From the NCBI GenBank assembly GCA_028687335.1, contig JAQUAI010000005.1, positions 49,972 to 113,971 on the forward strand: DNA of 64,000 bases, in the 5' to 3' direction. This document shows positions 1-64,000 of this stretch, piece by piece. How positions within the stretch are numbered: the first letter of the stretch is position 1; every line of letters begins with the position of its first letter. The notes beneath the pieces are model-generated. The model saw nothing but the letters and a program-made list of their open reading frames with translations, was not told the origin of the DNA and did not search any database. The DNA is from Gallionella sp. (GTDB taxonomy: Bacteria > Pseudomonadota > Gammaproteobacteria > Burkholderiales > Gallionellaceae). A program made the position numbers and the translations under genes.

Positions 1-532
1 TTCTCAAAGCTGAACGCTCTGCCAATTCCGAGCTAATTGCACCCAAACGCTTTTTTAACTTTGCATGCAATTGATAAATATTGCCTGCTTCAAAAGGCTG
101 TGCATCAGGCACAAACAGTCGTGCATTATTTATTGCCGCGTCTTTTCTATCATCTTCTTTAAGTTGTAATGCAGCATACGCTTCGGCAAGAAAATAATTC
201 GCCACCACAGTGCAAACATTGTCGGAAGTTCTACTGCGAGCAATTAACTCTGTAGTCAAGTTGCTTCGCGAATGCGCTGCGTTTTCAATCTTTGACGTTA
301 TCTCCCGCTGAGTTAAATTCCGAGAAACATACTCCACCAAGGAATCATCATCATCGACCTCCCCAATTTGTAGCAGCGAAGGCTCAAGAATTCGAATCTC
401 AGCATCTAGGACGCGAAGGCACCATCTTTTGAGATCAAGAGCCTTTTTAAAGACTGATAATTGCACCCAGTAATAAAACTTCAGGAGTTTTAAATAAAAC
501 CAATTCCGTAGTTTTACAAGGAAAGATTTCAT
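1..532 (-). CDS. Hypothetical protein, partial (runs off the left edge), low GC
   Basis: Hand translation from ATG at 532 gives MKSFLVKLRNWFYLKLLKFYYWVQ...ELAERSALR, 177 codons without a stop. Absent from the ORF track because it is truncated. Confidence 0.7.
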   Translation of the reverse strand, partial: MKSFLVKLRNWFYLKLLKFYYWVQLSVFKKALDLKRWCLRVLDAEIRILEPSLLQIGEVDDDDSLVEYVSRNLTQREITSKIENAAHSRSNLTTELIARSRTSDNVCTVVANYFLAEAYAALQLKEDDRKDAAINNARLFVPDAQPFEAGNIYQLHAKLKKRLGAISSELAERSALR

Positions 533-559
533 TGGTAAGTTACTGGGCAGTGCTCTGCA

Positions 560-691
560 TTATCGACTAATCGGCTTATATCGAATCCGCTTAGGCTTCG
601 CACCCTCTTCACCCAAACGCTTCTTCTTATCCGCTTCGTATTCCTGATAGTTGCCATCAAAGAACGTCCACTTGGAATCACCTTCGCAGGC
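560..691 (-). repeat. Orphan copy of the last 43 codons plus stop of ettA
   Basis: Translates ACEGDSKWTFFDGNYQEYEADKKKRLGEEGAKPKRIRYKPISR*. By hand count 15/132 nt differ from 4750-4881, with one amino acid change (K/R). Confidence 0.95.
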
Positions 692-717
692 GTGGATGAA
701 GGAGGCAGAGGCATACG

Positions 718-999
718 TCAAGCCGCCTTTTCAAGACCAGCCTCAGGCATCAGCCTGTTCTGGTACAAGTCAGCAATGGGAAAGCAAAGATCATAGTCGC
801 CCCACACCAACTCGCCGTACTCGATGCGAAACGCCGCGAAGCGTGCGGGGTCTAGATAGGCACGAATATCGGGATGGCGCGAAAGCGACAGGAACGCTTT
901 GAAATCCACCGTCTGCGCCGTGCCGTCATCGAAAGACAGGCGCAGCGCATAATCGCCGACCTGCTCCACCGCTGTGATGTTAAGAGTTGCAGGAATCAT
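718..999 (-). CDS. DUF2442-family protein (putative antitoxin)
   Basis: YALRLSFDDG...GELVWGDYDLCFPIADLY pattern; overlaps the upstream DUF4160-like gene by 4 bp. Confidence 0.8.
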   Translation of the reverse strand: MIPATLNITAVEQVGDYALRLSFDDGTAQTVDFKAFLSLSRHPDIRAYLDPARFAAFRIEYGELVWGDYDLCFPIADLYQNRLMPEAGLEKAA

Positions 1000-1307
1000 T
1001 TCAGCCTCCTTGTGATGCGCTCCGATTTTACGGGTTTGTGCAGCACGAAAAAATCAATCCACTTACTCACAATCTCTGTCGCACGAGCAGAAACAAGCTC
1101 TTCAAAATGACGCATCTCAGTATTGCCTAGCGGAGCGCGTCCGACAACATCCGTATAGCGAATCTCGGCGACCTCGCCGTTAACAACGATGATCTCGGCG
1201 CGAGATTCACGGTCTTGGAACTTACCGTGGACATGCACAGGCTCATGCTCATGCTCATTGGCATAGAACATAATGATCAAACCAAAATATTCGTAGAGCT
1301 TGGGCAT
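996..1307 (-). CDS. DUF4160-family protein (putative toxin)
   Basis: MPKLYEYFGLIIMFYANEHEHEPVHVH...W motif; paired with DUF2442. Confidence 0.8.
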   Translation of the reverse strand: MPKLYEYFGLIIMFYANEHEHEPVHVHGKFQDRESRAEIIVVNGEVAEIRYTDVVGRAPLGNTEMRHFEELVSARATEIVSKWIDFFVLHKPVKSERITRRLK

Positions 1308-1328
1308 TACGCACTCCGTTCCATCAGA

Positions 1329-1424
1329 TCAATCAAACTCCAAACAATTGCGAAGCTGCCCCCTTTGATTCCGAGCCGGATTGAGGTGACGAATCCAGAC
1401 GTTGGTATCCGGCAGGTACAGCAT
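1329..1424 (-). pseudogene. vapC: 5' remnant of a PIN/VapC toxin gene
   Basis: ATG at 1424 overlaps the antitoxin stop (TAATG). MLYLPDTNVWIRHLNP is a typical VapC N-terminus (DTN motif); similarity is lost after about 16 codons. Confidence 0.7.
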
Positions 1425-1666
1425 TATTCCAAGTCCAGCCGCTGCTCGTATTCGCCCTGCGGCTCTCGAACCAAATGCTCGCCTTGCCATGCCCCAGCTG
1501 TTCGCTCCCACACATTTTTTGCATCACCAGCTTGGCTTGTTTTTTTGCCTGCAGCCTCGTCCAGCAGGATCAAAACCCGGACTGGCTGACCTTCTACCAA
1601 ATGGAGAGTTTTGGGCACAGCGATCTGTCCGTGTTCAAGATGCGAGTTAAATTCGATGGCTTGCAT
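1424..1666 (-). CDS. Putative VapB-type (AbrB-like) antitoxin
   Basis: 80 aa with GQIAVP...EGQPVRVLIL and GAWQGE...REPQGEYE patterns; AAGGAGG RBS; translationally coupled to the vapC remnant. Confidence 0.65.
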   Translation of the reverse strand: MQAIEFNSHLEHGQIAVPKTLHLVEGQPVRVLILLDEAAGKKTSQAGDAKNVWERTAGAWQGEHLVREPQGEYEQRLDLE

Positions 1667-1732
1667 GATGACCTCCTTGGTTAGCGGCGAACTGTCTTTT
1701 GCTAGTTTAGCTTAAACGGTTATAGGGTAGAT

Positions 1733-1795
1733 GCCGTTCACCCTTCGACAAGCTCGAATTAAACGGGGACAGACTGAGCTAACCCCTTTGATTCC
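1733..1795. repeat. Truncated CCCTTCGACA(A/G)GCTC REP-like element joined to GGGGACAGAC and GCTAACCCCTTTGATTC motifs
   Basis: 1741-1755 matches 4661-4675 at 14/15. 1765-1774 is identical to 3921-3930. 1778-1794 resembles 2575-2592. Confidence 0.7.
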
Positions 1796-1853
1796 CAGTG
1801 ACTCTCCAGGGGGCGGCCATAACAGTTCAATAGGTAAGAGAAACTGGAAGGTT

Positions 1854-2009
1854 TTACTTTCCCTGCTTGCCTGCGGCGGTGGATTTGCGCACAACAAATG
1901 GTGTACCGGTTTGCTCGGCCAGTTGGCGCGCCTTCTCGGATGCACGCATTAACGCCTGCGGAGCTTTTTGCATATCAGGGTCTTTTAAGTGAGAAACAGG
2001 AGTTTTCAT
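1854..2009 (-). CDS. Small (51 aa) partner of the zeta-like ATPase
   Basis: Hand translation MKTPVSHLKDPDMQKAPQALMRASEKARQLAEQTGTPFVVRKSTAAGKQGK*; ATGA overlap with the upstream gene's stop. Confidence 0.7.
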   Translation of the reverse strand: MKTPVSHLKDPDMQKAPQALMRASEKARQLAEQTGTPFVVRKSTAAGKQGK

Positions 2010-2542
2010 TTGTTCTGCCCTTCATCTAATAACACGGTAGGTGCGCCCGAATTGTCGTACAACTGCCAACAATCCACCAACAACTTGTAGCGCTCGAAAT
2101 TCTGGAGGCCATGCACAAAGCGCCGCCGAATAACATCCACAGGAACATTGTGCCCCCCTTGCTTAACACGAATGGACACACGCTCAATTGCCATCTCGAC
2201 ATCCGGCAAGGACAAGAAAAATAACTTCACCAAATACCCCGAAGAACGCCACACCGGGATCATCTGCGCATAAGACAAACCGGAAAGCGTCGTCTCAAAT
2301 GAAAAACTCTCGCCGCGCTTCGCATAATCCGCAATCGTCTCAAGCATTATCCGCCCCGCCTTGAACGCAGCCAGATCAGGCGCAAAAGGAGACAACCCGG
2401 CAGCAATCAGATCGGCATTCACAAAGTTTGGCAACTCCGCATCGGTCGGTAAGAACTCCCGCGCGAAGGTCGTCTTCCCCGCACCGTTCGGCCCGGCGAT
2501 GATGACAATGCGTTTATTGCTGGTCGATGATGTCATGGTCAC
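2006..2542 (-). CDS. Zeta-toxin-like / COG4185-type P-loop ATPase
   Basis: Walker A IAGPNGAGKTT; FVNADLIA, FSFETTLSG and RVKQGGHNVP motifs. Confidence 0.85.
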   Translation of the reverse strand: MTMTSSTSNKRIVIIAGPNGAGKTTFAREFLPTDAELPNFVNADLIAAGLSPFAPDLAAFKAGRIMLETIADYAKRGESFSFETTLSGLSYAQMIPVWRSSGYLVKLFFLSLPDVEMAIERVSIRVKQGGHNVPVDVIRRRFVHGLQNFERYKLLVDCWQLYDNSGAPTVLLDEGQNK

Positions 2543-2546
2543 TCAG

Positions 2547-2569
2547 AAAACGTGGTCTGTCCCCGATTA
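2547..2569 (+). repeat. 23-bp inverted repeat, left copy (AAAACGTGGTCTGTCCCCGATTA)
   Basis: Exact reverse complement of 3916-3938. Related partial motifs follow at 2575-2592 and 2617-2637. Confidence 0.9.
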
Positions 2570-2642
2570 TTCATGCTGACCCCCTTTAATTCAGTACCTA
2601 TGGTTTCTTAAAACTATTTGGGCTCCGTCCCCATTTCATTCA

Positions 2643-3911
2643 TTAAACAAATTTCTTAAGGCCGTTACTTTCAAGCAACTCATCGAAATCAGATCGAGGC
2701 ATTTTGTTAGTATCACGCAACTTATGGAGCAGCTCTTTTACTTCTATGCTTTCATAAATTTGACTGTTTTCTTGAATCCCTTGAATAAGAATTTTCTGTT
2801 GTTCAGTCGAAAAATCAGAAGCATAAAACATCATCTCTTGAGCCCACTCATTAGCCTCAGCATAATTTTTCGATGACAAATAAATTGCTATGAATTTATC
2901 TGCAAGCTCATACGTCAAACCAAAAAAGGAAGTACTTCGGAATTCAGCTCTTGTTGTTTTCGACAGACGAATAGATGCCTGCTTTTTAAGAGCCGGGAAA
3001 TCAAGTAAAAAATCCAAGTACTCCAAGTCTTCAAAGGGTAAATTGGCGACATAATTTTCAATTCTATGGTGTACATCCTGACCAAGAAAATTCCAGCAAT
3101 CCGAAATCTGACGAAACAACCGAATTACCAAACTCAAATTCGCATCATCCACTCCCTGGCACAAAGGGGTAAGTTTCTCTTTCATGGCAGATTCAAACAT
3201 CCTGGGATGTAAAGACCTGACCGCCCCTAATGCAGCCAACGTACGCCAGCGTAGCTTCCAGTCGAGACCTACTGAAAGCGCCTGCTTAAGCAATACCACA
3301 AGGAAGTTGCGAACCAATGAATCACGCGGACGCTTCAAAGGTCCTGATGAAAGTGAAGCAGTTGCTTTCTTTACATTATCAGGAAAGTACTCAGAATTTA
3401 CTTCTCGAACTAGCCTCTCAAGAGCTGACTTCCCTTGCACTGGCGGATGCTGAAGCAAATGTGTGACTGCTGATCGTATGTGTAAACGTGCCAACTCACC
3501 GGGAGGTTGGAATACCTGGTCATCTGAAAGCAATGAAGGGTGAGCACATCTGTTCCGATCCTGCTGCAACCTGTCCAAATCGACGTGCTCCAAATGCGAA
3601 AGGAGTTCAAATTGATCCCGTGCCACATCAAGAAGCTCGCGTTCAAACTTTAATGCGCTAGCCATATCATTCGACACACGAGCTTTATCTAAAGCTTCGA
3701 CGATATTTTCAGCAGCTTTATCGCCTGAAAGATTTAACTCTCGCAACTTGTCGATGATATCGAAACAAACCGCAATCCATGTAGCAACTATTGCAGCGCG
3801 GTACGCACCACCTCGATAACAATTAACAGCCTCTGAAATATACGAACGCGCACGTTCGTCTCGACATAAGAGAACAAGTTCATCCAAATCAGCAATCGAA
3901 GAATTAAGCAT
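2643..3911 (-). CDS. HEPN-like (RxxxxH) protein, candidate defence nuclease
   Basis: EAVNCY..GAYRAAIV N-terminal helix motif and RNRCAH motif; lower GC than the core genes. Confidence 0.6.
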   Translation of the reverse strand: MLNSSIADLDELVLLCRDERARSYISEAVNCYRGGAYRAAIVATWIAVCFDIIDKLRELNLSGDKAAENIVEALDKARVSNDMASALKFERELLDVARDQFELLSHLEHVDLDRLQQDRNRCAHPSLLSDDQVFQPPGELARLHIRSAVTHLLQHPPVQGKSALERLVREVNSEYFPDNVKKATASLSSGPLKRPRDSLVRNFLVVLLKQALSVGLDWKLRWRTLAALGAVRSLHPRMFESAMKEKLTPLCQGVDDANLSLVIRLFRQISDCWNFLGQDVHHRIENYVANLPFEDLEYLDFLLDFPALKKQASIRLSKTTRAEFRSTSFFGLTYELADKFIAIYLSSKNYAEANEWAQEMMFYASDFSTEQQKILIQGIQENSQIYESIEVKELLHKLRDTNKMPRSDFDELLESNGLKKFV

Positions 3912-3914
3912 AAG

Positions 3915-4235
3915 TTAATCGGGGACAGACCACGTTTTATTTTTCCCCAACTCCTCATGCACCCACTCAGGATCAAGGTCCGCACCGTTAGGCCACGTAA
4001 GTGCACCTAGTTCGATGTTAACTTTATTGAAAATTGCTTGATCCTTGAGCACAGCATAGACGCCCGCCTTCTCACTTGAGACCAAGCGAGACATATCGAC
4101 GACACCGCTCGTGCCGTCGTTGCAGGTGATTGAAAGCCGGTAACCGGGCTGCGGATTGACTGCGCTGACACGCCAAGGTGCAGCCGCGATTACTCCAGCG
4201 GGGCGATGTTCTTGGGTAACTGTTTCGATTGGCAT
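3915..4235 (-). CDS. DUF2442-family protein (second, divergent copy); C-terminus supplied by the 23-bp repeat
   Basis: YRLSITCNDGTSGVVD...GALTWPNGADLDPE; probable start MPIETV at 4235; ends KNKTWSVPD*. Confidence 0.8.
   Translation of the reverse strand: MPIETVTQEHRPAGVIAAAPWRVSAVNPQPGYRLSITCNDGTSGVVDMSRLVSSEKAGVYAVLKDQAIFNKVNIELGALTWPNGADLDPEWVHEELGKNKTWSVPD
3916..3938 (-). repeat. 23-bp inverted repeat, right copy
   Basis: TAATCGGGGACAGACCACGTTTT, the reverse complement of 2547-2569. Confidence 0.9.
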
Positions 4236-4450
4236 AGGTTCCAGTCCTCCATCAACTCGGTGCGATGTTGTGCTGCCCATTCGAGTACGAGTGCCTGCGC
4301 CCGTTTCGGCAGACTACCTTTGATGACTTCCAGCGTGCGGATGTCGACCAAGGCTTCGTACTCGCCATACATGGCGTGAAAGTGAGGCGGCGCATGCTCA
4401 CGCCAGAACATCTGGATGATGATCCCGAAGAACTGGCTGATGGTTGGCAT
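4190..4450 (-). CDS. DUF4160-family protein (second copy)
   Basis: MPTISQFFGIIIQMFWREHAPPHFHA.YG...LVLEWA..H..EL..DW...IAPLE. Confidence 0.88.
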   Translation of the reverse strand: MPTISQFFGIIIQMFWREHAPPHFHAMYGEYEALVDIRTLEVIKGSLPKRAQALVLEWAAQHRTELMEDWNLCQSKQLPKNIAPLE

Positions 4451-4455
4451 GTCGC

Positions 4456-4557
4456 TTACCGCGCGTTTGCTTCGTCGCGATTGAAGCGATAGCCGCGCGT
4501 GAAAATGATAGTCGCCTTGAAAACGTGTTTGCGCTTTTTGGGTTTGACTGTTTGCAT
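4456..4557 (-). CDS. 33-aa antitoxin-like peptide or remnant
   Basis: MQTVKPKKRKHVFKATIIFTRGYRFNRDEANAR* with AAGGAG RBS. The C-terminal F-x-RDEANAR resembles tails of small antitoxins that precede PIN toxins (from recall). Confidence 0.5.
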   Translation of the reverse strand: MQTVKPKKRKHVFKATIIFTRGYRFNRDEANAR

Positions 4558-4617
4558 GGTCAAGCTCCTTGTTGAATAAGTAGCATTCTATTCTGCACTA
4601 AGCATGTAAGCCAGCAA

Positions 4618-4740
4618 CCCTCACCCCCAGCCCCTCTCCCGCCAGCGGGCGAGGGGAGAGCCCTTCGACAGGCTCAGGGCGAACCTTACCCTCACCCCAA
4701 CAGCACCCCCACCCTAACCCTCCCCCGGAGGGAGAGGGGA
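4618..4740. repeat. Cluster of REP-like palindromes directly after the ettA stop
   Basis: CCCTCACCCCCAGCCCCTCTCCCGCCAGCGGGCGAGGGGA (4618-4657), GCCCTTCGACAGGCTCAGGGCGAACC (4660-4685) and CCCCCACCCTAACCCTCCCCCGGAGGGAGAGGGGA (4706-4740). Confidence 0.8.
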
Positions 4741-4749
4741 TAGATGCGG

Positions 4750-6420
<1,671 letters not shown>

Positions 6421-6500
6421 TTTGCGGATTCTCTGAATGCGGTTGGAAAGGCCGCAAGCTTACCGCAAAGGTGTGTCGAATGGGAGCGCGGGCGGGGAGA

Positions 6501-7112
6501 TTAGGGCAGGAACATGCGGAATACCGCGCCGTTTGCGTTGCTCAGGCTGATGTGGCCGTGGCGGCCTTCCAGTTGGTGCAGTTTGGCGATGCGGTTAGCT
6601 AGGTAAAGGCCGAGTCCGGTACCCACGCCGCTGGCGGCAGCGGGGATGTTGCCGCTGTTGGCGAGGATGTGTTCGGGGTAGCCTTCACCGTCATCCGCAA
6701 TTTCGATGACGAGTTGCTGATCTTGTTCGTAGGCGGAGAGGCTGATGTGGGTGCGCGTGAAGCGGCAGGCGTTATGCAGCGCGTTGGCCAGCGCCAGACG
6801 CACCAGCGCATCGTCAAAAAAAGCGAAGTCGGGTGCGCGTGCGGCATCAATTTCAAAACGCAGTCCGGGGTAGAGTTCTTGATATTCTGCGACGAGTATC
6901 GTCAAAAAATCCGCCGCATTGACCGAGTCGACATTGACGCGAATCAGGTCGGCATCTTGTTTGTGGATTAGCAGCATTTCGGTGAGTCGCCGCGCGGCAT
7001 TCATCGCAATCGACATTTCATGTTGCGCATCGCCACGTTTACCCAATTGCAGCGAGAGTTCAGCCAATTGGTTTTTGACATCGTGGACGATGGCGGCATA
7101 CAGGTCGTTCAT
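6501..7112 (-). CDS. Sensor-less histidine kinase (HisKA + HATPase)
   Basis: HDVKN H-box, NALHNA N-box, DDGEG G1 and GTGLGL G2. Confidence 0.88.
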   Translation of the reverse strand: MNDLYAAIVHDVKNQLAELSLQLGKRGDAQHEMSIAMNAARRLTEMLLIHKQDADLIRVNVDSVNAADFLTILVAEYQELYPGLRFEIDAARAPDFAFFDDALVRLALANALHNACRFTRTHISLSAYEQDQQLVIEIADDGEGYPEHILANSGNIPAAASGVGTGLGLYLANRIAKLHQLEGRHGHISLSNANGAVFRMFLP

Positions 7113-7123
7113 GGTGGCTCCTT

Positions 7124-8731
7124 TTACGACTTAAGCTGCTTGAGCAGGTTGTCGATTTGCTCGATTTTGGGATAGTTCGGCGATTTTTTGATTAAGGTTT
7201 CGCGGTAGTTCATGCAGCGCGCGAGCTTGTCTGCCGTCTTGCCGTTTTTGACCATATCCAGCGCGAGCACGAGTGCGGCATTGCCGGTGATCTGCAAGTT
7301 GTTGGGCAGGCGGTCTGCCGCCGTGGAAAGCATGTCGATTGCTTCGGCCAATTCGCCTGCTTGTGCTTTGCGTACCCCATTGTTGTTGAGCAGAATAATT
7401 TCCTGCTGGCTGGCGCTGATGATCGCGCTGGCTTCGTTGGCGTCTTTGCCGGAAGCTACCAGCACGGCATGCACGCGCTGGCTGATCTGGTGATCGTCTT
7501 CATGGTTTTGCACGGCGTGTTGCAGCAGCTTGGTGGCTTCCGCATCTTTACCCAGCGCGAAGCACGCTTCGGCAACAGCCAGCACCGTGGCGGCAGGCAG
7601 GCTGCCGAGGTCGGTGCCGGACATGGCTTTGCTGAGTGCGATCTCGGCCTGCGCCGAGTTGCCCGCAGCGCGATGCACGACGCTTTCTGATGCGGCTAGC
7701 ATGACGAGGCTTTTTGCGTCCTGAAAGCTTTTTTGCGCTTCTTGCACGGTACTCAACGCTTCGCTGGTTTTGCCCTGATTAAGCAGAGCTTTCGATAATA
7801 CGGCGTAGTCGTTTGCTTGCCGTACCGGAGAGTGTTTATGTTTTTGCAATGCCTGTCGCATGATTGATTCGGCGAGTTCCGGTTGCCCGGAGTCAACAGC
7901 CAGCGCGCTGGTTTCGCGGATGCGGCTCATCGTGCCGGGGGAAATTTGACGGGCTTTTTGCAGCACGTCGAGGGCGGCATTTTTTTCGCCGTTGCGTTCA
8001 AGTTGCTTGGCGAGAAAATCGTAAGCGGCCAGGAATTGCGGCGATTCGGCAAGAATTTCACGCGTGATTTTTTCCGACTCACTATGTTCGCCGGTGGCAG
8101 CAAGCGATCTTGCCAAGCCCAGCTTGGCCCAGCCTATCGGGCGCAACGCGAGTATCGCACGGTAGCACTCCACGGCTTGTTGCGGTTGATTGTTGCGGAG
8201 GAGTGCGCTGCCTTTGATTTTGTGCAACTCGAAAAAGTATTTGTCCTTGCTTGGGATCATGAGGTCGCATTCGGCCACGACGCGCGCCCAATTTTTTTTG
8301 TCGGTCGCTCTGTCGAGCGGGGCGAAATACGCCTGTTTCTCCAATAGTTTTTCCAAGCGTGCATTGAACTGCGCGGCGGTGAAAGGCTTGAGCAGGTAGT
8401 CGTCGGGCGCGCATTCGGAGGCAACGACGACTTTTTCGTAGGCCTGCTCGGCGGTAATCATGACGAAGATGGTGTTGCGCGTGATCAGGTCGTTGGTGCG
8501 CAAATATTCCAAAAACTGCTGGCCGTCAGTGCTATCGCCCAGCGAGTAGTCGCACAGGATGACATCGTATTTATTGGCGGCAATACGTTCGATGGCTTCT
8601 TTGATGTTTGAGACTAGATGCAGCTTGGCAAAGCCGGAGCTGGATAAAGACATGCGCAGTTGTGAGCGCATGCCTTCCATGTCGTCGATGACGAGTACCC
8701 ACTTGTCGGAAAATGTGCTGATGGTTGCCAA
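7124..8731 (-). CDS. Response regulator with receiver domain and TPR repeats
   Basis: VLVIDD, ILCDY, MITAE and YLLKPF receiver motifs followed by TPR-like helices; probable TTG start at 8731 after GGAGGG. Confidence 0.88.
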   Translation of the reverse strand: MATISTFSDKWVLVIDDMEGMRSQLRMSLSSSGFAKLHLVSNIKEAIERIAANKYDVILCDYSLGDSTDGQQFLEYLRTNDLITRNTIFVMITAEQAYEKVVVASECAPDDYLLKPFTAAQFNARLEKLLEKQAYFAPLDRATDKKNWARVVAECDLMIPSKDKYFFELHKIKGSALLRNNQPQQAVECYRAILALRPIGWAKLGLARSLAATGEHSESEKITREILAESPQFLAAYDFLAKQLERNGEKNAALDVLQKARQISPGTMSRIRETSALAVDSGQPELAESIMRQALQKHKHSPVRQANDYAVLSKALLNQGKTSEALSTVQEAQKSFQDAKSLVMLAASESVVHRAAGNSAQAEIALSKAMSGTDLGSLPAATVLAVAEACFALGKDAEATKLLQHAVQNHEDDHQISQRVHAVLVASGKDANEASAIISASQQEIILLNNNGVRKAQAGELAEAIDMLSTAADRLPNNLQITGNAALVLALDMVKNGKTADKLARCMNYRETLIKKSPNYPKIEQIDNLLKQLKS

Positions 8732-8902
8732 CGGAAAGCCCTCCGTGATTGCGCTAAGAATTGGGCGGCATCCTAGCGCAATTTGGCTGCATTTGTTCGC
8801 GCGAAAAGGGGAGGGAAGTCTGATCGACGGCGGATACCCGCACATACGGGCATCTGGTGTTTTGATTTTTCGGCTTGCCGCTGACGCGGGCTGTTGAGTT
8901 TT

Positions 8903-10552
8903 TTAGCCGAGTTGTTGGCCGTGTTCGCGCGTGGCGTGGAAGGCGACTTTGGGCCAGCGTTCCTGTGCCAGTCGCAAGTTCACGCCGGTATCGGCGAGGT
9001 AGGCATAGTTGCCGTCCACGTCTTTGGCGAGGCGCCCCTGATTGGCTTTGACGAATTCGTTGAGGTGGTTGGTGTCGGCGCAAGTTACCCAGCGTGCCGT
9101 GTGGATGCCTGCACGCTCGAACACCGCATCAACACCGTATTCGGCTTTTAGGCGATGCTCGACCACTTCGAATTGCAACTGGCCGACCGCGCCAATTAGC
9201 AGGGCGTTATCCAGCAACGGTGCGAACACCTGTACCGCGCCTTCTTCACCCAATTGGCGCAAGCCCTTTTCCAATTGCTTGGCTTTCATCGGATCGCGTA
9301 GGCGCGCGCGGCTGAAAAGCTCCGGTGCGAAGTAGGGGATGCCTTTGAACGTGAGTGCTTCGCCTTCGGTAAGCACGTCGCCGATCTGTAACTGGCCGTG
9401 GTTGTGTACGCCGATGATGTCGCCCGCAAATGCCTCGTCCAGACGCGAACGTTCGTTAGCCATGAAGGTGACGGCATTCGCCAGCTTCATCTCTTTACCA
9501 GTGCGGCGGTGTTTGACTTTCATGCCCGAGGTGTATTGCCCGGAACACACACGCATAAAGGCAATGCGGTCGCGGTGATTCGGATCCATGTTGGCCTGAA
9601 TCTTGAATACAAAGCCGGTGAAAGCGGGTTCGGTCGGTTGCACCATGCGTTTGTCGGTGGCGCGCGGCAAAGGAGCCGGAGCCCAGTCCACCAGCGCTTG
9701 CAGAATTTCGCGCACGCCGAAGTTGTTTACGCCAGAGCCAAAAAATACTGGCGATTGTTGCCCCTTGAGAAATTCATCCAGATCGAACGATGCGCCCGCG
9801 CCCATAATCAGCTCGCTCTCGTCGCGCATGGTCTGCATTTCGCTCGGCGCTTCCTGCGCCATCTTGTCGATATCCGCTCCGCGCAACACTTCAACGTCCT
9901 GATCGGCTTTTTCTTCGCCGGGCACAAAACGCAGCACTTCGTCATTCAGCAAGTGATACACGCCACGGAAGCGTTTGCCCATGCCGATAGGCCAGGTGAC
10001 AGGGGCGCATTTGATTTTCAGCACGGATTCGATCTCGTCCAGCACCTCCAACGGCTCGCGCACTTCGCGGTCCATCTTGTTGATGAAGGTGATGATCGGT
10101 GTGTTGCGCAAGCGGCACACTTCCAACAGCTTGATGGTTTGCGCTTCCACACCTTTGGCGGCATCCACCACCATCACAGCGGCATCCACGGCGGTTAGCA
10201 CACGATACGTGTCTTCGGAAAAGTCTTGGTGACCCGGTGTGTCGAGCAGGTTGATGACGCAATCGTCGAAGGTGAATTGCATCACCGAGCTGGCGACCGA
10301 GATGCCGCGCTGTTTTTCGATTTCGAGCCAGTCGGAGGTGGCATGGCGGCCGCTTTTACGCGCCTTTACCGTGCCCGCCATCTGAATCGCGCCGCCGAAT
10401 AGCAGCAGCTTTTCGGTCAGCGTGGTTTTACCCGCGTCGGGGTGGGAGATGATCGCGAAGGTGCGGCGGCGTTTGACCTCGCGCGCGATGGCAGCATCGG
10501 CTACGGGGGCAGATGCTGCGGATGTCGCGCTGTCGTTTACTTGATCGGTCAT
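8903..10552 (-). CDS. prfC: Peptide chain release factor 3
   Basis: [29 protein letters not shown]; probable start MTDQVN at 10552. Confidence 0.97.
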
Positions 10553-10579
10553 ATGCAATGGGCAACCCGGAAAAAACAA

Positions 10580-10600
10580 ATGCCCGAACGAGTCGGGCAT
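10580..10600 (-). terminator. Hairpin downstream of tRNA-Phe
   Basis: ATGCCCGA-acgag-TCGGGCAT followed by a T-rich tract on the - strand. Confidence 0.6.
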
Positions 10601-10609
10601 CTTTCAATC

Positions 10610-10685
10610 TGGTGGCTCGGGGCGGAATCGAACCACCGACACGCGGATTTTCAATCCGCTGCTCTACCAACTGAGCTACCGAGCC
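10610..10685 (-). tRNA. tRNA-Phe (GAA)
   Basis: GGCTCGGTAGCTCAGTTGGTAGAGCAGCGGATTGAAAATCCGCGTGTCGGTGGTTCGATTCCGCCCCGAGCCACCA; 76 nt, cloverleaf, CCA end. Confidence 0.98.
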
Positions 10686-10795
10686 ATACTTGTACAACTT
10701 TGCTTGTTAAGAACCGCATAAAGCGGCTGTCGTCCCAAACGAAGGCGCGCATTGTAGCCATAAGATGCATTCAGGGCAAACTGTTTTTCGATGCC

Positions 10796-10825
10796 AAAAC
10801 AAACCCCGCCGAAGCGGGGTTGTTT
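10796..10825. terminator. Intrinsic terminator (copy 1)
   Basis: AACCCCGC-CGAA-GCGGGGTT with A/T flanks; 26 bp identical to 11483-11508. Confidence 0.8.
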
Positions 10826-10854
10826 GTGGCTTTCAATGTCGTAGCGGTTGGGAA

Positions 10855-11244
10855 TTAACGTCCGCCGCGTCCGCCACCCATGCCTTTACCACTGCCGCCG
10901 CCTTGCCCACTACCTTGTCCGCCGCCATTGCCGCGTCCCATGCCGCTTTGCCCACCATTGGGGCGGCCAGATTCATTAATGCTCTGCCCTAACTCGGCTG
11001 CGCGTTGCTGCATTTTCTCGTGCTGTGCGGCTTTCAGTTGCTCGCGTTCTTCCGTAGAGTTTGCATTGCGCATTTTTTCCCGTTGGGCATCGCGCTCTTC
11101 TGCGGTCATCATTTCTTGGCCGGTTTTTTGGCGTGTCTGGGTCTGGTTTGGCGCGGGTGTGGTGGTGACATCGTCCGCTATGGCAAGGCCGCTGCCCAGT
11201 AGTGCGGTTGCAAAAAATAGATTGAGTACGGTGGCTTTTTTCAT
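10855..11244 (-). CDS. Small exported helical protein with Gly-rich tail (Spy/CpxP-like architecture)
   Basis: Signal peptide MKKATVLNLFFATALLGSGLAIA; MMTAEERDAQREKMR repeat-like helix; Gly-rich C-terminus; CAGGAG RBS. Confidence 0.75.
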   Translation of the reverse strand: MKKATVLNLFFATALLGSGLAIADDVTTTPAPNQTQTRQKTGQEMMTAEERDAQREKMRNANSTEEREQLKAAQHEKMQQRAAELGQSINESGRPNGGQSGMGRGNGGGQGSGQGGGSGKGMGGGRGGR

Positions 11245-11399
11245 GATGTTCTCCTGATTTTTTGATTGGCTTGTTTCCGCAGCGCTAACTCTTTAAGAAC
11301 TGCCTTGAACGATTTTGGATTCGAGTTAACGTGATCACAGTGTCCGCAGATTCACGGTTTAGTTAAGTGACTTAGGTCACATAGCGAGTGCTATGTTTT

Positions 11400-11414
11400 G
11401 TTACCAGTTGTTAC
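11400..11414 (-). promoter_or_regulatory. GTAAC-N5-GTAAC direct repeat, OmpR/CpxR-type box
   Basis: The - strand reads GTAACAACTGGTAAC, upstream of the exported protein gene; it resembles the CpxR consensus GTAAA-N5-GTAAA. Confidence 0.45.
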
Positions 11415-11482
11415 AGCAGGCATGGGCACATGTACTTGGTTTGGCAGTGCGATAGGAGAAATCGTAAAAATGCGGGCGCGCA

Positions 11483-11512
11483 AAAACAAACCCCGCCGAA
11501 GCGGGGTTTGTT
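11483..11512. terminator. Intrinsic terminator of groESL (copy 2)
   Basis: AACAAACCCCGC-CGAA-GCGGGGTTTGTT. Confidence 0.85.
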
Positions 11513-11528
11513 AGGTGCTAAAAGCGCC

Positions 11529-11708
11529 TGAACCGTAGCGAGCGGCCTGAGTGCAAGGCGCACGGAGCGCAGAAACCGGAATGTGCAAATGGCACATGAG
11601 GATTTCGAGCACCGCGCAACGCTGCAATCAGGTCGCGCATAACCAATGACTTAGTTGGCGTAGTTTGCCAACTTAGTCAGATGGCTAGTTGCTCCATCAG
11701 TAGGTTCA
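11529..11708. repeat. ERIC-like palindromic miniature element with a possible nested insert, abutting the groEL stop
   Basis: Ends TGAACC/GGTTCA; arms GCGGCCTGAGTGCA / TGCAATCAGGTCGC; CAAGGCG...CAACGC frame and central ATGTGC-N5-GCACAT hairpin. Confidence 0.65.
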
Positions 11709-11709
11709 A

Positions 11710-13383
<1,674 letters not shown>

Positions 13384-13411
13384 TTAAGCTTGGGGCTACG
13401 CTAAACAGCGA

Positions 13412-13702
13412 TTACGCCTCAACCACGCCGATGATGTCGTCTTCACGCATCGTCAGCAGTTCTTGACCGTCCAGCTTGAAAGCTTGGCCGGAGTATTTGC
13501 CGAACATGACTTTGTCGCCAACCTTGACGCTCATAGGACGCAATTTGCCGTCTTCACCGATTTTGCCGTTACCGACAGCGATGATTTCGCCTTGGTCTGG
13601 CTTTTCTGTGGCCGCATCGGGGATCACGATACCGGACGCGGTTTTGCGCTCTTCTTCCATGCGCTTAACAATAACGCGGTCGCTCAAAGGACGGATTTTC
13701 AT
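13412..13702 (-). CDS. groS: Co-chaperonin GroES
   Basis: [14 protein letters not shown]...TASGIVIPD. Confidence 0.99.
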
Positions 13703-13761
13703 GCTTAGTTCTCCTAAATCAGTGGGTTAATCGAATGCGAAGGCCTAAGGCGACTTGTGTT

Positions 13762-13788
13762 TTAGCACTCTAGGCCAGCGGCTGCTAA
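13762..13788. promoter_or_regulatory. CIRCE-like inverted repeat (HrcA operator)
   Basis: TTAGCACTC-N9-GGCTGCTAA versus consensus TTAGCACTC-N9-GAGTGCTAA (2 mismatches). Confidence 0.8.
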
Positions 13789-13790
13789 TA

Positions 13791-13817
13791 ATAGGGATGC
13801 CCCTGCCCGTTTTCAAG
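13791..13817 (-). promoter_or_regulatory. Sigma32-type promoter of groESL
   Basis: The - strand reads CTTGAAA-N14-CCCTAT. Confidence 0.75.
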
Positions 13818-13890
13818 AGCAGGGGAGGTATTTGTTAAAAATAAATATAGCGGAAGACAAGAATCTCCCAAGGAGCCTCATCGGGCCGCA

Positions 13891-14982
13891 CTATATTTTA
13901 CTTACGTCATTGCGACGAAGAGGCATACCACGGCTAGTGTCCCATTCTTTTTTCGGAACCATCCCGATAACCTCGTCCTTCATACCCTCTGGCAGTAGTA
14001 ATGCACCTTCCCGCGTGAAGTTCGCCATCATGTCGTTGCGCTCGTTAAGTGCATCTGCCGCCAATATGACCAACCCGGGATTATCTTCCAGCAACACCTC
14101 CAGAATTGCACCAGCCTGACGCAAATCCTTGTCCGCTTTCGCCTTCATGCCGGAAGGCCGAAACTGCGAGATCGCCAGCTTGTGCAAAGCAAAGCGTGCC
14201 GGATCGGGAACGCGGACCGGTATTCCCGCGCCGTGCAGAATAACCGCTGGCTGGTGGTTCTCAATCAGATAATCCATATACTCAAGCGGCTGCGCATGGA
14301 CGGAAAGCTGTTCGATCAGCACTGGCACCTTGTCTGCCGCAGATTCTCGGGTTGTCAGAAACTCGACCTTGAATCCATCACTCGCAATCAGCTCGAACGG
14401 AACCGATGAAGGAAGCAGTTGTGGTGGAGTCTTGAGGCTTGGATCTACACGTCGCAGGTCATCGCCGATGTTGCGCGCCACCCCGATCTGAATGCCACGT
14501 TCAATGGAGAAATCGATGTCCTCGGTTCTCAGTAGGGCAGAATTGAATAAAACGCCCAGCATATTCCCGTAACAGGCAAATGCGAACGAGCCAACGAGAA
14601 CGCCGCCGCCATCGAAGACCCCCGCAGATGCCATGCTGTCGATGATTTTCGCGGGCCGACCTTTTTCGATAGCGGCGCCACCGACTGATAGCATGGCTAC
14701 CAGCCGCTTTCGTTCTTCTAGTATCTTGGACGCATCCGCTTTCGCTTCCCGTGAGCTCTCCACCTGCTTGAGGATATCCGGGGTCTCCCGCCCGATACAG
14801 ATCTGCTTCCTTTGGCCAGCTACCTGCGGAGTCTGGAAATACCAGTAGGTCGCCCCTTTGACTGTCTTAGATACGAAGGAGCCGCCAGTCTGTACGGCAA
14901 GACTATCCAGCACCTTCTGCTGGAGATCAGCGTAGAGCGTATTGCAGTTGTCGGGAAGGTGGGAGATCACGGTTATACTCAT
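13891..14982 (-). CDS. GSU2403-family nucleotidyltransferase-fold protein
   Basis: LVGSFAF..YGNMLG and RTEDIDF NTase motif; VPDPARFALHKL...KADKDLRQA; N-terminal YWYFQ segment. Confidence 0.8.
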   Translation of the reverse strand: MSITVISHLPDNCNTLYADLQQKVLDSLAVQTGGSFVSKTVKGATYWYFQTPQVAGQRKQICIGRETPDILKQVESSREAKADASKILEERKRLVAMLSVGGAAIEKGRPAKIIDSMASAGVFDGGGVLVGSFAFACYGNMLGVLFNSALLRTEDIDFSIERGIQIGVARNIGDDLRRVDPSLKTPPQLLPSSVPFELIASDGFKVEFLTTRESAADKVPVLIEQLSVHAQPLEYMDYLIENHQPAVILHGAGIPVRVPDPARFALHKLAISQFRPSGMKAKADKDLRQAGAILEVLLEDNPGLVILAADALNERNDMMANFTREGALLLPEGMKDEVIGMVPKKEWDTSRGMPLRRNDVSKI

Positions 14983-15003
14983 ATTTAATTAAGTGAGTAT
15001 AAC
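14972..15003. promoter_or_regulatory. 10-bp inverted repeat overlapping the start codon (candidate operator)
   Basis: GTTATACTCA-N12-TGAGTATAAC. Confidence 0.55.
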
Positions 15004-15116
15004 TATACAGAGAGGGCATCCCTAATTCAATGTGATGTTGGGGATAAAGCCATCAAACATGCCCTATCCTTGTGCTGACCTGTTGGTATGTCTTCCGCTT
15101 TGTTTGTGGATACCAT

Positions 15117-16367
15117 TTATTTTTGCGGGGGGAGCGCGACTTTATTGTCGGTGCTGAATTGATAGTCTTTGAATACGTGCTCTGCGCTCAGGGGTTGGTA
15201 GCTGCCGTCAGCCAGTTTGTGGCTGGTATCTTTCAGTTTGTAGGTGTAATGGCCGCAAGTCCACAGCTTGAAGTTGCGCATGTGGGTACATAGGCAGGTC
15301 TTATCCATCACGCTGATTTTTTTCTCGTCGGGATGCAGTGCCACTTCACGGTTGTAGGAGTCGATGTACGAGCATTTGCCGTTGGCATCCAGAATGTAGC
15401 CGTAGGATTCGCAGCCGGGGCGAATGCCGGAGCCGATGGCGGGGCTATTTTTCAGCATTCGCATCGGATAGCCAGTGGGGGAAACGCCGTTGACTTCGAT
15501 GTCGTTTTCGCTTGCGCGGAAATATTCTTGCAGCACATCGGCGGGCAAACCGCATTCGGTGGTGACGGTAAAGCGTGTTGCAACCTGAACGGCTGCCGCG
15601 CCTTCTTCGAGGAAAGCGGTGGCATCGCTGCCGGTGAAGATGCCACCAGCTGGAATGACCGGGATGTCGATTTTTTCGTCGCGCAGGTATTGGTGGATTT
15701 CATTCACGATGGTGCGTAGATCGTATTCTGCCCAGTCCATGCCGAAACCAAGGTGACCACCCGCCAGCGGGCCTTCGACTACGATGTAGTCGGGCAGGCG
15801 GTTGGTCTTGATGTTTTTGCGCAGGAATAGTTGCAGCGCACGCAGTGAGGAAACGATGATGCCCAGCTTGGCATCGCGGAAGCGCGGGTGATCTTCCATT
15901 AGTGTGAACGAGCCAAGGTGCAGACCTGCGGCCAGTGTGATGCCGTCGATCCCAGCGGAGAGCGCTTCGTGCAAACGCACTTTGAGCGTTTCGCGCGGCG
16001 CGTTCATGGTCAGCTTTTCCATGCAGTTGAGGAACACCATGCCTTCGCCGCGTTTGGCTTCCATGGTCTTGCCGATGTGCAGTCGGGTCGATTCCGCGAT
16101 GTGGCCGAGATCGAATTTGATGTCGGTCTTGTCGGAGTTTTCGAGGTTGTATTTGTACTGTTTAAGCTTGGTCTTAACGAAGTCGGTGTCGTAAAGACGG
16201 TCAGTAACAGTGGGCAGCATTGCATCGGAGATGTGTCCGATCCCGCCCAGTCGTGCCGCTTCCAAAGCCAGTTCGGCGGTGGAAATATCCACGCCCATAC
16301 CACCGATCATAATTGGAACGATCTCGCGCTTGCCAAAGCGAAGACGGAAGTCATCTACCCGTTTCAT
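15117..16367 (-). CDS. Nitronate monooxygenase-family flavoprotein
   Basis: PIMIGGMGVDIS, VEGPLAGGHLG, PVIPAGGI, VQVATRF and SPTGYPMR. Confidence 0.88.
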   Translation of the reverse strand: MKRVDDFRLRFGKREIVPIMIGGMGVDISTAELALEAARLGGIGHISDAMLPTVTDRLYDTDFVKTKLKQYKYNLENSDKTDIKFDLGHIAESTRLHIGKTMEAKRGEGMVFLNCMEKLTMNAPRETLKVRLHEALSAGIDGITLAAGLHLGSFTLMEDHPRFRDAKLGIIVSSLRALQLFLRKNIKTNRLPDYIVVEGPLAGGHLGFGMDWAEYDLRTIVNEIHQYLRDEKIDIPVIPAGGIFTGSDATAFLEEGAAAVQVATRFTVTTECGLPADVLQEYFRASENDIEVNGVSPTGYPMRMLKNSPAIGSGIRPGCESYGYILDANGKCSYIDSYNREVALHPDEKKISVMDKTCLCTHMRNFKLWTCGHYTYKLKDTSHKLADGSYQPLSAEHVFKDYQFSTDNKVALPPQK

Positions 16368-16499
16368 TTACTGCATCCCCCCGCTATCGTCACCGGAATT
16401 TTTCTGGTGCGACAGGATTCTGAATTATTCGAGGGGCGAAGGATGCCACAAATCGGCGCTTCCCGGAAAGCGATCACGTTGATTTTGTACGTTGACGGC

Positions 16500-17396
16500 C
16501 TATGCAAGCAGGTGTTGTAAGGCTAGTGTCAGGTTCGGATATTCAAAGCGCTGGCGTGCGGTTTCGAGTTTTCGCGGTAATACGCGCTGGCCTTCCAGCA
16601 GTAAGCTGGCGGCTTCGCCCAAGGTGCTTTTGAGGACAAAGGTCGGCGCCACCAAGGCGGCGGGGCGGTGCAAAACGGCGGCTAATGTCTTGGTGAACTC
16701 GCTGTTGGTAACCGGTTGTGGCGAGGTGAGGTTGTAGGGGCCGCGCATTTGTTCGTCGCGCAGCAAACGTAGCAGCATCGTTAAATAATCGTCGATGTGT
16801 ACCCAGCTCATCCATTGTTTGCCGTCGCCCACGCGTGCGCCCATGCCCATTTTGAACGGTGGCAGCATGCGTTCCAGTAGTCCGCCGTCGGTGCTGAGTA
16901 TCAGTCCGGTGCGCAGCAGGCAGACGCGTACATCAAGTTTTTCGGCGGCGCGTGCGGCATCTTCCCAGGCTTTGCACAATTCGGCGGGGAAGTCGTTACC
17001 AGCGGGACTGTCTTCATCCAGTATTTCATCGTGGTGTCCGCCGTAATAGCCGATGGCCGAGCCGCTGAGCAGCATGGCGGGTTTTTGCCGAGCGGCTGCG
17101 ATGCGGCGTACTAGTTCTTCTGTCAGAGCCACACGGCTGTCCCGCAATACTTTTTTGCGCGCATCCGTCCAGCGTTTATCCACGATAGGCTCGCCAGCCA
17201 GATTGATGACGGCATCGAACGTTTCATCCGCCTGCCATTCGTTCAATGAGGCAAAGGCGCGCACGCCCGCGCCGCATTTTTTGGCCACACTTTCCGGTTT
17301 GCGGCTGAGTACGGTGAGTGTATGTCCTTCGCTGAGCAGTCGTGCGCACAGATGCCGCCCGATCAAGCCTGTTCCTCCGGTGATGAGTACTCGCAT
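16500..17396 (-). CDS. TIGR01777-family NAD-dependent epimerase (YfcH-like)
   Basis: MRVLITGGTGLIG, VINLAGEPI..KRW, GDGKQWMSWVH; probable start 17396. Confidence 0.92.
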   Translation of the reverse strand: MRVLITGGTGLIGRHLCARLLSEGHTLTVLSRKPESVAKKCGAGVRAFASLNEWQADETFDAVINLAGEPIVDKRWTDARKKVLRDSRVALTEELVRRIAAARQKPAMLLSGSAIGYYGGHHDEILDEDSPAGNDFPAELCKAWEDAARAAEKLDVRVCLLRTGLILSTDGGLLERMLPPFKMGMGARVGDGKQWMSWVHIDDYLTMLLRLLRDEQMRGPYNLTSPQPVTNSEFTKTLAAVLHRPAALVAPTFVLKSTLGEAASLLLEGQRVLPRKLETARQRFEYPNLTLALQHLLA

Positions 17397-17434
17397 ACCT
17401 GTTCCTTTGCGATGAAGATGATGCATCTTACGTT

Positions 17435-18763
17435 ATGATTCCATCCATGACATCCAATACCGATTTACTCCGCCGTAGCCTTGATGCCGTCTGGCATCCG
17501 TGCTCCCAAATGAAGCACTACGAACGTTTTCCGCTGGTGCCGATTGCGCGTGGCGAGGGCGTGTGGCTGTACGACTGTAATGGCAAGCGCTATTTGGATA
17601 CGGTGAGTTCTTGGTGGGTGAATCTGTTCGGGCACTGTAATCCGCGTATTAATGCTGCGATTGCCGATCAGCTTGGCAGATTAGAGCACGTCATGCTGGC
17701 TGGATTTACGCATGAGCCGGTGGTGCAATTGTCGGAGCGATTGGGAGCGCTTGCGCCCGCAGGGTTAGGGCACTGTTTCTACGGTTCGGATGGTGCGTCA
17801 GCCACTGAAATTGCGTTGAAGATGAGTGCGCACTACTGGCGCAATCGCGGGCAGGCAGACAAGACGCGTTTTATCAGTCTGAAAAACAGTTATCACGGCG
17901 AGACCTTGGGCGCATTGTCGGTTACCGATGTAGCGCTGTTTCGGGACGCTTACGGTGCGCTGATTACGCAGCAAGCTGTTGTGCCCAGCCCCGATGGCCG
18001 CAATGCCGAAGCGGGGGAATCTGCCGAGGCGTATGCCTTGCGTTGTGCCGAGCAGTTGGAGTTGCATTTGCAACAACATCACGCGCAACTCGCCGCGTTT
18101 ATTATCGAGCCCCTAGTGCAGGGGGCGGCGGGAATGGCGATGTATCACCCAGTGTATTTGCGCCGCGCACGAGAGTTGTGTGCGCAATATGAGGTGCATC
18201 TGATTGCCGATGAAATTGCTGTGGGCATGGGGCGTACAGGAACGATGTTTGCGTGCGAACAGGCGAGTATCGTGCCGGATTTTTTGTTGATCTCAAAAGG
18301 TATTACTGGCGGTTATTTGCCGCTGTCTATCGTGATGACGAGCGATCCGGTTTATCAGGCGTTCTACGCTGATGAAACCGCTCGCGGATTTTTGCATTCG
18401 CATTCCTACACGGGTAATCCACTGGCTTGTCGTGCTGCATTGGCAACGCTGGATATATTTGCCGAGGATGATGTGTTGCGAGCCAATCGTGACAAGACGC
18501 GCGAACTTAATCGGCTTGCCGCGCCGTTGCGCGAGCATCCAAAGGTGAAGCATTTTCGCAATACCGGCATGATCTGGGCGTTCGAGGTGGAATCGCCACA
18601 CGTGGATTTTGCGCAGCGTTGTTTTATGCTTGCGCTGGAACACGAGTTGCTGCTGCGCCCGATGGGTAAGACGGTGTATTTCATGCCGCCCTACGTTATT
18701 GATGCGGCGGAAATGCAGTTGCTGGTGGCGCGCACATTGAAGATTATTGAGACGCTGACATGA
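17435..18763 (+). CDS. bioA: Adenosylmethionine-8-amino-7-oxononanoate aminotransferase
   Basis: VWHPCSQM, SSWWVN, YHGET, IADEIAVG.GRTG, SKGITGG and HSHSYTGNPL. Confidence 0.95.
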   Translation: MIPSMTSNTDLLRRSLDAVWHPCSQMKHYERFPLVPIARGEGVWLYDCNGKRYLDTVSSWWVNLFGHCNPRINAAIADQLGRLEHVMLAGFTHEPVVQLSERLGALAPAGLGHCFYGSDGASATEIALKMSAHYWRNRGQADKTRFISLKNSYHGETLGALSVTDVALFRDAYGALITQQAVVPSPDGRNAEAGESAEAYALRCAEQLELHLQQHHAQLAAFIIEPLVQGAAGMAMYHPVYLRRARELCAQYEVHLIADEIAVGMGRTGTMFACEQASIVPDFLLISKGITGGYLPLSIVMTSDPVYQAFYADETARGFLHSHSYTGNPLACRAALATLDIFAEDDVLRANRDKTRELNRLAAPLREHPKVKHFRNTGMIWAFEVESPHVDFAQRCFMLALEHELLLRPMGKTVYFMPPYVIDAAEMQLLVARTLKIIETLT

Positions 18764-20142
18764 GATTATTTTTTTCCTTATTGCTACTGGGCATCTTCTG
18801 CGGTGAAGCACAGGCGGCGTTGCCCACGACCGTCAAACGCGAGTTGAAGCAAGCCGGTATTCCGCAGGAGGCCATTGCGGTCGTGGTACAGGAAGTTGCC
18901 ACGAGAAAATCGTTGTTGAGCATGAACGCAGAACGTTCGATGAACCCCGCATCAACCATGAAGCTGCTTACCACTTATGCTGCGCTCGATTTGCTCGGCC
19001 CAGCCTACACTTGGAAGACCGAGGCTTATCTCGACGGCGAGTTGAAAGACGGTGTGTTGCAGGGAAATTTGGTGTTGAAGGGTTATGGCGATCCCAAGCT
19101 GACGGTGGAGCAGTTCTGGTTGTGGCTCGCCGAGTTGCGCGCGCGCGGCTTGCGTGACATACGCGGTGATCTGGTGCTGGATCGCAGCTACTTTGCACTG
19201 CCGCCATTTGACGCGGGCGCATTCGATAACGATCCGGTGCGCGCCTACAACGTCGGCCCGGATGCGCTGTTGCTCAATTTCAATACCTTGCGTTTGCGTT
19301 ATGCGCCGGAGGGGGGCAAGTTGAATATTGTTAGCGAACCGCCGCTGGACGGCTTTCGCTTCGACAATCAGCTAGTGCCGCAAGCAAATGTGACTTGCGA
19401 CGTGTGGGACGACGGTATTCGAGTGCAGCCCGGGGGCGACAGCGTGCGATTCGAAGGGGGTTATCCGGCTGAGTGCGGAGAGCGCGAACATAGTCTGAGC
19501 GTGATGCCGCATGCGCGCTACGTCGATGCCGTGTTTCGTGCGCTATGGAAAAATCTCGGCGGTACCTTGCACGGTGCCTTGCGCGAGCAGACTGTCGGTG
19601 CCAATGCGAAACTGTTTTCCACGCATCGTTCCGAACCGCTCAGCCTCACCATTCGAGATATCAATAAATTCAGCAACAACGTCATGGCACGGCAGTTGTT
19701 CCTGACGCTGGGGGCAACTGATCAAGCCGATATTGAGCGTGGCGTGCAGGCAGTGGAATCTTGGCTACACACACAGCGGCTCGACTTCCCCGAGTTGGTA
19801 TTGGAGAACGGCGCGGGGCTGTCGCGCCAAGAGCGCATCAGCGCCGCGCATATGGCGCAGTTGCTGCAACACGCCAACGCGCATCCACTTAGTGCGGAAT
19901 TTCAGGCTTCGTTGCCGATACTTGGAGTCGATGGTTCGGTCAAAAAACGTCTGAAAGAAAGTCCGGCTGCCAGCCACGCGCATTTGAAAACCGGCACACT
20001 GACCGGCGTGAAAACGATTGCGGGTTATGTTAAGTCGCGCGGCGGGCGGGAGTGGGTGGTGGTGTTCTTCATCAATCATGCCAATGCGCAACGTGGTCAG
20101 GCGGCACAGGATGCTTTGATCGAGTGGGTACAGCAACGCTGA
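18760..20142 (+). CDS. dacB: D-Ala-D-Ala carboxypeptidase/endopeptidase PBP4
   Basis: PASTMK (SxxK), SNN (SxN) and KTG. Confidence 0.95.
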   Translation: MRLFFSLLLLGIFCGEAQAALPTTVKRELKQAGIPQEAIAVVVQEVATRKSLLSMNAERSMNPASTMKLLTTYAALDLLGPAYTWKTEAYLDGELKDGVLQGNLVLKGYGDPKLTVEQFWLWLAELRARGLRDIRGDLVLDRSYFALPPFDAGAFDNDPVRAYNVGPDALLLNFNTLRLRYAPEGGKLNIVSEPPLDGFRFDNQLVPQANVTCDVWDDGIRVQPGGDSVRFEGGYPAECGEREHSLSVMPHARYVDAVFRALWKNLGGTLHGALREQTVGANAKLFSTHRSEPLSLTIRDINKFSNNVMARQLFLTLGATDQADIERGVQAVESWLHTQRLDFPELVLENGAGLSRQERISAAHMAQLLQHANAHPLSAEFQASLPILGVDGSVKKRLKESPAASHAHLKTGTLTGVKTIAGYVKSRGGREWVVVFFINHANAQRGQAAQDALIEWVQQR

Positions 20143-20235
20143 GAGGCTCGACGATGGCGACCAGATGTTGTGGGAGCGCGATTCATGGCGTGATTGCTTT
20201 GCCATAATTTTATCGCGCGATAAATCACATTTCTA

Positions 20236-21699
20236 TTACAACCCCAGCTCATCCCACATTGCATCTACTCTAGCTTTCACCGCTGCATCCATCACGATGG
20301 GCGTACCCCATTCACGGTTAGTTTCGCCCGGGAATTTATTAGTCGCATCTAGCCCCATTTTGCCGCCTAGACCTGACACTGGACTGGCAAAATCGAGGTA
20401 ATCAATCGGCGTATTGGGAACAAGCAGCGTATCGCGCACTGGGTCCATGCGTGTAGTGATCGCCCACATGACTTCTTTCCAATCACGCACGTCGATGTCG
20501 TCGTCCACCACGATGATGAACTTGGTGTACATGAACTGACGCAGGAAACTCCAGATGCCGAACATCACACGCTTGGCGTGCCCGGCATATTGCTTCTTGA
20601 TGCTCACTACCGCCATGCGATAAGAGCAACCTTCCGGCGGCAGATAGAAATCGGCGATCTCGGGGAATTGCTTTTGCAGTAGCGGCACGAACACTTCGTT
20701 CAAGGCCACGCCCAGCATTGCGGGTTCGTCGGGCGGCTTGCCGGTGTAGGTGGAGTGATAGATCGGATCGCGGCGCATGGTGATGCGCTGGATGGTGAAC
20801 ACGGGGAATTTGTCCTGCTCGTTGTAGTAGCCGGTATGGTCGCCGTAAGGCCCTTCCAGTGCGGTCTCGCCCGGATGGATCACGCCTTCTAGCACGATCT
20901 CGGCGGAAGCGGGGACTTGCAAGTCGCTGCCTATGCACTTCACCAGCTCGGTCTTGCTGCCACGCAGTAATCCGGCAAACTGATATTCGGACAGGGAGTC
21001 GGGCACCGGTGTCACCGCACCTAGGATGGTCGCCGGATCGGCACCGATTACGACTGCGACTGGATACGGCTGCCCCGGATTTTTTTCGCAGTGATCGCGA
21101 AAATCCAGTGCGCCGCCGCGATGCGCGAGCCAGCGCATGATGACTTTATTTTTACTCAACACTTGCTGGCGATAAATGCCAAGGTTCTGCCGAGCCTTGT
21201 TCGGCCCGCGCGTGACCACCAAGCCCCACGTGATGAGCGGTGCGACATCACCCGGCCAGCAATGTTGGATAGGTAACCTGGACAGATCTACATCCTCACC
21301 TTCCCACACGACTTCCTGACAAGGCGCAGAAGACAGCACCTTGGGCGACATGGTCAACACTTGTTTCAGGATTGGCCATTTGTCCCATGCATCTTTCAAA
21401 CCTTTGGGTGGCTCCGGTTCTTTTAGGTACGCCAGCAGTTTGCCGACTTCACGCAACGCACTGACATTCTCTTCGCCCATGCCTAGTGCCACGCGGCGTG
21501 GCGTACCAAACAGGTTGGCGAGTACCGGCATCTTGTGGTCGACGACGTTCTCAAATAGTAGTGCGGGTCCTTGAGCGCGTAACACGCGGTCGCATATCTC
21601 CGTCATTTCCAGATGGGTGGAAATCGGTGTGGTGACTCGTTTGAGCTCGCCTATTTTTTCCAGTTGGGAGATAAAGTCGCGTAGGTCGTGATATTTCAT
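20236..21699 (-). CDS. ubiD: 4-hydroxy-3-polyprenylbenzoate decarboxylase
   Basis: [21 protein letters not shown] and DYLDFASPV. Confidence 0.97.
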
Positions 21700-22568
21700 C
21701 AGTAGAACCTTTCTTCACCCTCGGGGCGGGTCTTGAAGCGTTTGTGCAACCAAAAGTATTGCTCCGGTATTTCGCGCACGCGGTCTTCAATGAATGCGTT
21801 CATCTGGCGTGTGTCAGCAGTTTGGTCGTCCGTCGGGTAGTTTTCCCAAGCGGGGTAGAAGCGTAACTCGTAACCGCTGGCATCCGGCAGCATGCGCATG
21901 ATGAGTGGAACGACTTTTGCGCCGGTCATCGCGGACAAGCGTGGCACGGTGGTAAGGGTGGCGGCTTGCACGCCGAAGAAGGGCACGAACACGCCATCTT
22001 TGGTGGCGAGATCCTGATCTGGCAGATAGTAAAACGGTAGCCCAGCGCGCATTGCTTTGACGATGGGCCGCAAGCCTTGCTGGCGGGAATACAGCTGTGA
22101 ATTACCAAAGCGCAAGCGGCCTTCGAATAGCTTTTTATGGAACACCGGGTTCTTCTGGTTGGAATACACGCTGACCAAATTGCCGTGCTGGGTGAGCCAT
22201 GACCAGCCGACATCCAGTGCGACGAAATGCGGTACGAGCAAGATAACGGGTTGTCCGGCGACCGCTTGCAAATGCTCGTGCCCGACGATGGTTACCAAAC
22301 TCTGAATGCGCTGTGCCGAAGACCACCACAAAATACCGCGCTCTAAAAAGCTGCGCGCGAAGGTTTGAAAGTTGCGTCGTGCCAGCGCGGCGATTTCACT
22401 TTCATTCAACTTAGGGAAGCAGAGGCGCAGATTGGTGGTGGCGACGAAACGGCGTTCCCGAGCCAGTGCATACAATACTAGTCCGAGCACATTGCCGATT
22501 CCTGCCAATACGGGCAACGGCAGAAAATGTAGCAGCCATAGCAGGAAAATACTCAGGCGCGACATCAC
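21699..22568 (-). CDS. Lipid A biosynthesis acyltransferase (LpxL/HtrB family)
   Basis: PHFVALD (HxxxxD), YLPDQD and [13 protein letters not shown]. Confidence 0.9.
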
Positions 22569-23437
22569 GATTTCTCCTCTGGCGGCGTGCTGCCGCGCGG
22601 GATTTTGTACCGGTTATAGCTCCACAGGTACTGCGTTGGGCAGGCACGGATAGTGCGCTCCAATGCGTCGTTGATTTGACGGCTAATCGCTTGGGTGAAA
22701 TCCAGCACCAGCGGCGCAACATGGATCACATAACCCGCTCCACCGGGCAAGCGTTCCGAATAAGCGATCAGAGTGCTTGCGCCAGTGCTTTGCGCCAAAC
22801 GACCGACCAGTGTCATGGTGTAAGCAGGCTTGCCAAAAAAATCAGCCCATTCGCCTTCGCCTTTGCTGGGCACTTGGTCTGGTAGTAATCCGATGGCTTC
22901 ACCGCGCTTGAGTGCTTTGTATAGCAGGCGCACGCCGCTGACATCGGCTTTGGCAAGTTTGGCTTGCCCGCGTTCGCGCCCAAGGCGCATCACGCTTTCG
23001 AGAAAGCCGAGTTTGGGCGGGCGATACAGCACCGTAATCGGCATGCTTTGTGCGGCATACAAGGCGGAGATTTCAAAACAGCCCAGATGCGGGGTGAGAA
23101 AGATGATGCCTTTCCCGGCGGCTTGGGCGGCTGCGATATGTTCTAGCCCTTCGCAGCGTTGCACTTTTTTCAATACTTCGTCGTAACTGCGGCCCCACAC
23201 CCAAGGGAGTTCGATCAGCCCCTTGCCTGTTTCGGCGATGCTGGCGGACAACAGTTGTTGATATGCAGATGCCTGCGGCGTGATGTTGGCTAGGTGCAGA
23301 TTCTCGCGGGTGCGCGCCGCATACGACGGCGAGAGCACGTAAATCATCCGCCCAAGCAATGCACCGAGGTGATGCGACAGGCTCAATGGCAGACGGGATA
23401 GCAGCCAGAACAGGGGTTTGAACAGAAAGGCAACCAT
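22565..23437 (-). CDS. Lipid A / lysophospholipid acyltransferase family
   Basis: TPHLGCFE, LPDQVP and QYLWSYNRYK. Confidence 0.9.
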   Translation of the reverse strand: MVAFLFKPLFWLLSRLPLSLSHHLGALLGRMIYVLSPSYAARTRENLHLANITPQASAYQQLLSASIAETGKGLIELPWVWGRSYDEVLKKVQRCEGLEHIAAAQAAGKGIIFLTPHLGCFEISALYAAQSMPITVLYRPPKLGFLESVMRLGRERGQAKLAKADVSGVRLLYKALKRGEAIGLLPDQVPSKGEGEWADFFGKPAYTMTLVGRLAQSTGASTLIAYSERLPGGAGYVIHVAPLVLDFTQAISRQINDALERTIRACPTQYLWSYNRYKIPRGSTPPEEKS

Positions 23438-23499
23438 GAGTGGGGGAGTTGTTATAATGCGCGCCCTAATTAACCAAGTGTAGTAACGAACGGAGAGCC

Positions 23500-24663
23500 A
23501 TGAGCGAATATTTTTTTACATCCGAATCCGTGTCCGAGGGCCATCCGGACAAGGTTGCAGACCAAATTTCTGATGCAATTCTGGATGCGATTCTAGCGCA
23601 AGACCCCTATGCACGGGTAGCCGCAGAGACATTGGTTACGACCGGGTTGACTGTGTTGGCGGGTGAGATTACCACCAGTGCCAATGTGAATTACGCCAAA
23701 GTGGCACGCGAAACCATTCGCCGTATTGGTTACGACGACCCTAGCTTGCGCTTCGATGCAGACGGTTGCTCGGTGCATGTTTGCTACGGTACGCAAAGCC
23801 CCGACATCGCCCAAGGCGTGGATCGCGCTTCTGATGACTACCTGAACCAAGGCGCGGGTGACCAAGGACTGATGTTCGGTTATGCCTGTACCGAAACGGA
23901 TACTTTGATGCCGTTGCCGATCTACCTGTCGCATCGCGTGGTCGAGCGCCAGTCACAATTGCGCCGCGATGGGCGTTTGAACTGGCTGCGTCCCGATGCC
24001 AAGTCACAAGTCACGATTAAATACGTCGATGGCAAGCCTCATTCCATTGATACCGTACTGATCTCCACTCAACACTCGCCGGACATCACACTGGAGCAAA
24101 TTCGTGAAGCTGCGATTGAAGAAATTATCAAGCCGGTGTTGCCGAAAGAACTGATCAAAGGCGACATCAAGTTTCTGGTGAATCCGACGGGCCGTTTTGT
24201 TATTGGCGGCCCACACGGTGACGCTGGCCTGACTGGCCGCAAGATCATCGTTGACACCTACGGCGGCGCAGCCCCGCATGGTGGCGGTGCGTTCTCCGGC
24301 AAGGATCCGTCCAAAGTTGACCGCTCTGCTGCTTACGCAGGGCGTTATGTAGCAAAAAACATCGTTGCTGCGGGTTTGGCCGACAAATGCTTGGTACAAA
24401 TTTCCTACGCTATTGGCGTTGCGCAACCTACCAGCATCATGGTCAGCACCTACGGCACAGGCAAAGTTTCCGACGAAAAAATCACCGAGCTGGTCAAACG
24501 CCACTTCGACTTGCGTCCGAAAGGTATTGTGCAGATGCTTGATCTGCTGCGTCCGATTTACCAAAAGAGCGCTGCTTACGGTCACTTCGGCCGCGAAGAA
24601 CCTGGCTTCACTTGGGAGAATACAGACAAGGCAGCGGCACTACGTGCCGATGCTGGGTTGTAA
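23500..24663 (+). CDS. metK: S-adenosylmethionine synthetase
   Basis: [19 protein letters not shown] and GGGAFSGKD. Confidence 0.99.
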
Positions 24664-24944
24664 GCGTAGCGAACAACCCATACGCCGAAAGGCGTACTTG
24701 TCTTTATTCGGGCGTAGGCTAACTTGCGTAGCAAGTTAAACCGCGTAGCGGTGGCCGAAGCCAAAATACCGGCAGCGGCACTACGTGCCGATGCTGGGTT
24801 GTAAGCGCAGCGAACAACCCATACGCCGAGAGGCGTACTTGTCTTTATTCGGGCGTAGGCTAACTTGCGCAGCAAGTTAAACCGCATAGCGGTGGCCGAA
24901 GCCCAAATGCCGGTATTGGTTACGTGCTGATGCTAGGTTGTGAG
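24630..24944 (+). repeat. 141-bp tandem repeat (2 full units plus a degenerate third start) containing the metK 3' end
   Basis: Units 24630-24770 and 24771-24911 differ at 6 positions; 24912-24944 is a decayed metK 3' end. Confidence 0.93.
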
Positions 24945-24963
24945 TTGAAGGTGCTAAAGTACA

Positions 24964-24990
24964 AAAACAGCCGCATAATGCGGCTGTTTT
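24964..24990. terminator. Intrinsic terminator
   Basis: AAAACAGCCGC-ATAAT-GCGGCTGTTTT. Confidence 0.85.
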
Positions 24991-25025
24991 CTTAATTGAA
25001 GAAAAAGTTTTTTGATAGTGTCTGC

Positions 25026-26255
25026 ATGCTAAAACGTATCTCCGTACAACAATTGCGCTTGGGAATGCATGTCCACGAATTTTGCGGTTCGTGGATGGAT
25101 CACCCGTTCTGGCGCACTTCGTTTCTGCTGGATAGCGAAAAAGATATGCAAGCTATTCTGGCGGCAAATATCAAAGAGGTCTGGATAGATACGGCCAAAG
25201 GTCTCGATGCGGAAGGCGGTGTAGCGGAGGCGGAAGTGGTGCAGAGCGTAGAGGCCACGCTGGCACAGGCCGCTTTGCCGGAGAAGAAAACGGTGCGTGC
25301 CGACATCGCACAAGAGGCGGTTCGTGCGGCGAAGGTTTGTGCCAAATCAAAACAAGCGGTTACTTCGATGTTTCACGAAGCGCGTATGGGAAAGGCGTTG
25401 AATGCCGATGATGCGCTACCTATCGTGGAAGAAATATCCAATTCGGTGATCCGTAATCCTGGTGCGCTAATCAGCTTGGCGCGCTTAAAGGATAAGGATG
25501 ATTACACGTATATGCACTCGGTGGCAGTGTGTGCGCTGATGGTGGCGCTTGCGCGACAACTGGATTTGAGTGATGAGCAGACGCGTTTGGCCGGCATGGC
25601 AGGCTTGTTGCATGACATCGGCAAAATGATGATTCCGCCGGAGATACTCAATAAGCCGGGCAAACTGACGGATGAGGAATTCGAGGTGGTTAAAAATCAC
25701 CCAGTTGAGGGACATAAATTGCTGCTGGAGGGGAGTGGCGTCAGCGATGTTGCCTTGGATGTTTGCTTGCATCACCACGAAAAGGTGAATGGCGGCGGTT
25801 ACCCAGAAGGACTGAGTGACGAACAGATCAGCTTGTTTGCCAAGATGGGTGCAGTTTGTGATGTGTATGATGCGATTACCTCCAATCGTCCTTATAAGAA
25901 TGGCTGGGAGCCCGCCGAGTCGTTGCGCAAAATGGCGGAATGGAGCAAGGGGCATTTCGATCAACGTGTCTTTGAAGCATTCGTGCGCAGCATTGGTATT
26001 TACCCGGTGGGTTCGCTGGTGCGTTTGGAATCGGGGCGCCTTGCCGTGGTAGTTGATCAGGGCGAAAAATCGTTGCTGGCTCCGGTGGTAAAAGTATTTT
26101 TTTCGACTAAGTCAAACAGTCGTATTTCTCCCGAAATCATCGATTTATCCAAGCCGATTGCGCGCGACAAAATCGTGTCGCATGAAGATCCCGCAAAATG
26201 GAATATTGGTGATGTGCAGGTGCTGTGGAGCGGCATTCCGGCCACTCCGTTCTAG
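25026..26255 (+). CDS. HD-GYP phosphodiesterase with DUF3391-type N-terminus
   Basis: YTYMHSV, LLHDIGK, HHEKVNGGGYP and DVYDAITSNRPY; probable start MLKRISV at 25026. Confidence 0.92.
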   Translation: MLKRISVQQLRLGMHVHEFCGSWMDHPFWRTSFLLDSEKDMQAILAANIKEVWIDTAKGLDAEGGVAEAEVVQSVEATLAQAALPEKKTVRADIAQEAVRAAKVCAKSKQAVTSMFHEARMGKALNADDALPIVEEISNSVIRNPGALISLARLKDKDDYTYMHSVAVCALMVALARQLDLSDEQTRLAGMAGLLHDIGKMMIPPEILNKPGKLTDEEFEVVKNHPVEGHKLLLEGSGVSDVALDVCLHHHEKVNGGGYPEGLSDEQISLFAKMGAVCDVYDAITSNRPYKNGWEPAESLRKMAEWSKGHFDQRVFEAFVRSIGIYPVGSLVRLESGRLAVVVDQGEKSLLAPVVKVFFSTKSNSRISPEIIDLSKPIARDKIVSHEDPAKWNIGDVQVLWSGIPATPF

Positions 26256-26453
26256 CCAAGATATTTCATCCGTGAATGTTTACAGTGCAAACTGGGCTCC
26301 TTAGTTACGGGTGAATGTTCCAGTTCTCATCGGTGAACCAGCGGGTATCCTTGCTTTCCCCTTCAAATTAGCCATGGTATTTAACGACCTGCGGGCGTTT
26401 CATGCTGGTGTGATTCGCTATAATCAGCCCCATCATTCACTCGCGGGGCGAAC

Positions 26454-28673
26454 ATGAACAAGATACTGAAATATTCTCTGGTGGGCGCGGGCAGCGTTTT
26501 GGGTATTGCTGTTGCGGGAGCGGCCTATGTCGCAGCCACTTTCAATCCGAATGATTACAAAGAGCAGATCATCAAAGCGGTTAAGGATGCGAAGCAACGC
26601 GATCTTAAACTCGATGGCGAGATCAAGCTGACTTTCTTCCCCAGCATCGGGGCAAATCTCGGCAAAGTGTCGCTATCGGAATTTAAGAGCAGTGCCGAGT
26701 TTGCTTCTATCGAGGGAGCCAGCGTTTCTTTGGCATTGATGCCGCTGTTGTCCAAGCAAGTGGTCGTGGACGAGGTTAGCTTGAGCGGCGTGAAGGCGCA
26801 GTTGGTTAAACACAAGGACGGCAGCACAAATATCGACGATTTACTGAGCAAGGATGAGAGCAAGCCAAGCGAAGGCGGGCAAGTTAAGTTCGATATCGCC
26901 TCGGTGAATATCAGCAAGACCGAGTTGAGTTATCGAGATGAAGCCAGCGGCGCCAACTATGCGGTGAAGGATTTCAATCTCAGTACTGGACGCATCGCCA
27001 ACGGGGTACCCAGCAAAATTTCGTTGTCTGCTGTCGTGCAGGCAAACCAGCCGAAACTAGACATCAGTACCACGCTTAAAACCACGCTCACCTTTGATCT
27101 GGAGAAAAAACACTATCAAGTGGAAGGCTTGGACTTGCAAGCTAAAGGTGCGGCTTTGGATATTGGCAATCTGGTATTGCAAGCCAGTGGGGATGCGAGT
27201 GCCAACCTGGCTACGCAGGAGTTTTCCGCGCAAAAATTCACTGTGGCGGCCAGCGGCATGAAGGGCAAGGATAATTTTGATGCCAAACTTGATGCGCCTG
27301 CGCTGAGTCTGACCAAAGATAAATTCAGCGGCGACAAGCTTACGTTGGATGCCAAGCTTGACGGTGCAATCGGTAAGCTGGTGGCGAGCCTGTCATTGCC
27401 TGGTGTGGAAGGCGACGCGCAATCATTCAAGGTGAGTGAATTGATGCTGGATGTTGATATGCAGCAGCCGGAGCAATCATTCAAAGTTAAGCTGACTTCG
27501 CCGCTCAGTGGGAACTTCGAAGCGCAGCAATTCAATCTATCCAACCTGACTTTGGCGGTGAATGCCACGGGCGATAAGTTGCCGAATAAGTCGGTTAACA
27601 GCGAGATGAAAGGTAGCGTGCAGGTCGATGCGATCAAACAAAACGTGCAAGCTAATCTGGCCGGTGGTTTGTTGCAAAGCCAAGTCAAAGCCAAGCTGGG
27701 GGTAATCGGTTTTGCTGACTCAGCGATTCATTTTGATATTGATGTCGATCAATTTGATGCTGATCTGTATATGCCGAAAAAATCGGCTGAGGCGAAATCG
27801 AATGAGCCGGAACAGCCGCTTGACTTGTCCGCATTGCGAAAACTTAATCTGGATGGCAGCCTGCGTATTGGTTCGCTCAAGGTGGCGAATATCAAGTCCA
27901 GCAATGTGCGTGTGGATGTGAAAGCTCACGGTGGCCAAGTCAGTGTTGCACCGCTATCTGCCAATTTGTACCAAGGTAGCGTCAATGGCAGCTTGAGTAT
28001 CAATGCAGCAGGAACCCCCAGTATCGCGGTCAACCAAACTTTGAGCGGTATCAATGTTGCCGCACTGACTAAAGATGCGGCAGATTTCGATACGCTCGAA
28101 GGCAAAGGCAATATCGGCCTGAATCTGACCATGCAGGGCAACACAGTCAGTGCGATGAAGAAAGCACTGAATGGCTCGATGTCGTTGAATCTGGCTGACG
28201 GTGCAATCAAGGGGATTAACATCGCCAAGAAATTACGTGATGCCAAGGGCATGCTGGGTAAGGGTAATGCACAAACCAGCAGCGCGGATCAAAACGAAAA
28301 AACCGATTTCAGCGAACTCAAGGCCACCTTCAAAGTGAATAGCGGGGTAGCGCATAACGACGACCTATCGATGAAATCACCGCTGCTGCGTTTGAGCGGC
28401 AATGGTGACATTAACATCGGTAACGACAGCATGAATTACCTAGCAAAGGCGACATTGGCAAAAACACTGGAAGGTCAGGGCGGCGCGGATGCAGTTGGCG
28501 GATTAACTGTGCCGGTGCGTGTCAGCGGGCCGTTTACCGACTTGAAGTACACGCTAGATTTTGGCGCAATGGTGGGCGAAGCGGCCAAGCAAAAGGTCGA
28601 GGCCAAAAAAGAAGAGATCAAAACCAAGGTTCAAGACAAATTGAAAGATAGTCTCAAAGGTTTGTTCCGTTAA
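26454..28673 (+). CDS. asmA: AsmA-family protein
   Basis: N-terminal TM, FNPNDYK, beta-rich body, LADGAIKGINI and TDFSEL..F.V..GVAHNDDL. Confidence 0.9.
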   Translation: MNKILKYSLVGAGSVLGIAVAGAAYVAATFNPNDYKEQIIKAVKDAKQRDLKLDGEIKLTFFPSIGANLGKVSLSEFKSSAEFASIEGASVSLALMPLLSKQVVVDEVSLSGVKAQLVKHKDGSTNIDDLLSKDESKPSEGGQVKFDIASVNISKTELSYRDEASGANYAVKDFNLSTGRIANGVPSKISLSAVVQANQPKLDISTTLKTTLTFDLEKKHYQVEGLDLQAKGAALDIGNLVLQASGDASANLATQEFSAQKFTVAASGMKGKDNFDAKLDAPALSLTKDKFSGDKLTLDAKLDGAIGKLVASLSLPGVEGDAQSFKVSELMLDVDMQQPEQSFKVKLTSPLSGNFEAQQFNLSNLTLAVNATGDKLPNKSVNSEMKGSVQVDAIKQNVQANLAGGLLQSQVKAKLGVIGFADSAIHFDIDVDQFDADLYMPKKSAEAKSNEPEQPLDLSALRKLNLDGSLRIGSLKVANIKSSNVRVDVKAHGGQVSVAPLSANLYQGSVNGSLSINAAGTPSIAVNQTLSGINVAALTKDAADFDTLEGKGNIGLNLTMQGNTVSAMKKALNGSMSLNLADGAIKGINIAKKLRDAKGMLGKGNAQTSSADQNEKTDFSELKATFKVNSGVAHNDDLSMKSPLLRLSGNGDINIGNDSMNYLAKATLAKTLEGQGGADAVGGLTVPVRVSGPFTDLKYTLDFGAMVGEAAKQKVEAKKEEIKTKVQDKLKDSLKGLFR

Positions 28674-28694
28674 TGGCTGGGCAGCGGGCGGCAA

Positions 28695-29729
28695 ATGATG
28701 GCGGGTGATTTCTCCGCCCGCCTGATTTCATGGCAGCGCGTGCATGGTCGTCACGATTTGCCCTGGCAGGTTCGGGATGCTTATCGTGTTTGGCTGTCGG
28801 AAATTATGCTGCAACAGACGCAAGTCATCACCGTCATACCCTATTACCAGCGTTTTCTTGCCGCGTTTCCAAACATCGCCGCGCTTGCCGCTGCGACTGA
28901 AGAGCAGGTACTCGCGCACTGGAGCGGGCTTGGCTACTATGCGCGCGGGCGCAATCTGCATAAAGCCGCGCAAATCGTGGTGACACAACATCACGGTGAG
29001 TTTCCTCACTCATTCGACACGATCATCGAATTACCCGGTATCGGACGCTCCACCGCTGCGGCAATCTGCGCGCTGGCTTTTCATGAACGCCGGGCCATAT
29101 TAGACGGCAACGTCAAGCGCGTGTTGGCACGTTACTGCGGGATCGAGGGCTGGACAGGCGCGAAAAATGTTGAAGTGCAGTTATGGCAGCAGGCTGAAGC
29201 CCTGTTGCCCGCGAGCGATGTCGCAACATACACCCAAGCACTGATGGATTTGGGGGCGACGATTTGCACGCGTGGCAAGCCTAAGTGTTGTGAGTGTCCG
29301 TTGCATGCCGACTGTGTCGCTTTACACACTGATCGCGTTGCTGAACTGCCGACCCCGCGCCCACAGAAGGCAGTTCCAGAAAGACACGCCACCTTCTTGT
29401 TATTAATGCACGGTAGCGAAGTCTGGCTGGAAAAACGTCCTAGTAGCGGTATCTGGGGCGGATTATGGTGTCCGCCACAAATAGACGACGGGCAGGGAAT
29501 TGTGCAGGACTATCTGCATCGCAATGGCATAACGGTCAGCGAGCGCGTGGATATGCCGGAGTTCTCGCACACCTTCACCCATTTCAAATTGCACATCACA
29601 CCAGTGCTGTTGCGTGTGGCACACAAGCCGTCGCGTGTGCAGCAAGCGGGCAGTTTGTGGATAGAGGTGAACGAGGCGTTGAGCGCGGCAATACCGACCC
29701 TAGTACGATCACTACTAAGTAAGTTATAA
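28695..29729 (+). CDS. mutY: A/G-specific adenine glycosylase
   Basis: WLSEIMLQQTQV, HhH LPGIGRSTA, LDGNVKRV and an FeS CX6CX2CX5C motif. Confidence 0.96.
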   Translation: MMAGDFSARLISWQRVHGRHDLPWQVRDAYRVWLSEIMLQQTQVITVIPYYQRFLAAFPNIAALAAATEEQVLAHWSGLGYYARGRNLHKAAQIVVTQHHGEFPHSFDTIIELPGIGRSTAAAICALAFHERRAILDGNVKRVLARYCGIEGWTGAKNVEVQLWQQAEALLPASDVATYTQALMDLGATICTRGKPKCCECPLHADCVALHTDRVAELPTPRPQKAVPERHATFLLLMHGSEVWLEKRPSSGIWGGLWCPPQIDDGQGIVQDYLHRNGITVSERVDMPEFSHTFTHFKLHITPVLLRVAHKPSRVQQAGSLWIEVNEALSAAIPTLVRSLLSKL

Positions 29730-29817
29730 CTTTTCATTCATGCAACTGTTTGCAGTAGTAGATGATGTCGATGGATAGACTGAAAGTCCGTTTAATAATC
29801 TTGAAAGGACTTTGGTC

Positions 29818-30213
29818 ATGGGCTTTTTTAGCAATATTCTCAGCAAGCTTGGTTTCCCAACTGACGAAGCAGCGCCGGCATCAGCTCCCATTGCTGCCGC
29901 ATCGAGCGCGGTACCGGTTGTGACAGCGGAGCCCGTGTCGCGTGCGATTCCGGAGGTGGATGTTGTGGCGAAATTGACAGTGCTGGCGGCTAATAGCCCC
30001 GAAAAACTCAACTGGACCGTGTCAATTGTCGATCTGCTGAAGCTGCCCGGTCTGGATAGTAGTTTGGCCGCGCGCAAAGAACTCGCGATGGAGATTGGCT
30101 GTCCCGCCGATTACATTGGCGATTCGGCAAAAATGAATATGTGGCTGCACAAAAACGTACTGAAAAAGCTGGCCGAGAATGGCGGGAATATTCCGCCGGA
30201 ATTACTGAATTAG
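29818..30213 (+). CDS. DUF3597-family protein
   Basis: MGFFSNILSKLG...LNWTVSIVDLLK..DSSLAARKELA..SAKMNMWLHK..NGGNIP. Confidence 0.85.
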   Translation: MGFFSNILSKLGFPTDEAAPASAPIAAASSAVPVVTAEPVSRAIPEVDVVAKLTVLAANSPEKLNWTVSIVDLLKLPGLDSSLAARKELAMEIGCPADYIGDSAKMNMWLHKNVLKKLAENGGNIPPELLN

Positions 30214-30231
30214 TTTCGCTTCAACTCCTTA

Positions 30232-30272
30232 TAACCCCGAATCGGCTGCATGCTAGTTCGGGGTTTTGTTTT
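30232..30272 (+). terminator. Intrinsic terminator
   Basis: AACCCCGAA...TTCGGGGTT followed by TTGTTTT. Confidence 0.6.
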
Positions 30273-30431
30273 ATCCCCAACCAATCAGAAGCTCATCTAT
30301 TTCGATGTGCTTAATCCGGTTTATTATCTGTACCTGAGTTAGGATGTGGGCGCACAAAAAACTCCGTCGCGCCGCATTTTTTATGATGTCTATCCAGACA
30401 GATAGCTATTTCAATTCCGCAAAACAGCCAG

Positions 30432-31001
30432 ATGAGCAAAGCCTTTACCCGTGAAAACGATGATGTTGATGACGACGATGATGCGCCGTCGTTACCTGCG
30501 CTGCCTGCGGGTACGAAAAATTACATTACACCCACGGGCTATCACCGTCTGAAAGACGAATATATGCAATTACTGGATGTGGAGCGCCCAGCACTGGTGC
30601 AGACTGTTTCTTGGGCGGCATCCAACGGTGACCGTTCGGAAAATGGCGATTACATTTACGGCAAAAAACGTCTGCGTGAGATTGATCGTCGTTTGCGTTT
30701 TCTAGCTAAGCGTCTGGAAAATTCCGAAGTCATCGATCCTGCGCAGCGTAGCGCTTGCGAGCAGATTTTTTTTGGTGCAACCGTGACGGTGTGCCACGGT
30801 GACGGTAGTGAAAAGACTTACAGCATCGTCGGAGTGGATGAGGCCAATCCTTCACGCGGCCACATCAGCTGGGTTTCGCCACTGGCGCGTGTGCTGTTCA
30901 AGGCGCGCGAAGGTGACATGCTGAATCTGCCTTTGCCCAATGGGGTGGAAGAAATTGAGGTGGTGGAAGTTTGTTATTGCGCCATCGAAATGGATGAGTG
31001 A
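30432..31001 (+). CDS. greB: Transcription elongation factor GreB
   Basis: NYITP.G, WAASNGDRSENGDYIYGKKRLREIDRR and ISWVSPLA. Confidence 0.96.
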   Translation: MSKAFTRENDDVDDDDDAPSLPALPAGTKNYITPTGYHRLKDEYMQLLDVERPALVQTVSWAASNGDRSENGDYIYGKKRLREIDRRLRFLAKRLENSEVIDPAQRSACEQIFFGATVTVCHGDGSEKTYSIVGVDEANPSRGHISWVSPLARVLFKAREGDMLNLPLPNGVEEIEVVEVCYCAIEMDE

Positions 31002-31013
31002 GTTGCTACCATC

Positions 31014-32576
31014 ATGACTGAGCTTAATCTGCATTTCGATAATCGTTTTATTCGTGAGTTGCCCGGCGACGACTCCGGTTCGCCGCATTCGCGTCAGACA
31101 CCGCATGTGTGTTGGGCGCGAGTCGCACCGACTGTGGTGAGCAAGCCGCGTCTTTTGGCGTATGCGCCGGAAGTGGCTGCTTTGCTGGGGTTGTCTGTTG
31201 ACGCAGTCGAATCGGAAAATTTCGCCGAGGTATTTGGCGGCAATCGCTTGCTGCCGGGAATGGCGGCTTATGCCACCCGCTATGGCGGCCACCAATTTGG
31301 TAATTGGGCGGGGCAGTTGGGCGATGGTCGCGCGATCAGTCTGGGTGAGTCGGTCAATTCGCAAGGTGAGCGATGGGAGTTGCAACTCAAAGGGGCTGGC
31401 ATTACGCCCTATTCGCGTCGTGCTGATGGTCGCGCAGTGCTGCGTTCTTCGATACGTGAATTTTTATGCAGCGAGGCGATGTTTCATCTTGGCGTGCCTA
31501 CCACCCGCGCTTTGAGTTTGATTAGTACGGGTGATGTCGTGCGGCGCGATATGTTTTATGACGGCAACCCGCGCGATGAGATGGGGGCTGTGGTGTGCCG
31601 AGTTGCGCCTTCGTTTACCCGTTTCGGACACTTCGAGATACTTGCAGCACAAGGTGAAATGACATTGCTGCGACAACTGGTGGCTTTCACCATCGAACGC
31701 GACTTCCCCCACCTATCGGGCCCGATAGAGGCGCGTTTCGCCGCGTGGTTTAGCGAAGTATGCGAACGCACTGCGCAACTCATGGTGGCGTGGATGCGGG
31801 TCGGTTTCGTGCACGGCGTGATGAATACCGACAACATGTCCATCCTCGGTCTCACGATCGACTACGGTCCCTATGGCTGGGTGGATAACTTTGATCCCAG
31901 CTGGACACCGAACACCACCGACGAAGACCTGCGTCGGTACAGCTTTGGCAAACAGCCAAAAATCGCACGTTGGAATTTGGAGCGTTTGGCTGATGCTCTG
32001 ATGCCGGTTGCGCCCGATAGAAAACTGCTGGCAGCGGGTTTGATCGTCTATGACCAAGTGCTGCAACGCGAGATGCAAACCATGCTGACGGCAAAATTCG
32101 GCTGGTTGAACCCATGTGATGGGGATGATGCGTTGCTCGGTGAGATATTCGGGCTGATGCAACAGTGCGAAGTTGATATGACGGAGTTTTTCCGTGCGTT
32201 GGCGCTGGTTGATGTGCGCCAACCCGACGTGCAGACATTGGCATCAAGTTTTTATCAGCCGCTGCTATTTGATAATCACCGTGCGCTACTCGATGATTGG
32301 CTGCAACGCTATTCTGAGCGCGTGTTGAGCGAAGCGGAAAATGAACCGACACGGCGCGAGCGCATGAATCGGGTGAATCCCCGTTTTGTTTTGCGTAACT
32401 ACCTTGCGCAACAAGCCATTGAAGCGGCAGAGCAGGGCGATATGGCGCCGCTGCATCGCCTGTTGCAGGCGGCACGTCAACCTTATGCGGAAGACTGTCC
32501 CGCCGACCTCATCGCCAAGCGCCCAGAGTGGGCGCGGCATAAAGCCGGTGCGTCGATGTTGTCGTGCAGTTCTTAG
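31014..32576 (+). CDS. selO: Protein adenylyltransferase SelO/YdiU
   Basis: [25 protein letters not shown] and C-terminal SCSS. Confidence 0.95.
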
Positions 32577-33826
32577 ATACGCTCGATTACCGCTGCAAAA
32601 AAACCGTCCGTGTTGTGTTGTAACGGGGTGAGTTCAAGGTAATCGCCCATTTCCAGTTCGACTTTCTGTTGTTGGAGTACTTCGCTAGCGGAGATCAGTT
32701 TGAAGTCGGGATGTTGGGCCAGAAAAGCTTCGACGATGGCTTGGTTTTCTTCACGCAAAATGCTGCAAGTGGCGTAAACCAAACGGCCACCTTTTTTCAG
32801 CAGACGGCTGGCCGAGGCAAGGATGGCGGTTTGCTTTTGCGTTAACTCTTCCACGCTGCCGGGGGATTGGCGGAATTTGAGATCAGGGTTTCGGCGCAAC
32901 GTGCCCAAGCCGCTGCACGGTGCATCAACTAGTACGCGGTCGATTTTCCCGGCGAGGCGTTTTACTTTGAGATCATTCTCGTGCGAGATGAGCATGGGCT
33001 GGATGTTGCTGGCACCGGAACGCTTCAGACGCGGTTTGAGATTGGCGAGACGTTTTTCCGACACGTCCAACGCGTACAAACGGCCCTGAGAATTCATCTG
33101 AGCGGCGAGCATCAGAGTTTTACCACCTGCTCCGGCGCAAAAATCCACCACCATATCGTTACGTTTCGGGTTGAGTAACAGCCCTAGTAATTGACTTCCC
33201 TCGTCTTGGACTTCAACCTTGCCTTCAGTGAATAGCGCATCGCGGTTGATGGGCACTTTTTCTTTGAGGCGGATGCCCAGCGGTGAGTAGGGTGTAGCAG
33301 TGGCGGCAATGTTCTTCGCGTGCAGTTGCGTTAGCACTTCATCGCGTTTGGCTAGCAGCGTGTTGACGCGCAAATCCAGCGGGGCACCTTGCTGCAAGCT
33401 TTGTCCGAGTGCAAGAATTTCTGCATCGGTATAGACCGTGCGCAGTTTTTCCACCAACCATTCGGGTAACTCGGCTTGCACAGACAGTGACAACGTTTCT
33501 GCTTTCACGCCCTTGACGGTGGCAAGCCATTCTTTTTCGGTGTGTTTCAGAACCGGATCAATCTCGCGCAGGTTGTAGCCGCCAAAACGCAGAAAGTAAG
33601 CCAGTGCCATGCGGCGCGGCGTGGGGGAATCGCCGCATGTGTGTTCTAACAACAGCCGGTGACGCAAGGTGCCGAACACGGTTTCCGCGACCAGTGCGCG
33701 CTCGTTCGAGCCGATGCGATTATCCTGAAAGAAGTAGCGCAAAGTGGTGTCGGCGGGATGTGCCAGCGGCAGGATGGCGCGTAGGGCTTGGATGACGAGG
33801 TCGAGGCGGTATTCGGTAATGAGCAT
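32573..33826 (-). CDS. RsmB/NOP-family RNA m5C methyltransferase
   Basis: [24 protein letters not shown] and YATCS. Confidence 0.92.
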
Positions 33827-33863
33827 GATAAGTAACCTGATTGATTGGTGCGGAGTTTAACGT

Positions 33864-34847
33864 TTATTTGTCTGCCACGCGGATGTCGGAAATAACCATC
33901 TCGGCGGCGGTCTTACCGCTGCGGTTCAGATGGCGGATTTTGACTGGCAACATGCGATATTCGAGGCCGAGCCAGACTTCCAGACCTTCTTCACCAGGGC
34001 CGATGATTTTGCGCAAGGGTAGAGTGCGCAGTCGCCCCATACGGGTGTTGATAAATTCTTCGTTACCGATGGCAAGTTGATACGACTCCAGCTTTTTGCC
34101 GTTGCTGATATACAGCGGAATGGCATCGCGGTCTTGCGGCAGTTGCGCAAGTTGGTACAGAAAGCTCAACATGTCTTGCGCGCCAGCTTGCAGTTCGCTA
34201 CTCGAGCCGTTGGCAAAGCTGACACGATGTTGTGTCCAATTGAAATCGGCGCGGTGATCTTCTTCGCCTTTGTTGGTTTTTTTGTGCTGGTGGTAGCTGT
34301 CGGGTTGCAGGCCGCGTGCATCCACACTGCCGCTGCTGGTTTCGGTGAAGTCGAAGGTGATAAAGCTCATCCATCCGGTCGGTTTCACGGCGGAAGTCAG
34401 GGTGTAGCGTCCGTTTTCAATTTTCAGGTGGTGGCGTGATTCGCCTACGGGAGAGTCGGTGCCCATAAATAAGATGAAAGTCAGTTGTGCTTCATCGGGC
34501 AGGGACGGTTTAGTCGCAACGAGTTCGGGTTCTGCGGCTTCCGGCGGTTGCGGCTCGGGATCAATTTGTCGTGGCTCATCTGTAACAGGCGGTTCGGATG
34601 GCGTATCGGTTGCGACAGTTTCCGCCACGGCAGGGGCTGGTTTGGGTAACGGCTTGGGTTTCTCTTTGGGTGCTACGGTGGCGGCCTGACGGGGCAGGGG
34701 CTCAAGCTTGGCTTGTAGCGGCGGCAGTAAGGGTTCGCTGGGCGGTAATTCGACCATCGGTGTAAACACGATCAGCGCATGGACGAGTAGCGAAATTGCC
34801 AGCGCCATTAAAAAGCGCCCATGTTCTGTTCGGGGGAGTGCGATCAC
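33864..34847 (-). CDS. DUF3108-family protein with N-terminal TM and Pro-rich linker
   Basis: GLQPDSY, AQDMLSFLYQL and EVWLG...LPVKIR. Confidence 0.8.
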   Translation of the reverse strand: MIALPRTEHGRFLMALAISLLVHALIVFTPMVELPPSEPLLPPLQAKLEPLPRQAATVAPKEKPKPLPKPAPAVAETVATDTPSEPPVTDEPRQIDPEPQPPEAAEPELVATKPSLPDEAQLTFILFMGTDSPVGESRHHLKIENGRYTLTSAVKPTGWMSFITFDFTETSSGSVDARGLQPDSYHQHKKTNKGEEDHRADFNWTQHRVSFANGSSSELQAGAQDMLSFLYQLAQLPQDRDAIPLYISNGKKLESYQLAIGNEEFINTRMGRLRTLPLRKIIGPGEEGLEVWLGLEYRMLPVKIRHLNRSGKTAAEMVISDIRVADK

Positions 34848-35548
34848 GGTTTGATTTGGATGCTACTCAGCACCTGCGTGAGTTGCTCGCCGTTTGCATC
34901 GGTGATGGTCATTTTGCAGGGCAAGTTGCTATGCTCGGTTGCTAGCCAAATTTCGGTACGACTTTCGCCTTGTTTGGCTTGGCTGTCGAGGTAGCGCGTA
35001 TTGAATTTTCCTGCGGGGGTCTCGATGCGCTGGTTGGGTTTGATCGCATAGCGATAGTTATCCAGCTTGCTACCGTTGGTCATTGGAAATTCGATTTTGC
35101 TGTTGTCGGTATTAATGAACATAAACTGATACATCGCACTTAGCCTGTCCTGTGCGCCGCCGGGGAGATCAAACTCATTGCGTTGACCGTGGTTAATCAA
35201 TGTCAGTTTTTTGTTTGCCCAATCGAATTCCGCGCGACTTTCGCGGCTGTCGTCGCGTTCACGCTGATGTTTGAACGCGCGTGGTTGCAGTCCTTGAGCG
35301 GTGATGTTGCCGCTGCTGGTGATAAAGATTTTTTCCGGTTTAAACATGGCCAGCAGTCCTACTGGGCGTGTGGTGCTGCTCAGTGTGTAGCGGTCTTGTT
35401 CACGGCTGAATGTTTCGCTGATTTCGCCAACTTTGAGCTGACCTTTGTAGAGGTCGTAGATAGCTTGAATATGCATGGGGGCGGCTTGAACGGCGAACGG
35501 CAAAACACACAACGCCAGCCATGCGAGGGTTTGCAGCAGTTTACTCAT
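34844..35548 (-). CDS. DUF3108-family exported protein
   Basis: Signal peptide; GLQPRAF, AQDRLS and EIWLA...LPCK. Confidence 0.8.
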   Translation of the reverse strand: MSKLLQTLAWLALCVLPFAVQAAPMHIQAIYDLYKGQLKVGEISETFSREQDRYTLSSTTRPVGLLAMFKPEKIFITSSGNITAQGLQPRAFKHQRERDDSRESRAEFDWANKKLTLINHGQRNEFDLPGGAQDRLSAMYQFMFINTDNSKIEFPMTNGSKLDNYRYAIKPNQRIETPAGKFNTRYLDSQAKQGESRTEIWLATEHSNLPCKMTITDANGEQLTQVLSSIQIKP

Positions 35549-35552
35549 GGTG

Positions 35553-36191
35553 TTACTCCAGTCCGGGTGAGATCAGCGCGAAACCCGATTGTTTGCGCCG
35601 CCGCAGTCTGACATGACCTTCGGATGTGAGTTCAACCTGATCTTGGCATAGCCAACGCACGACTTGCGGAAACACGCGATGCTCTTCGCGCAACACGCGT
35701 TTGGACAGGGACTGCTCGGTGTCATCCTGCAATACTGGCACGACAGCTTGGACGATGATGGGGCCGTGGTCGAGGTCAGGCGTGACGAAGTGCACCGTGC
35801 AACCGTGCACCTTCACGCCATCCTGCAAGGCGCGAGCATGAGTATGCAGGCCGCCGTAGGAAGGCAATAGCGAGGGGTGGATATTAATTAAACGTCCCTG
35901 ATAGTGCGCCACGAAAGCCGGAGTGAGAATGCGCATGAAACCGGCGAGAATGACGAAGTCCGGCTGATAGGTGTCGATTAGCTGCGCCAAAGCAGTGTCG
36001 AAACTTTCTCGGTTGGGGTGCTGGGCATGAGCGACCACTTCGGTGGGGATGCCGTGCTGCTGAGCTGTCTCTAATCCTTTCGCATCGGCGCGATTGCTGA
36101 TTACCGCCGCAATGTGGCACGGCAGCTTCGCCTCCAGCAGTGCCTGCATATTGCTGCCACGGCCGGAGATGAGGATGACGATTTTTTTCAC
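35553..36191 (-). CDS. purN: Phosphoribosylglycinamide formyltransferase
   Basis: LISGRGSNM, LAGFMRIL, NIHPSLLP and DLDHGPI. Confidence 0.97.
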   Translation of the reverse strand: MKKIVILISGRGSNMQALLEAKLPCHIAAVISNRADAKGLETAQQHGIPTEVVAHAQHPNRESFDTALAQLIDTYQPDFVILAGFMRILTPAFVAHYQGRLINIHPSLLPSYGGLHTHARALQDGVKVHGCTVHFVTPDLDHGPIIVQAVVPVLQDDTEQSLSKRVLREEHRVFPQVVRWLCQDQVELTSEGHVRLRRRKQSGFALISPGLE

Positions 36192-36196
36192 GGTGT

Positions 36197-37240
36197 TCAG
36201 CGTACCTGCGTTTGGTGCTCATCACCATTGCGTGTACGGATCACGCCGATGCGCGACACGGTTTCGCCTGAGGCTTGCAAGTGCTTGATGGCAGCGTCCG
36301 CATCTGCGGCTGCGATCACGATGACCATACCGATGCCGCAGTTGAAGGTGCGGAACATTTCTTGTGCATCGACGTTGCCCATCTCGCGCAGCCACTCGAA
36401 CAGCTTGGGCATTTGCCATGTTGTGCTGTCGATGTCGGCAACTACATTGGCGGGTAGTACGCGCGGCACGTTCTCGGTGATGCCGCCGCCGGTGATGTGC
36501 GCCATACCTTTGATGGTGATGGTTTGCATGAGTGACAACATCGGTTTCACGTACAAGCGTGTCGGTGCCATGATGCAGTCAGCCAGCGAACGGTCTCCGT
36601 CGAAATTGGCATTCAGATCGGGCTTGCTGCGTTCGATGATTTTACGTACTAGCGAATAGCCGTTGGAGTGTGCGCCGTTGGAAGCGAGGCCCAGCACTAC
36701 GTCGCCTGCCTTGATATCAGCACCGGTGATGATTTTTGATTTTTCAACAACGCCGACGGCGAAGCCTGCGAGGTCGTATTCACCGACGGGATACATACCG
36801 GGCATCTCGGCTGTTTCGCCGCCAATCAGTGCGCAACCAGAATCTTCGCAGCCCTTGGCGATACCCTTGATTACCTCGGTGGCGGCGGGAACGTCCAACT
36901 TGCCGCAGGCGAAGTAGTCGAGGAAGAACAACGGTTCGGCACCTTGTACCAGAATATCGTTCACGCTCATGGCAACTAGATCGATACCGACGGTGTCGTG
37001 ACGATTTAGCTCAAAAGCCAGTTTTAGTTTGGTGCCTACGCCATCGGTACCAGAAACCAGTACCGGTTCTTTGTATTTTTTTGAAATCTCCACTAGGCCG
37101 CCAAAGCCGCCGATACCGGACAGGACTTCGGGGCGCATGGTGCGCTTGGCGTAGGGTTTGATGTTCTCGACCAGTTGGTCGCCTGCGTCGATATCGACAC
37201 CGGCATCGCGGTAGGAGAGGCTGGAATTGGAAGTGCTCAA
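36197..37240 (-). CDS. purM: AIR synthase
   Basis: [25 protein letters not shown] and AHITGGG; probable TTG start at 37240. Confidence 0.97.
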
Positions 37241-37304
37241 GTTGAGTTCTCGCTTTCTTCGGGATAGAGTGCCGCACATTTTTCGAATACGGATTTTACC
37301 CGAA

Positions 37305-38363
37305 ATGCCTTTTAACCGCTCTGTCGCCATGCAATGGTTAGCTGTTTTTGCCGTTCTGTTCGCGCTACTGTACCTGCTGGGCCCGATTCTTACGCCTTTT
37401 GTGGCGGCTGCGATTCTGGCTTATATCTGCAATCCGCTGGCACAACGGCTTTATGCATGGAAGGTGCCGCGCACGCTTGCGGTGGTACTGGTGATGGGCG
37501 GGTTGTTGTTGGCGTTCGTACTGTTGCTGCTGATTCTGCTGCCGTTGTTGCAAAAAGAGATAGGCTTATTCGTGACAAGGCTGCCGGAATGGGCGGAGTC
37601 AGCGCACCTGCATTTGTTGCCCTTGCTGCAACAATGGTTTGGCGCGAATTTGGAATGGGATAGTGCCGCGTTGAAAGATATGTTGCTGAGTCATTGGCAG
37701 AGTGCGGGCAATGTGGCAGCCAAAATCCTGCCGTGGCTGGGTAACAGCGGCGGTGCGTTGTTTGCGGTATTGATGAATCTGCTACTGATTCCCGTGGTGA
37801 TGTTCTATCTGTTGCGAGATTGGGACGACATGATGGCGCGTATTAGTCACCTGCTTCCGCGCCATTGGCATGGCAAGGTGAGTGAAATCGCTGCCGAAGT
37901 GGATGGCATCTTGGCGGAATTTTTGCGCGGGCAAATTTCTGTGATGTTGTTGATGAGTGTTTTTTATGTGCTGGCGTTATGGTTGGTCGGTTTGGAATTT
38001 GCTTTACCCATCGGCATCGTCGCTGGCATGCTGGTATTTGTGCCTTACCTTGGCATGGTGATGGGGTTGGCATTGGCCACGCTGGCTGCCGCTATGCAAT
38101 TCACCGCCTTGGGTAGTGTGGTGTTGGTCTGGGTGGTATTCGGTGCGGGGCAGTTGCTGGAAGGGATGGTTGTGACCCCGATGCTGGTGGGCGAGCGCGT
38201 CGGTCTGCATCCGCTGGCAGTGATTTTTGCACTGATGGCGTTTGGTCAATTATTCGGTTTTTTCGGCCTTTTGCTGGCATTGCCACTGGCGGCGATTTTG
38301 CTGGTTGCATTGCGTCATGTCAGAACTGCTTATCTTGCTAGTGCTATGTATCGCCATCCATGA
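37305..38363 (+). CDS. AI-2E/PerM-family transporter
   Basis: Multiple TM helices, FVPYLG and GERVGLHPL; conserved purM-perM-hda synteny. Confidence 0.9.
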
Positions 38364-39001
38364 GTCAGTTGTTATTGGACATCACCCCAGGCTGGCAGCC
38401 TAGGCTGGGGAATTTTGTGCCGGGCCGCAATGCCGAGTTGCTTTCCGTATTGGGGCAAGCCTTGGCGACACGCGGCGAGCGTTGCATCTATTTATGGGGT
38501 GATAGCGGGAGCGGCAAGAGTCATCTGTTACGCGCCTGCGCGGAAGAGGCGGGCGGGATGTATGTCAACGGAGAGGTTCCATCTGTTGCGGCGATGATTG
38601 CTCTGGATGATGTCGAATCGCTGGACGATGCCGCACAAATACGTTTGTTCGACTTATACAATCAGATGCGTGAAAGTGGTGCGATGCTGCTGGTGAGTGG
38701 TAATGTCTCGCCCATGCACCTGACGCTGCGCGATGATTTGCGTACCCGTTTGGGCTGGGGTTTGGTGTATCAGTTGCACGGCTTGAGCGATGAAGAAAAG
38801 GCGCAAGCACTGGCACGTCACGCCGAATCTCGCGGCTTCGTGTTGAGCAGTGAAGTGACGCAATACCTGTTGCGGCATGGACGGCGTGATTTGCCCAGCC
38901 TAATGGCGACGCTGGACGCCTTGGATGCGAACTCATTGCGTTTGCATCGCACGCCATCGGTGCCGCTGCTCAAAGAAATTCTGCAACAAAAACCGGAGTA
39001 A
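38360..39001 (+). CDS. hda: DnaA regulatory inactivator Hda
   Basis: QLLL clamp-binding motif, WGDSGSGKSHLL and DLRTRLGWG. Confidence 0.93.
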   Translation: MSQLLLDITPGWQPRLGNFVPGRNAELLSVLGQALATRGERCIYLWGDSGSGKSHLLRACAEEAGGMYVNGEVPSVAAMIALDDVESLDDAAQIRLFDLYNQMRESGAMLLVSGNVSPMHLTLRDDLRTRLGWGLVYQLHGLSDEEKAQALARHAESRGFVLSSEVTQYLLRHGRRDLPSLMATLDALDANSLRLHRTPSVPLLKEILQQKPE

Positions 39002-39006
39002 TTGTA

Positions 39007-39669
39007 GTGAAGCTAGCTTTATTTGATTTGGACAATACGCTGCTGAATGGCGACAGCGATTTCGAGTGGTCACAATTTCTCATTCGTATCGGCGTGCTTG
39101 ATCGTGAGTTATTCGAAGCGAAGAACCTCGCGTTTTACGATGCGTATAAAGCTGGCACGCTGAACATCCAGGAGTTTCTGGATTTTCAATTGAAACCGCT
39201 ATCGCGTCATGCGCGCAAAACACTGGACGAGTGGCATCAGCAATTCATGCGCGAAAGCGTGATGCCGATGATTACCCCGCAATCCAGAGCATTGGTCGAG
39301 ACACATCGCGCCGTCGGCGACGTGTGCATCATCATTACTGCCACCAATAGTTTTGTGACCGCCCCCATCGCGCGCGAATTCGGTATTGAGCATCTGATTG
39401 CCACCGAGCCGGAACATCGCAATGGTGAATTCACCGGACGTGTCGAGGGGGTGCCCTCGTTTCGCGAAGGCAAAATCACGCGGCTGGAAGCTTGGTTGGC
39501 TGAGCGAGGCTGGACTTTGAGCAGCTTTACCGACAGCACGTTTTATAGCGATTCGATGAATGATTTACCATTGATGTGCCAAGTCAAACATCCGGTCGCA
39601 GCCAATCCCGATGAGACCTTGCGGGCACACGCTGAGCAGAATGGTTGGCGCATCATTAGCCTGCGTTAA
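39007..39669 (+). CDS. HAD-IB family hydrolase
   Basis: FDLDNTL, ITATN and YSDSMNDLP. Confidence 0.92.
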   Translation: MKLALFDLDNTLLNGDSDFEWSQFLIRIGVLDRELFEAKNLAFYDAYKAGTLNIQEFLDFQLKPLSRHARKTLDEWHQQFMRESVMPMITPQSRALVETHRAVGDVCIIITATNSFVTAPIAREFGIEHLIATEPEHRNGEFTGRVEGVPSFREGKITRLEAWLAERGWTLSSFTDSTFYSDSMNDLPLMCQVKHPVAANPDETLRAHAEQNGWRIISLR

Positions 39670-39902
39670 TGGCCTGTGTCGAGCATTTAGTATTGTACGG
39701 TTCCGAATATTGCCGCCTATGCGAACGAGCCGAGGCACTCTTAGCGCAAGCGGGAGTGGCTGCAACAGAGGTTGATATTGGTGATGATGAGGCGTTGATT
39801 GAGCAATACGGCACTTGCATCCCTGTGTTGCGTCGAACGGATACAGGGGAGGAGTTGGGGTGGCCTTTTGACCTCTTCGAGCTACAAGCATTTCTGGATT
39901 GA
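39669..39902 (+). CDS. Glutaredoxin-like (DUF836) protein
   Basis: CRLC, YG..IPVL and LGWPFD. Confidence 0.85.
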   Translation: MACVEHLVLYGSEYCRLCERAEALLAQAGVAATEVDIGDDEALIEQYGTCIPVLRRTDTGEELGWPFDLFELQAFLD

Positions 39903-39991
39903 GCGGAAAAAAACAGTCGATTTAATTAATAATTTTTTTGTAATTTTAGTAACACAATGAAAAATAACAAAAAAATATTATTAAATTCCCC

Positions 39992-40018
39992 TAAAGTTTT
40001 CCTAAGTGGTGTCGATAA
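39992..40018 (+). promoter_or_regulatory. Sigma28 (FliA) promoter
   Basis: TAAAGTTT-N11-GTCGATAA versus consensus TAAAGTTT-N11-GCCGATAA (1 mismatch, exact spacing). Confidence 0.85.
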
Positions 40019-40024
40019 CGTAAG

Positions 40025-40108
40025 CAAGAGTGCTGAGTTTGACCCCTTGCAAACCAGCAGTCCGTAACAACCCTCCGCTTACCCCCTTGGGCGGAGGGTC
40101 TCTTTTTT
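40025..40108 (+). ncRNA. Candidate sigma28-dependent sRNA with two C-rich loops
   Basis: Promoter upstream; hairpin 40031-40059 (loop ACCCCTTG); terminator hairpin 40070-40099 (loop ACCCCCTT) plus T6; no ORF. Confidence 0.65.
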
Positions 40109-40127
40109 GTAGGGGGAATTCCTACAA
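40107..40127. promoter_or_regulatory. TTGTAGG-N7-CCTACAA palindrome upstream of flhDC (candidate regulator site)
   Basis: Perfect 7-bp arms; an extra CCTACAA half-site at 40143-40149. Confidence 0.55.
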
Positions 40128-40285
40128 GACGATTCTCTCTCGCCTACAAAAAAAACGGCGACCTTCTAATTTCATTGCATCCCATGTTCCGAAATAATGC
40201 GACCGTCGAATCAAGGCGTAGCAAGGGGTAGCAAAATTGTCCTGATTCGGTTCTCGTTCTTAACTAGCTTAACAAGGGGGCTAAA

Positions 40286-40603
40286 ATGAACACAATGCAA
40301 CTGCAAGAAGGTATCCGTGAAATAAATCTGTCCTACCTGATGCTGGCTCAGCAGATGGTGAAAGAGGATAGACCCGCCGCGATTTATCGCTTGGGCATCA
40401 GCCAAGATATGGCCGATGTGATCGAAGGACTTTCTCCCGCGCAAATTATCAAAATGGCCGCATCCAATATGCTGCTGTGCTGCTTCCGCTTCGATGACAG
40501 CCTACTGTTTAATATGGTGACCGATTACAGCAAGGACAAGCTGATGGCGAAGGCTCATTCGGCTATCCTGATGTCAGCACAACCTGTCGCCGAATTAGCT
40601 TAG
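40286..40603 (+). CDS. flhD: Flagellar master regulator FlhD
   Basis: IREINLSYLMLAQ, YRLGIS and LCCFRFDD. Confidence 0.95.
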   Translation: MNTMQLQEGIREINLSYLMLAQQMVKEDRPAAIYRLGISQDMADVIEGLSPAQIIKMAASNMLLCCFRFDDSLLFNMVTDYSKDKLMAKAHSAILMSAQPVAELA

Positions 40604-40612
40604 AGGTGGCGA

Positions 40613-41161
40613 GTGGCAACTAAAACGGTAATCGGTGAAGCACAAGAGGTCGGCCTCGCTATTGAGCTGATCGAGCTGGGTGCCCGTTTACAGTTGTTAC
40701 AGGAAGAAACATCGCTGAGTCGTGAGCGTTTGTTGCGGCTATATAAGGAAGTCAAAGGTGAATCTCCCTCCAAGGGGATGCTGCCGTACTCGACCGACTG
40801 GTTTTTGAGTTGGCATGCCAATATTCACTCGTCACTTTTTATGGATATTCATCACTTCCTCGTTAAAAATGCGGGAATAGATGGTGTGCGTGCGCTGATT
40901 ACCGCGTATCGGCTGTATCTCGATCAAGTACAAGGTATCGAAAATGGTGAAGCGGTATTGAGTGTTACGCGCGCTTGGTTTTTGCTACGCTTCTTTAAAG
41001 CAGGTATGTTGCAATTCGTGCAGTGCAAAGAATGTGGCGGGCAGTTCGTTAGCCATGCCGACGATTTGCATAATGATTACGTCTGCGGTATTTGCCATCC
41101 TCCCGCTCGTGCTGGCAAAACTAAAGCCAGTAAAAATCTTGCCGAGTCCTCGTCGAGCTAA
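40613..41161 (+). CDS. flhC: Flagellar master regulator FlhC
   Basis: LGARLQ, KGMLPYSTDWF and Zn finger CKEC...CGICHPPARAGK. Confidence 0.96.
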   Translation: MATKTVIGEAQEVGLAIELIELGARLQLLQEETSLSRERLLRLYKEVKGESPSKGMLPYSTDWFLSWHANIHSSLFMDIHHFLVKNAGIDGVRALITAYRLYLDQVQGIENGEAVLSVTRAWFLLRFFKAGMLQFVQCKECGGQFVSHADDLHNDYVCGICHPPARAGKTKASKNLAESSSS

Positions 41162-41284
41162 ATAATTTTGCTTCTTCAATTGCGGTTAAAGAAATAAATA
41201 AATTGTCGAAAAAAGCCATGACGCTGTGTGTCGTATGTGGTGATTTGCATTTAGAATGCGGACAGTGAATCAGGGAGCGGAGTC

Positions 41285-42139
41285 ATGTTAGTCATCGTCG
41301 GTTATGTGGTGGTAGCGGGATCGGTATTCGGTGGTTTCGCCTTGGCAGGCGGACATTTGGCTGGTTTGTGGCAGCCGCTAGAATTGTTGATGATTGGCGG
41401 TGGTGCGCTGGGCGCATTTTTCGTCGGTAATACGATGAAAGCGATCAAAGCAACATTCAAAGATCTGCCGAATGTATTTAAAGGCTCCAAATACAGTAAA
41501 GATACCTACATGGAGTTGATGGCACTGATGTACGAGTTACTCGGCAAAGTGCGCAAAGAGGGTTTGATGTCTATCGAGGGCGATGTTGAAAAGCCGGAAG
41601 AAAGCCCTATCTTTTCCAAATATCCCAAAGTGTTGGCCGATCATCATGTGATCGAATTCATGACCGACTATCTGCGCATCATGGTCAGCGGTAACCTGAA
41701 TGCGATGGAAATCGAAAACCTGATGGATGTGGAGTTGGAAACGCACCATCACGAAGCGATGGTGGGTTCTCATGTGGTTGCAAAACTGGCTGACGGTATG
41801 CCAGCGTTCGGTATTGTTGCGGCGGTGATGGGCGTAGTGCACACCATGGAATCGGTGGGAGCGCCACCAGCCGAACTGGGGATGTTGATCGCGCACGCGC
41901 TTGTGGGTACTTTCCTCGGGATTTTGCTGGCATATGGTTTTGTGGGGCCGCTCTCTGCCCTGCTTGAGCAAAAAGCCGAAGAAAACGGCAAAATGTTTCA
42001 AGCGGTTAAGGTGGTGTTGCTGGCTAACCTGAACGGTTATGCACCGGCGATGGCGGTTGAATTCGGACGCAAAGTATTGAACTCCACTGAACGCCCTGGG
42101 TTTGCCGAGTTGGAAGAACACGTCAAACAAAAACGCTAA
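41285..42139 (+). CDS. motA: Flagellar stator MotA
   Basis: PAFGIVAAVMG, ALVGTFLGILLAYG and AVEFGRK. Confidence 0.96.
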   Translation: MLVIVGYVVVAGSVFGGFALAGGHLAGLWQPLELLMIGGGALGAFFVGNTMKAIKATFKDLPNVFKGSKYSKDTYMELMALMYELLGKVRKEGLMSIEGDVEKPEESPIFSKYPKVLADHHVIEFMTDYLRIMVSGNLNAMEIENLMDVELETHHHEAMVGSHVVAKLADGMPAFGIVAAVMGVVHTMESVGAPPAELGMLIAHALVGTFLGILLAYGFVGPLSALLEQKAEENGKMFQAVKVVLLANLNGYAPAMAVEFGRKVLNSTERPGFAELEEHVKQKR

Positions 42140-42224
42140 TTGGGGACTGGAAATGACGGAGATAAGCACATCTACTCGTCTCCTGCATTCCCATTTCTTA
42201 ATCCTCGCTGCTAAGCCTTAAATC

Positions 42225-43211
42225 ATGGCCGACGATAAAAACAAACGCCCGATTGTAATTAAGCGCATTAAAAAGGTGGCCGCAGGCCACCACGGCGGCG
42301 CGTGGAAGATTGCCTATGCCGACTTCGTTACGGCGATGATGGCGTTCTTTTTGCTCATGTGGCTGCTAGGCTCGACGGCAAAAGGTGATTTGGAGGGCAT
42401 TTCCGAATATTTCAAAACTCCGCTCAAAGTGGCCTTGTCTGGTGGCTCCGGCAGTGGAGATAGCTCAAGCGTTATCAAAGGAGGCGGCAAAGACTTGACT
42501 CGCAGTGAGGGGCAAGTGAAGGCGGGCGAGTTGCCACCTGAAAAAAAGGTAATTAACCTAAAGGCGGCGCAGCAAGAGTTTTTACGTATTGAAAAAGAAA
42601 AAGAAGTTCAAAAACTAAAAGATCTTAAATCAGCCATCGAAAAAGTGATTGAGAACAACGAAAAACTGCAAAAATTTAAAAATCAAATCCTGCTCGACCT
42701 CACAACTGAGGGGTTGCGTATTCAAATTATCGACGAAAAAAATCGCGCCATGTTCCAAAGCGGCCGTGCACAGCTAGAGCCCTATACCAAAGAGATATTG
42801 CACGAAATCGGTAAAACACTGAATGACGTTCCCAATAAAGTAAGCCTATCGGGGCACACCGACGCGGCACCCTATGGTGCTGGTGGTAAGGGATACAGCA
42901 ACTGGGAGTTGTCTGCTGATAGAGCCAACGCCTCGCGCCGCGAACTGATTGCTGGTGGTATGGCGGAAGAAAAAATTGTGCGCGTGGTGGGCTTATCTTC
43001 TGCGGTACTGTTTAAAAAAGAAGAACCTTTGAGCCCAGTGAATCGTCGCATTAGCTTGATCGTCATGAATAAAAAGGCCGAAGAAGCTGCGCAGCACGAT
43101 GGCGGAGTCGTAAAAGTCGATGCCAGTGGCGAAGATGAAGACTTGGGCGATACCATCAAAGAAAATGTCGGGGCAATGCCATCGGCTCCTGCCGCCCCGA
43201 CAATCAAATAA
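42225..43211 (+). CDS. motB: Flagellar stator MotB
   Basis: WKIAYADFVTAMMAFF; OmpA-like GHTD, NWELSADRA and NRRI. Confidence 0.96.
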   Translation: MADDKNKRPIVIKRIKKVAAGHHGGAWKIAYADFVTAMMAFFLLMWLLGSTAKGDLEGISEYFKTPLKVALSGGSGSGDSSSVIKGGGKDLTRSEGQVKAGELPPEKKVINLKAAQQEFLRIEKEKEVQKLKDLKSAIEKVIENNEKLQKFKNQILLDLTTEGLRIQIIDEKNRAMFQSGRAQLEPYTKEILHEIGKTLNDVPNKVSLSGHTDAAPYGAGGKGYSNWELSADRANASRRELIAGGMAEEKIVRVVGLSSAVLFKKEEPLSPVNRRISLIVMNKKAEEAAQHDGGVVKVDASGEDEDLGDTIKENVGAMPSAPAAPTIK

Positions 43212-43241
43212 GCAGATTGGGCATTTGCGATCAGCGCAAAC

Positions 43242-43271
43242 AAAAACGCCTCACCAAAGTGAGGCGTTTTT
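43242..43271. terminator. Bidirectional intrinsic terminator
   Basis: AAAAACGCCTCA-N6-TGAGGCGTTTTT between convergent genes. Confidence 0.88.
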
Positions 43272-43326
43272 GTTGCCGAACGTTTGCGGAATTATGCAGC
43301 CTGCAATGCAGGCAAATTACCGTGCG

Positions 43327-43920
43327 TTACAGAGAGCGGCAAATGGTGTACAGCGTATTTGCATCGTCCGCATAAGCCGCGTCAGCGGTGCCAGTGGAAG
43401 GGAAGCCCCGCATATTGCCTGAGGTGGCTTTGCCATCATCAAACTGATTATCGACAGCTCCGGCAATTTTTCCATTCAGTTGAGAGGAACAAAGGGATGA
43501 GCCGCTCAGACCTGTAACAGACGAAACCGAAAGGCTTCCACCGACCGCATTCAATGGTGCGGCAATCACTTCGGATGCATTGCTGGTATCGCCAGAAACA
43601 AAACCAGCAAGGCGTAAGTGAGCCCAAAACAAACCAGCTTCGGCAGCATCAATCGTGCCATTAGCATTGGGTGTCGGAGTTAGACCCGTTGGTGCGGCCC
43701 AGCGTGAGGGTGCCAAGTTGTCATCTCCCGGCAGCTTTTTATACCGATCCTGATAGCCCAGTACTGCAACGGAAATGGCATCAAAGTCTTTCAGCACGTT
43801 TTTTATTTTTGCCTGTGTAATCAGCTCTTGCCCTTTTAGCACGCCGCCAAGCAGCAAGCCAATGATAACCAGAACGATAGCAATTTCGATGAGGGTAAAA
43901 CCGGATTGATTACGTTTCAT
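43327..43920 (-). CDS. Type IV pilin-like protein (prepilin N-methylation motif)
   Basis: MKRNQSG/FTLIEIAIVLVIIGLL; AAGGAG RBS before ATG at 43920; two C-terminal Cys. Confidence 0.9.
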   Translation of the reverse strand: MKRNQSGFTLIEIAIVLVIIGLLLGGVLKGQELITQAKIKNVLKDFDAISVAVLGYQDRYKKLPGDDNLAPSRWAAPTGLTPTPNANGTIDAAEAGLFWAHLRLAGFVSGDTSNASEVIAAPLNAVGGSLSVSSVTGLSGSSLCSSQLNGKIAGAVDNQFDDGKATSGNMRGFPSTGTADAAYADDANTLYTICRSL

Positions 43921-43961
43921 TGTGATAGTCTCCTTGTTATGAATGCTGCGTAAAACATACA

Positions 43962-43976
43962 GCAATTGCCATACCA
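43962..43976 (-). promoter_or_regulatory. Sigma54 (-24/-12) promoter of the pilin gene
   Basis: The - strand reads TGGTAT-N5-TTGC; an AT-rich tract and four TGAC repeats (44109-44145) lie upstream. Confidence 0.7.
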
Positions 43977-44488
43977 GAATGTTATTTAATGTGCGTATTG
44001 AGTGTGCTATATCAATATTAAACAATAAGTTACTTTTATTTCTGAGTGATGCTTTCTTAAATCTTGCACAAGCTGCGGTTACTGGACACGGCTGAAAAAC
44101 TCAGCAGATGACGAGATTTTGACGGAGCGGTGACGAGATGCTGACATGAACCGTCGGTGAACGCTTGCGCGCGGGCTGTTGCTGTCCATGCTGGGGCTAT
44201 TGCATGCGGTCATGCTTTTCGGATTGGGAACGCATTGGACTTCGGTCATCTTGCGCGCGTATCACCGCATTTTTTGACCGCTGGGCGCGGGTGCTGTACT
44301 TACTGGTGATAGACATTTGCTGGCGATATTATTGCTTTGGATGCCGCCGCATTAAGCCGCAAAATACGCGGCAAGTGATTGGTTATGCTAGGAGCGCAGC
44401 GACGTGACAAACCTAAATTTTGGTTAAGGTCAATAAATTAGATCGCTGCGCTCACAATGACAGACTCGGTGAATAAATCAGTGTCTCC

Positions 44489-45007
44489 CTAGGCGTTTTT
44501 GCTCCGACTTACCGCCGTGAGGATGCCTTGCAGGATGGCGAGAGGGGGCGGGGGGCAGCCGGGGACGATGACATCGACGGGTAGAACTTTGCTGATGCCG
44601 CCGCAGCTGGCGTAGCTTTCACCGAAGATGCCGCCATCTTTACCGCAGTCGCCCAGTGCGACGACGAGTTTGGGGTCTGGGGTGGCATCGTAGGTACGTT
44701 TGAGTGCCATTTCCATGTGGCGCGATACAGGGCCGGTGACGAGTAGCATGTCGGCATGGCGCGGGCTGGCGACGAAGTGCATGCCGATGCCTTCGATGTT
44801 GTAGTAGGGGTTGTTGAGGCAGTGAATTTCTAATTCGCAGCCGTTGCATGAGCCAGCATCGACATGGCGAATGGCCAGTGCCCGCCCGACGATGTTGAGT
44901 ATCTGTGCGTTGATGTCTTGTATCTGGTTGCGCAATGCGTCATCCGTTTGCGGTGTGGTTCCGCTTTTGATGCCGGTGCGCAGCATTTGTTTGATGATCT
45001 GATACAT
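44489..45007 (-). CDS. Ehr/hydrogenase-4-like small subunit (NuoB-like)
   Basis: DAGSCNGCELE, ASPRHAD, GDC and PGCPP; probable start MYQIIK at 45007. Confidence 0.9.
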   Translation of the reverse strand: MYQIIKQMLRTGIKSGTTPQTDDALRNQIQDINAQILNIVGRALAIRHVDAGSCNGCELEIHCLNNPYYNIEGIGMHFVASPRHADMLLVTGPVSRHMEMALKRTYDATPDPKLVVALGDCGKDGGIFGESYASCGGISKVLPVDVIVPGCPPPPLAILQGILTAVSRSKNA

Positions 45008-46569
45008 CAGAGGTCCACTCCGCTGTAGCTCAAGTTGAATGATTTGTTGATGAGCGGGAAATCCGGCACGATGTTGCCGATGATGGCGTGTTCCAGCACT
45101 GGCCAGTTTTGCCATGATGGGTCATGCGGATGCAAACGATGGATGCGGTTATCGTCGCCGCTATGCAGGGCGACCATCACTTCGCCGCGCCAGCCTTCGA
45201 CCCAGCCGATACCGAGTTTTCCGGCTTCTGCTTTGCCCAATTCGGTCAGCGTTTCACCCAGCGGAATACGCGCCAAAATTAGTCGGATAAGCCGTATCGA
45301 TTCGCTGATTTCTTCGAAGCGCATAGTGACGCGCGCGGCCACATCGCCGTTGCGGTGGGTCACCATGTTTACGTCGAGCTGCTCGTAGGGCATGGTGGGG
45401 AATTGCGCGCGCACGTCCCATGCCTGACTGCTGGCACGTCCGGCCAAGCCGGTGAGGCCGAGTTGGGCGGCCAAGTCGGGGGCGACACGTCCGGTGGTGA
45501 GAAAGCGGTCTTGCACGCCAGCATGTTCGTCGTAGATGTTTTTCAGGCGCGCTGTTTCATCTTCGATATGGCGCAGCGTGTCCGCCATGTGCAGGAGTCC
45601 GGCATTATCGAGGTCGCGCGTTACGCCGCCGGGAACGATAATGTCCATCAGGTAGCGGTGGCTGAAGAGTGTCTCGTTCATGCGCAGCAGGTCTTCTTTC
45701 AGTATCCAGAATTGCGCGAATCCGAATGCAAGTGCGGCATCGTTACCGAGATAGCCGAGATCGCCCAAGTGGTTGTGTATCCGCTCTAGCTCCAGTAGTA
45801 GCGCGCGCAACCATAGGGCGCGTTCTGGCGGTGTGCATAGGCACAGGCTTTCCGCCGCTTGTGCGTAGGCCCAAGCATAGGCGACCGTGGTGTCGCCGCT
45901 AATGCGTCCGGCAAGCTTGGCGCCCAGCTGCAAGCTCATTCCTTCAAAGCGTTTTTCGGTGCCTTTGTGTTTGTAGGCGAGACGCTCTTCCAAGCGCAGT
46001 ACCTTTTCGCCAACCACAGAAAAGCGGAAATGCCCAGGCTCAATCGTACCTGCATGCACAGGGCCAACGGCAATCTCATGCACGCCATCGCCGGTCACGG
46101 ATACGAAGGGGTAGGCATCTGCTTCAGTTGCGTATGAGGTATGCGGGTCAAACGATTTTCGCAGAGGGTAAGCGTCTTGTGGCCATGAGCCGTGGCGCAG
46201 CCACTTGCGTTGATCGCTTTCTGCATCAGGACGCAAGCCGAACATATCGGCCACGCTGCGTTGCATGCGGTCGGCGGCGGGAAATAAGTCGCTCAAGTCG
46301 GGGAAGCGGACTTCTGCTTGTGCCAGTGGCAAGCTGAGTACAAGTAACCCTGGCGCTGTCACTAGGGCAACATGCAGTGCATACCCGGCTGCCTTCTGGC
46401 TTACTGAATCTTGTGTTTTATCCTCGCCCCACAGCGCGAGCAATTTGCCGCCGCCGTGCAGGACTTGTTTACACAGTGCGCGATAACCTGTGGCATCGAC
46501 CGTGCCGTGCCATATCGGCATTGCGCCGGGAAGTTGCGCGAAGATTTTGGGGAAGTCGTCCAGTCTCAT
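45007..46569 (-). CDS. Ehr large subunit (NuoCD/HycE-like, lacking NiFe ligands)
   Basis: VGPVHAGTIEPGHFRF; RISGD in place of RxCGxC; SFNLSYSG in place of DPCxxC. Confidence 0.9.
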   Translation of the reverse strand: MRLDDFPKIFAQLPGAMPIWHGTVDATGYRALCKQVLHGGGKLLALWGEDKTQDSVSQKAAGYALHVALVTAPGLLVLSLPLAQAEVRFPDLSDLFPAADRMQRSVADMFGLRPDAESDQRKWLRHGSWPQDAYPLRKSFDPHTSYATEADAYPFVSVTGDGVHEIAVGPVHAGTIEPGHFRFSVVGEKVLRLEERLAYKHKGTEKRFEGMSLQLGAKLAGRISGDTTVAYAWAYAQAAESLCLCTPPERALWLRALLLELERIHNHLGDLGYLGNDAALAFGFAQFWILKEDLLRMNETLFSHRYLMDIIVPGGVTRDLDNAGLLHMADTLRHIEDETARLKNIYDEHAGVQDRFLTTGRVAPDLAAQLGLTGLAGRASSQAWDVRAQFPTMPYEQLDVNMVTHRNGDVAARVTMRFEEISESIRLIRLILARIPLGETLTELGKAEAGKLGIGWVEGWRGEVMVALHSGDDNRIHRLHPHDPSWQNWPVLEHAIIGNIVPDFPLINKSFNLSYSGVDL

Positions 46570-46573
46570 CGCA

Positions 46574-48022
46574 TCACCCGATTAGTGCCGCAGCCTGTCG
46601 ATACCAGTCGGCAAGATAAGGCGGGATATATAAGCCGAGCATCAACACCAGTGCCAGATGCACAAAAACGGGAATCAGCGCAGGTGGGTGGGGTAGACGC
46701 TTGCCGGTGGTTTCGCCAAATACCATGCGCTGCATCTGGCCGAAGATCGAGGCGAATGCCACGCCCAATGCGATGAGCAAAAACGGCATAGTCCACGGAT
46801 AGGCGTGCATTGCAGTGGTAAGTATCATGAATTCGCTGGTGAAAACGCCGAACGGAGGCATGCCCAAAATCGCCAGCGTACCGAGAGCCAACCCCCATCC
46901 CACGCTCGGGCTGGTTTTGATCAGACCACGTATGCCGTCCATCAACTGGGTGCCGGACTGTTGCGCGGCGTGACCAACGGCGAAAAATATCGCAGATTTA
47001 GTCAGGCAGTGCACGGTCATGTGCAGCAATCCGGCAAAGGTTGCGACTGCCCCACCCATGCCGAACGCAAAAGTCATCAGTCCCATATGTTCGATGGATG
47101 AGTAGGCAAACATACGCTTCACATCTTTTTGGCGGGAGAGGAAGAAAGCGGCCATCACCACACTGAGCTGGCCGAACCCCATCATCAAGTTACCCGCAAA
47201 ATGGGTGCCGAGTGCGCCGTCCACCAGCACTTTTGAGCGTACCACTGCATAGAGCGCCACATTCAGCAACAGCCCAGATAGTACGGCAGATACCGGGGTG
47301 GGGCCTTCCGCATGGGCATCGGGCAGCCAGTTGTGCAGCGGCGCGAGGCCGACTTTTGTGCCGTAACCAACCAGCAAAAAAACGAAGGCTAGCGACAGCA
47401 CGGTTGGTTCAAGCTGGCCTTTGACTTCGTTCAAATGAGTCCACAGCAGTGCGGTTCCGCCCGCGCCGAGGATTTTTTCAGCGGCGAAGTACAGCAGGAT
47501 AGTGCCGAACAAAGCTTGGGCAATACCCACCCCGCACAGGATGAAATACTTCCATGCGGCTTCGAGTGATGCTGGTGTGCGATATAGCGACACCAGTAAT
47601 ACTGTGGTCAGCGTGGCAGCTTCCATCGCTACCCACAAGATGCCCATGTTGTTGGTGAGCAGAGCCAGTAGCATCGTGAAGGTGAATAGCTGATACATGC
47701 TGTAATACAGGCGAAGCATGTTGATGCTGAGTTTGCCGTGATGTTGCTCGATACGCATGTAGGGACGCGAGAACAGCGAGGTGGTGAAGCCAACAAACGC
47801 GGTAAGTGCAACGAGAAAAACGTTGAAAGCATCGACAAAAAATTGCTCGTTCCATGCGGTAAACGAACCGTCGGAAATGACGCGGGTGGTCAGTACGGCG
47901 GAGGCGATTAGCGTGGCGAAGCTCATCAGCGAATTTAATTCGGGCGCATTGCGGTGCGTGCCGAACACCGCCAGCAGCAATCCGCCCAGCAGCGGAATGA
48001 ACAAGACCCAGAAAATTTCCAA
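46574..48022 (-). CDS. hyfF: HyfF-like antiporter subunit
   Basis: WVAMEAAT, LEAAWKY, WLPDAHAEGP and KRMFAYSSIEH. Confidence 0.88.
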   Translation of the reverse strand: MEIFWVLFIPLLGGLLLAVFGTHRNAPELNSLMSFATLIASAVLTTRVISDGSFTAWNEQFFVDAFNVFLVALTAFVGFTTSLFSRPYMRIEQHHGKLSINMLRLYYSMYQLFTFTMLLALLTNNMGILWVAMEAATLTTVLLVSLYRTPASLEAAWKYFILCGVGIAQALFGTILLYFAAEKILGAGGTALLWTHLNEVKGQLEPTVLSLAFVFLLVGYGTKVGLAPLHNWLPDAHAEGPTPVSAVLSGLLLNVALYAVVRSKVLVDGALGTHFAGNLMMGFGQLSVVMAAFFLSRQKDVKRMFAYSSIEHMGLMTFAFGMGGAVATFAGLLHMTVHCLTKSAIFFAVGHAAQQSGTQLMDGIRGLIKTSPSVGWGLALGTLAILGMPPFGVFTSEFMILTTAMHAYPWTMPFLLIALGVAFASIFGQMQRMVFGETTGKRLPHPPALIPVFVHLALVLMLGLYIPPYLADWYRQAAALIG

Positions 48023-48023
48023 A

Positions 48024-48685
48024 TCAGTCTTCCTTTAGTTTTTCCATATGTGCCAGATCGAGGCTGTCGAAAGCCGTGCGAATCTGGAAGAAGAAAATGC
48101 CCAGAATGAACATGCCGATCAGCACATCAAGTGCGATCCCCATTTCAACCACCATTGGCATACCGTAAGTAGCCGAGGTAGCAGCGAAAAATAAACCGTT
48201 TTCCATAGCCAAAAATCCGATCACTTGCGGCACCGCTTTGCTGCGCGTAATCATCATCAAGAACGACAGCAGCACAGTCGCCATTGCGATACCCAGCGTA
48301 CTTTTTGTGATGGTGCCTGCCATCTGCGAAATCGGAGCGGCGAGGTTGAAGGAAAATACCACCAGCAGCAAACCGACCAGCATGATGGTCGGGATATTAA
48401 ACATAGTCTCCACGTCCCAGCGAATATCCAGTTTGTGGATCAGTTTGTACAAAATCACCGGCAGCACGATGGCTTTGAGCAACAGCGTCAGCGCGGCGGA
48501 GTAATACAGATGATGCTGATTGGATGAGTAAGCCACCACCGTTGTACTGACGGCGAGAATCAATCCCTGCAACGCGAACAGATTGATGAGCGACAACACG
48601 CGCCGCTGTGACAGCATGGCGAAAGCGATCAGCAGTAGCAGCGCTGCGCACATATTGATAACTTGGGCGCTGAATGGAATCGGCA

Positions 48686-48686
<1 letters not shown>
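48024..48686 (-). CDS. hyfE: HyfE-like membrane subunit
   Basis: GFLAMENG and MPMVVEMG..LD. Confidence 0.88.
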
Positions 48687-49632
<946 letters not shown>

Positions 49633-49636
<4 letters not shown>

Positions 49637-51639
49637 TGGACAAAAGCCAGCAAAGCCAGCAGCGTGACGAAGCTATACAGCAGATAAGCATGGATGCGCC
49701 CATGCTGCAATTTGCCTATCTGGTAGCCGATCATGTCATTGGCGCGTTTGATCGGGACGTAAATCAGATGCCACAGTCGGTCGTGTATTTCGGAATGAAA
49801 ATGCGGGTGCTTGTCGAACGGTGTTGGCGCTTTTCTAACCACGCCGACGAACCACTCAAAAATCTGGCGAATAGGCTGACCGAATCCCTCGGCGGTATCC
49901 TGCATGCGCGCGCTTTGTTCGGGGAATCCACAATCCCACGCGGGGCCGCGCCGCAAACGCCCGTGATAAAAACGCTTCACCGTGAGCATGGTGAGTAACA
50001 CGCCGATGACGATGATGCTCATCAAAATGAGTGGCCCATAGCTGGCGCGTTCGGCTTGAATCGGGGTGAGTAACAACCAGCCCGATTGCACGGCACTGCT
50101 TCCCAGTGAGCTTTGCACCAGCATATTGGTGACAAAATCGAGATGCAAAATGACAAAGGTGGGAAATAGTCCCAGCGCGATACAACCCAGCACCATGCAC
50201 AGCATACCGATGCGTTCCCATAGTCCAGCATCGTGTGCGGTGATACCGGCATCACGCGGTTGGCCGAGGAAAATGACCCCGTAAAATTTCACCATGACGA
50301 ATGCTGCTAGTGCGGCTGCCAGTGCCAGAGCCGCTGCGGCAATAGGAACCAACATATTGATATAGGGTTGCGGCAAGCCTGGCGAGAGCAAAAAAGCTTG
50401 CAGCATTAGCCATTCGGACACAAAACCATTCAGCGGCGGCAACCCTGCCAGAGCCAGCGAGCCGATCAGCATGAACAGCGCAACCTTGGGCATTTTGTGA
50501 ATCAGACCACCTAGTTTGCCGAGGTGACGCTCACCAGTAGCATGCAGGATTGAGCCTGTACCGAGGAACAGCAGCCCTTTCATAAACGCATGGTTGATGG
50601 CGTGATAAAGCGCGGCAGTGAGCGAGAGCGCAGCCAGAGCCTCTTTCCCAGATGTATGAAAAATAATGGTGAGGCCGATGCCGACCATGATGATGCCGAT
50701 GTTCTCAATTGACGAATACGCCAGCAGGCGTTTCATATCCACCTGCACAGCAGCGAAGATCACGCCGAACAAAGCGGTGACCAAGCCGAGCGCGAGGGCA
50801 AATGCTCCCCACCACCAGAGCTGAGTGCCCAGCAAATCAAAGCTCACCCGCAAAATGCCGTAGATTGCCGTCTTCAGCATGATGCCGCTCATCATCGCAG
50901 AAACGGGTGACGGTGCGGCGGGGTGGGCTTCGGGTAGCCACACATGCACGGGTAGCAAACCCGCTTTGGCACCGAAGCCGAACAGCGCCAGAAAAAACGC
51001 CACGCTCGCCCAAAAGTTGGACAAATTCGCTTCACGCATCGAGGCAAAAGAATAATCGCCGTGACCGCCGTGCATCACGCCAAACGACATCAAGATTGCA
51101 ATCGCGCCGACGTGAGCAATCAGCAAATAGAGAAATCCGGCTCGCCTAACCTCGGGCTGGTCGTGGTCGGTAGTGACTAAAAAGTAAGACGATAAAGCCA
51201 TCGCCTCCCAAGCCACCATAAACATATAAGCATCATCGGCGAGAAACACCAGTGCCATGCTGGCAAGAAATAGATGGTACTCAAGGCATAGTGGGCCGAG
51301 TTCGACCATCTTCATGTGGCGGAAATAGCCTGCGGAAAAGAGAGAGATACCGATGCTAGCGGCACCCAGTAGCAAGAGGAAGAATGCCGACAAGGCATCA
51401 AGACGCAGATGGAAAGGTAAATCGGGCAAACCGAGCGGCAGAATAGCAATATTCACTTCGCTCAGACCGGGCAGCGCGGCAATCGCCAAAACCAGTGAAC
51501 CTAGCGCGCCCAGCGGGAAAATAAATTGGGTGATTTGACGGGCGTTTCGCAACACGAGTCCGCTCATGCCAAGCACAAGCCAGAACACGACCACACCCAG
51601 AATGACATCAATGGGTAGTATGTCTAACGAAGCAAACAC
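49633..51639 (-). CDS. hyfB: HyfB-like antiporter subunit
   Basis: HVWLPEAHPAAPSPVSA, KRLLAYSSIEN, PPLNGFVSEW and WDCG. Confidence 0.9.
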
Positions 51640-51726
51640 CCTTAAATCCCCTCCCTATATTAGCGATGCATTGTAGACCGAATGCCTGCGCGGAGAAAAT
51701 AAATCAGCGCCGCTTTAAGTCTGCAA

Positions 51727-53892
51727 CTATTTGATGCGCATGCCAGGTTGTGCGCCGTCATCCGGCGACAAGATGAACAAGCCCGGTGTCTCGCCAGAAG
51801 CAGCCAGCACCATGCCTTCGCTCATGCCGAACTTCATCTTGCGCGGAGCAAGGTTGGCTACCATCACCGTCATGCGGCCTTTCAACTTCTCGGGATCGTA
51901 TGCCGACTTGATGCCAGCGAATACGGTGCGCGGATTCTCTTCGCCGATGTCCAGCGTCAGCTTCAGCAACTTCTCTGCGCCTTCCACGTGTTCTGCGTTA
52001 ACGATATGCGCCACGCGTAAATCGATCTTGCTGAATTCATCGATGCTGATGGTCTCAGCGATAGGGGCGATGGCAGGTTTTGCGACGGCAGTGGATTCGG
52101 TCATGGATTTCAAACTTTCTTGGTTGGCAGCGATCATGCCTTCGATGAGTTTAGGATCGAGGCGGGTGAGTAAGTGTTGGTAAGTGTTGATGCGATGTCC
52201 GTCAGGTAGTAGATGAAACGCATCTGGCCATTGCAAGGCTGGGATGTTAAGGGTGGTTTCAACCTGCGCAACTAATTTTGGCAGTACTGGCTTGAGATAA
52301 AGCGATAGCAAACGGAAGCAATTTACGGCAATGCTGCACACCATTTTTAAATGGTTTTCTTGATCATTCTGCTTGGCGATTGCCCACGGTTTTTTATCGG
52401 CAATATAAAAATTAACTTCATCAGCTAATTTCATGATTTCTCTAAGAGCCTTAGCAAAATCTCGTTCTTCGTAATGTTGCGCTATTGCGAGTGATGCCTG
52501 AGTCAGTTGATAGGTAATAGGGTCAAGATGATCGTCTTCACTGGCAATATTGCCATTACCTATGAGCACCCCTCCTAATTGCCCGCCAAGTTTTTCAATG
52601 AACCCCATGGTTCGGCTCGCGATGTTGATGTACTTGCCGATGAGGTCGCTATTCACTTTGGCAACGAAGTCATCGAGATTGAGGTCGAGGTCTTCCATCG
52701 AGCCATTCAATTTGGCGGCGTAGTAGTAACGCAGGTATTCGGTGTTCTTGATGTGGTCGATGTAGCTGCGCGCGGTGATGAAGGTGCCGCGTGATTTGCT
52801 CATCTTCTCGCCGTTCACCGTGAGGAAGCCGTGCGAGAAAAGTTTGGTCGGTGTGCGGAAACCAGCGTGTTGCAACATCGCAGGCCAGAACAGGGCGTGG
52901 AAATACAGGATGTCCTTGCCGATGAAGTGGTACAGCTCTGTGTCTGAACCTGGCTTCCAGTACTCGTCGAAATTCAAAGGCGTAAACCCCTCCCCAGCCC
53001 TCCCCTTATCAGGGGCGGGAGCGGACGGCTCCTCCCCTGATAAGGGGAGGTTGGGAGGGGTTTGGTTTTGTTTGTTGCACAGTTGTTTGAAGCTGCCCAT
53101 ATAACCGACAGGCGCATCCAGCCACACATAGAAATATTTGCCCGGTGCATCAGGAATCTCGAAGCCGAAGTAAGGCGCATCGCGTGAGATGTCCCAGTCG
53201 GTCAGTTTGTTCTCGCCTTCCGCGCCCAGCCATTCCTGCATCTTGTTCGCTGCTTCGTTTTGCAGCGAACCGCTACGTGTCCATTCGCGCAAGAACTGTT
53301 GGCAGGAGTCGGCAGATAGCTTGAAGAAGTAATGGTCAGAATTGCGCAGTTCAGGTTTTGCGCCCGATACCGCAGAGAATGGCTCGATTAGGTCAGTGGG
53401 CGCATACGCAGCACCGCACACTTCGCAGTTGTCGCCGTACTGGTCTTTGGCATGACACTTCGGGCATTCGCCCTTGATGAAGCGGTCCGGCAGGAACATG
53501 TTCTTGACTGGGTCGTAATACTGCTCGATGGAGCGCACCTCGATGAGATTCTCAGCCTTCAGCTTGCGGTAGATGCCTTGCGCGAATTCCTTGGTCTCGT
53601 TCGAGTTGGTCGAGCCATAGTTGTCGAACGCCACATGGAATGCCGCGAAATCGTCGTAGTGTTCTTGCCATACGCGAGCGATGAGTTGCTCGGGTGTGAT
53701 TCCTTCGTTATCGGCGCGCAACATGATGGGGGTGCCGTGGGTGTCGTCGGCGCACACGTAGTGGCAGGTGTTGCCGCGCATCTTCTGAAAGCGTACCCAG
53801 ATGTCTGTCTGGATGTATTCGACGAGGTGGCCGAGGTGGATGCTGCCGTTGGCGTAGGGCAGGGCGGATGTCACTAATATCTTGCGGGTCAT
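51727..53892 (-). CDS. metG: Methionine-tRNA ligase
   Basis: [12 protein letters not shown], Zn knuckles, KMSKS and C-terminal tRNA-binding domain; probable start MTRKIL at 53892. Confidence 0.98.
52984..53063. repeat. Palindromic REP-like element inserted in frame in metG
   Basis: AAACCCCTCCC..CTCCCCTTATCAGGGG / CCCCTGATAAGGGGAG..GGGAGGGGTTT; encodes [26 protein letters not shown]. Confidence 0.9.
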
Positions 53893-53993
53893 TTTGCAGG
53901 CTTCCTTTAACGAGGCGCGATTGTAGCAAAACCCACGCACCGCCGAGTATTTTGGGTAAAATCGCGCCCGCACAAACCCCTCAAGGAATCAGG

Positions 53994-54560
53994 ATGAGCA
54001 TCAAGTCAGACAAGTGGATACGCCGCATGTGCGAACAGCACGGCATGATCGAGCCTTTCGAGCCGAACCAAGTGAAGGAAGTGAACGGGCAGAAGATCGT
54101 GTCTTACGGCACATCGAGCTACGGTTACGACATCCGCTGCTCGCGCGAATTCAAGCTGTTCACCAACATCAACAGCACCATCGTCGATCCCAAGAACTTC
54201 GACCCGAGCTCCTTTGTGAACGTCGAGGCTGACTATTGCATCATCCCGCCCAATTCCTTCGCCTTGGCGCGTACCGTCGAATACTTCCGTATTCCGCGCA
54301 GCGTGCTGACCGTGTGCTTGGGTAAATCCACCTACGCGCGTTGCGGCATCATCGTCAACGTCACTCCGTTCGAACCTGAGTGGGAAGGCTATGTGACGTT
54401 GGAGTTCTCCAACACCACGCCGCTACCCGCCAAGATCTACGCCAATGAAGGCGTGGCGCAAGTGTTGTTCTTCGAGAGCGACGAAGTGTGCGAGACCTCT
54501 TACAAAGACCGTGGCGGCAAGTATCAAGGCCAGGTCGGTGTCACCCTGCCAAAGATCTAA
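53994..54560 (+). CDS. dcd: dCTP deaminase
   Basis: [25 protein letters not shown] and PEWEG. Confidence 0.97.
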
Positions 54561-54776
54561 ATGCCCCACCGTAAGAAGATCATCTGGCGTTCTCCCACTG
54601 GCGATGTCATCGCTTGCGTGGAGAAGAACAAGGTTTTGCAAGAAAATCTGCACGAGATTCGTCAGGTCTGCCAAGATGCACTGGAAGACGCTGTACTGAT
54701 GGGCTGCGACGAGCAGCAGTTTCGCGCGGTCTTGGCCGAGCTGATTGCTTCGCTGGAGAGTAACTACAACGCGTAA
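54561..54776 (+). CDS. Small hypothetical protein
   Basis: Abuts the dcd stop; WR...G..IACVEK.KVL.ENL.E...QDALEDAVLMGC pattern; host-like codon use. Confidence 0.75.
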   Translation: MPHRKKIIWRSPTGDVIACVEKNKVLQENLHEIRQVCQDALEDAVLMGCDEQQFRAVLAELIASLESNYNA

Positions 54777-54846
54777 TGTTGCAATAATCGCCCGCTAAAC
54801 TGTGGCTTTCACCTAACAATATTTGATCTCCATTAGGAGTTAATAC

Positions 54847-57093
54847 ATGAAATTTCATTTTCCTATCATCATCATCGACGAAGACTTCCGTTCGGAAAAC
54901 GCCAGCGGTTTGGGTATCCGTTCGTTGGCCGACGCAATTCAAAAAGAGGGCATGGAAGTGCTGGGGGTAACCGGCTACGGCGACCTAACTTCTTTTGCTC
55001 AGCAACAGAGTCGCGCTTCGGCATTTTTGCTATCGATTGACGATGAAGAGTTTGGTGCCGGTAGTGCGGAAGAAACCGAAGTGGCGTTGAAGTCGCTGCG
55101 TGCTTTTGTTGAAGAGATTCGCTTTAAGAACGAAGACATCCCAATTTATCTATACGGTGAAACACGCACTTCGCGCCATATTCCGAACGACATCCTGCGT
55201 GAGTTGCACGGTTTCATTCACATGCATGAGGACACGCCCGAGTTCGTGGCGCGCCACATCATCCGCGAGGCTAAGTCCTATTTGGATTCGCTTGCGCCGC
55301 CGTTTTTCCGCGCGCTGCTGCACTACGCGCAGGATGGTTCGTATTCTTGGCACTGCCCCGGGCATTCCGGCGGCGTGGCTTTTTTGAAGAGTCCGGTCGG
55401 GCAGATGTTCCATCAATTTTTCGGCGAGAACATGCTGCGCGCCGATGTGTGCAACGCGGTGGACGAGCTAGGTCAGCTGCTTGATCACACGGGGCCGGTA
55501 GCCGCCTCCGAGCGCAACGCGGCGCGCATCTTTAATGCCGATCATCTGTTCTTCGTTACCAACGGTACTTCGACCTCAAACAAGATCGTGTGGCACTCGA
55601 CTGTGGCACCCGACGACATCGTGGTAGTGGATCGCAACTGTCATAAGTCCATCTTGCATTCGATCATGATGACGGGGGCAGTACCGGTGTTTTTGACACC
55701 GACTCGTAACCACTACGGCATCATCGGGCCGATTCCGAAATCCGAATTTGATATGGCCAGCATCCAAAGAAAAATTGATGCCAATCCATTCATTAAAGAT
55801 AAGACCAAAAAGCCACGCATTCTTACTATTACGCAAAGTACCTACGATGGTGTGGTGTACAACGTCGAGATGTTGAAAGAAATGCTGGATGGTCGCATCG
55901 ACACACTGCATTTTGACGAGGCATGGTTGCCGCACGCCGCGTTTCACGATTTCTACAAAGATATGCACGCTATCGGCAAAGACCGTCCGCGCGCGGCGGA
56001 ATCGATGATTTTTGCCACGCAATCCACGCATAAATTGCTGGCGGGTTTGTCGCAAGCTTCGCAAATTTTGGTGCGCGAATCGCAGAGCCGCAAGCTCAAC
56101 AGTCACGTGTTCAACGAGGCTTACTTGATGCACACATCGACCTCGCCGCAGTACGCCATTATCGCCTCGTGCGACGTGGCGGCGGCGATGATGGAATCCC
56201 CCGGAGGTCCCGCTTTGGTGGAAGAAAGTATTGCCGAAGCATTGGACTTCCGCCGCGCAATGCGCAAGGTGGATGCCGAGTTTGGCATGGACTGGTGGTT
56301 CCAAGTGTGGGGGCCGGAAAACATTGCCGAAGAAGGCATCGGTTCGCGCGAGGACTGGGTACTGCGTGCGCAGGATAAATGGCACGGCTTCGGCGCACTG
56401 GAGAGCGGCTTTAATATGCTCGACCCGATCAAGGCGACGATTATTACGCCGGGGCTGGATGTCGACGGCGACTTTTCTGACGGCGGCATACCCGCTTCGA
56501 TGGTGACTAAATATCTGGCCGAGCATGGCGTGATCGTGGAGAAGTGCGGGCTGTATTCCTTCTTCATCATGTTCACTATCGGCATCACCAAGGGCCGCTG
56601 GAATACGCTGCTGACCGCGTTGCAACAGTTCAAAGACGACTACGATAAGAATGCACCTATCTGGCGCATCCTGCCGGAATTTGCGGTGAAATTTCCGCGT
56701 TACGAGCGTGTTGGGCTGCGCGATTTGTGCCAGCAAATTCACGATGCGTACAAGGAGCACAACGTTGCGCGCATGACCACCGAAATGTATTTGTCGGATA
56801 TGCAGCCCGCGATGAAACCCTCTGATGCTTTCGCCAAAATGGCGCATGACGAAATCGAACGTGTGGAAATCGATCAACTTGAAGGGCGTATCACCGCCGT
56901 ATTGCTGACCCCGTATCCACCTGGTATTCCGTTGCTGATTCCGGGCGAAATATTCAATAAAACCATCGTTGACTACCTCAAGTTTGCGCGCGACTTCAGC
57001 CAAAAGCTGCCTGGTTTTGAAACCGATATTCACGGCTTGGTGGCCGAAGTGGTGAACGGTGAGAAGCGCTATTTTGTGGATTGCGTGAAGTAA
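54847..57093 (+). CDS. Arginine/lysine/ornithine decarboxylase (wing-domain type)
   Basis: HCPGHSGG, NGTSTSNK, HFDEAW, STHK (PLP Lys) and PYPPGIP. Confidence 0.95.
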   Translation: MKFHFPIIIIDEDFRSENASGLGIRSLADAIQKEGMEVLGVTGYGDLTSFAQQQSRASAFLLSIDDEEFGAGSAEETEVALKSLRAFVEEIRFKNEDIPIYLYGETRTSRHIPNDILRELHGFIHMHEDTPEFVARHIIREAKSYLDSLAPPFFRALLHYAQDGSYSWHCPGHSGGVAFLKSPVGQMFHQFFGENMLRADVCNAVDELGQLLDHTGPVAASERNAARIFNADHLFFVTNGTSTSNKIVWHSTVAPDDIVVVDRNCHKSILHSIMMTGAVPVFLTPTRNHYGIIGPIPKSEFDMASIQRKIDANPFIKDKTKKPRILTITQSTYDGVVYNVEMLKEMLDGRIDTLHFDEAWLPHAAFHDFYKDMHAIGKDRPRAAESMIFATQSTHKLLAGLSQASQILVRESQSRKLNSHVFNEAYLMHTSTSPQYAIIASCDVAAAMMESPGGPALVEESIAEALDFRRAMRKVDAEFGMDWWFQVWGPENIAEEGIGSREDWVLRAQDKWHGFGALESGFNMLDPIKATIITPGLDVDGDFSDGGIPASMVTKYLAEHGVIVEKCGLYSFFIMFTIGITKGRWNTLLTALQQFKDDYDKNAPIWRILPEFAVKFPRYERVGLRDLCQQIHDAYKEHNVARMTTEMYLSDMQPAMKPSDAFAKMAHDEIERVEIDQLEGRITAVLLTPYPPGIPLLIPGEIFNKTIVDYLKFARDFSQKLPGFETDIHGLVAEVVNGEKRYFVDCVK

Positions 57094-57104
57094 TTCGGGC
57101 TCGC

Positions 57105-57506
57105 ATGTCACAGGCATTTAATCCCGCCGAGGACAAAATACGCATCGACAAATGGCTGTGGGCTGCGCGTTTTTATAAAACCCGCAGCCTCGCTGTAGAT
57201 GCGGTGGAAAGCGGAAAAGTGACCATGGACGGTGCGCGTGTCAAACCGGCCAAAACCGTCGGCGCAGGTGATATGTTGGTGTTGCGTCTCGGCCCTCATC
57301 ATGTTGAAGTCGAAGTGCTGGGAATCTCCAATAAACGCGGCTCTGCCCCTATCGCGCAAAAGCTTTATCGCGAGACAGAGGCCAGCCGAGTTCAGCGCGA
57401 AAAACTAGCTGCCGAAATCAAAGCGCAAGATGTTTCCTTTGCCTTCAAAGGCAGGCCCAGTAAAAAAGATCGCCGCGATATTTCTCGTGTCAGAGATGTC
57501 TGGTGA
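57105..57506 (+). CDS. hslR: Ribosome-associated heat shock protein Hsp15
   Basis: RIDKWLWAARFYKTRSLA and GRPSKKDRR. Confidence 0.93.
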   Translation: MSQAFNPAEDKIRIDKWLWAARFYKTRSLAVDAVESGKVTMDGARVKPAKTVGAGDMLVLRLGPHHVEVEVLGISNKRGSAPIAQKLYRETEASRVQREKLAAEIKAQDVSFAFKGRPSKKDRRDISRVRDVW

Positions 57507-58023
57507 CAAACCTGCGCAGTCGCGTGCTGCCAAATGGCGTGGTTACGCCGTCAATCTGCTTATCGTTATTATCGTCGTCACCCTCGTTCGTACATGGCAG
57601 CAGCGTGACATCGTTAGTGGCATTGCACCGCCCTTGCGGGGCGTGACACTGGCGGGTCAGTCCTACAGGCTTCCCGCGCATCCCCAACAGCCGGTTCTGG
57701 TTCACTTCTGGGCGACATGGTGCCCGGTATGTCGCACCGAACAAGGCAACATCGCTGCCATCGCGCATGACCATCCGAACACCATCACCGTCGCTATGAA
57801 CAGCGGACTCACCAACGAAGTGAAGCGATACATGCAAGAGCAGGGGGTAGACTTCCCCACAGTGAATGATCCCGATGGCAGCATCTCAGAAACGTGGGGA
57901 GTACACGCCGTACCCGCCAGCTTTATCATCGCACCGGATGGAAAGATACAGTTCGTCGAAGTGGGTTACACCACCGAGGTGGGGCTCAGGCTGAGATTGT
58001 GGTGGGCAGGGGTTTTATTTTGA
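57496..58023 (+). CDS. Membrane-anchored thioredoxin-like disulfide oxidoreductase
   Basis: HFWATWCPVC, cis-Pro VP and GLRLRLW; probable start 57496. Confidence 0.88.
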   Translation: MSGDKPAQSRAAKWRGYAVNLLIVIIVVTLVRTWQQRDIVSGIAPPLRGVTLAGQSYRLPAHPQQPVLVHFWATWCPVCRTEQGNIAAIAHDHPNTITVAMNSGLTNEVKRYMQEQGVDFPTVNDPDGSISETWGVHAVPASFIIAPDGKIQFVEVGYTTEVGLRLRLWWAGVLF

Positions 58024-58064
58024 GAGGCCGCTGTTAACCCATAAGAGACATCGACAACGGAATG

Positions 58065-58738
58065 CTATTTCTGATTGATGCAACTCTGATACGGAGCTGC
58101 CTCACCCGGAACTATGGGACATAACTTAAGTGGGGTAATTATCTTCAATTTATTTATCCACGCAACAGTATCTAGTTGGATTGGCTTATTCGAAGCAACA
58201 CCTCGCTCGGCCCATTGAAAAGAATAATCATCATACTGACCTTTAAATGCGATTGTTATTGCAGTAGTGCTATATGGAGGCTCTCCGGGTTTATTTGCTA
58301 GGCCGCAACTAACTACCGTACCCACTGCTTCGTACACACTGCTTCGTACACACTAAACTTAATTGTCCCTAAATCAACGGCACTAAAGGTGCTGGGGCAA
58401 GTCATCTGAAAAACCCCCGTAATCTGACTAACCATCATATGGGGCAAAAAAAAAGGATCGGATGCAAGTCCTTTAGCGCCAGAAATTGAAATCCATTTAG
58501 TAAATTTTTCTTTCGATTCATTCTCAGGTAGAAATAACTGAGCATATCGAGGTCCCTTTGTGACTTCAGAAACAGACTTAAATCCTTTCGGTAGTGTAAT
58601 GCCCACGAGCTGACCAAAAACTGGATATGCAATAAATGATGCTCCGTTGCTATCTTTCTTTTCTATACCTTCATCAGCATAGGCAGTGGCAGCAAGAATT
58701 GAGAGCATAGATATGGATGCGAACAACTGTTTAAACAT
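58065..58738 (-). pseudogene. Exported hypothetical protein split by a 14-bp tandem duplication
   Basis: CACTGCTTCGTACA x2 at 58323-58350. Removing one copy joins ORFs 58313-58738 and 58065-58337 into a 219-aa ORF with a signal peptide. Confidence 0.85.
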
Positions 58739-58872
58739 TCAACGTCTCCTCGTTTGCTGCCATACGTTAAGAAAATAGGCTGCCTACTTATTGTGGAACT
58801 CAACGAATAAAAGGGGGCGAGCTGTTGCCCAGTATAGCTTGACTGCAAAGTTAACCAATTTATGACTATTGA

Positions 58873-59559
58873 TTATTTGCAACGATCTCTATTCCCATAG
58901 CGCTCATCATGTATGAGGGGGGTAATGCAATCCAGGGTAAACGTCAGGTCTTCTGCTGCCATTGGTGTGCTGACAACTGCATAGAGGTGCTGCTGATTAT
59001 CAATTGAAATGACATATCCGATAGGCAAAGGATAATGATTGTCCGGAGTGGTTTCCTTGGGAAAAATCATTGAGGTAAGTGCGGGAGTTGGATTGCTGCC
59101 AACCTTCTCAATTACTGCACTGTGTCCTTTTACAAAGTCCAGAGCTAACTGGGTCTTGACTCTATTTTTATGTTGGAATGTTTCACGCTGTTGCCACAGG
59201 GCAAAGTAAATAACTCCAACTAAAAGAATAAATAACCAACAGGCAGTAACAATGGTTTTATGAGATTGCTTCTCACTTTTCCACTCTCTCACCGAGATTC
59301 CTACTGCAGAACCAACAACAAGCCCCAATAAAGGGCCAGGCACAAGAAGGTACGCTGTCAGAACAAACGCAAGAAAGGCATATCCGCTAAGTCCAGCAAT
59401 AGTTAGTGAATATAGTGCAACCAAGGTGAGAACTATAAGCATGAACCCTAGTGTAAATTTGCCTAATTGTATTTTTGAATCTGCGTACCTAAATGACTTA
59501 TAAGCCTTATAAGCGAATATGAAAAATAACGGCGCTATCAAAATAATCTTTTGAAGCAT
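58873..59559 (-). CDS. Hypothetical membrane protein, low GC
   Basis: About 4 hydrophobic segments plus a soluble C-terminal domain; AGGAG RBS. Confidence 0.7.
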   Translation of the reverse strand: MLQKIILIAPLFFIFAYKAYKSFRYADSKIQLGKFTLGFMLIVLTLVALYSLTIAGLSGYAFLAFVLTAYLLVPGPLLGLVVGSAVGISVREWKSEKQSHKTIVTACWLFILLVGVIYFALWQQRETFQHKNRVKTQLALDFVKGHSAVIEKVGSNPTPALTSMIFPKETTPDNHYPLPIGYVISIDNQQHLYAVVSTPMAAEDLTFTLDCITPLIHDERYGNRDRCK

Positions 59560-59644
59560 CTAAAACTCCTAGAAATTGCTTGTCCGCATATGCATTACCA
59601 AAAAGGTAAATGTCTGCTTCTGGCCGAACTGCGACGGTCAGTAT

Positions 59645-61591
59645 TTAACCTCGGCGTGCGTGGAAAGTCACGGGCACCACGCTCGGTGGTGCCGATCTCA
59701 AAACATGTTTTTTTATCTTGCCCATCACGTGCATTTCGCACGCTTTGCAATCGAATTCCAGACGCAATTTCTCACTGCCGTTGATGAGTGTCATCGGTTC
59801 GGCGCGCACTTGGCCCTGTACGCCGATTACGCCTTTGGCTTGTTTGGGGCAGAGACTTAAAGAGTAGCGGATGCAGTGGCGTGTGATCATCAGCGATACA
59901 TCACCTTCTTCTTTATGCGATTCGTAAGCAGCGGCGATAAGTTGTACGCCGTGTTTTTTATAGAAGGTGTTGGCGGCTTTGTTGTAGACGTTGGCAAGGA
60001 AGGAGAGCGATTCTTCTGGGTATTTCGCGGGCGGCTCGATTGCGGCTTTGCGCGCCAGGCGGGTATATGCCGCGAGGCGGGCAGTTGTAAGCTGCTCGAC
60101 TGCGTCGCGGCGCAGTTTATTGATGAGTGAGCTGGGGATGAACCACGGCTGCGTCCAGTCGATGCTTAGCCCGCACAATTCAAAATCGGTATTGCCGAAA
60201 CGCGCGAGTTGTTCGCGCACATTTGTTTCGGCTTCTGCGGGATTCTTCGCGGTTTGTTTGTCGAAGACGGCAGTTGCGGTGGCGTGGATGCCGTCTTCGT
60301 CTTGCAGGGTGAGTGCGAAGCCTGCTTCGGTTTCAGCAAAGGTGGCAGTCACAGTGATATGGCGCTCGGCGGATTTTTTGCTTAATGCCTGTTCCCACGC
60401 GTGGTCGCTGTTGCGGTTGATTTCCAGCCCAACACACAGACCTTCCAGTTCGAACATTTTTTCATTCGGCCACACGCGCCAAACGTTGTCGCTTTGCTTT
60501 ACGCTGTTAGCGCGAATGCCCCGCGTTTCGCGTTTGTGCAGATAATTTAGTCCGTCGCCGTTGGCCAGCAGGGCATCAGTTTCAATCTCAAACCAGTCGG
60601 GACCGATTTTGCTGACAGTGCCTAGATTCAGGCCGACGAAGCTGGGGCTATCGAATGCACCTATATCCGCTTTGCGCCCGTTAGAAAAATAGTCTGTTGC
60701 GCCGCGATGAAAGGTTTTGTCGGGATCGGGCGTGAATAGCAGCTTGGTTTTGCCACTGGATGCTGCACTCAGATCGGGACGCTCGTCGAGTATCTGGTCG
60801 AGCAGTTGGCGATAGTGACCAGTGATGTTTTTTACATAGGGCGCATCTTTGTAGCGTCCCTCGATTTTGAAGCTGCGCACACCGGCGGCGATGAGTGCGC
60901 GCAGGTTGTCGCTCTGGTTGTTGTCTTTCACCGAGAGTAGGTGTTTGTCGTAAGCGACGATGCGTCCCTGCGCATCTTCCAGCGTGTAAGGCAGACGGCA
61001 AGCCTGCGAGCAGTCGCCGCGATTGGCGCTACGCCCCGTATGCGCGTGGCTGATGTTGCACTGGCCCGAATAGGCTACGCACAGCGCGCCGTGAATGAAG
61101 TGTTCGATCACGGTGTCGGCGGGAACGGCGGCACGTACTTTGGTGATCTCGCCGATGGTGAGTTCGCGCGCCAGTACCAATTGAGAGAATCCCACGTCAG
61201 CCAAAAAGCGGGCTTTTTCCGGCGTGCGGATGTCGCACTGTGTCGAGGCGTGCAGGTCGATGGGCGGTAGGTCGAGTTCGAGCAGCCCCATGTCTTGCAC
61301 GATCAAGGCATCCACGCCCGCGTCGTAACATTCCCAAGCCAGCTTGCGCGCTGCTTCCAGTTCGGCATCGTGCAGGATGGTATTGAGGGTGACGTAGATT
61401 TTGGTGCGGAAGCGGTGAGCATCGTTCACCAGCCCGGCAATTTCCGCCATTGAATTCCCCGCTTTGTCGCGCGCGCCGAATGAGGGGCCGCCGATGTAAA
61501 TCGCATCGGCACCGTGCACGAGGGCATCACGTCCGATGGCTGCGGTTTTGGCGGGGGCGAGGAGTTCGAGGAATGGATAGGTCGGGGACAT
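59645..61591 (-). CDS. U32-family protein (RlhA/YdcP-like)
   Basis: LELLAPA, HASTQ, HGALCVAYSGQC, SANRGDCSQACR and KIEGR. Confidence 0.92.
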   Translation of the reverse strand: MSPTYPFLELLAPAKTAAIGRDALVHGADAIYIGGPSFGARDKAGNSMAEIAGLVNDAHRFRTKIYVTLNTILHDAELEAARKLAWECYDAGVDALIVQDMGLLELDLPPIDLHASTQCDIRTPEKARFLADVGFSQLVLARELTIGEITKVRAAVPADTVIEHFIHGALCVAYSGQCNISHAHTGRSANRGDCSQACRLPYTLEDAQGRIVAYDKHLLSVKDNNQSDNLRALIAAGVRSFKIEGRYKDAPYVKNITGHYRQLLDQILDERPDLSAASSGKTKLLFTPDPDKTFHRGATDYFSNGRKADIGAFDSPSFVGLNLGTVSKIGPDWFEIETDALLANGDGLNYLHKRETRGIRANSVKQSDNVWRVWPNEKMFELEGLCVGLEINRNSDHAWEQALSKKSAERHITVTATFAETEAGFALTLQDEDGIHATATAVFDKQTAKNPAEAETNVREQLARFGNTDFELCGLSIDWTQPWFIPSSLINKLRRDAVEQLTTARLAAYTRLARKAAIEPPAKYPEESLSFLANVYNKAANTFYKKHGVQLIAAAYESHKEEGDVSLMITRHCIRYSLSLCPKQAKGVIGVQGQVRAEPMTLINGSEKLRLEFDCKACEMHVMGKIKKHVLRSAPPSVVPVTFHARRG

Positions 61592-61617
61592 GCGGCGCGA
61601 TTATACCGGAGTGAATG

Positions 61618-62049
61618 CTAGCGCCGGTTCGGACATTTTGTTTTGGTGCAGTCGGCGTAGATGTGCAGAGAGTGATCTTGTATGGCAAAGCCGAGATCGG
61701 ACACGACTTTTTTCTGGCGCGTTTCGATGGCGCTGTCGTAAAACTCTTCGACATGGCCGCATTGCAAACACACGATGTGGTCGTGGTGCGTTCCTTCGTT
61801 CAGTTCGAATACCGATTTGCCGCCTTCGAAATTGTGGCGGACCAAGAGTCCCGCTTGTGCAAACTGGGTCAGAACTCGATAAACCGTGGCGAGTCCGACG
61901 CTTTCCCCGTCGGCTAGCAGTTGTTTGTATACGTCTTCGGCGCTCATATGGCGCTCCTGCCCGCGTTGAAATAGATCCAAAACCTTGAGTCTTGGTAGGG
62001 TGGATTTCAATCCGGCGCTTTTCAGGTGTTCGGGTTGCGGGGTATCCAT
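61618..62049 (-). CDS. fur: Ferric uptake regulator Fur
   Basis: GLKSTLPR, GLATVYRVL and HHDHIVCLQCG. Confidence 0.93.
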   Translation of the reverse strand: MDTPQPEHLKSAGLKSTLPRLKVLDLFQRGQERHMSAEDVYKQLLADGESVGLATVYRVLTQFAQAGLLVRHNFEGGKSVFELNEGTHHDHIVCLQCGHVEEFYDSAIETRQKKVVSDLGFAIQDHSLHIYADCTKTKCPNRR

Positions 62050-62083
62050 TTGCGGCTCTCCTGATTTTTTTGCATGGTGACAG

Positions 62084-62138
62084 AATACGCTTGCTGATGC
62101 AAATGAGAACGATTATCATTTGCATCAGCAAGCGTATT
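62084..62138. promoter_or_regulatory. 55-bp palindrome with Fur-box core between divergent genes
   Basis: AATACGCTTGCTGATGCAAATGA-N9-TCATTTGCATCAGCAAGCGTATT; core AATGAGAACGATTATCATT. Confidence 0.85.
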
Positions 62139-62161
62139 ATTATTCAATTCGGGAGGTTGTC

Positions 62162-62899
62162 ATGAATAAAGCAGCGGTATGCAGTCTGTGTCTTCTTTGT
62201 ATTACCACAACAGCCTATGCGGGGCCGGCTGACTATTTGTATACGCCGCATATCGAATATGGTGAGCGCGAGCTGGATATCAAATACGGCAATGCCTCGA
62301 CAGCAACCGGAGCAGCGGTGCAAGCGGCAAGCATAGGTCTGGGCTACGGTGTAAGTGAGTATTGGTTTACCGAAGGGTATTTGAAGCAGAAGCGGGGGGC
62401 GGCGGGTGACAGCACTTATGTTGAGTGGGAAAACCGTTTTTTAATCGCGCCAGAGGGAGTGAAAGCGGTGGATGTCGGATGGGTGACGGAACTGGAAATG
62501 CCACTGACTAAGGGGCAGCCTTGGGAGTTCAGGATGGGGCCATTGTTTCAGAAGCGGCTGGGGGATTTTCGTCTGAACGGTAATGTGATTTTTGAGCGCG
62601 CGTTCGGTGCGCCGGACGAACATGGCACTGCGTTTGCGACGAATCTGGGATACCAATGGCAAGCACGTTATCACGGTAAAAATGGGATTGATTTCGGCGT
62701 GCAGGGATTCGGAGAAGTGGGTGCTTGGAATCGTTGGAGTACGTCAAACCAACAAAATCACCGCGCTGGGCCGGTGATGTATGGCAAGGTCAATCTTGCC
62801 AGTCATGTCAGCATCAAATACAACGCAGCTTGGTTGTTTGGTCTGAGTGGCGGCGCACCTGACCATACTTTTAGATTGCAACTTGAACATGAGTTCTGA
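62162..62899 (+). CDS. Putative iron-regulated outer-membrane beta-barrel protein
   Basis: Signal peptide ending AYA; alternating beta-strand pattern; C-terminal RLQLEHEF; GGAGG RBS; Fur box upstream. Confidence 0.7.
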   Translation: MNKAAVCSLCLLCITTTAYAGPADYLYTPHIEYGERELDIKYGNASTATGAAVQAASIGLGYGVSEYWFTEGYLKQKRGAAGDSTYVEWENRFLIAPEGVKAVDVGWVTELEMPLTKGQPWEFRMGPLFQKRLGDFRLNGNVIFERAFGAPDEHGTAFATNLGYQWQARYHGKNGIDFGVQGFGEVGAWNRWSTSNQQNHRAGPVMYGKVNLASHVSIKYNAAWLFGLSGGAPDHTFRLQLEHEF

Positions 62900-62926
62900 G
62901 GAGGGCTTACCCTCCGCAGAACTCAT
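62889..62926. terminator. Hairpin between convergent genes
   Basis: ATGAGTTCTG.GGAGG-N-CCTCC.CAGAACTCAT. Confidence 0.6.
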
Positions 62927-62929
62927 ATG

Positions 62930-64000
62930 TCATGCGAGGAACCCACGCTCACGCAGTGTGGTGATGATTTCATTGATAACGCTGGTGTCGTCTATGGTTG
63001 AGGGTACGGTGTACTCTCGTCCATTGACGATGCAGTTGAGTGTTTTGCGCAGCGTTTTGCCGGAACGGGTTTTGGGTAATCGTTTCAGAATGACCGTGTT
63101 TTTGTAACAGGCAATACCGCCGATATGTTCGCGGATGCGGGCGATGAGTTCTTTTTCTAGAGCCTCCTCGTCGATGGTCGCACCAGACTTCAGCACCACC
63201 AATCCCATCGGCACTTGTCCTTTCAGATCGTCGTCGCGCGCGATGACGGCACATTCCGCAACGGCGGGATGACCTGCCACGACCTCTTCGATCTCGCCGG
63301 TGGAGAGACGGTGTCCTGCCACGTTGATCACATCGTCCACGCGGCCCATCACGAACACATAACCTTCATCGTCGATGTAACCGCCGTCGCCCGTGGTGTA
63401 GTAGCCGGGCAGGAATTGCAGATAGCCCTCACGGAATTTGTCGTCGTCGCCCCACACGCGATTCATACATGAAGGCGGCAGCGGCAACTTGATGGCGATG
63501 TAGCCTTGCTCGTTGGCTGCCATCTGCTTGCCGTTCTCATCGAGGATGCGCACATCAAAGCCTGGAGTGGGCAGGGTAGAGGAGCCCAGCTTCACTGGCT
63601 TGGGCTCCACGCCCCACAAGTTGGCGGTGATGCCCCAACCCGTTTCGGTTTGCCACCAATGGTCAACCACCGTCTTGCCACTCTTCTCGGTGAGCCATTC
63701 TTGTGTCGGCGGATCGAGACGTTCGCCTGCGGAGAAGATGACCTGCAACTTGCTCAAGTCGTAAGGCTTCATCAGCAGTGCATCGGGGTCTTCCTTCTTC
63801 ACTGCGCGGAACGCGGTGGGCGCGGTGAAGAAGGATTTAACTTTGTATTCCGAGATGATGCGCCACAACGCACCTGCATCCGGCGTCATGATGGGTTTGC
63901 CTTCGTACACGATGGTCGTGCAGCCTTGCAGCAGCGGGCCATACACGATGTAAGAGTGACCGACCACCCAACCCACGTCCGACGCTGCCCAGAATACATC
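62930..64000 (-). CDS. prpE: Propionyl-CoA synthetase / acyl-CoA synthetase, partial (5' end beyond the window)
   Basis: SDVGWVVGHSYIVYGPL, DHWWQTETG, GRVDDVINVAGHRLST and LPKTRSGK. Confidence 0.88.
   Translation of the reverse strand, partial: DVFWAASDVGWVVGHSYIVYGPLLQGCTTIVYEGKPIMTPDAGALWRIISEYKVKSFFTAPTAFRAVKKEDPDALLMKPYDLSKLQVIFSAGERLDPPTQEWLTEKSGKTVVDHWWQTETGWGITANLWGVEPKPVKLGSSTLPTPGFDVRILDENGKQMAANEQGYIAIKLPLPPSCMNRVWGDDDKFREGYLQFLPGYYTTGDGGYIDDEGYVFVMGRVDDVINVAGHRLSTGEIEEVVAGHPAVAECAVIARDDDLKGQVPMGLVVLKSGATIDEEALEKELIARIREHIGGIACYKNTVILKRLPKTRSGKTLRKTLNCIVNGREYTVPSTIDDTSVINEIITTLRERGFLA

Follow-up and report, generated by a model that had tools for sequence, protein, structure and literature searches.

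The window, that is, the whole 64-kb stretch of DNA that was analysed, lies on contig C15 of the genome and carries an array of small gene cassettes beside ettA. Short repeats of two families, here called M and E2, are located at the borders of these cassettes (table 1).

Table 1. Genes and repeat units of the ettA cassette array
Feature	Position	Strand	Remarks
Displaced ettA 3'-end copy	560..706	-	86% identical to 4750-4896; far border of array segment
E2 copy GGAATCAAAGGGGGCAGCTTCGCAATTG	1344..1375	-	About 40 nt upstream of DUF4160a start; L180 homology stops at 1364
Truncated M head	1760..1774	+	TAAAC, then GGGGACAGAC; cut after tenth core base
E2-like partial unit GGAATCAAAGGGGTTAGCT	1777..1797	-	Adjoins truncated M head; L179 homology stops at 1798
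Zeta-toxin-like ATPase (2006-2542) and overlapping 51-aa ORF (1854-2009)	1854..2542	-	
Complete M unit, exact inverted copy of 3916-3938	2547..2569	-	Tail about 10 nt upstream of zeta-like ATG (2536)
E2 remnant GAATTAAAGGGGGTCAGCATG	2572..2592	-	Truncated relative to L180 (alignment)
Foreign segment with 422-aa gene	2586..3914	-	
Degenerate head-like piece GAAATGGGGACGGAGCCC	2617..2637	-	Within insert, 3' of 422-aa gene; by eye only
422-aa ORF	2643..3911	-	
DUF4160b/DUF2442b pair	3915..4450	-	Kept beside ettA in relatives
Complete M unit	3916..3938	+	Head flank TAATC, then GGGGACAGACCACGTTTT
Intact ettA (ABC-F)	4750..6420	-	Hotspot anchor

The perfect inverted pair that the original prediction had placed around the 422-aa gene was confirmed. 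In the 64-kb window, the exact reverse complement of AAAACGTGGTCTGTCCCCGATTA (2547-2569) occurs at 3916-3938, each copy being 23 nt long, and the ATG of the 422-aa ORF (3911-3909) indeed lies 4 nt past the end of the right copy. The two copies are oriented head-in with a spacing of 1346 nt, which is not the close spacing of a REPIN. Read on the minus strand, the right copy encodes the C-terminal residues of DUF2442b, ..KNKTWSVPD, together with its stop codon, and this overlap is also seen in G025, G030, and L179-L183. The zeta-like pair is enclosed by motifs at 1765(+) and 2555(-), as had been stated; these belong to two head-out M copies, the truncated head being the left arm, and RAYT genes are framed in the same way. 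With at most one mismatch, GGGGACAGAC was found at 1765(+), 2555(-), and 3921(+) and nowhere else in the window. The bare count of the 10-mer is not above chance (at least three copies were reached by 39 of 100 shuffles). Rather, the weight is carried by the perfect 23-nt pair, by the rare variant CACGTTTT that is common to the window copies (the consensus being CACGGTTT), and by rarity genome-wide. Since only five exact copies of GGGGACAGAC exist in the entire 2.4-Mb genome, the three copies within 2.2 kb represent a genuine cluster. The related motifs listed earlier at 1778-1794, 2575-2592, and 2617-2637 are present, and a further one at 1344-1375 had been overlooked; the piece at 2617-2637 is only weakly attributable to M. 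The element described as interrupted at 1761 proved to be another repeat of the genome (CCCTTCGACAAGCTC, 1741-1755), which occurs at 6 to 8 places and has a fuller relative at 4660-4684.

All of these motifs had been treated as one family, and this view had to be abandoned. M has the consensus RAAAYM-GGGGACAGACCACGGTTT and a unit length of about 24-26 nt, and the GGGGT(C/T)AGC motifs belong to E2 (..AAAGG-GGTCAGCATCGCAAT..), whose head is similar to that of M. The possibility that the GGGGT(C/T)AGC pieces are stutter copies of the M head was considered and rejected, since E2 proved to be distinct and to have a conserved 15-mer of its own. E2 was detected in 29 of 36 genus genomes and M in 24 of 36 (reversed control: 0 matches in the same set). 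An Rfam scan of positions 1-7000 under permissive settings gave no match other than one chance lncRNA, and a full-text literature search with 12-mers returned human tau primers only and no bacterial description. Genome profiles of 11-mers and 13-mers across positions 1-5000 were too noisy to show further families.

M was compared with the REP/REPIN repeats and their RAYT (TnpA_REP) transposases (Nunvar et al.; Bertels and Rainey; Ton-Hoang et al.; PMC3686654, PMC3116915, PMC5581495). The definition of REPs includes a conserved tetranucleotide, GT(A/G)G, at the 5' end and a palindrome after it (PMC3686654). In contrast, no 5' GT(A/G)G with a palindrome was found in the M consensus, and the GTGG on its complementary strand is not followed by a palindrome; the single unit is nonpalindromic, and no hairpin was found in it, its folding being no better than that of shuffles (z -0.9 and 0.0). 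Because the single unit has neither a fold nor GTAG, M lies outside the textbook definition of REPs. Its copy number also differs: REPs reach tens to hundreds of copies per genome, but M numbers about 7 in this genome and 1-13 in the genus genomes (two mismatches allowed). A classical REP is specific to a strain or at most a species (PMC3686654), whereas the 18-nt core of M is identical across proteobacterial classes: the exact 18-mer was found in more than 120 stretches from Beta- and Gammaproteobacteria, where most copies form head-out doublets with a spacing of 17-60 nt. Such close doublets are common, giving the family as a whole the arrangement of REPINs, and the one example that was folded reached -24 kcal/mol (z -8.9), resembling the hairpin-forming inverted doublets of REPINs. 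Each genome has its own dominant variant, again as in REP/REPIN systems. Two further traits set M apart. The head side carries partial duplications, the head-flank 6-mer being repeated upstream in 71 of 298 M copies versus 6 of 298 for the tail flank, and these stutter units begin 6-9 nt 5' of GGGG. Moreover, genes other than RAYT are framed by two head-out units: the window has the zeta pair in such a frame, and G025 has VapBC.

The M copies are either intergenic or overlap last codons only, a confinement expected of REPs, and most follow directly after stop codons, as in REP/REPIN-RAYT systems. In relatives, M adjoins the genes for PHO4, Mur ligase, FtsY, and CDP-alcohol phosphatidyltransferase, lying at most 13 nt from the stop codons of housekeeping genes. 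M is thus not specific to cassettes, and the claim that the motifs are confined to the borders of modules did not hold. Of the four copies of an IS30-like element, two directly adjoin M, with a fixed offset. Enterobacterial REP/BIME sequences are favored targets of IS insertion and junctions of rearrangement. The IS30-like element at M recalls this behavior; the repeat and IS families are different ones, and the junctions here part cassettes beside ettA.

The original prediction had supposed a RAYT/HUH-type transposase encoded elsewhere, and in this respect it was borne out. A RAYT gene lies on contig C3 (210-929), with M 50 nt upstream of it. It is the sole PF01797 match in the genome (E 1e-12) and therefore single-copy; decayed 5' RAYT remnants are present on C12. 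The protein contains H60-V-H62 and Y120 within RYIELNP, that is, the HUH motif and a single tyrosine, and we take Y120 to be the catalytic tyrosine by its likeness to IS608 TnpA. Against the NCBIfam model REP_Tyr_transpos (NF047646) it scored 60.2 bits, below the cut-off of 80, and a sequence search of the PDB with it gave no relative. The C3 RAYT belongs to a divergent clade. In the genus set, M was found within about 60 nt in 11 of 12 RAYT matches (at least 59% identity), with RAYT flanked by inverted M in G026 and G050, for example, as REPs flank their cognate RAYT. In the broad set, head-out M stands on both sides of 10 of 12 RAYT homologues (60-80% identity) and on one side in the remaining 2. 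A short extragenic repeat inverted around a single-copy Y1/HUH transposase gene is the arrangement of REP/REPIN-RAYT systems. No RAYT was found in 11 genus genomes with M by a search with this RAYT query. E2 flanks a RAYT paralogue in G014, the sole locus behind a link between E2 and RAYT. Judging from these gene neighborhoods, M is very probably the cognate repeat of one RAYT clade.

IS200/IS605 elements and their nonautonomous derivatives (PATEs) employ the same enzyme family, HUH with a single catalytic tyrosine, and by analogy the substrate of RAYT is likely to be single-stranded DNA that is recognized through a hairpin and cleaved a few nucleotides from the hairpin foot. Unlike the distinct left and right hairpins of those elements, the ends formed by M are inverted copies of one sequence. 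The RAYT gene is also single-copy, and no target tetranucleotide is defined.

Comparison of empty and filled sites in relatives, which had been suggested together with the original prediction, revealed an empty site for the 422-aa gene. The empty form consists of M(-), E2, and M(+) with about 80 nt between the arms (L180:5744-5862), and the window unit at 2547..2569 matches its M(+) arm. In the window, the insert is placed between the head flank of M(-) and E2 and is bordered by ATTAA at each end (3919-3915, 2590-2586), and its GC content is 42%, compared with 52-55% in the flanks. The 422-aa gene is promoterless, its ATG following the stop codon of DUF2442b by 3 nt. The window pair is thus a pre-existing head-in doublet, in whose spacer a foreign gene was later placed at ATTAA. 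Because the empty form has both arms and the insert lies between them, the 23-nt pair did not originate with the 422-aa gene and does not represent its terminal repeat. The gene was not found among the seven genomes of its family in an order-wide draw, and a scan for repeat-mediated import found neither M nor E2 near its homologues in other lineages. A Pfam search of the protein gave no match; a precomputed record lists PF27235 AF_1680. In an exact-protein look-up, matches to the 422-aa and zeta proteins were confined to two short contigs from a single sample, and DUF4160a was without a record.

Every testable motif site coincided with a breakpoint of homology to related genomes. Homology of the DUF4160b/DUF2442b block stops at 3914-3920 in L179, L180, L183, G025, and G030, and further breakpoints at 1364 and 1798 both fall at E2-type motifs. 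Based on these observations, we hypothesized that the motifs belong to two short repeat families of the REP/REPIN kind, some copies being whole and others decayed, with M as the RAYT-cognate family and E2 as the second (probability about 0.7). RAYT would nick single-stranded DNA on the 5' side of the GGGG head, at a distance of about 5-9 nt; the stutter duplications begin at this position, and the breakpoints of the array fall there. Such nicking would turn the unit edges into favored sites for breakage and joining, and the two window copies may owe their identity to copying of the 23-nt unit or to its gene conversion. That the edges of M and E2 units serve as recombination junctions in the array is, in our view, an evenly balanced proposition. 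The further step, in which RAYT itself would catalyze the gain or exchange of cassettes, seems unlikely.

Several other explanations were considered for the motifs as such. A perfect 23-bp inverted repeat around a single gene of foreign composition would be expected if a small IS- or MITE-like element carried the 422-aa gene and had the arms as its terminal inverted repeats. We regard this as very improbable, since the arms of an IS should be absent from the empty site, and the empty form keeps both of them in L181 as well as in L180. Furthermore, the insert ends inside the arms, between M(-) and E2, and shows no inverted repeat at its own ends by eye; the arms are units of a genome- and class-wide family that occurs singly, and domain searches found no transposase domain in the 422-aa protein. 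The array, in which small cassettes without promoters each precede a short conserved site, also calls to mind the sites of a tyrosine or serine recombinase, either integron-like (attC-like) or of the Xer type. As in integrons, many of the small and mostly promoterless genes are toxin-antitoxin pairs, and the cargo of relatives differs exactly at the conserved site. However, there is no integron integrase, attC structure, or core site; neither M nor E2 contains RYYYAAC/GTTRRRY cores, M has no dyad symmetry, and no PF00589 gene is present on contig C15, the three of the genome being on C7, C8, and C25. M is instead tightly linked to the genes of a Y1 transposase and is scattered at the ends of housekeeping genes, far from any array. 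An attC or dif reading was accordingly rejected on sequence grounds and from the lack of a recombinase gene on the contig. M-rich genomes also lack a recombinase of this kind, and a role of the motifs as recombinase sites is highly unlikely. A regulatory function of the motifs in toxin-antitoxin operons, as operators, promoters, or terminators, is scarcely credible. Although M or E2 stands 10-55 nt upstream of the first gene in several cassettes (zeta, VapB, NERD, and RAYT), both orientations are seen, copies are frequent at 3' ends and between convergent genes, and there is neither a terminator-like fold nor an Rfam match.

More weight is due to the possibility that the repeats are passive. 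M and E2 would have been spread by RAYT and have settled after stop codons, while the cassettes were shuffled by other routes (replacement of the ettA 3' end, homologous recombination, and illegitimate joins), the coincidence of motifs and borders arising through gene ends. The proximity of M to the stop codons of housekeeping genes fits this account. The ettA' remnants, evidence of a further insertion route at work in this array, and the homologous zeta pair without M in G025 and G006 also agree with it. Indeed, the borders of cassettes are gene ends and M also lies at ordinary gene ends, so that the match between breakpoints and motifs could in part be passive. Nevertheless, the breakpoints lie within 7 nt of the outer edge of M in six relatives' genomes, where four different sequences follow; this edge is also the start point of the stutter units, and two cargo genes begin 3-10 nt beyond it. 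A purely passive role is therefore improbable. At the opposite extreme, the RAYT-cognate units could serve an integrase-free cassette system as its joining sites, with promoterless genes gained, lost, and swapped exactly at unit edges. RAYT would then nick single-stranded DNA outside the GGGG head, at a distance of a few nucleotides, and join it to other DNA, and cargo between two head-out units (RAYT, the zeta pair, or VapBC) could move as a panhandle. We consider such a system rather doubtful.

Under the preferred reading of M and E2 as repeats of the REP/REPIN kind, the motifs represent a variation on an already known type of bacterial repeat rather than a new mobilization system. The second mobilization layer that had been envisaged inside the ettA hotspot is thus replaced by RAYT-linked repeats of known kind. 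For annotation, the motifs should be read as RAYT-type repeats, neither as IS ends nor as a new recombinase system. The role of RAYTs in the cell is unsettled, and the M family leaves unusually readable traces: a core of 18 nt that is invariant across classes, stutter duplications that point to a fixed nick site, two-unit frames with nontransposase cargo, and a hotspot with matched empty and filled sites in relatives. If the integrase-free interpretation were true, RAYTs would gain a role in building arrays of defense and toxin-antitoxin genes.

The short motifs at the cassette junctions are repeats of the RAYT type (REP-associated tyrosine transposase), and they belong to two families. The main motif represents family M, one arm of a REPIN-like hairpin. 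The GGGGT(C/T)AGC pieces, which the original prediction had treated as related to it, belong to a separate family, E2. The M core, RGGGGACAGACCACGGTTT, was found in 24 of 36 genomes of the same genus at 1-13 copies each, and a reversed control of this core gave 0 matches in the 36; the extended consensus is RAAAYM-GGGGACAGACCACGGTTT-Y. In a collection with one genome per species, the exact 18-mer occurred in >120 stretches, from hosts including Gallionella, Sideroxydans, Accumulibacter, Dechloromonas, Hydrogenophaga, Pseudomonas, Halieaceae and tubeworm symbionts. The remaining M copies in those stretches were mostly inverted doublets with their GGGG ends (heads) outward, spaced 17-60 nt. For such a doublet the computed folding energy is -24 kcal/mol (z -8.9); a single unit shows no advantage over shuffled sequences. 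Our literature search found no published description of the M sequence in a bacterial context. An M-like 18-mer (GGGGACAGACCCCGGTT.) is repeated three times with a 67-nt period, like a CRISPR array, in a Ruminococcus MAG (L111, 2079-2230); this is probably an unrelated chance likeness.

M follows the REPIN/RAYT pattern in a variant form, and therefore the guess that a RAYT is encoded elsewhere was right. The genome's only Y1 transposase gene lies on contig C3 (210-929), with an M copy 50 nt upstream. Its protein begins with MPRRARI, matches PF01797 (E 1e-12) and carries H60-V-H62 and, within RYIELNP, Y120; against NF047646 it reaches 60 bits, below the cut-off of 80. Two further M copies, on contig C12, precede decayed 5' remnants of a RAYT gene, left over from former RAYT copies. 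Across the 36 genus genomes, M was located within ~60 nt of 11 of 12 RAYT matches (at least 59% identity), and the 12 RAYT homologues (60-80% identical) within the 18-mer loci had head-out M on both sides (10) or on one side (2). Classical REPs are defined by GT(A/G)G plus a palindrome and are strain- to species-specific (PMC3686654), whereas M lacks both defining elements, has a low copy number and keeps its core invariant across classes.

The head of M also bears a footprint. In many genomes a stretch made up of the few bases on the 5' side of GGGG plus the first 3-13 core bases forms tandem copies immediately upstream. For 71 of 298 copies the head-flank 6-mer was found again no more than 54 nt upstream; for the tail flank the count was 6 of 298. 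The duplicated units begin 6-9 nt before GGGG, most commonly 7. We infer that these repeats record successive rounds of breakage and copying at one fixed position beyond the head. Four copies of one and the same end of an IS30-like element, a segment encoding a transposase C-terminus (..LNHRPRKCLNYRTPHDVF..), are present in the source genome (C3:102-127; C15:148341, a contig end; C15:49245, ~730 nt to the left of where the window begins; C19:101), three of them at contig ends. Two of the four lie 18-19 nt from an M head in the same orientation, which suggests that this element targets M.

E2 (consensus ..AAAGG-GGTCAGCATCGCAAT..) was present in 29 of the 36 genus genomes. In genome G014 (L194, G014:C3:253065-256079), E2 units at positions 1501 and 2760 stand head-out around a RAYT paralogue, with E2 15 nt before its ATG. 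This paralogue (MPRRPRIKLA..) is 55% identical to the RAYT of the source genome, in which no counterpart of it occurs. Because this is a single case, the link between E2 and RAYT is only suggestive; it is a hint that every RAYT clade may be paired with a repeat of its own, with a head of A-rich flank plus GGGG in common.

Repeat units and sequences beyond the outer edge of M
Feature	Location	Description
E2 pieces (GGGGT(C/T)AGC)	window, 1344-1375, 1777-1797, 2572-2592	members of E2, a family distinct from M
M units with RAYT leader	source genome, C12:78350-78750	two units, each followed by a conserved leader; one then also by ~25 decayed RAYT codons
Beyond M edge	window	422-aa gene
Beyond M edge	L179, L182	297-aa gene, likely ATG 7 nt past the DUF2442b stop codon
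Beyond M edge	L180, L181	duplicated DUF2442 3' end and second M
Beyond M edge	L183	ettA 3' remnant

The exact inverted 23-bp pair noted around the 422-aa gene is present: AAAACGTGGTCTGTCCCCGATTA lies at 2547-2569 and its reverse complement at 3916-3938, where it stops 4 nt short of the ATG that opens the ORF (2643-3911, minus strand). With at most one mismatch, GGGGACAGAC occurs in the 64-kb window only at 1765(+), 2555(-) and 3921(+). One related motif (1344-1375) had been overlooked. Exact copies number five in the whole 2.4-Mb assembly. Taken by itself, the number of 10-mers does not exceed chance (three are reached in 39 of 100 shuffles); what does exceed it are the 23-nt pair with its perfect match, the grouping of 3 of ~7 genome copies within 2.2 kb, and a shared rare variant (CACGTTTT vs consensus CACGGTTT).

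Empty and filled sites were compared using five public contigs (L179-L183) that encode an identical DUF4160b protein beside ettA (85-89% DNA identity to the window). The gene order ettA, DUF4160b, DUF2442b is conserved in each of them, as is the end of the DUF2442b ORF within M (..KNKTWSVP.*). They cease to be homologous to the window at 3914-3920, where the M unit has its outer edge; genomes G025 and G030 behave likewise. The M unit encodes the last seven codons and stop of DUF2442b (KNKTWSVPD*) in at least seven genomes (window 3915-3938, L025, L038, L179-L183), and M has therefore become the 3' end of this gene. In relatives (L009, L013, L017, L018) the TGA of a HigA-like antitoxin gene overlaps the M tail.

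The empty form of the pair was found at L180:5744-5862, in the order M(-), GATTAA TAAAA, E2, ~45 nt, GAATAACC, M(+), followed by a NERD-like gene; this is a head-in pair with ~80 nt between its arms. The window aligns as the same structure with ~1.33 kb (2586-3914) inserted at ATTAA, which is found on both sides of the insert, and ~50 nt absent from the E2 side. GC is 42% in the insert against 52-55% around it, and the 422-aa ORF begins 3 nt past the DUF2442b stop codon. Since L180 has both arms, the pair is older than the insertion and does not represent the terminal repeats of an element carrying the 422-aa gene; this gene is foreign, lacks a promoter and was inserted into the spacer of a doublet that already existed. 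In L180 the two arms are not identical, so the perfect identity in the window is secondary, presumably because the 23-nt unit was copied or converted. The 422-aa gene was not found in seven same-family genomes of an order-wide draw, and its distant homologues have no M or E2. In Logan sample SRR22315507, the only other sample in which the exact 422-aa and zeta proteins occur, they are encoded on two short contigs (1624 and 1301 nt), which stop ~31 nt past the stop codon of the 422-aa gene and start 13 nt ahead of the zeta ATG, around the M/E2 junction; these breaks could reflect low coverage or population heterogeneity.

The motifs had been predicted to lie only at module borders, as sites where a trans-acting enzyme shuffles cassettes. 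Their edges do coincide with breakpoints, at 3914-3920, at 1364 in E2 (versus L180) and at 1798 beside an E2-like piece (versus L179), but M also adjoins housekeeping genes: in relatives it follows a PHO4 transporter gene at 5 nt and a CDP-alcohol phosphatidyltransferase gene at 10 nt, and it lies beside Mur ligase and FtsY genes. G025 has the same cassettes in a different order, with a DUF4160 gene cut right beside an M unit. Two head-out M units enclose the zeta pair in the window (the left one truncated), a VapBC pair in G025 and, likewise, RAYT genes; in other taxa, genes of all kinds lie between M doublets. The zeta cassette occurs without M in G025 and G006, and the window's contig has no tyrosine recombinase gene. 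RAYT itself may make the cassette joins, although this is rather unlikely. The ettA 3' remnants in the array show that a second insertion route works there. Displaced remnants lie directly beyond an M head at L183:637-730 and in L037 (G006:C91, ~3079-3120 of the locus), which links replacement of the ettA end with M. A further repeat family, CCCTTCGACA(A/G)GCTC.. with arms of the GGGAGAGGGG type, is found between ettA and the array (4620-4745) and, as a truncated copy, at 1741-1755; its 15-mer occurs at 6 to 8 genome places. M is not a cassette-specific site, and the edges of M and E2 are recurrent breakpoints in the ettA array.

Follow-up and report, generated by a model that had tools for sequence, protein, structure and literature searches.

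A probable family of protein-less, structured gene-end cassettes in Betaproteobacteria, seen from a repeat behind metK of Gallionella

The window analysed here is a stretch of 64,000 nucleotides from a Gallionella genome (G000, an assembly of 31 contigs with 88.5% completeness). In this window, the gene of S-adenosylmethionine synthetase, metK, ends in a tandem repeat. TRF delimits it at 24630-24941, with a period of 141, 2.2 copies and 91% matches. A repeat search resolves two units, 24630-24770 and 24771-24911, having 96% identity to each other. The 24-nt end of metK recurs a third time at 24921-24944 (88% identity). One 141-bp unit consists of the final 34 bp of metK and of a 107-bp hairpin-rich element, and the first unit holds the final 15 codons of the gene. 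The triplication of the metK 3′ end described in an initial annotation is therefore real, with 2.2 units of 141 bp followed by a decayed third tail. The features of the locus are as follows.

23500-24663, + strand: metK coding sequence (S-adenosylmethionine synthetase), an open reading frame with three Pfam S-AdoMet_synt domains (E 1e-41 to 1e-69)
24617-24663, + strand: working metK tail (T1), from the family junction (G24616 / AGAA) to the stop codon
24654-24680, + strand: hairpin around the metK stop codon, with strands TGGGTTGT and ACAACCCA (inverted repeat, 8/8) and GC-GTA-GC as its tip
24681-24696, + strand: mini-hairpin TACGCC-GAAA-GGCGTA (inverted repeat; DNA and RNA folds)
24697-24709, + strand: arm, 12/13 complementary to the tail start at 24618-24630 (inverted repeat, 92%; DNA and RNA folds)
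24710-24762, + strand: first copy of the module (covariance-model match at 24701-24772, 80.9 bits), with the 5′ strand of the closing helix P1 at 24710-24719, hairpin HP1 at 24720-24738 and hairpin HP2 at 24740-24752
24753-24762, + strand: 3′ strand of P1 in this module copy, GGCCGAAGCC
24763-24805, + strand: second metK tail, beginning with AAAATACC and missing 7 nt
24806-24903, + strand: second element copy, 96% identical to unit 1 (covariance-model match at 24842-24913, 75.5 bits), with the remainder of the stop hairpin, a GAGA mini-hairpin, the arm at 24838-24850 and the module at 24851-24903
24904-24944, + strand: third metK tail, decayed and noncoding (…GGTATTGGTTACGTGCTGATGCTAGGTTGTGAG), the third repeat copy at 88%
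24968-24992, + strand: intrinsic terminator of metK, a GC hairpin and a T run (inverted repeat; sequence)
24996-26255, + strand: downstream gene of the HD-GYP type, DUF3391 and HD_5 (domain search; context only)

We infer the position of the T1 junction from 52 family members carrying G|A(A/C)AA. The second tail, past its 7-nt gap, exactly matches 24630-24664, a segment made up of the final 34 bp of metK and the single base following the stop. The same gap recurs in the third tail and in the second tail of another genome, G023. When translated, the third tail agrees with the metK tail peptide at 2 of 15 positions only, with 2 synonymous and 12 non-synonymous codons (row G000_C15); it is the oldest displaced ending. 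The terminator is an ordinary one, located 3′ of the array and outside the element.

The initial annotation had proposed that a structured element pairs with metK itself. Two of its complementarities were recovered exactly, that of TGGGTTGT with ACAACCCA at the stop codon (8/8) and that of GAATACAGACAAG (24618-24630) with CTTGTCTTTATTC (24697-24709; 12/13). The latter pairing exceeds shuffled controls, since the arm matches the tail start at 12 of 15 positions whereas the best matches of shuffled arms have a mean of 8.8 and a maximum of 11. A third pairing, TGGCTTC with GAAGCCA, is present in the sequence but is not kept in relatives. We take it to be coincidental, because GAAGCC is part of the conserved 3′ strand of the module and the metK codons vary independently. 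The four mini-hairpins are all found in the metK unit, and the six differences between the two units are distributed as claimed, four in hairpin loops and none in stems. As loops make up 13 of the 141 positions, simple arithmetic gives a chance probability of ~1e-3 for four of six differences falling in loops. Finally, a 186-nt stretch folds into the branched shape that had been claimed, with z = -7.3 (DNA) and -5.3 (RNA) against 200 dinucleotide shuffles. The stop-codon hairpin appears in the minimum-energy folds of both kinds, and in these predicted folds the arm closes a four-way junction around the gene end.

Comparison of many copies defines the organization of a unit. On the sense strand of the gene, the order from 5′ to 3′ is gene end, stop-codon hairpin region, arm and conserved module. 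The replacement gene end starts at the junction G|A(A/C)AA, read in frame as GAM AAN. It is followed by a short hairpin region surrounding the stop codon, then by the arm, whose sequence is complementary to the initial 10-14 nt of the gene end in the same unit. The module forms a three-way junction with RCC|A(A/C)AA at its 3′ end. Its closing helix, TTKC-GGY-GNA-GGC / GCC-GNA-RCC-AMAA, is interrupted by a 3x3 GNA/GNA internal loop and, at the junction itself, by a conserved C.A mismatch; it bears two hairpins, or one mini-hairpin in reduced forms. The earlier, unused ending of the gene stands 3′ of the unit and begins at the same AMAA. Elements measure about 70-150 nt, with a module of about 55-75 nt; at metK, the element proper has 107 nt.

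Stems of the module are conserved in homologues. Among 96 distinct copies, 20 of the 22 pairs change on both sides, 95.7% of the alignment cells are paired (81.8% in shuffles) and the covariation score is 0.320 versus 0.115, a value reached by none of 500 shuffles, slid controls remaining at or below 0.05. An independent MAFFT alignment gives 0.248 versus 0.115. The junction tetranucleotide covaries with the arm, as TTGC..ACAA in 40 copies and TTTC..AAAA in 38, and the left loop columns read GNAG with a variable N (C in 34, A in 27, T in 18). The sequence, mismatch and internal-loop features of the module are kept in different families of the order; this conservation suggests that a protein recognizes the module.

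The genome-wide search called for by the initial annotation found the module at three further loci of the window's genome, behind ftsW (with murG directly 3′), smpB and a ferritin-like gene. In relatives, it stands behind argF, acs, nrdA-type (CEACQ*), proB-type (NLVLL*), glmS, dnaJ-type and hypD-type genes. With the covariance model, 54 of 61 Gallionella genomes possess it, copy numbers ranging from 0 to 27, and several genomes at least 91% complete hold none. It also occurs in 51 of 150 genomes of the order, all at least 90% complete. One variant of the module alone matches more than 120 named betaproteobacterial assemblies, and carriers include single-contig genomes and the isolate Ferriphaselus sp. 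R-1. Neither a BLAST of the element against 72,556 plasmids nor one against 50,697 phage records gave any match. Literature searches found no description of the family. It is thus apparently widespread in Betaproteobacteria without having been described in print.

These data bear on another explanation, a plain tandem duplication of the native 3′ end and 3′ UTR of metK, or an artefact of metagenome assembly. The number of contigs and the completeness of the assembly would be compatible with it, as would the adjacency and the 96% identity of the two units. However, the module is found at the three other loci and in hundreds of independent assemblies, and six differences between units together with a diverged third tail are unlike a collapsed or expanded repeat. 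Moreover, in 9 of the 19 related metK loci retrieved the site is empty and the sequence downstream is unrelated; an HD-GYP-type gene also neighbours metK in relatives with an empty site. As a full explanation, duplication or artefact is already refuted and we grant it almost no probability; a local duplication of the second unit is retained (see below). The view that a miniature structured element, and not a plain duplication, lies behind metK is borne out.

The relation between arm and gene end is general, in agreement with the idea of an arm tailored to its host gene. Over 97 copies, arms match their own upstream tail at 11.8 of 15 positions on average, shuffled arms at 8.8 and the downstream tail at 7.8. 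Copy by copy, the upstream tail outscores the downstream one in 85 of the 97, ties with it in 12 and never falls below it. Whatever the length of the tail (31-197 nt), the pairing is always anchored at the junction, where G occupies position -1 in 48 of 52 cases and A position 0 in all 52, although these two bases played no part in scoring. In 45 of 48 cases the junction falls at codon phase 1. At orthologous ftsW sites, arm and tail vary in concert, and copies are always co-oriented with the gene end that they replace. Outside gene ends, solo disruptive insertions occur in the anticodon and T loops of tRNA-Phe, tRNA-Ser and tRNA-Leu, and one unit is located at the 5′ end of a gene on the opposite strand; insertion can therefore occur independently of a matching tail.

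The initial annotation supposed that the element duplicates the gene end on insertion. As worded, this finds no support, because at most loci the displaced tail has diverged synonymously and is not a fresh copy. Flanking tail copies have variable lengths of 18-75 nt and are mostly 9-44% diverged, with a median nucleotide divergence of about 24% for displaced tails, which usually encode the same peptide. Frame and stop are kept in 36 of 65 distinct tail pairs, and these 36 pairs show 215 synonymous versus 31 non-synonymous codon differences, where 23% synonymous would be expected by chance. Such divergence indicates that the element brings a gene end along when it arrives. In three tail pairs, however, the two tails are identical or almost identical, and on this basis some events resemble genuine target duplication or a tandem duplication made locally. 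The duplicated ettA tail of the window (560-691 and 4757-4881), which the metK repeat had been thought to echo, displays, by eye, neither a module nor a G|AMAA at its junctions; it belongs to a different, larger insertion.

At metK, arrays reach three tails in G017 and G006. The metK tails of one genome are 72-81% alike among themselves, while each is matched at 92-97% by a tail of some other genome, placed elsewhere in its array. For instance, the type of the T1 tail is also that of the second tail in G017 (94%) and of the first tail in G020 (89%). Tail types are thus ordered differently in different genomes. Together with the synonymous divergence of the tails, this order argues that units would move with their own gene ends, in the manner of cassettes. 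The unit of the window and its G017 counterpart are 84% identical and the gene bodies 82%; with unit divergence about equal to that of the gene body, this pair looks vertically inherited. Both non-working metK tails of the window have the 7-nt gap after AAATRCC, and the repeat boundary lies at that homologous point. The second unit is hence better explained as a local duplicate made by unequal crossing-over than by a second insertion. At the ferritin locus, two modules are nearly identical and their tails maximally recoded, a pattern for which the mere import of a complete foreign unit does not account. On balance, we consider it probable, with some reserve, that a short series of gene-end cassettes makes up the metK repeat, and that they belong to a protein-less family of structured DNA spread across Betaproteobacteria.

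An alternative already raised in the initial annotation is that the element acts as RNA. A structured 3′ UTR would pair with the end of the coding region, for instance to make the mRNA 3′ end more stable or to link translation termination with decay, and the tail copies would be by-products of its spread. The constant co-orientation with the gene is what an RNA role predicts. The stop codon of metK lying within a hairpin, the low z of the RNA fold, the stems shared by both metK units in spite of changed loops, and the concerted variation of arm and tail at the ftsW sites point in the same direction. RNA helices tolerate G.U but not A.C. Yet mismatches in the module comprise 50 G.T and 33 A.C, in addition to the conserved C.A found in 88 of 96 copies, and those of the arm/tail helix 29 G.T and 26 A.C. 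With both kinds about equally frequent and no excess of G.U, this wobble symmetry argues for DNA rather than RNA. Copies in tRNA loops and at the 5′ end of a gene on the opposite strand, as well as numbers varying from 0 to 27 within one genus, with none in several largely complete genomes, speak against an RNA role. The coding capacity kept in displaced tails would be left unexplained. Rfam provided no family for the metK element either: at permissive thresholds, the best overlap in the window was the COG2908 RNA (15 bits versus a gathering cut-off of 58.7, E = 1.9), and 18 further loci gave nothing at E ≤ 1. We therefore regard an RNA role as improbable.

No enzyme for the element was found: in the 61 Gallionella genomes, Y1, Y2 and IntI genes fail to track copy number. 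PF01797 (Y1 HUH) is absent from G055 (12 copies), G070 (11) and G012 (5) and present in the zero-copy genomes G002, G009, G052, G069 and G075. IntI (TIGR02249) is above cut-off in 33 of the 61 genomes; it is absent from G017 (19 copies, 100% complete), G018 (20) and G074 (21) and present in G002, G003 and G075, which have no copy. There is at most a weak trend for IntI, with 14 of 20 copy-rich versus 9 of 22 copy-poor genomes, which is not evidence since kin are not independent. The Y2 transposase PF04986 occurs in 19 of the 61 genomes and is missing from most copy-rich ones, including G071 (27 copies), G043, G045, G057 and G066. A search with a strict attC pattern beside intI in the complete relatives G071 and G045 gave no site, and the integron repeats standing there differ in sequence from the module.

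The lack of a tracking enzyme is what would be expected if no dedicated recombinase existed. In such a model, the module would stall replication, and template switching or slippage at AMAA microhomologies would generate the inverted arms and the direct tail copies. Spread between species would rely on natural transformation and ordinary homologous recombination, with the gene body and old tail, or the conserved module, as homology arms, and precise loss by hairpin-assisted slippage would periodically restore the function of the old tail. Tandem arrays of identical units are indeed common (metK and smpB in the window's genome, proB arrays), and identical tail pairs occur. The ferritin locus, with near-identical modules by very different tails, is expected if the module is a portable homology. 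Furthermore, in the predicted folds a unit sets its two ends side by side, a geometry that favours slippage between the direct repeats on either side, the precise excision of Tn5 and Tn10 being an example. However, homologous recombination works poorly on tails that can be as short as 18 nt (proB type) and share 70-80% identity, junctions show single-base precision (G|AMAA in 48 of 52), and no homology flanks the solo insertions in tRNA loops. The features of the module that are kept between families of the order also point to a protein that recognizes it. A recombinase-free origin thus seems unlikely to us, though less so than a role as RNA.

Coming back to the cassette reading, several known systems offer parallels. 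A replacement gene end is carried on the attP of e14 and phage 21, which integrate at icd of E. coli, and of islands located at the 3′ termini of tRNA and tmRNA genes. The working end is borne by the element and differs synonymously from the resident one, the old end remaining as a downstream pseudo-tail. Such elements measure kilobases and have a tyrosine integrase and a defined att core. The present cassette resembles them in bringing a working, synonymously different end and in displacing the old one downstream, but it has no integrase or other gene, and its junction is made of a 5-nt motif and a variable arm-paired sequence. The same logic is followed by the WHO elements found at FBA1 in Torulaspora and Lachancea yeasts, whose integration swaps the 3′ end of a housekeeping gene for the element's own copy; with repeated homing, the ends so displaced pile up as a cluster downstream (Coughlan et al., 2020, eLife, PMC7282813). 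These eukaryotic elements are kilobase-sized and encode an endonuclease that cuts the sensitive allele (PMC7282813). As with WHO, displaced gene ends gather in clusters behind the bacterial cassette, which in contrast has 70-150 nt, no ORF, and a folded module with an arm complementary to its own tail. An integrase- or endonuclease-bearing element is rejected on size, the element proper having 107 nt at metK and similar sizes elsewhere. This is too small for a gene, and the neighbouring genes are ordinary (murG, HD-GYP type).

The closest mechanistic parallel is that proposed from the outset, recombination sites of folded single-stranded DNA such as attC and CTX attP. Like attC, the cassette site folds into a hairpin that has a mismatch and, at its centre, an unpaired loop; its terminal structure varies from triloop to branched. 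As in integrons, units stack in arrays and the inverted arm matches the unit's own 5′ start, not that of the next unit. This match is the classical argument for circular integron cassettes. Nevertheless, the boundary is RCC|A(A/C)AA paired with TTKC-GGY and not RYYYAAC / G|TTRRRY, the arrays occupy housekeeping gene ends and not the vicinity of intI/attI, and the cargo is a gene end instead of a gene. The attC sites of a Gallionella integron look different and IntI does not track the element, so that an integron cassette proper is rejected.

Protein-less relatives of IS200/IS605 (REP, REPIN, RAYT) are treated in PMC8266576, PMC3116915 and PMC6006769. Our element shares with them the absence of protein and a hairpin basis. 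Elements of the IS200/IS605 type insert beside a short specific motif with no true target duplication, and an internal sequence by the hairpin pairs with the cleavage site; here, G|AMAA could correspond to a putative cleavage site and the arm to its guide. On the other hand, the arm pairs over 10-14 nt and not 4 nt, with a different polarity, and the element shows no correlation with Y1 HUH genes. REPs have 20-40 nt and hundreds of copies (usually > 100 per genome), with a conserved GTAG at the 5′ foot of the hairpin, and travel with a RAYT gene. Identity with REP or REPIN is rejected in view of 0-27 copies, a three-way-junction module of ~55-75 nt with two hairpins, a GNAG with variable N at the corresponding place and no co-occurrence with Y1 (RAYT). 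The one-ended rolling-circle elements IS91/IS801 have one fixed end, next to a target tetranucleotide, and one variable end. A variable end of this kind could account for 18-75 nt of the adjacent gene being captured. Unlike the cassette, IS91 ends have no target-complementary arm, and the family is rejected as Y2 genes are missing from most copy-rich genomes. Other candidates were discarded as well: a classical MITE, the flanking tails being of variable length (18-75 nt) and mostly 9-44% diverged, with no parent IS found; a diversity-generating retroelement, suggested by the location of a repeat at the 3′ end of a gene but rejected by eye, tail differences being synonymous and of all base types, not adenine-specific; and self-cleaving ribozyme cores (hammerhead, hairpin), which gave no match by eye and in Rfam.

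Considering these properties, the following mechanism may be envisaged. Whole units would integrate at G|AMAA by a site-specific reaction on folded single-stranded DNA. Since the arm pairs with the start of the unit beside the 3′ end of the module, folding would juxtapose the two ends of the unit, in a geometry akin to that of an integron cassette circle or of an IS200/IS605 junction. New units would enter gene-proximally or at the module|AMAA junction, so that arrays of old tails would build up. At metK in the window, one old insertion would have left a displaced tail that has since decayed, and a later unequal crossover, in which the working tail recombined with the decayed one, would have produced the second unit. 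In a new host, the arm may contribute to the choice of the homologous gene. Pushing this idea further, the arm would be a working guide: a host-encoded or other enzyme would recognize the folded module, and DNA-DNA pairing of 10-14 nt between arm and target would direct insertion at G|AMAA of the matching gene. We hold this last step as tentative, a possibility on which we would not yet count. No excised circle, no pair of empty and filled strains and no fresh insertion was seen. A first metagenome scan for strain variants of the metK array gave nothing, and a second one a single degenerate unit without old tail, uninformative on variants of this array.

If the gene-end cassette reading is correct, the family would be a widespread class of bacterial mobile DNA, gene-free and so far undescribed. 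The element would enter essential genes harmlessly, thanks to the spare gene end that it carries, and seemingly makes use of base pairing with its target. As it matches neither plasmid nor phage collections, it would be a new case of short DNA moving without them. The fossil stacks of former gene ends would record horizontal exchange between species. For annotation, duplicated gene tails and mini-ORFs behind housekeeping genes would be footprints of such elements. Were the guide also to prove true, a protein-less cargo would achieve a programmable, base-pairing-directed single-strand integration that heals the gene entered, adding a third principle to those of the 4-nt guides in IS200/IS605 and of the bridge RNAs in IS110. 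The family may thus be a source of new site-specific and sequence-programmable integration chemistry, which could be useful. It is tempting to see in it a bacterial counterpart to the WHO/HO story of yeasts.

Behind metK, Tandem Repeats Finder recognizes 2.2 copies of a 141-bp unit (24630-24941). The two full copies, 24630-24770 and 24771-24911, are 96% identical in a repeat search, which also finds a third copy of the 24-nt metK end at 24921-24944 (88%). The ORF end and the repeat coordinates bear out the composition proposed in the initial annotation, where each unit was read as the last 34 bp of metK plus 107 bp, and an inverted-repeat search recovers all the complementarities and the four mini-hairpins described there. 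The units do differ at six positions; at four of these, the change is a transition within a hairpin loop. The features of the locus are:

23500-24663, metK open reading frame, all three S-AdoMet synthetase domains present
24904-24944, third metK tail, decayed, coding lost
24968-24992, ordinary terminator, downstream of the whole metK array

A 186-nt stretch folds far better than its dinucleotide shuffles (z = -7.3 with DNA parameters, -5.3 with RNA parameters). In the predicted fold, the start of the tail, or gene-end copy (24618-24630), pairs with an arm (24697-24709), closing a four-way junction around the stop codon; 3′ of this junction stand the hairpins HP1 and HP2 of a part called here the module. 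Many congeners (L010, L013, L014, L015, L017, L024) have an apparent S-adenosylhomocysteine riboswitch and ahcY after metK, instead of which the source genome (G000) and its closest relatives have an HD-GYP-type gene. Thus, synteny downstream of metK is not conserved within the genus.

The module is not confined to metK. A search for it elsewhere, as the initial annotation had suggested, showed that G000 (2.4 Mb, 31 contigs) has further copies of the right half of the 107 bp:

module between ftsW and murG
module behind smpB, three tandem copies
module behind a ferritin-like gene, two copies

In congeners, modules lie behind metK, argF, acs, ftsW, glmS and, among others, genes whose products end in CEACQ, NLVLL or FFGQ. 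A single sequence variant matched at least 120 assemblies; among the matches listed are Gallionella, Sideroxydans, Ferriphaselus, Thiobacillus, Nitrosomonadaceae, Methylophilus, Rhodocyclaceae, Rhodoferax, Curvibacter, Ideonella and Propionivibrio. With a covariance model built from 54 copies, the module is detected in 54 of 61 Gallionella genomes, at a patchy and low copy number (0-27 each, with zero copies in five genomes at least 91% complete). Order-wide, 51 of 150 genomes at least 90% complete have it, as do 36 of 99 genera; among the positive genomes, G085 is unpublished, and the tallies hold without it. Plasmid and phage collections gave no module match, and no Rfam family matches the element in the window or related loci.

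Aligned copies share the layout x'-TTKC-GGY-GNA-GGC-[HP1]-A-[HP2]-G-GCC-GNA-RCC / AMAA-x, where the slash marks the unit boundary and AMAA is A(A/C)AA. The two module flanks pair with each other as a closing helix, P1, which contains a symmetric GNA/GNA loop; in 88 of 96 distinct copies, P1 also keeps a C.A mismatch, placed precisely on the unit boundary. In a model-fitted alignment of these 96 copies, 95.7% of cells are paired (81.8% in shuffles), 20 of 22 pairs show changes on both sides, and the covariation score is 0.320 versus 0.115, a value reached by 0 of 500 shuffles; a slid-partner control gives at most 0.05, and an independent MAFFT alignment gives 0.248 versus 0.115. The junction tetranucleotide covaries with the arm, TTGC going with ACAA (n = 40) and TTTC with AAAA (n = 38), with TAGC and ACTA as a further variant. 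Reduced forms occur: in metK of the related genome G006 the module is replaced by a GAY-GAA-RTC mini-hairpin, and proB arrays are without HP2.

That the arm is tailored to its host gene end holds well beyond metK. When the 12 nt upstream of TTK were taken from 97 copies, the best complementary site within 200 nt upstream scored a mean of 11.8/15, against 8.8 for shuffled arms and 7.8 for the tail immediately downstream of the module; the upstream site was better in 85 copies, equal in 12 and worse in none. This site has a fixed position relative to the G/AMAA junction, with G at -1 in 48/52 and A at 0 in 52/52, both lying outside the arm-match scoring. Since the motif position is fixed while the distance from site to arm spreads from 31 to 197 nt, arm pairing is anchored at the unit start whatever the tail length, and it is no remnant of a full inverted tail copy. 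The junction falls in codon phase 1 (GAM AAN; Glu/Asp then Asn/Lys) in 45 of 48 copies; counted by distinct tail ending, the figure is 16 of 19. From this bias we infer that the surviving targets are those in which conserved residues supply first and second codon positions.

Each module is followed by a second copy of the gene's tail, beginning at AMAA. In 36 of 65 distinct pairs, the reading frame of this displaced tail still runs to a stop at the matching position. Across these 36 pairs, 302 of 1353 nucleotides differ, with 215 synonymous and 31 non-synonymous codon differences, where random substitutions would be expected to be 23% synonymous. Divergence is bimodal: three pairs differ by 0-1% and the rest by 9-44% (median 24%). 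Because in-place decay could not keep coding at such divergence, both tails of a diverged pair must have evolved as working gene ends in separate lineages and been joined recently. Hence, of the initial interpretation, a structured element that matches the gene end by its arm and duplicates that end on insertion, the first part stands, but plain duplication does not for most loci, where the displaced tail is synonymously diverged.

The metK arrays of related genomes are shuffled accordingly. In G017, three metK tails encode one common peptide and are 72-81% alike, and each has a 92-97% match elsewhere, at a different array position in another genome. Tail type A takes first place in G017, G023 and G006 and second place in G004. 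Type C serves as the working tail in G019, and also at the empty site of G016, but is a displaced tail in G017 and G006. In G017 and G023, the type found in G000 comes second. A tail moves as a block with its stop hairpin and arm, with either a full or a reduced module behind the block, which is the behaviour of a cassette.

A rival explanation does without a dedicated enzyme: hairpin-driven template switching and slippage would create the units, and transformation with homologous recombination would spread them. Though we regard it as unlikely, it better fits the tandem arrays and the ferritin-like locus (G000:C10:17780-18200, L202, minus strand), where near-identical modules flank maximally recoded tails. 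This locus reads tail A, module, tail B, module, tail A'; A and A' differ only at the last codon, in B 10 of 11 changeable codons are recoded, and the two modules differ by a single nucleotide in 54. This array is not explained by the simple import of a unit from elsewhere.

A matching tail is not needed for insertion, as tRNA, 5′-end and hypD-type copies show. Units in which only a short hairpin separates AMAA from the arm occupy the anticodon loops of tRNA-Phe and tRNA-Ser genes and also a T-loop-like site, adjoined by an intact tRNA copy, and a tandem run of 71-nt "empty" units adjoins a tRNA-Leu fragment. At the tRNA loci with units in or alongside them (L043:349-560, L189:1300-1900, L193:1300-1900; tRNA-Phe, tRNA-Ser, tRNA-Leu), an orphan 5′ half ending in the anticodon loop is followed by the unit or units and then the intact tRNA gene. 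At L172:1270-1800 (G071), a unit replaces the 5′ end of an opposite-strand gene whose first ~14 codons, including ATG, are present on both sides of the module; thus, heads are replaceable as well as tails. In a hypD-type gene (L175:1270-1700, G045), the working tail is without its own stop codon and the frame runs through the arm to a TAG in the module's GCGTAGGC; the original ending survives in the displaced tail, which overlaps the start of the next gene.

Does the element act as DNA or as RNA? In helices under selection as RNA, G.U is tolerated but A.C is not. Module mismatches are G.T in 50 cells versus A.C in 33, the conserved C.A being additional, and in the arm/tail helix the counts are 29 and 26. 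This near-equality, together with the copies in tRNA loops and on the opposite strand and the range of 0-27 copies in one genus, favours a DNA-level element over an RNA element such as the structured 3′-UTR first envisaged as an alternative. The element may also have a secondary effect on the mRNA.

Whole units probably integrate at a G/AMAA or module/AMAA junction via a folded single strand. In this fold, the arm would pair with the unit's own start, directly beside the module 3′ end, so that the unit ends, and hence the flanks, would meet at one point. The arm may also bias integration to the homologous gene of a new host, because old tails are still partly complementary to it (59% of cells paired). 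Of the candidate recombinase genes Y1 HUH, Y2 HUH and IntI, none tracks module copy number across the 61 Gallionella genomes; IntI (TIGR02249) is above cut-off in 33 of them. The G000 IntI gene (C25:298-1239) adjoins ruvAB at a contig edge. In G071, an integron-like array adjoining IntI (L199:2100-12300) contains ~65-nt attC-like repeats (…TAAGGGGCGCGCC…GGGTTAGG) along with a cassette of at least 1.2 kb in four copies.

For the metK array of the window, the simplest account is a two-step history, an old insertion and then a duplication. A single old insertion would have left a decayed metK tail behind; later, unequal crossing-over or slippage between working and decayed tails would have doubled a stretch that extends from the right-hand part of the tail across the element into the left-hand part of the old tail. 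The third tail has a 7-nt gap (AGACAAG) after AAATGCC, the second an identical gap after AAAATACC, and the boundary of the 141-bp repeat coincides exactly with the homologous point. The second tail of G023 shares this gap. As the G000 unit is 84% identical to its G017 counterpart and the gene body 82%, this unit type is old and vertically inherited in that clade; G017 and G023 gained the type-A unit later, placed before the G000-type unit.

Other repeats were noticed alongside. At G000:C21:110560-110880, outside the window, the last ~90 bp of a small tautomerase-like gene are doubled around a 45-bp non-module spacer, and a decayed third copy of the last 8 codons follows: the same arrangement of new tail and old tail with another insert. 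The 3′ end of ettA (minus strand) lies at 560-691 and again at 4757-4881, 4.2 kb downstream; its duplication junctions have neither module nor G/AMAA motif, so that it belongs to a distinct and larger insertion system, likewise one by which a gene end is replaced. A second dispersed repeat family (…GTCATTGCGAGCGAAGCG…CAATCCAG… type) is found in G000 (C11:43984-44300, C23:99226-99500, C25:60982-61200) and in G050 (L166:4770-4990), where a copy sits within the module's first hairpin. Three direct repeats of 36-37 nt at 66-bp spacing (G000:C11:54051-54190) resemble a very short CRISPR array.

The e14 element and phage 21, both in icd, also replace a gene 3′ end; they are kilobases long and encode their own enzymes. 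For the WHO elements of yeasts, which are mobile, replaced gene 3′ ends with old ends stacked have been described (PMC7282813). Integron cassettes and IS200/IS605 junctions would offer an analogous logic of unit ends brought to one point. One or two features of the element recur in each of REP/REPIN, MITEs, integron cassettes, IS200/IS605 and IS91. REP/REPIN, MITEs, integron cassettes and IS91 each depart from it in one or more of the defining features tested; as regards IS200/IS605, the element has the G/AMAA motif and the arm pairing, but the pairing spans 10-14 nt and the polarity is different. The Gallionella integron has attC-like repeats that are unlike the module in appearance. Apparently without a description in the literature searched, this family of protein-less gene-end cassettes is widespread, and the metK element is one of its members.

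Follow-up and report, generated by a model that had tools for sequence, protein, structure and literature searches.

The window analyzed here is a stretch of 64,000 nt from a Gallionella sp. MAG (2.4 Mb, 88.5% complete), corresponding to positions 49,972–113,971 of contig JAQUAI010000005.1. Its plus strand carries flhD (40286–40603; Pfam FlhD, 6.9e-44) and flhC (40613–41161; Pfam FlhC, 2e-82), and motA and motB are located downstream of flhC. The Shine-Dalgarno (SD) sequence of flhD, CAAGGGGG, is found at 40273–40280 on the same strand and ends 5 nt before the ATG at 40286. Upstream of these genes are a sigma-28 (FliA) promoter, a predicted small RNA (sRNA) of about 84 nt, and a palindrome; flhD, together with flhC in the same operon, is the proposed target of the RNA. 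The sequence-only reading of this locus had suggested that the RNA pairs with the flhD leader through two hairpin loops, and the coordinates that it gave for the promoter, hairpins, loops, and leader motifs are all exact on the sequence.

The predicted FliA promoter (39992–40018, plus strand) consists of the −35 box TAAAGTTT (39992–39999), an 11-nt spacer, and the −10 box GTCGATAA (40011–40018). Compared with the FliA consensus TAAAGTTT-N11-GCCGATAA, 15 of the 16 positions agree, with one mismatch and the same spacer length of 11 nt. This is the sole site in the window with at most one mismatch to the consensus, and the chance expectation for FliA-like sites with up to three mismatches is 0.46. 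Across the 2.4-Mb genome, only six sites have at most one mismatch. Two of these are upstream of flgK and flgM, one is the sRNA promoter, and the other three precede genes for an ABC/C39 exporter, an ALTTAQ-repeat protein, and a 90-aa ORF of unknown family. The flagellin gene fliC has a FliA site with two mismatches upstream, and both fliA (above the NCBIfam cut-off) and hfq are encoded in the same genome. Among eight aligned relatives, the spacer is variable while both promoter boxes are invariant, as expected for a promoter maintained by selection. Furthermore, most of the flhD loci of Gallionellaceae and Ferrovum have a FliA promoter upstream of the gene. By these comparative criteria, the near-consensus site reported in the earlier reading is a genuine FliA promoter, with a consensus that is reused at flgK, flgM, and fliC, and transcription of the RNA is predicted to depend on FliA. 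A sigma-70 promoter within hairpin 1, with TTGACC as the −35 box, was also considered and dropped, since its −10 partner is not conserved.

The RNA is predicted to extend from 40025 to 40108 (plus strand), with its start placed 6–9 nt past the −10 box and its end at the U-tract. Hairpin 1 (40028–40062, plus strand) has the loop ACCCCUUG at 40042–40049, which is the proposed seed. The second hairpin is an intrinsic terminator (40070–40108, plus strand) with a 12-pair stem (40070–40099), the loop CCCCCU (40082–40087), and a U-rich tail (40101–40108). The sequence UCUCUUUUUU at 40099–40108 lies 3′ of the terminator stem and provides a U6 tail, at which termination would be expected. The loop motifs ACCCCTTGC (40042–40050) and CCCCCTTG (40082–40089) are found exactly, and the loops of both hairpins have unpaired probabilities of 0.85–1.0. 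The predicted folding energy of 40025–40110 is −36.2 kcal/mol, compared with −21.1 ± 3.0 kcal/mol for shuffled sequences (z = −5.0; 0 of 200 shuffles as good), and a terminator scan also called the second hairpin. These results agree with the earlier description of about 85 non-coding nt folded into two hairpins, the second being a terminator with a T6 tail. Among the homologues, the stretch from the promoter to the palindrome measures 131–146 nt, with indels of lengths not divisible by three. The element therefore has the features of an sRNA gene, namely its own promoter, a stable 3′ hairpin with a U-tail, and a lack of coding capacity.

Comparison of the window with Rfam 15 (E ≤ 10) returned only noise and no family at the gathering threshold, and five homologous loci likewise matched no family at the gathering level. 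The Burkholderia anti-hemB RNA (RF02837) resembles the element, as it too is an sRNA of Betaproteobacteria in which a terminator follows a hairpin with a C-rich loop. However, the match covers the terminator hairpin only and scores 15.3 bits (E = 1.2), far under the gathering value of 49.5, and membership in this family was rejected on that ground. The sequence-only reading did not recognize the element as a described RNA family, and the Rfam comparison agrees with this; the RNA represents a new family.

A BLAST search of 40 relatives recovered the region in seven Gallionella genomes, upstream of flhDC every time. A covariance model (R1), made from these BLAST-found sequences and spanning the promoter through the palindrome, matches 68 of 151 Gallionella genomes and 66 of 151 Gallionellaceae genomes, with matches in 13 of 18 genera. 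There is one R1 locus per genome, occasionally two tandem copies. Of the 151 Gallionella genomes, 93 encode flhD; R1 matches 67 of these 93, compared with only one of the 58 genomes without flhD. In all loci examined, the element is located 226–420 nt upstream of the flhD ATG and on the same strand, and the gene farther upstream is not conserved. The lone R1-positive genome without flhD is a fragmented assembly. In some genomes of the genera designated g26, g27, and g29, the element is present twice, with a separate FliA promoter for the second copy; in L149, a g27 genome, this second copy is a single anti-SD hairpin with U7 directly after it. Losses are also apparent. In Ferrigenium and some Gallionella, the promoter and hairpin 1 have been lost, with the palindrome and the CAAGGGGG SD being kept, and in one genome (L049) the terminator persists together with the palindrome. 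The Ferrovum homologues keep the promoter, terminator, and palindrome and have neither a C-rich loop nor a convincing SD complement.

Covariation of the stems, one of the checks proposed in the sequence-only reading, is strong. In an alignment of 92 homologues, 89.7% of the paired cells hold standard pairs, compared with 34–51% when partners are slid by one to three columns. Double-sided changes occur in 23 of the 24 pairs, and the observed values were reached by 0 of 500 shuffles; this alignment was fitted to R1 and is biased toward the structure, but the margin is nonetheless large. Helices 1–3 (hairpin 1) and 4–5 (terminator) are variable with compensatory changes. The apical sequence of hairpin 1, UUGACCCCUYGCAAAC, is nearly invariant in Gallionella, such that the stem covaries and the loop (CCCCUYG core) is conserved. 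In comparison, the loop sequence of the terminator is not conserved and is C-rich only in the genome of the window and a few relatives. The T-rich tail after hairpin 2 is kept across Gallionella and Sideroxydans, and the U-tract is poor in genus g26. We conclude that a genuine RNA gene, conserved and structured, is present here behind a FliA-type promoter.

These patterns bear on the explanation that no RNA function exists. According to this hypothesis, the FliA promoter provides positive feedback on flhDC, the terminator insulates the operon from upstream transcription, and the match between the loop and the SD is coincidental. The persistence of the terminator and palindrome in L049 and the Ferrovum loci with no C-rich loop are both consistent with such a role. 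However, a hairpin-1 stem that covaries around a conserved loop, as well as complementarity to flhD that tracks lineage-specific changes, make this explanation highly improbable. A variant of it, in which the complementary sequences are read at the DNA level, as inverted repeats for a protein or as an invertible promoter segment, was rejected because the intervening segment has the same orientation in all of the more than 100 loci and no recombinase gene flanks it.

The palindrome TGTAGG-N7-CCTACA (40108–40126, unstranded; helix 6 of the model) directly follows the U-tract, and a third CCTACA is found at 40143–40148. This segment is almost invariant in sequence with few compensatory changes, and Ferrovum and Nitrosomonas also retain it upstream of flhDC. 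Because of this near invariance, it is probably a DNA site for a regulator of flhDC that lies outside the RNA. In addition, the DNA between the terminator and flhD contains invariant palindromes and a −10-like box, which suggests that a separate flhDC promoter may be located there.

In the window, the flhD SD CAAGGGGG is a 7-nt complement of loop 1 (predicted duplex energy −13.6 kcal/mol) and an 8-nt complement of the terminator loop (−16.9 kcal/mol). A further leader site, GCAAGGGGT (40221–40229, plus strand), is located 65 nt before the flhD ATG and is a 9-nt complement of loop 1 (−18.6 kcal/mol). This 9-mer occurs in 13 copies in the genome (4.8 Mb, counting both strands), equivalent to about 3e-4 expected per 125-nt leader. 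The 9-nt site at −65 and the 8-nt match between the terminator loop and the SD are statistically unexpected but lineage-specific. An upstream site similar to GCAAGGGGT was found in only 1 of 71 genomes and was rejected as a conserved second target; similarly, the terminator loop was rejected as a conserved second seed, since terminator loops vary freely among relatives. The two loops and two sites described in the sequence-only reading are therefore both real in the window, but they do not represent the general design of the element.

The match to the SD in this single genome is unremarkable by itself and is significant only through conservation in relatives. The 7-mer CAAGGGG is present in 259 copies in the genome and occupies the SD position in about 40 of 20,799 candidate starts, among which flhD ranks 257 by duplex energy. 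To characterize the conservation, a non-redundant set of 71 homologues, all with a C-rich loop in hairpin 1, was used, and the longest perfectly complementary stretch shared by the apical region with positions −25 to +3 of flhD was determined for each. This complement is 4–6 nt long in 28 genomes, 7 nt in 17, 8 nt in three, 9 nt in three, 10 nt in 11, 11 nt in six, and 12 nt in three; that is, it reaches at least 7 nt in 43 of the 71 homologues and at least 9 nt in 23. In L149, the complement extends to 15 nt with the untrimmed RNA. Examples of these loop and SD pairs include GUCCCCUUGCA / UGCAAGGGGAC in genus g26, GUCCCCUCGC / GCGAGGGGAC in Sideroxydans (S. lithotrophicus ES-1 included), AGCCCCCUUGUA / UACAAGGGGGCU in g29, and UCCCUUGC / GCAAGGGA in one Gallionella genome. 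A comparison of the g26 and g29 types reveals compensated changes, with both partners altered at three flanking positions. At the other extreme, a large Gallionella clade has the loop CCCCUCG opposite the SD (C/U)AAGGG(G), with a C·A mismatch and a perfect complement of only 4–5 nt. The co-conservation of loop and SD that the earlier reading called for is accordingly seen as complementarity across Gallionellaceae, with 9–15 nt in several genera, but it is short in this large clade.

Cognate loops and SDs share a mean complement of 7.1 nt, compared with 6.1 nt for non-cognate pairs, and 0 of 5000 permutations reached the observed value, in a test that is inflated by related genomes. When 15 lineage representatives were used, the means are 8.2 and 6.1 nt, respectively, but conservation of the flhD SD region itself leaves the cognate pair as the outright best in only 1 of 15 rows. 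For covariation between the loop and the SD, which had also been proposed as a check, the compensated changes in g26 and g29 are positive evidence, but a phylogeny-aware examination of the co-change of U/C with A/G on the flhDC tree yields just three independent contrasts. The SD follows the loop in about one of these and never changes in the opposite sense, and a sign test on such numbers is powerless. The SD is not shaped by the RNA, because relatives without the promoter and hairpin 1 keep CAAGGGGG. Considered as a seed, the loop is accessible, conserved, and complementary to the flhD SD in relatives. On balance, pairing with the flhD ribosome-binding site is very probably what the first loop has been selected for.

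It is also conceivable that the RNA is a FliA-dependent sRNA with its main targets elsewhere, in which case the loop would be a generic anti-SD sequence and the flhD match secondary or incidental. The CCCCU/AGGGG pairing is indeed generic, with AGGGG in the SD position at 288 candidate ORFs of the genome, and the modest rank of flhD by duplex energy and the 6.1-nt average of non-cognate pairs point in the same direction. In the same genome, flhA and a chemoreceptor gene also have 8-nt SD matches. However, the match at flhA is not conserved: when ten relatives were examined at the start region of flhA as a control, the loop complement was only 3–6 nt long, such that flhA was rejected as a conserved trans target. 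At flhD, at least five genera have matches of 9–15 nt, which are much longer than the generic core. Moreover, the Sideroxydans 10-mer is nearly unique, with two to seven copies per genome, and in one genome it is found only in the sRNA loop and the flhD SD. A third copy of this 10-mer in ES-1 was considered as a target and rejected, as it lies within a coding region. Together with the absence of the RNA where flhD is absent (with the one exception among 58 Gallionella genomes), these observations make main targets elsewhere improbable.

The adjacency of the element and flhD raises the question of whether pairing would occur between two molecules or within one. RNA data for S. lithotrophicus ES-1 were available as assembled contigs from four runs of one study, from which RNA ends, strand, and single transcripts are unreadable. 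These contigs demonstrate that the region is transcribed, i.e., present in RNA libraries. In three runs, contigs starting at positions 577, 582, and 587 of the ES-1 region span the T-tract (619–626) and continue through flhD into flhC. In two runs, the contigs that include the promoter together with hairpin 1 stop at 580, and no contig joins hairpin 1 to positions beyond 580; the uncovered stretches (351–560 in two runs; 580–599) are unreadable as absence of RNA or as RNA ends. Some RNA thus crosses the terminator in ES-1, so that read-through or a long leader exists there.

One explanation that accommodates these contigs, and the alternative already offered in the sequence-only reading, is a leader acting in cis. 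A long flhDC transcript, arising from the FliA promoter or by read-through from upstream, would have its SD sequestered by the hairpin-1 loop of the same molecule. Hairpin 2 would be an attenuator or a stabilizing 5′ structure, and the SD could also be sequestered after processing between the hairpins. The invariable position of the element, next to flhDC on its upstream side and in the same orientation, is compatible with a leader, as is the weak U-tract of g26, the genus in which complementarity is longest; covariation cannot separate cis from trans pairing. However, the window has a canonical terminator (12-bp stem, U6), and the tandem copies each have a FliA promoter, one of them being the self-terminated single hairpin of L149. 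These two features, together with the T-rich tails of Gallionella and Sideroxydans and the presence of hfq, favor a discrete RNA acting in trans. The possible separate flhDC promoter downstream of the terminator also argues against a long leader, and inspection of the alignments by eye revealed no apparent alternative antiterminator pairing and no sensor. In addition, the ES-1 contigs are unable to show single transcripts or RNA ends. Based on these considerations, a cis-acting leader appears rather unlikely.

The best explanation for these findings is a FliA-dependent, discrete sRNA that represses flhD translation and provides negative feedback, to which we would assign about an even chance of being correct. 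In this mechanism, an RNA of about 84 nt would be transcribed by the polymerase carrying FliA (sigma-28) and would end at the intrinsic terminator encoded within it. The C-rich loop of hairpin 1 (CCCCUUG) would then pair with the G-rich SD of the adjacent flhD mRNA and block ribosome loading. When completion of the hook-basal body renders FliA active, synthesis of FlhDC would be turned down, resulting in negative feedback from class 3 to class 1. In the lineage of the window, the terminator loop and the extra leader site would add two complementary pairs, an apparent local reinforcement. The in vivo pairing, the repressive outcome, and the position of FlhDC above FliA in Gallionella sp. are parts of this mechanism that we infer. 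A broader version of the proposal, held tentatively and with somewhat less than even confidence, is a dedicated, family-wide RNA feedback by which FliA, at the last tier of the cascade, would directly silence the translation of FlhDC, at the first tier, via an anti-SD loop whose gene adjoins its target. This system would combine the terminated sRNA with a cis-acting anti-SD leader on read-through, and it may have been duplicated in tandem in some genera and supplied with extra sites in the lineage of the window.

Among known regulators, RsaE/RoxS of Firmicutes have exposed CCCC loops that pair with G-rich SDs, and more than one C-rich loop is possible per RNA. The likeness to the Gallionella RNA is limited to mechanism, as the phylum, the regulators (redox/NO), and the regulon (central metabolism) all differ and there is no Rfam match. 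In Escherichia coli, the sRNAs UhpU, MotR, FliX, and FlgO are sigma-28-dependent (Melamed et al., 2023; PMC10578931). Similar to what is proposed for the Gallionella RNA, they are associated with FliA promoters, Hfq-type base-pairing, and feedback on the flagellar regulon (PMC10578931). However, these four are derived from mRNA UTRs, whereas the Gallionella RNA has a gene of its own next to the proposed target; they have no sequence or Rfam relation to it, and none of them pairs with flhD. UhpU acts on lrhA and raises FlhDC indirectly, which is the opposite sign to that proposed here (PMC10578931). Several other E. coli sRNAs, namely ArcZ, OmrA, OmrB, OxyS, McaS, and AsflhD, pair with the flhD 5′ UTR (PMC10578931) and likewise illustrate post-transcriptional control of the master operon via its leader. 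These RNAs respond to stress and envelope signals rather than FliA, are encoded elsewhere except for the antisense AsflhD, and are non-homologous to the Gallionella RNA. They import outside signals, whereas the Gallionella RNA would close a loop within the cascade. In Campylobacter jejuni, the sRNAs CJnc230 and CJnc170 are tied to tiers of the flagellar hierarchy and one of them is FliA-dependent (PMC11187230). That system differs in having an RpoN/FliA hierarchy without FlhDC and in its targets, which are flgM and a regulator instead of the SD of a master operon (PMC11187230). The sequences of these RNAs are unrelated to the Gallionella RNA.

A literature search found no paper on regulatory RNAs in Gallionellaceae, and the element supplies a new RNA family model for genome annotation. 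The prediction is readily testable in E. coli, which uses the same FliA consensus, and the pairing is short and mutable. In flagellar synthesis, stopping at completion is far less understood than starting, and in enterics the feedback onto FlhDC is made by the proteins FliT, FliZ, and YdiV, with the known sigma-28-dependent sRNAs acting on other parts of the regulon. If the proposed mechanism is true, the RNA would be a counterpart of these protein feedbacks, and the direct link between FliA activity and flhD translation would represent a new wiring of the textbook cascade. For the Gallionellaceae, which include environmentally important iron- and nitrite-oxidizing Betaproteobacteria, such feedback would be a plausible means by which polar flagellates limit flagellar number.

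The palindrome TGTAGG-N7-CCTACA (window 40108–40126), together with a third, additional CCTACA half-site (40143–40148), is an invariant sequence 5' of flhDC in the Gallionellaceae, Ferrovum, and Nitrosomonas loci. A dimeric regulator of flhDC probably binds this palindrome. A second perfect copy is present elsewhere in the window's own genome (G000; contig position G000:C10:40600–40618, equivalent to 2001–2019 of locus L165), with an ilvA-like (threonine dehydratase) ORF following after approximately 75 nt. Between the first palindrome and flhD there is another, AATCGG-N7-CCGATT, again built as 6-N7-6. In relatives (e.g., loci L137, L100, and L042), it is found about 60–90 nt before the flhD -10-like box, and its counterpart in the window (about 40152–40172) is degenerate. 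Symmetric changes in this palindrome (GATCAG/CTGATT) were observed in one lineage.

In the Ferrovum/Ferrovaceae loci (L098–L111), the palindrome and a FliA promoter are conserved approximately 250 nt 5' of flhD, along with a terminator-like hairpin; their first hairpin lacks a C-rich loop and shows no clear SD complement. This form may be an older or diverged version of the element. The closest FlhD proteins come from Ferrigenium and some Gallionella MAGs (L039–L050). These lineages have lost both the FliA promoter and hairpin 1, and retain the terminator and/or palindrome with an unchanged CAAGGGGG SD. The RNA gene is doubled in tandem in L149 (genome G176), L151 (G178), and L133, L136, and L138 (genus g26), with a separate FliA promoter for each copy. 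In L149, a single anti-SD hairpin with U7 after it makes up the whole upstream copy.

In the window's genome, the 8-nt loop 1 complement CAAGGGGT also occurs at the SD position of flhA (G000:C2:3533) and of a chemoreceptor gene (G000:C27:3015). The flhA match was not kept in the ten relatives checked. For FliA-like sites, a weaker second one in the window, TGAAGTTA-N11-GCCGATAA (52394–52420, minus strand; two mismatches), is near the metG region and may be a chance occurrence. Near-consensus sites with one mismatch are located at G000:C13:5188–5214 and G000:C11:26990–27016 (both minus strand). Downstream of these two sites lie the genes of an ABC exporter carrying a C39 peptidase domain and of an ALTTAQ-repeat protein; both may belong to the FliA regulon as non-canonical members.
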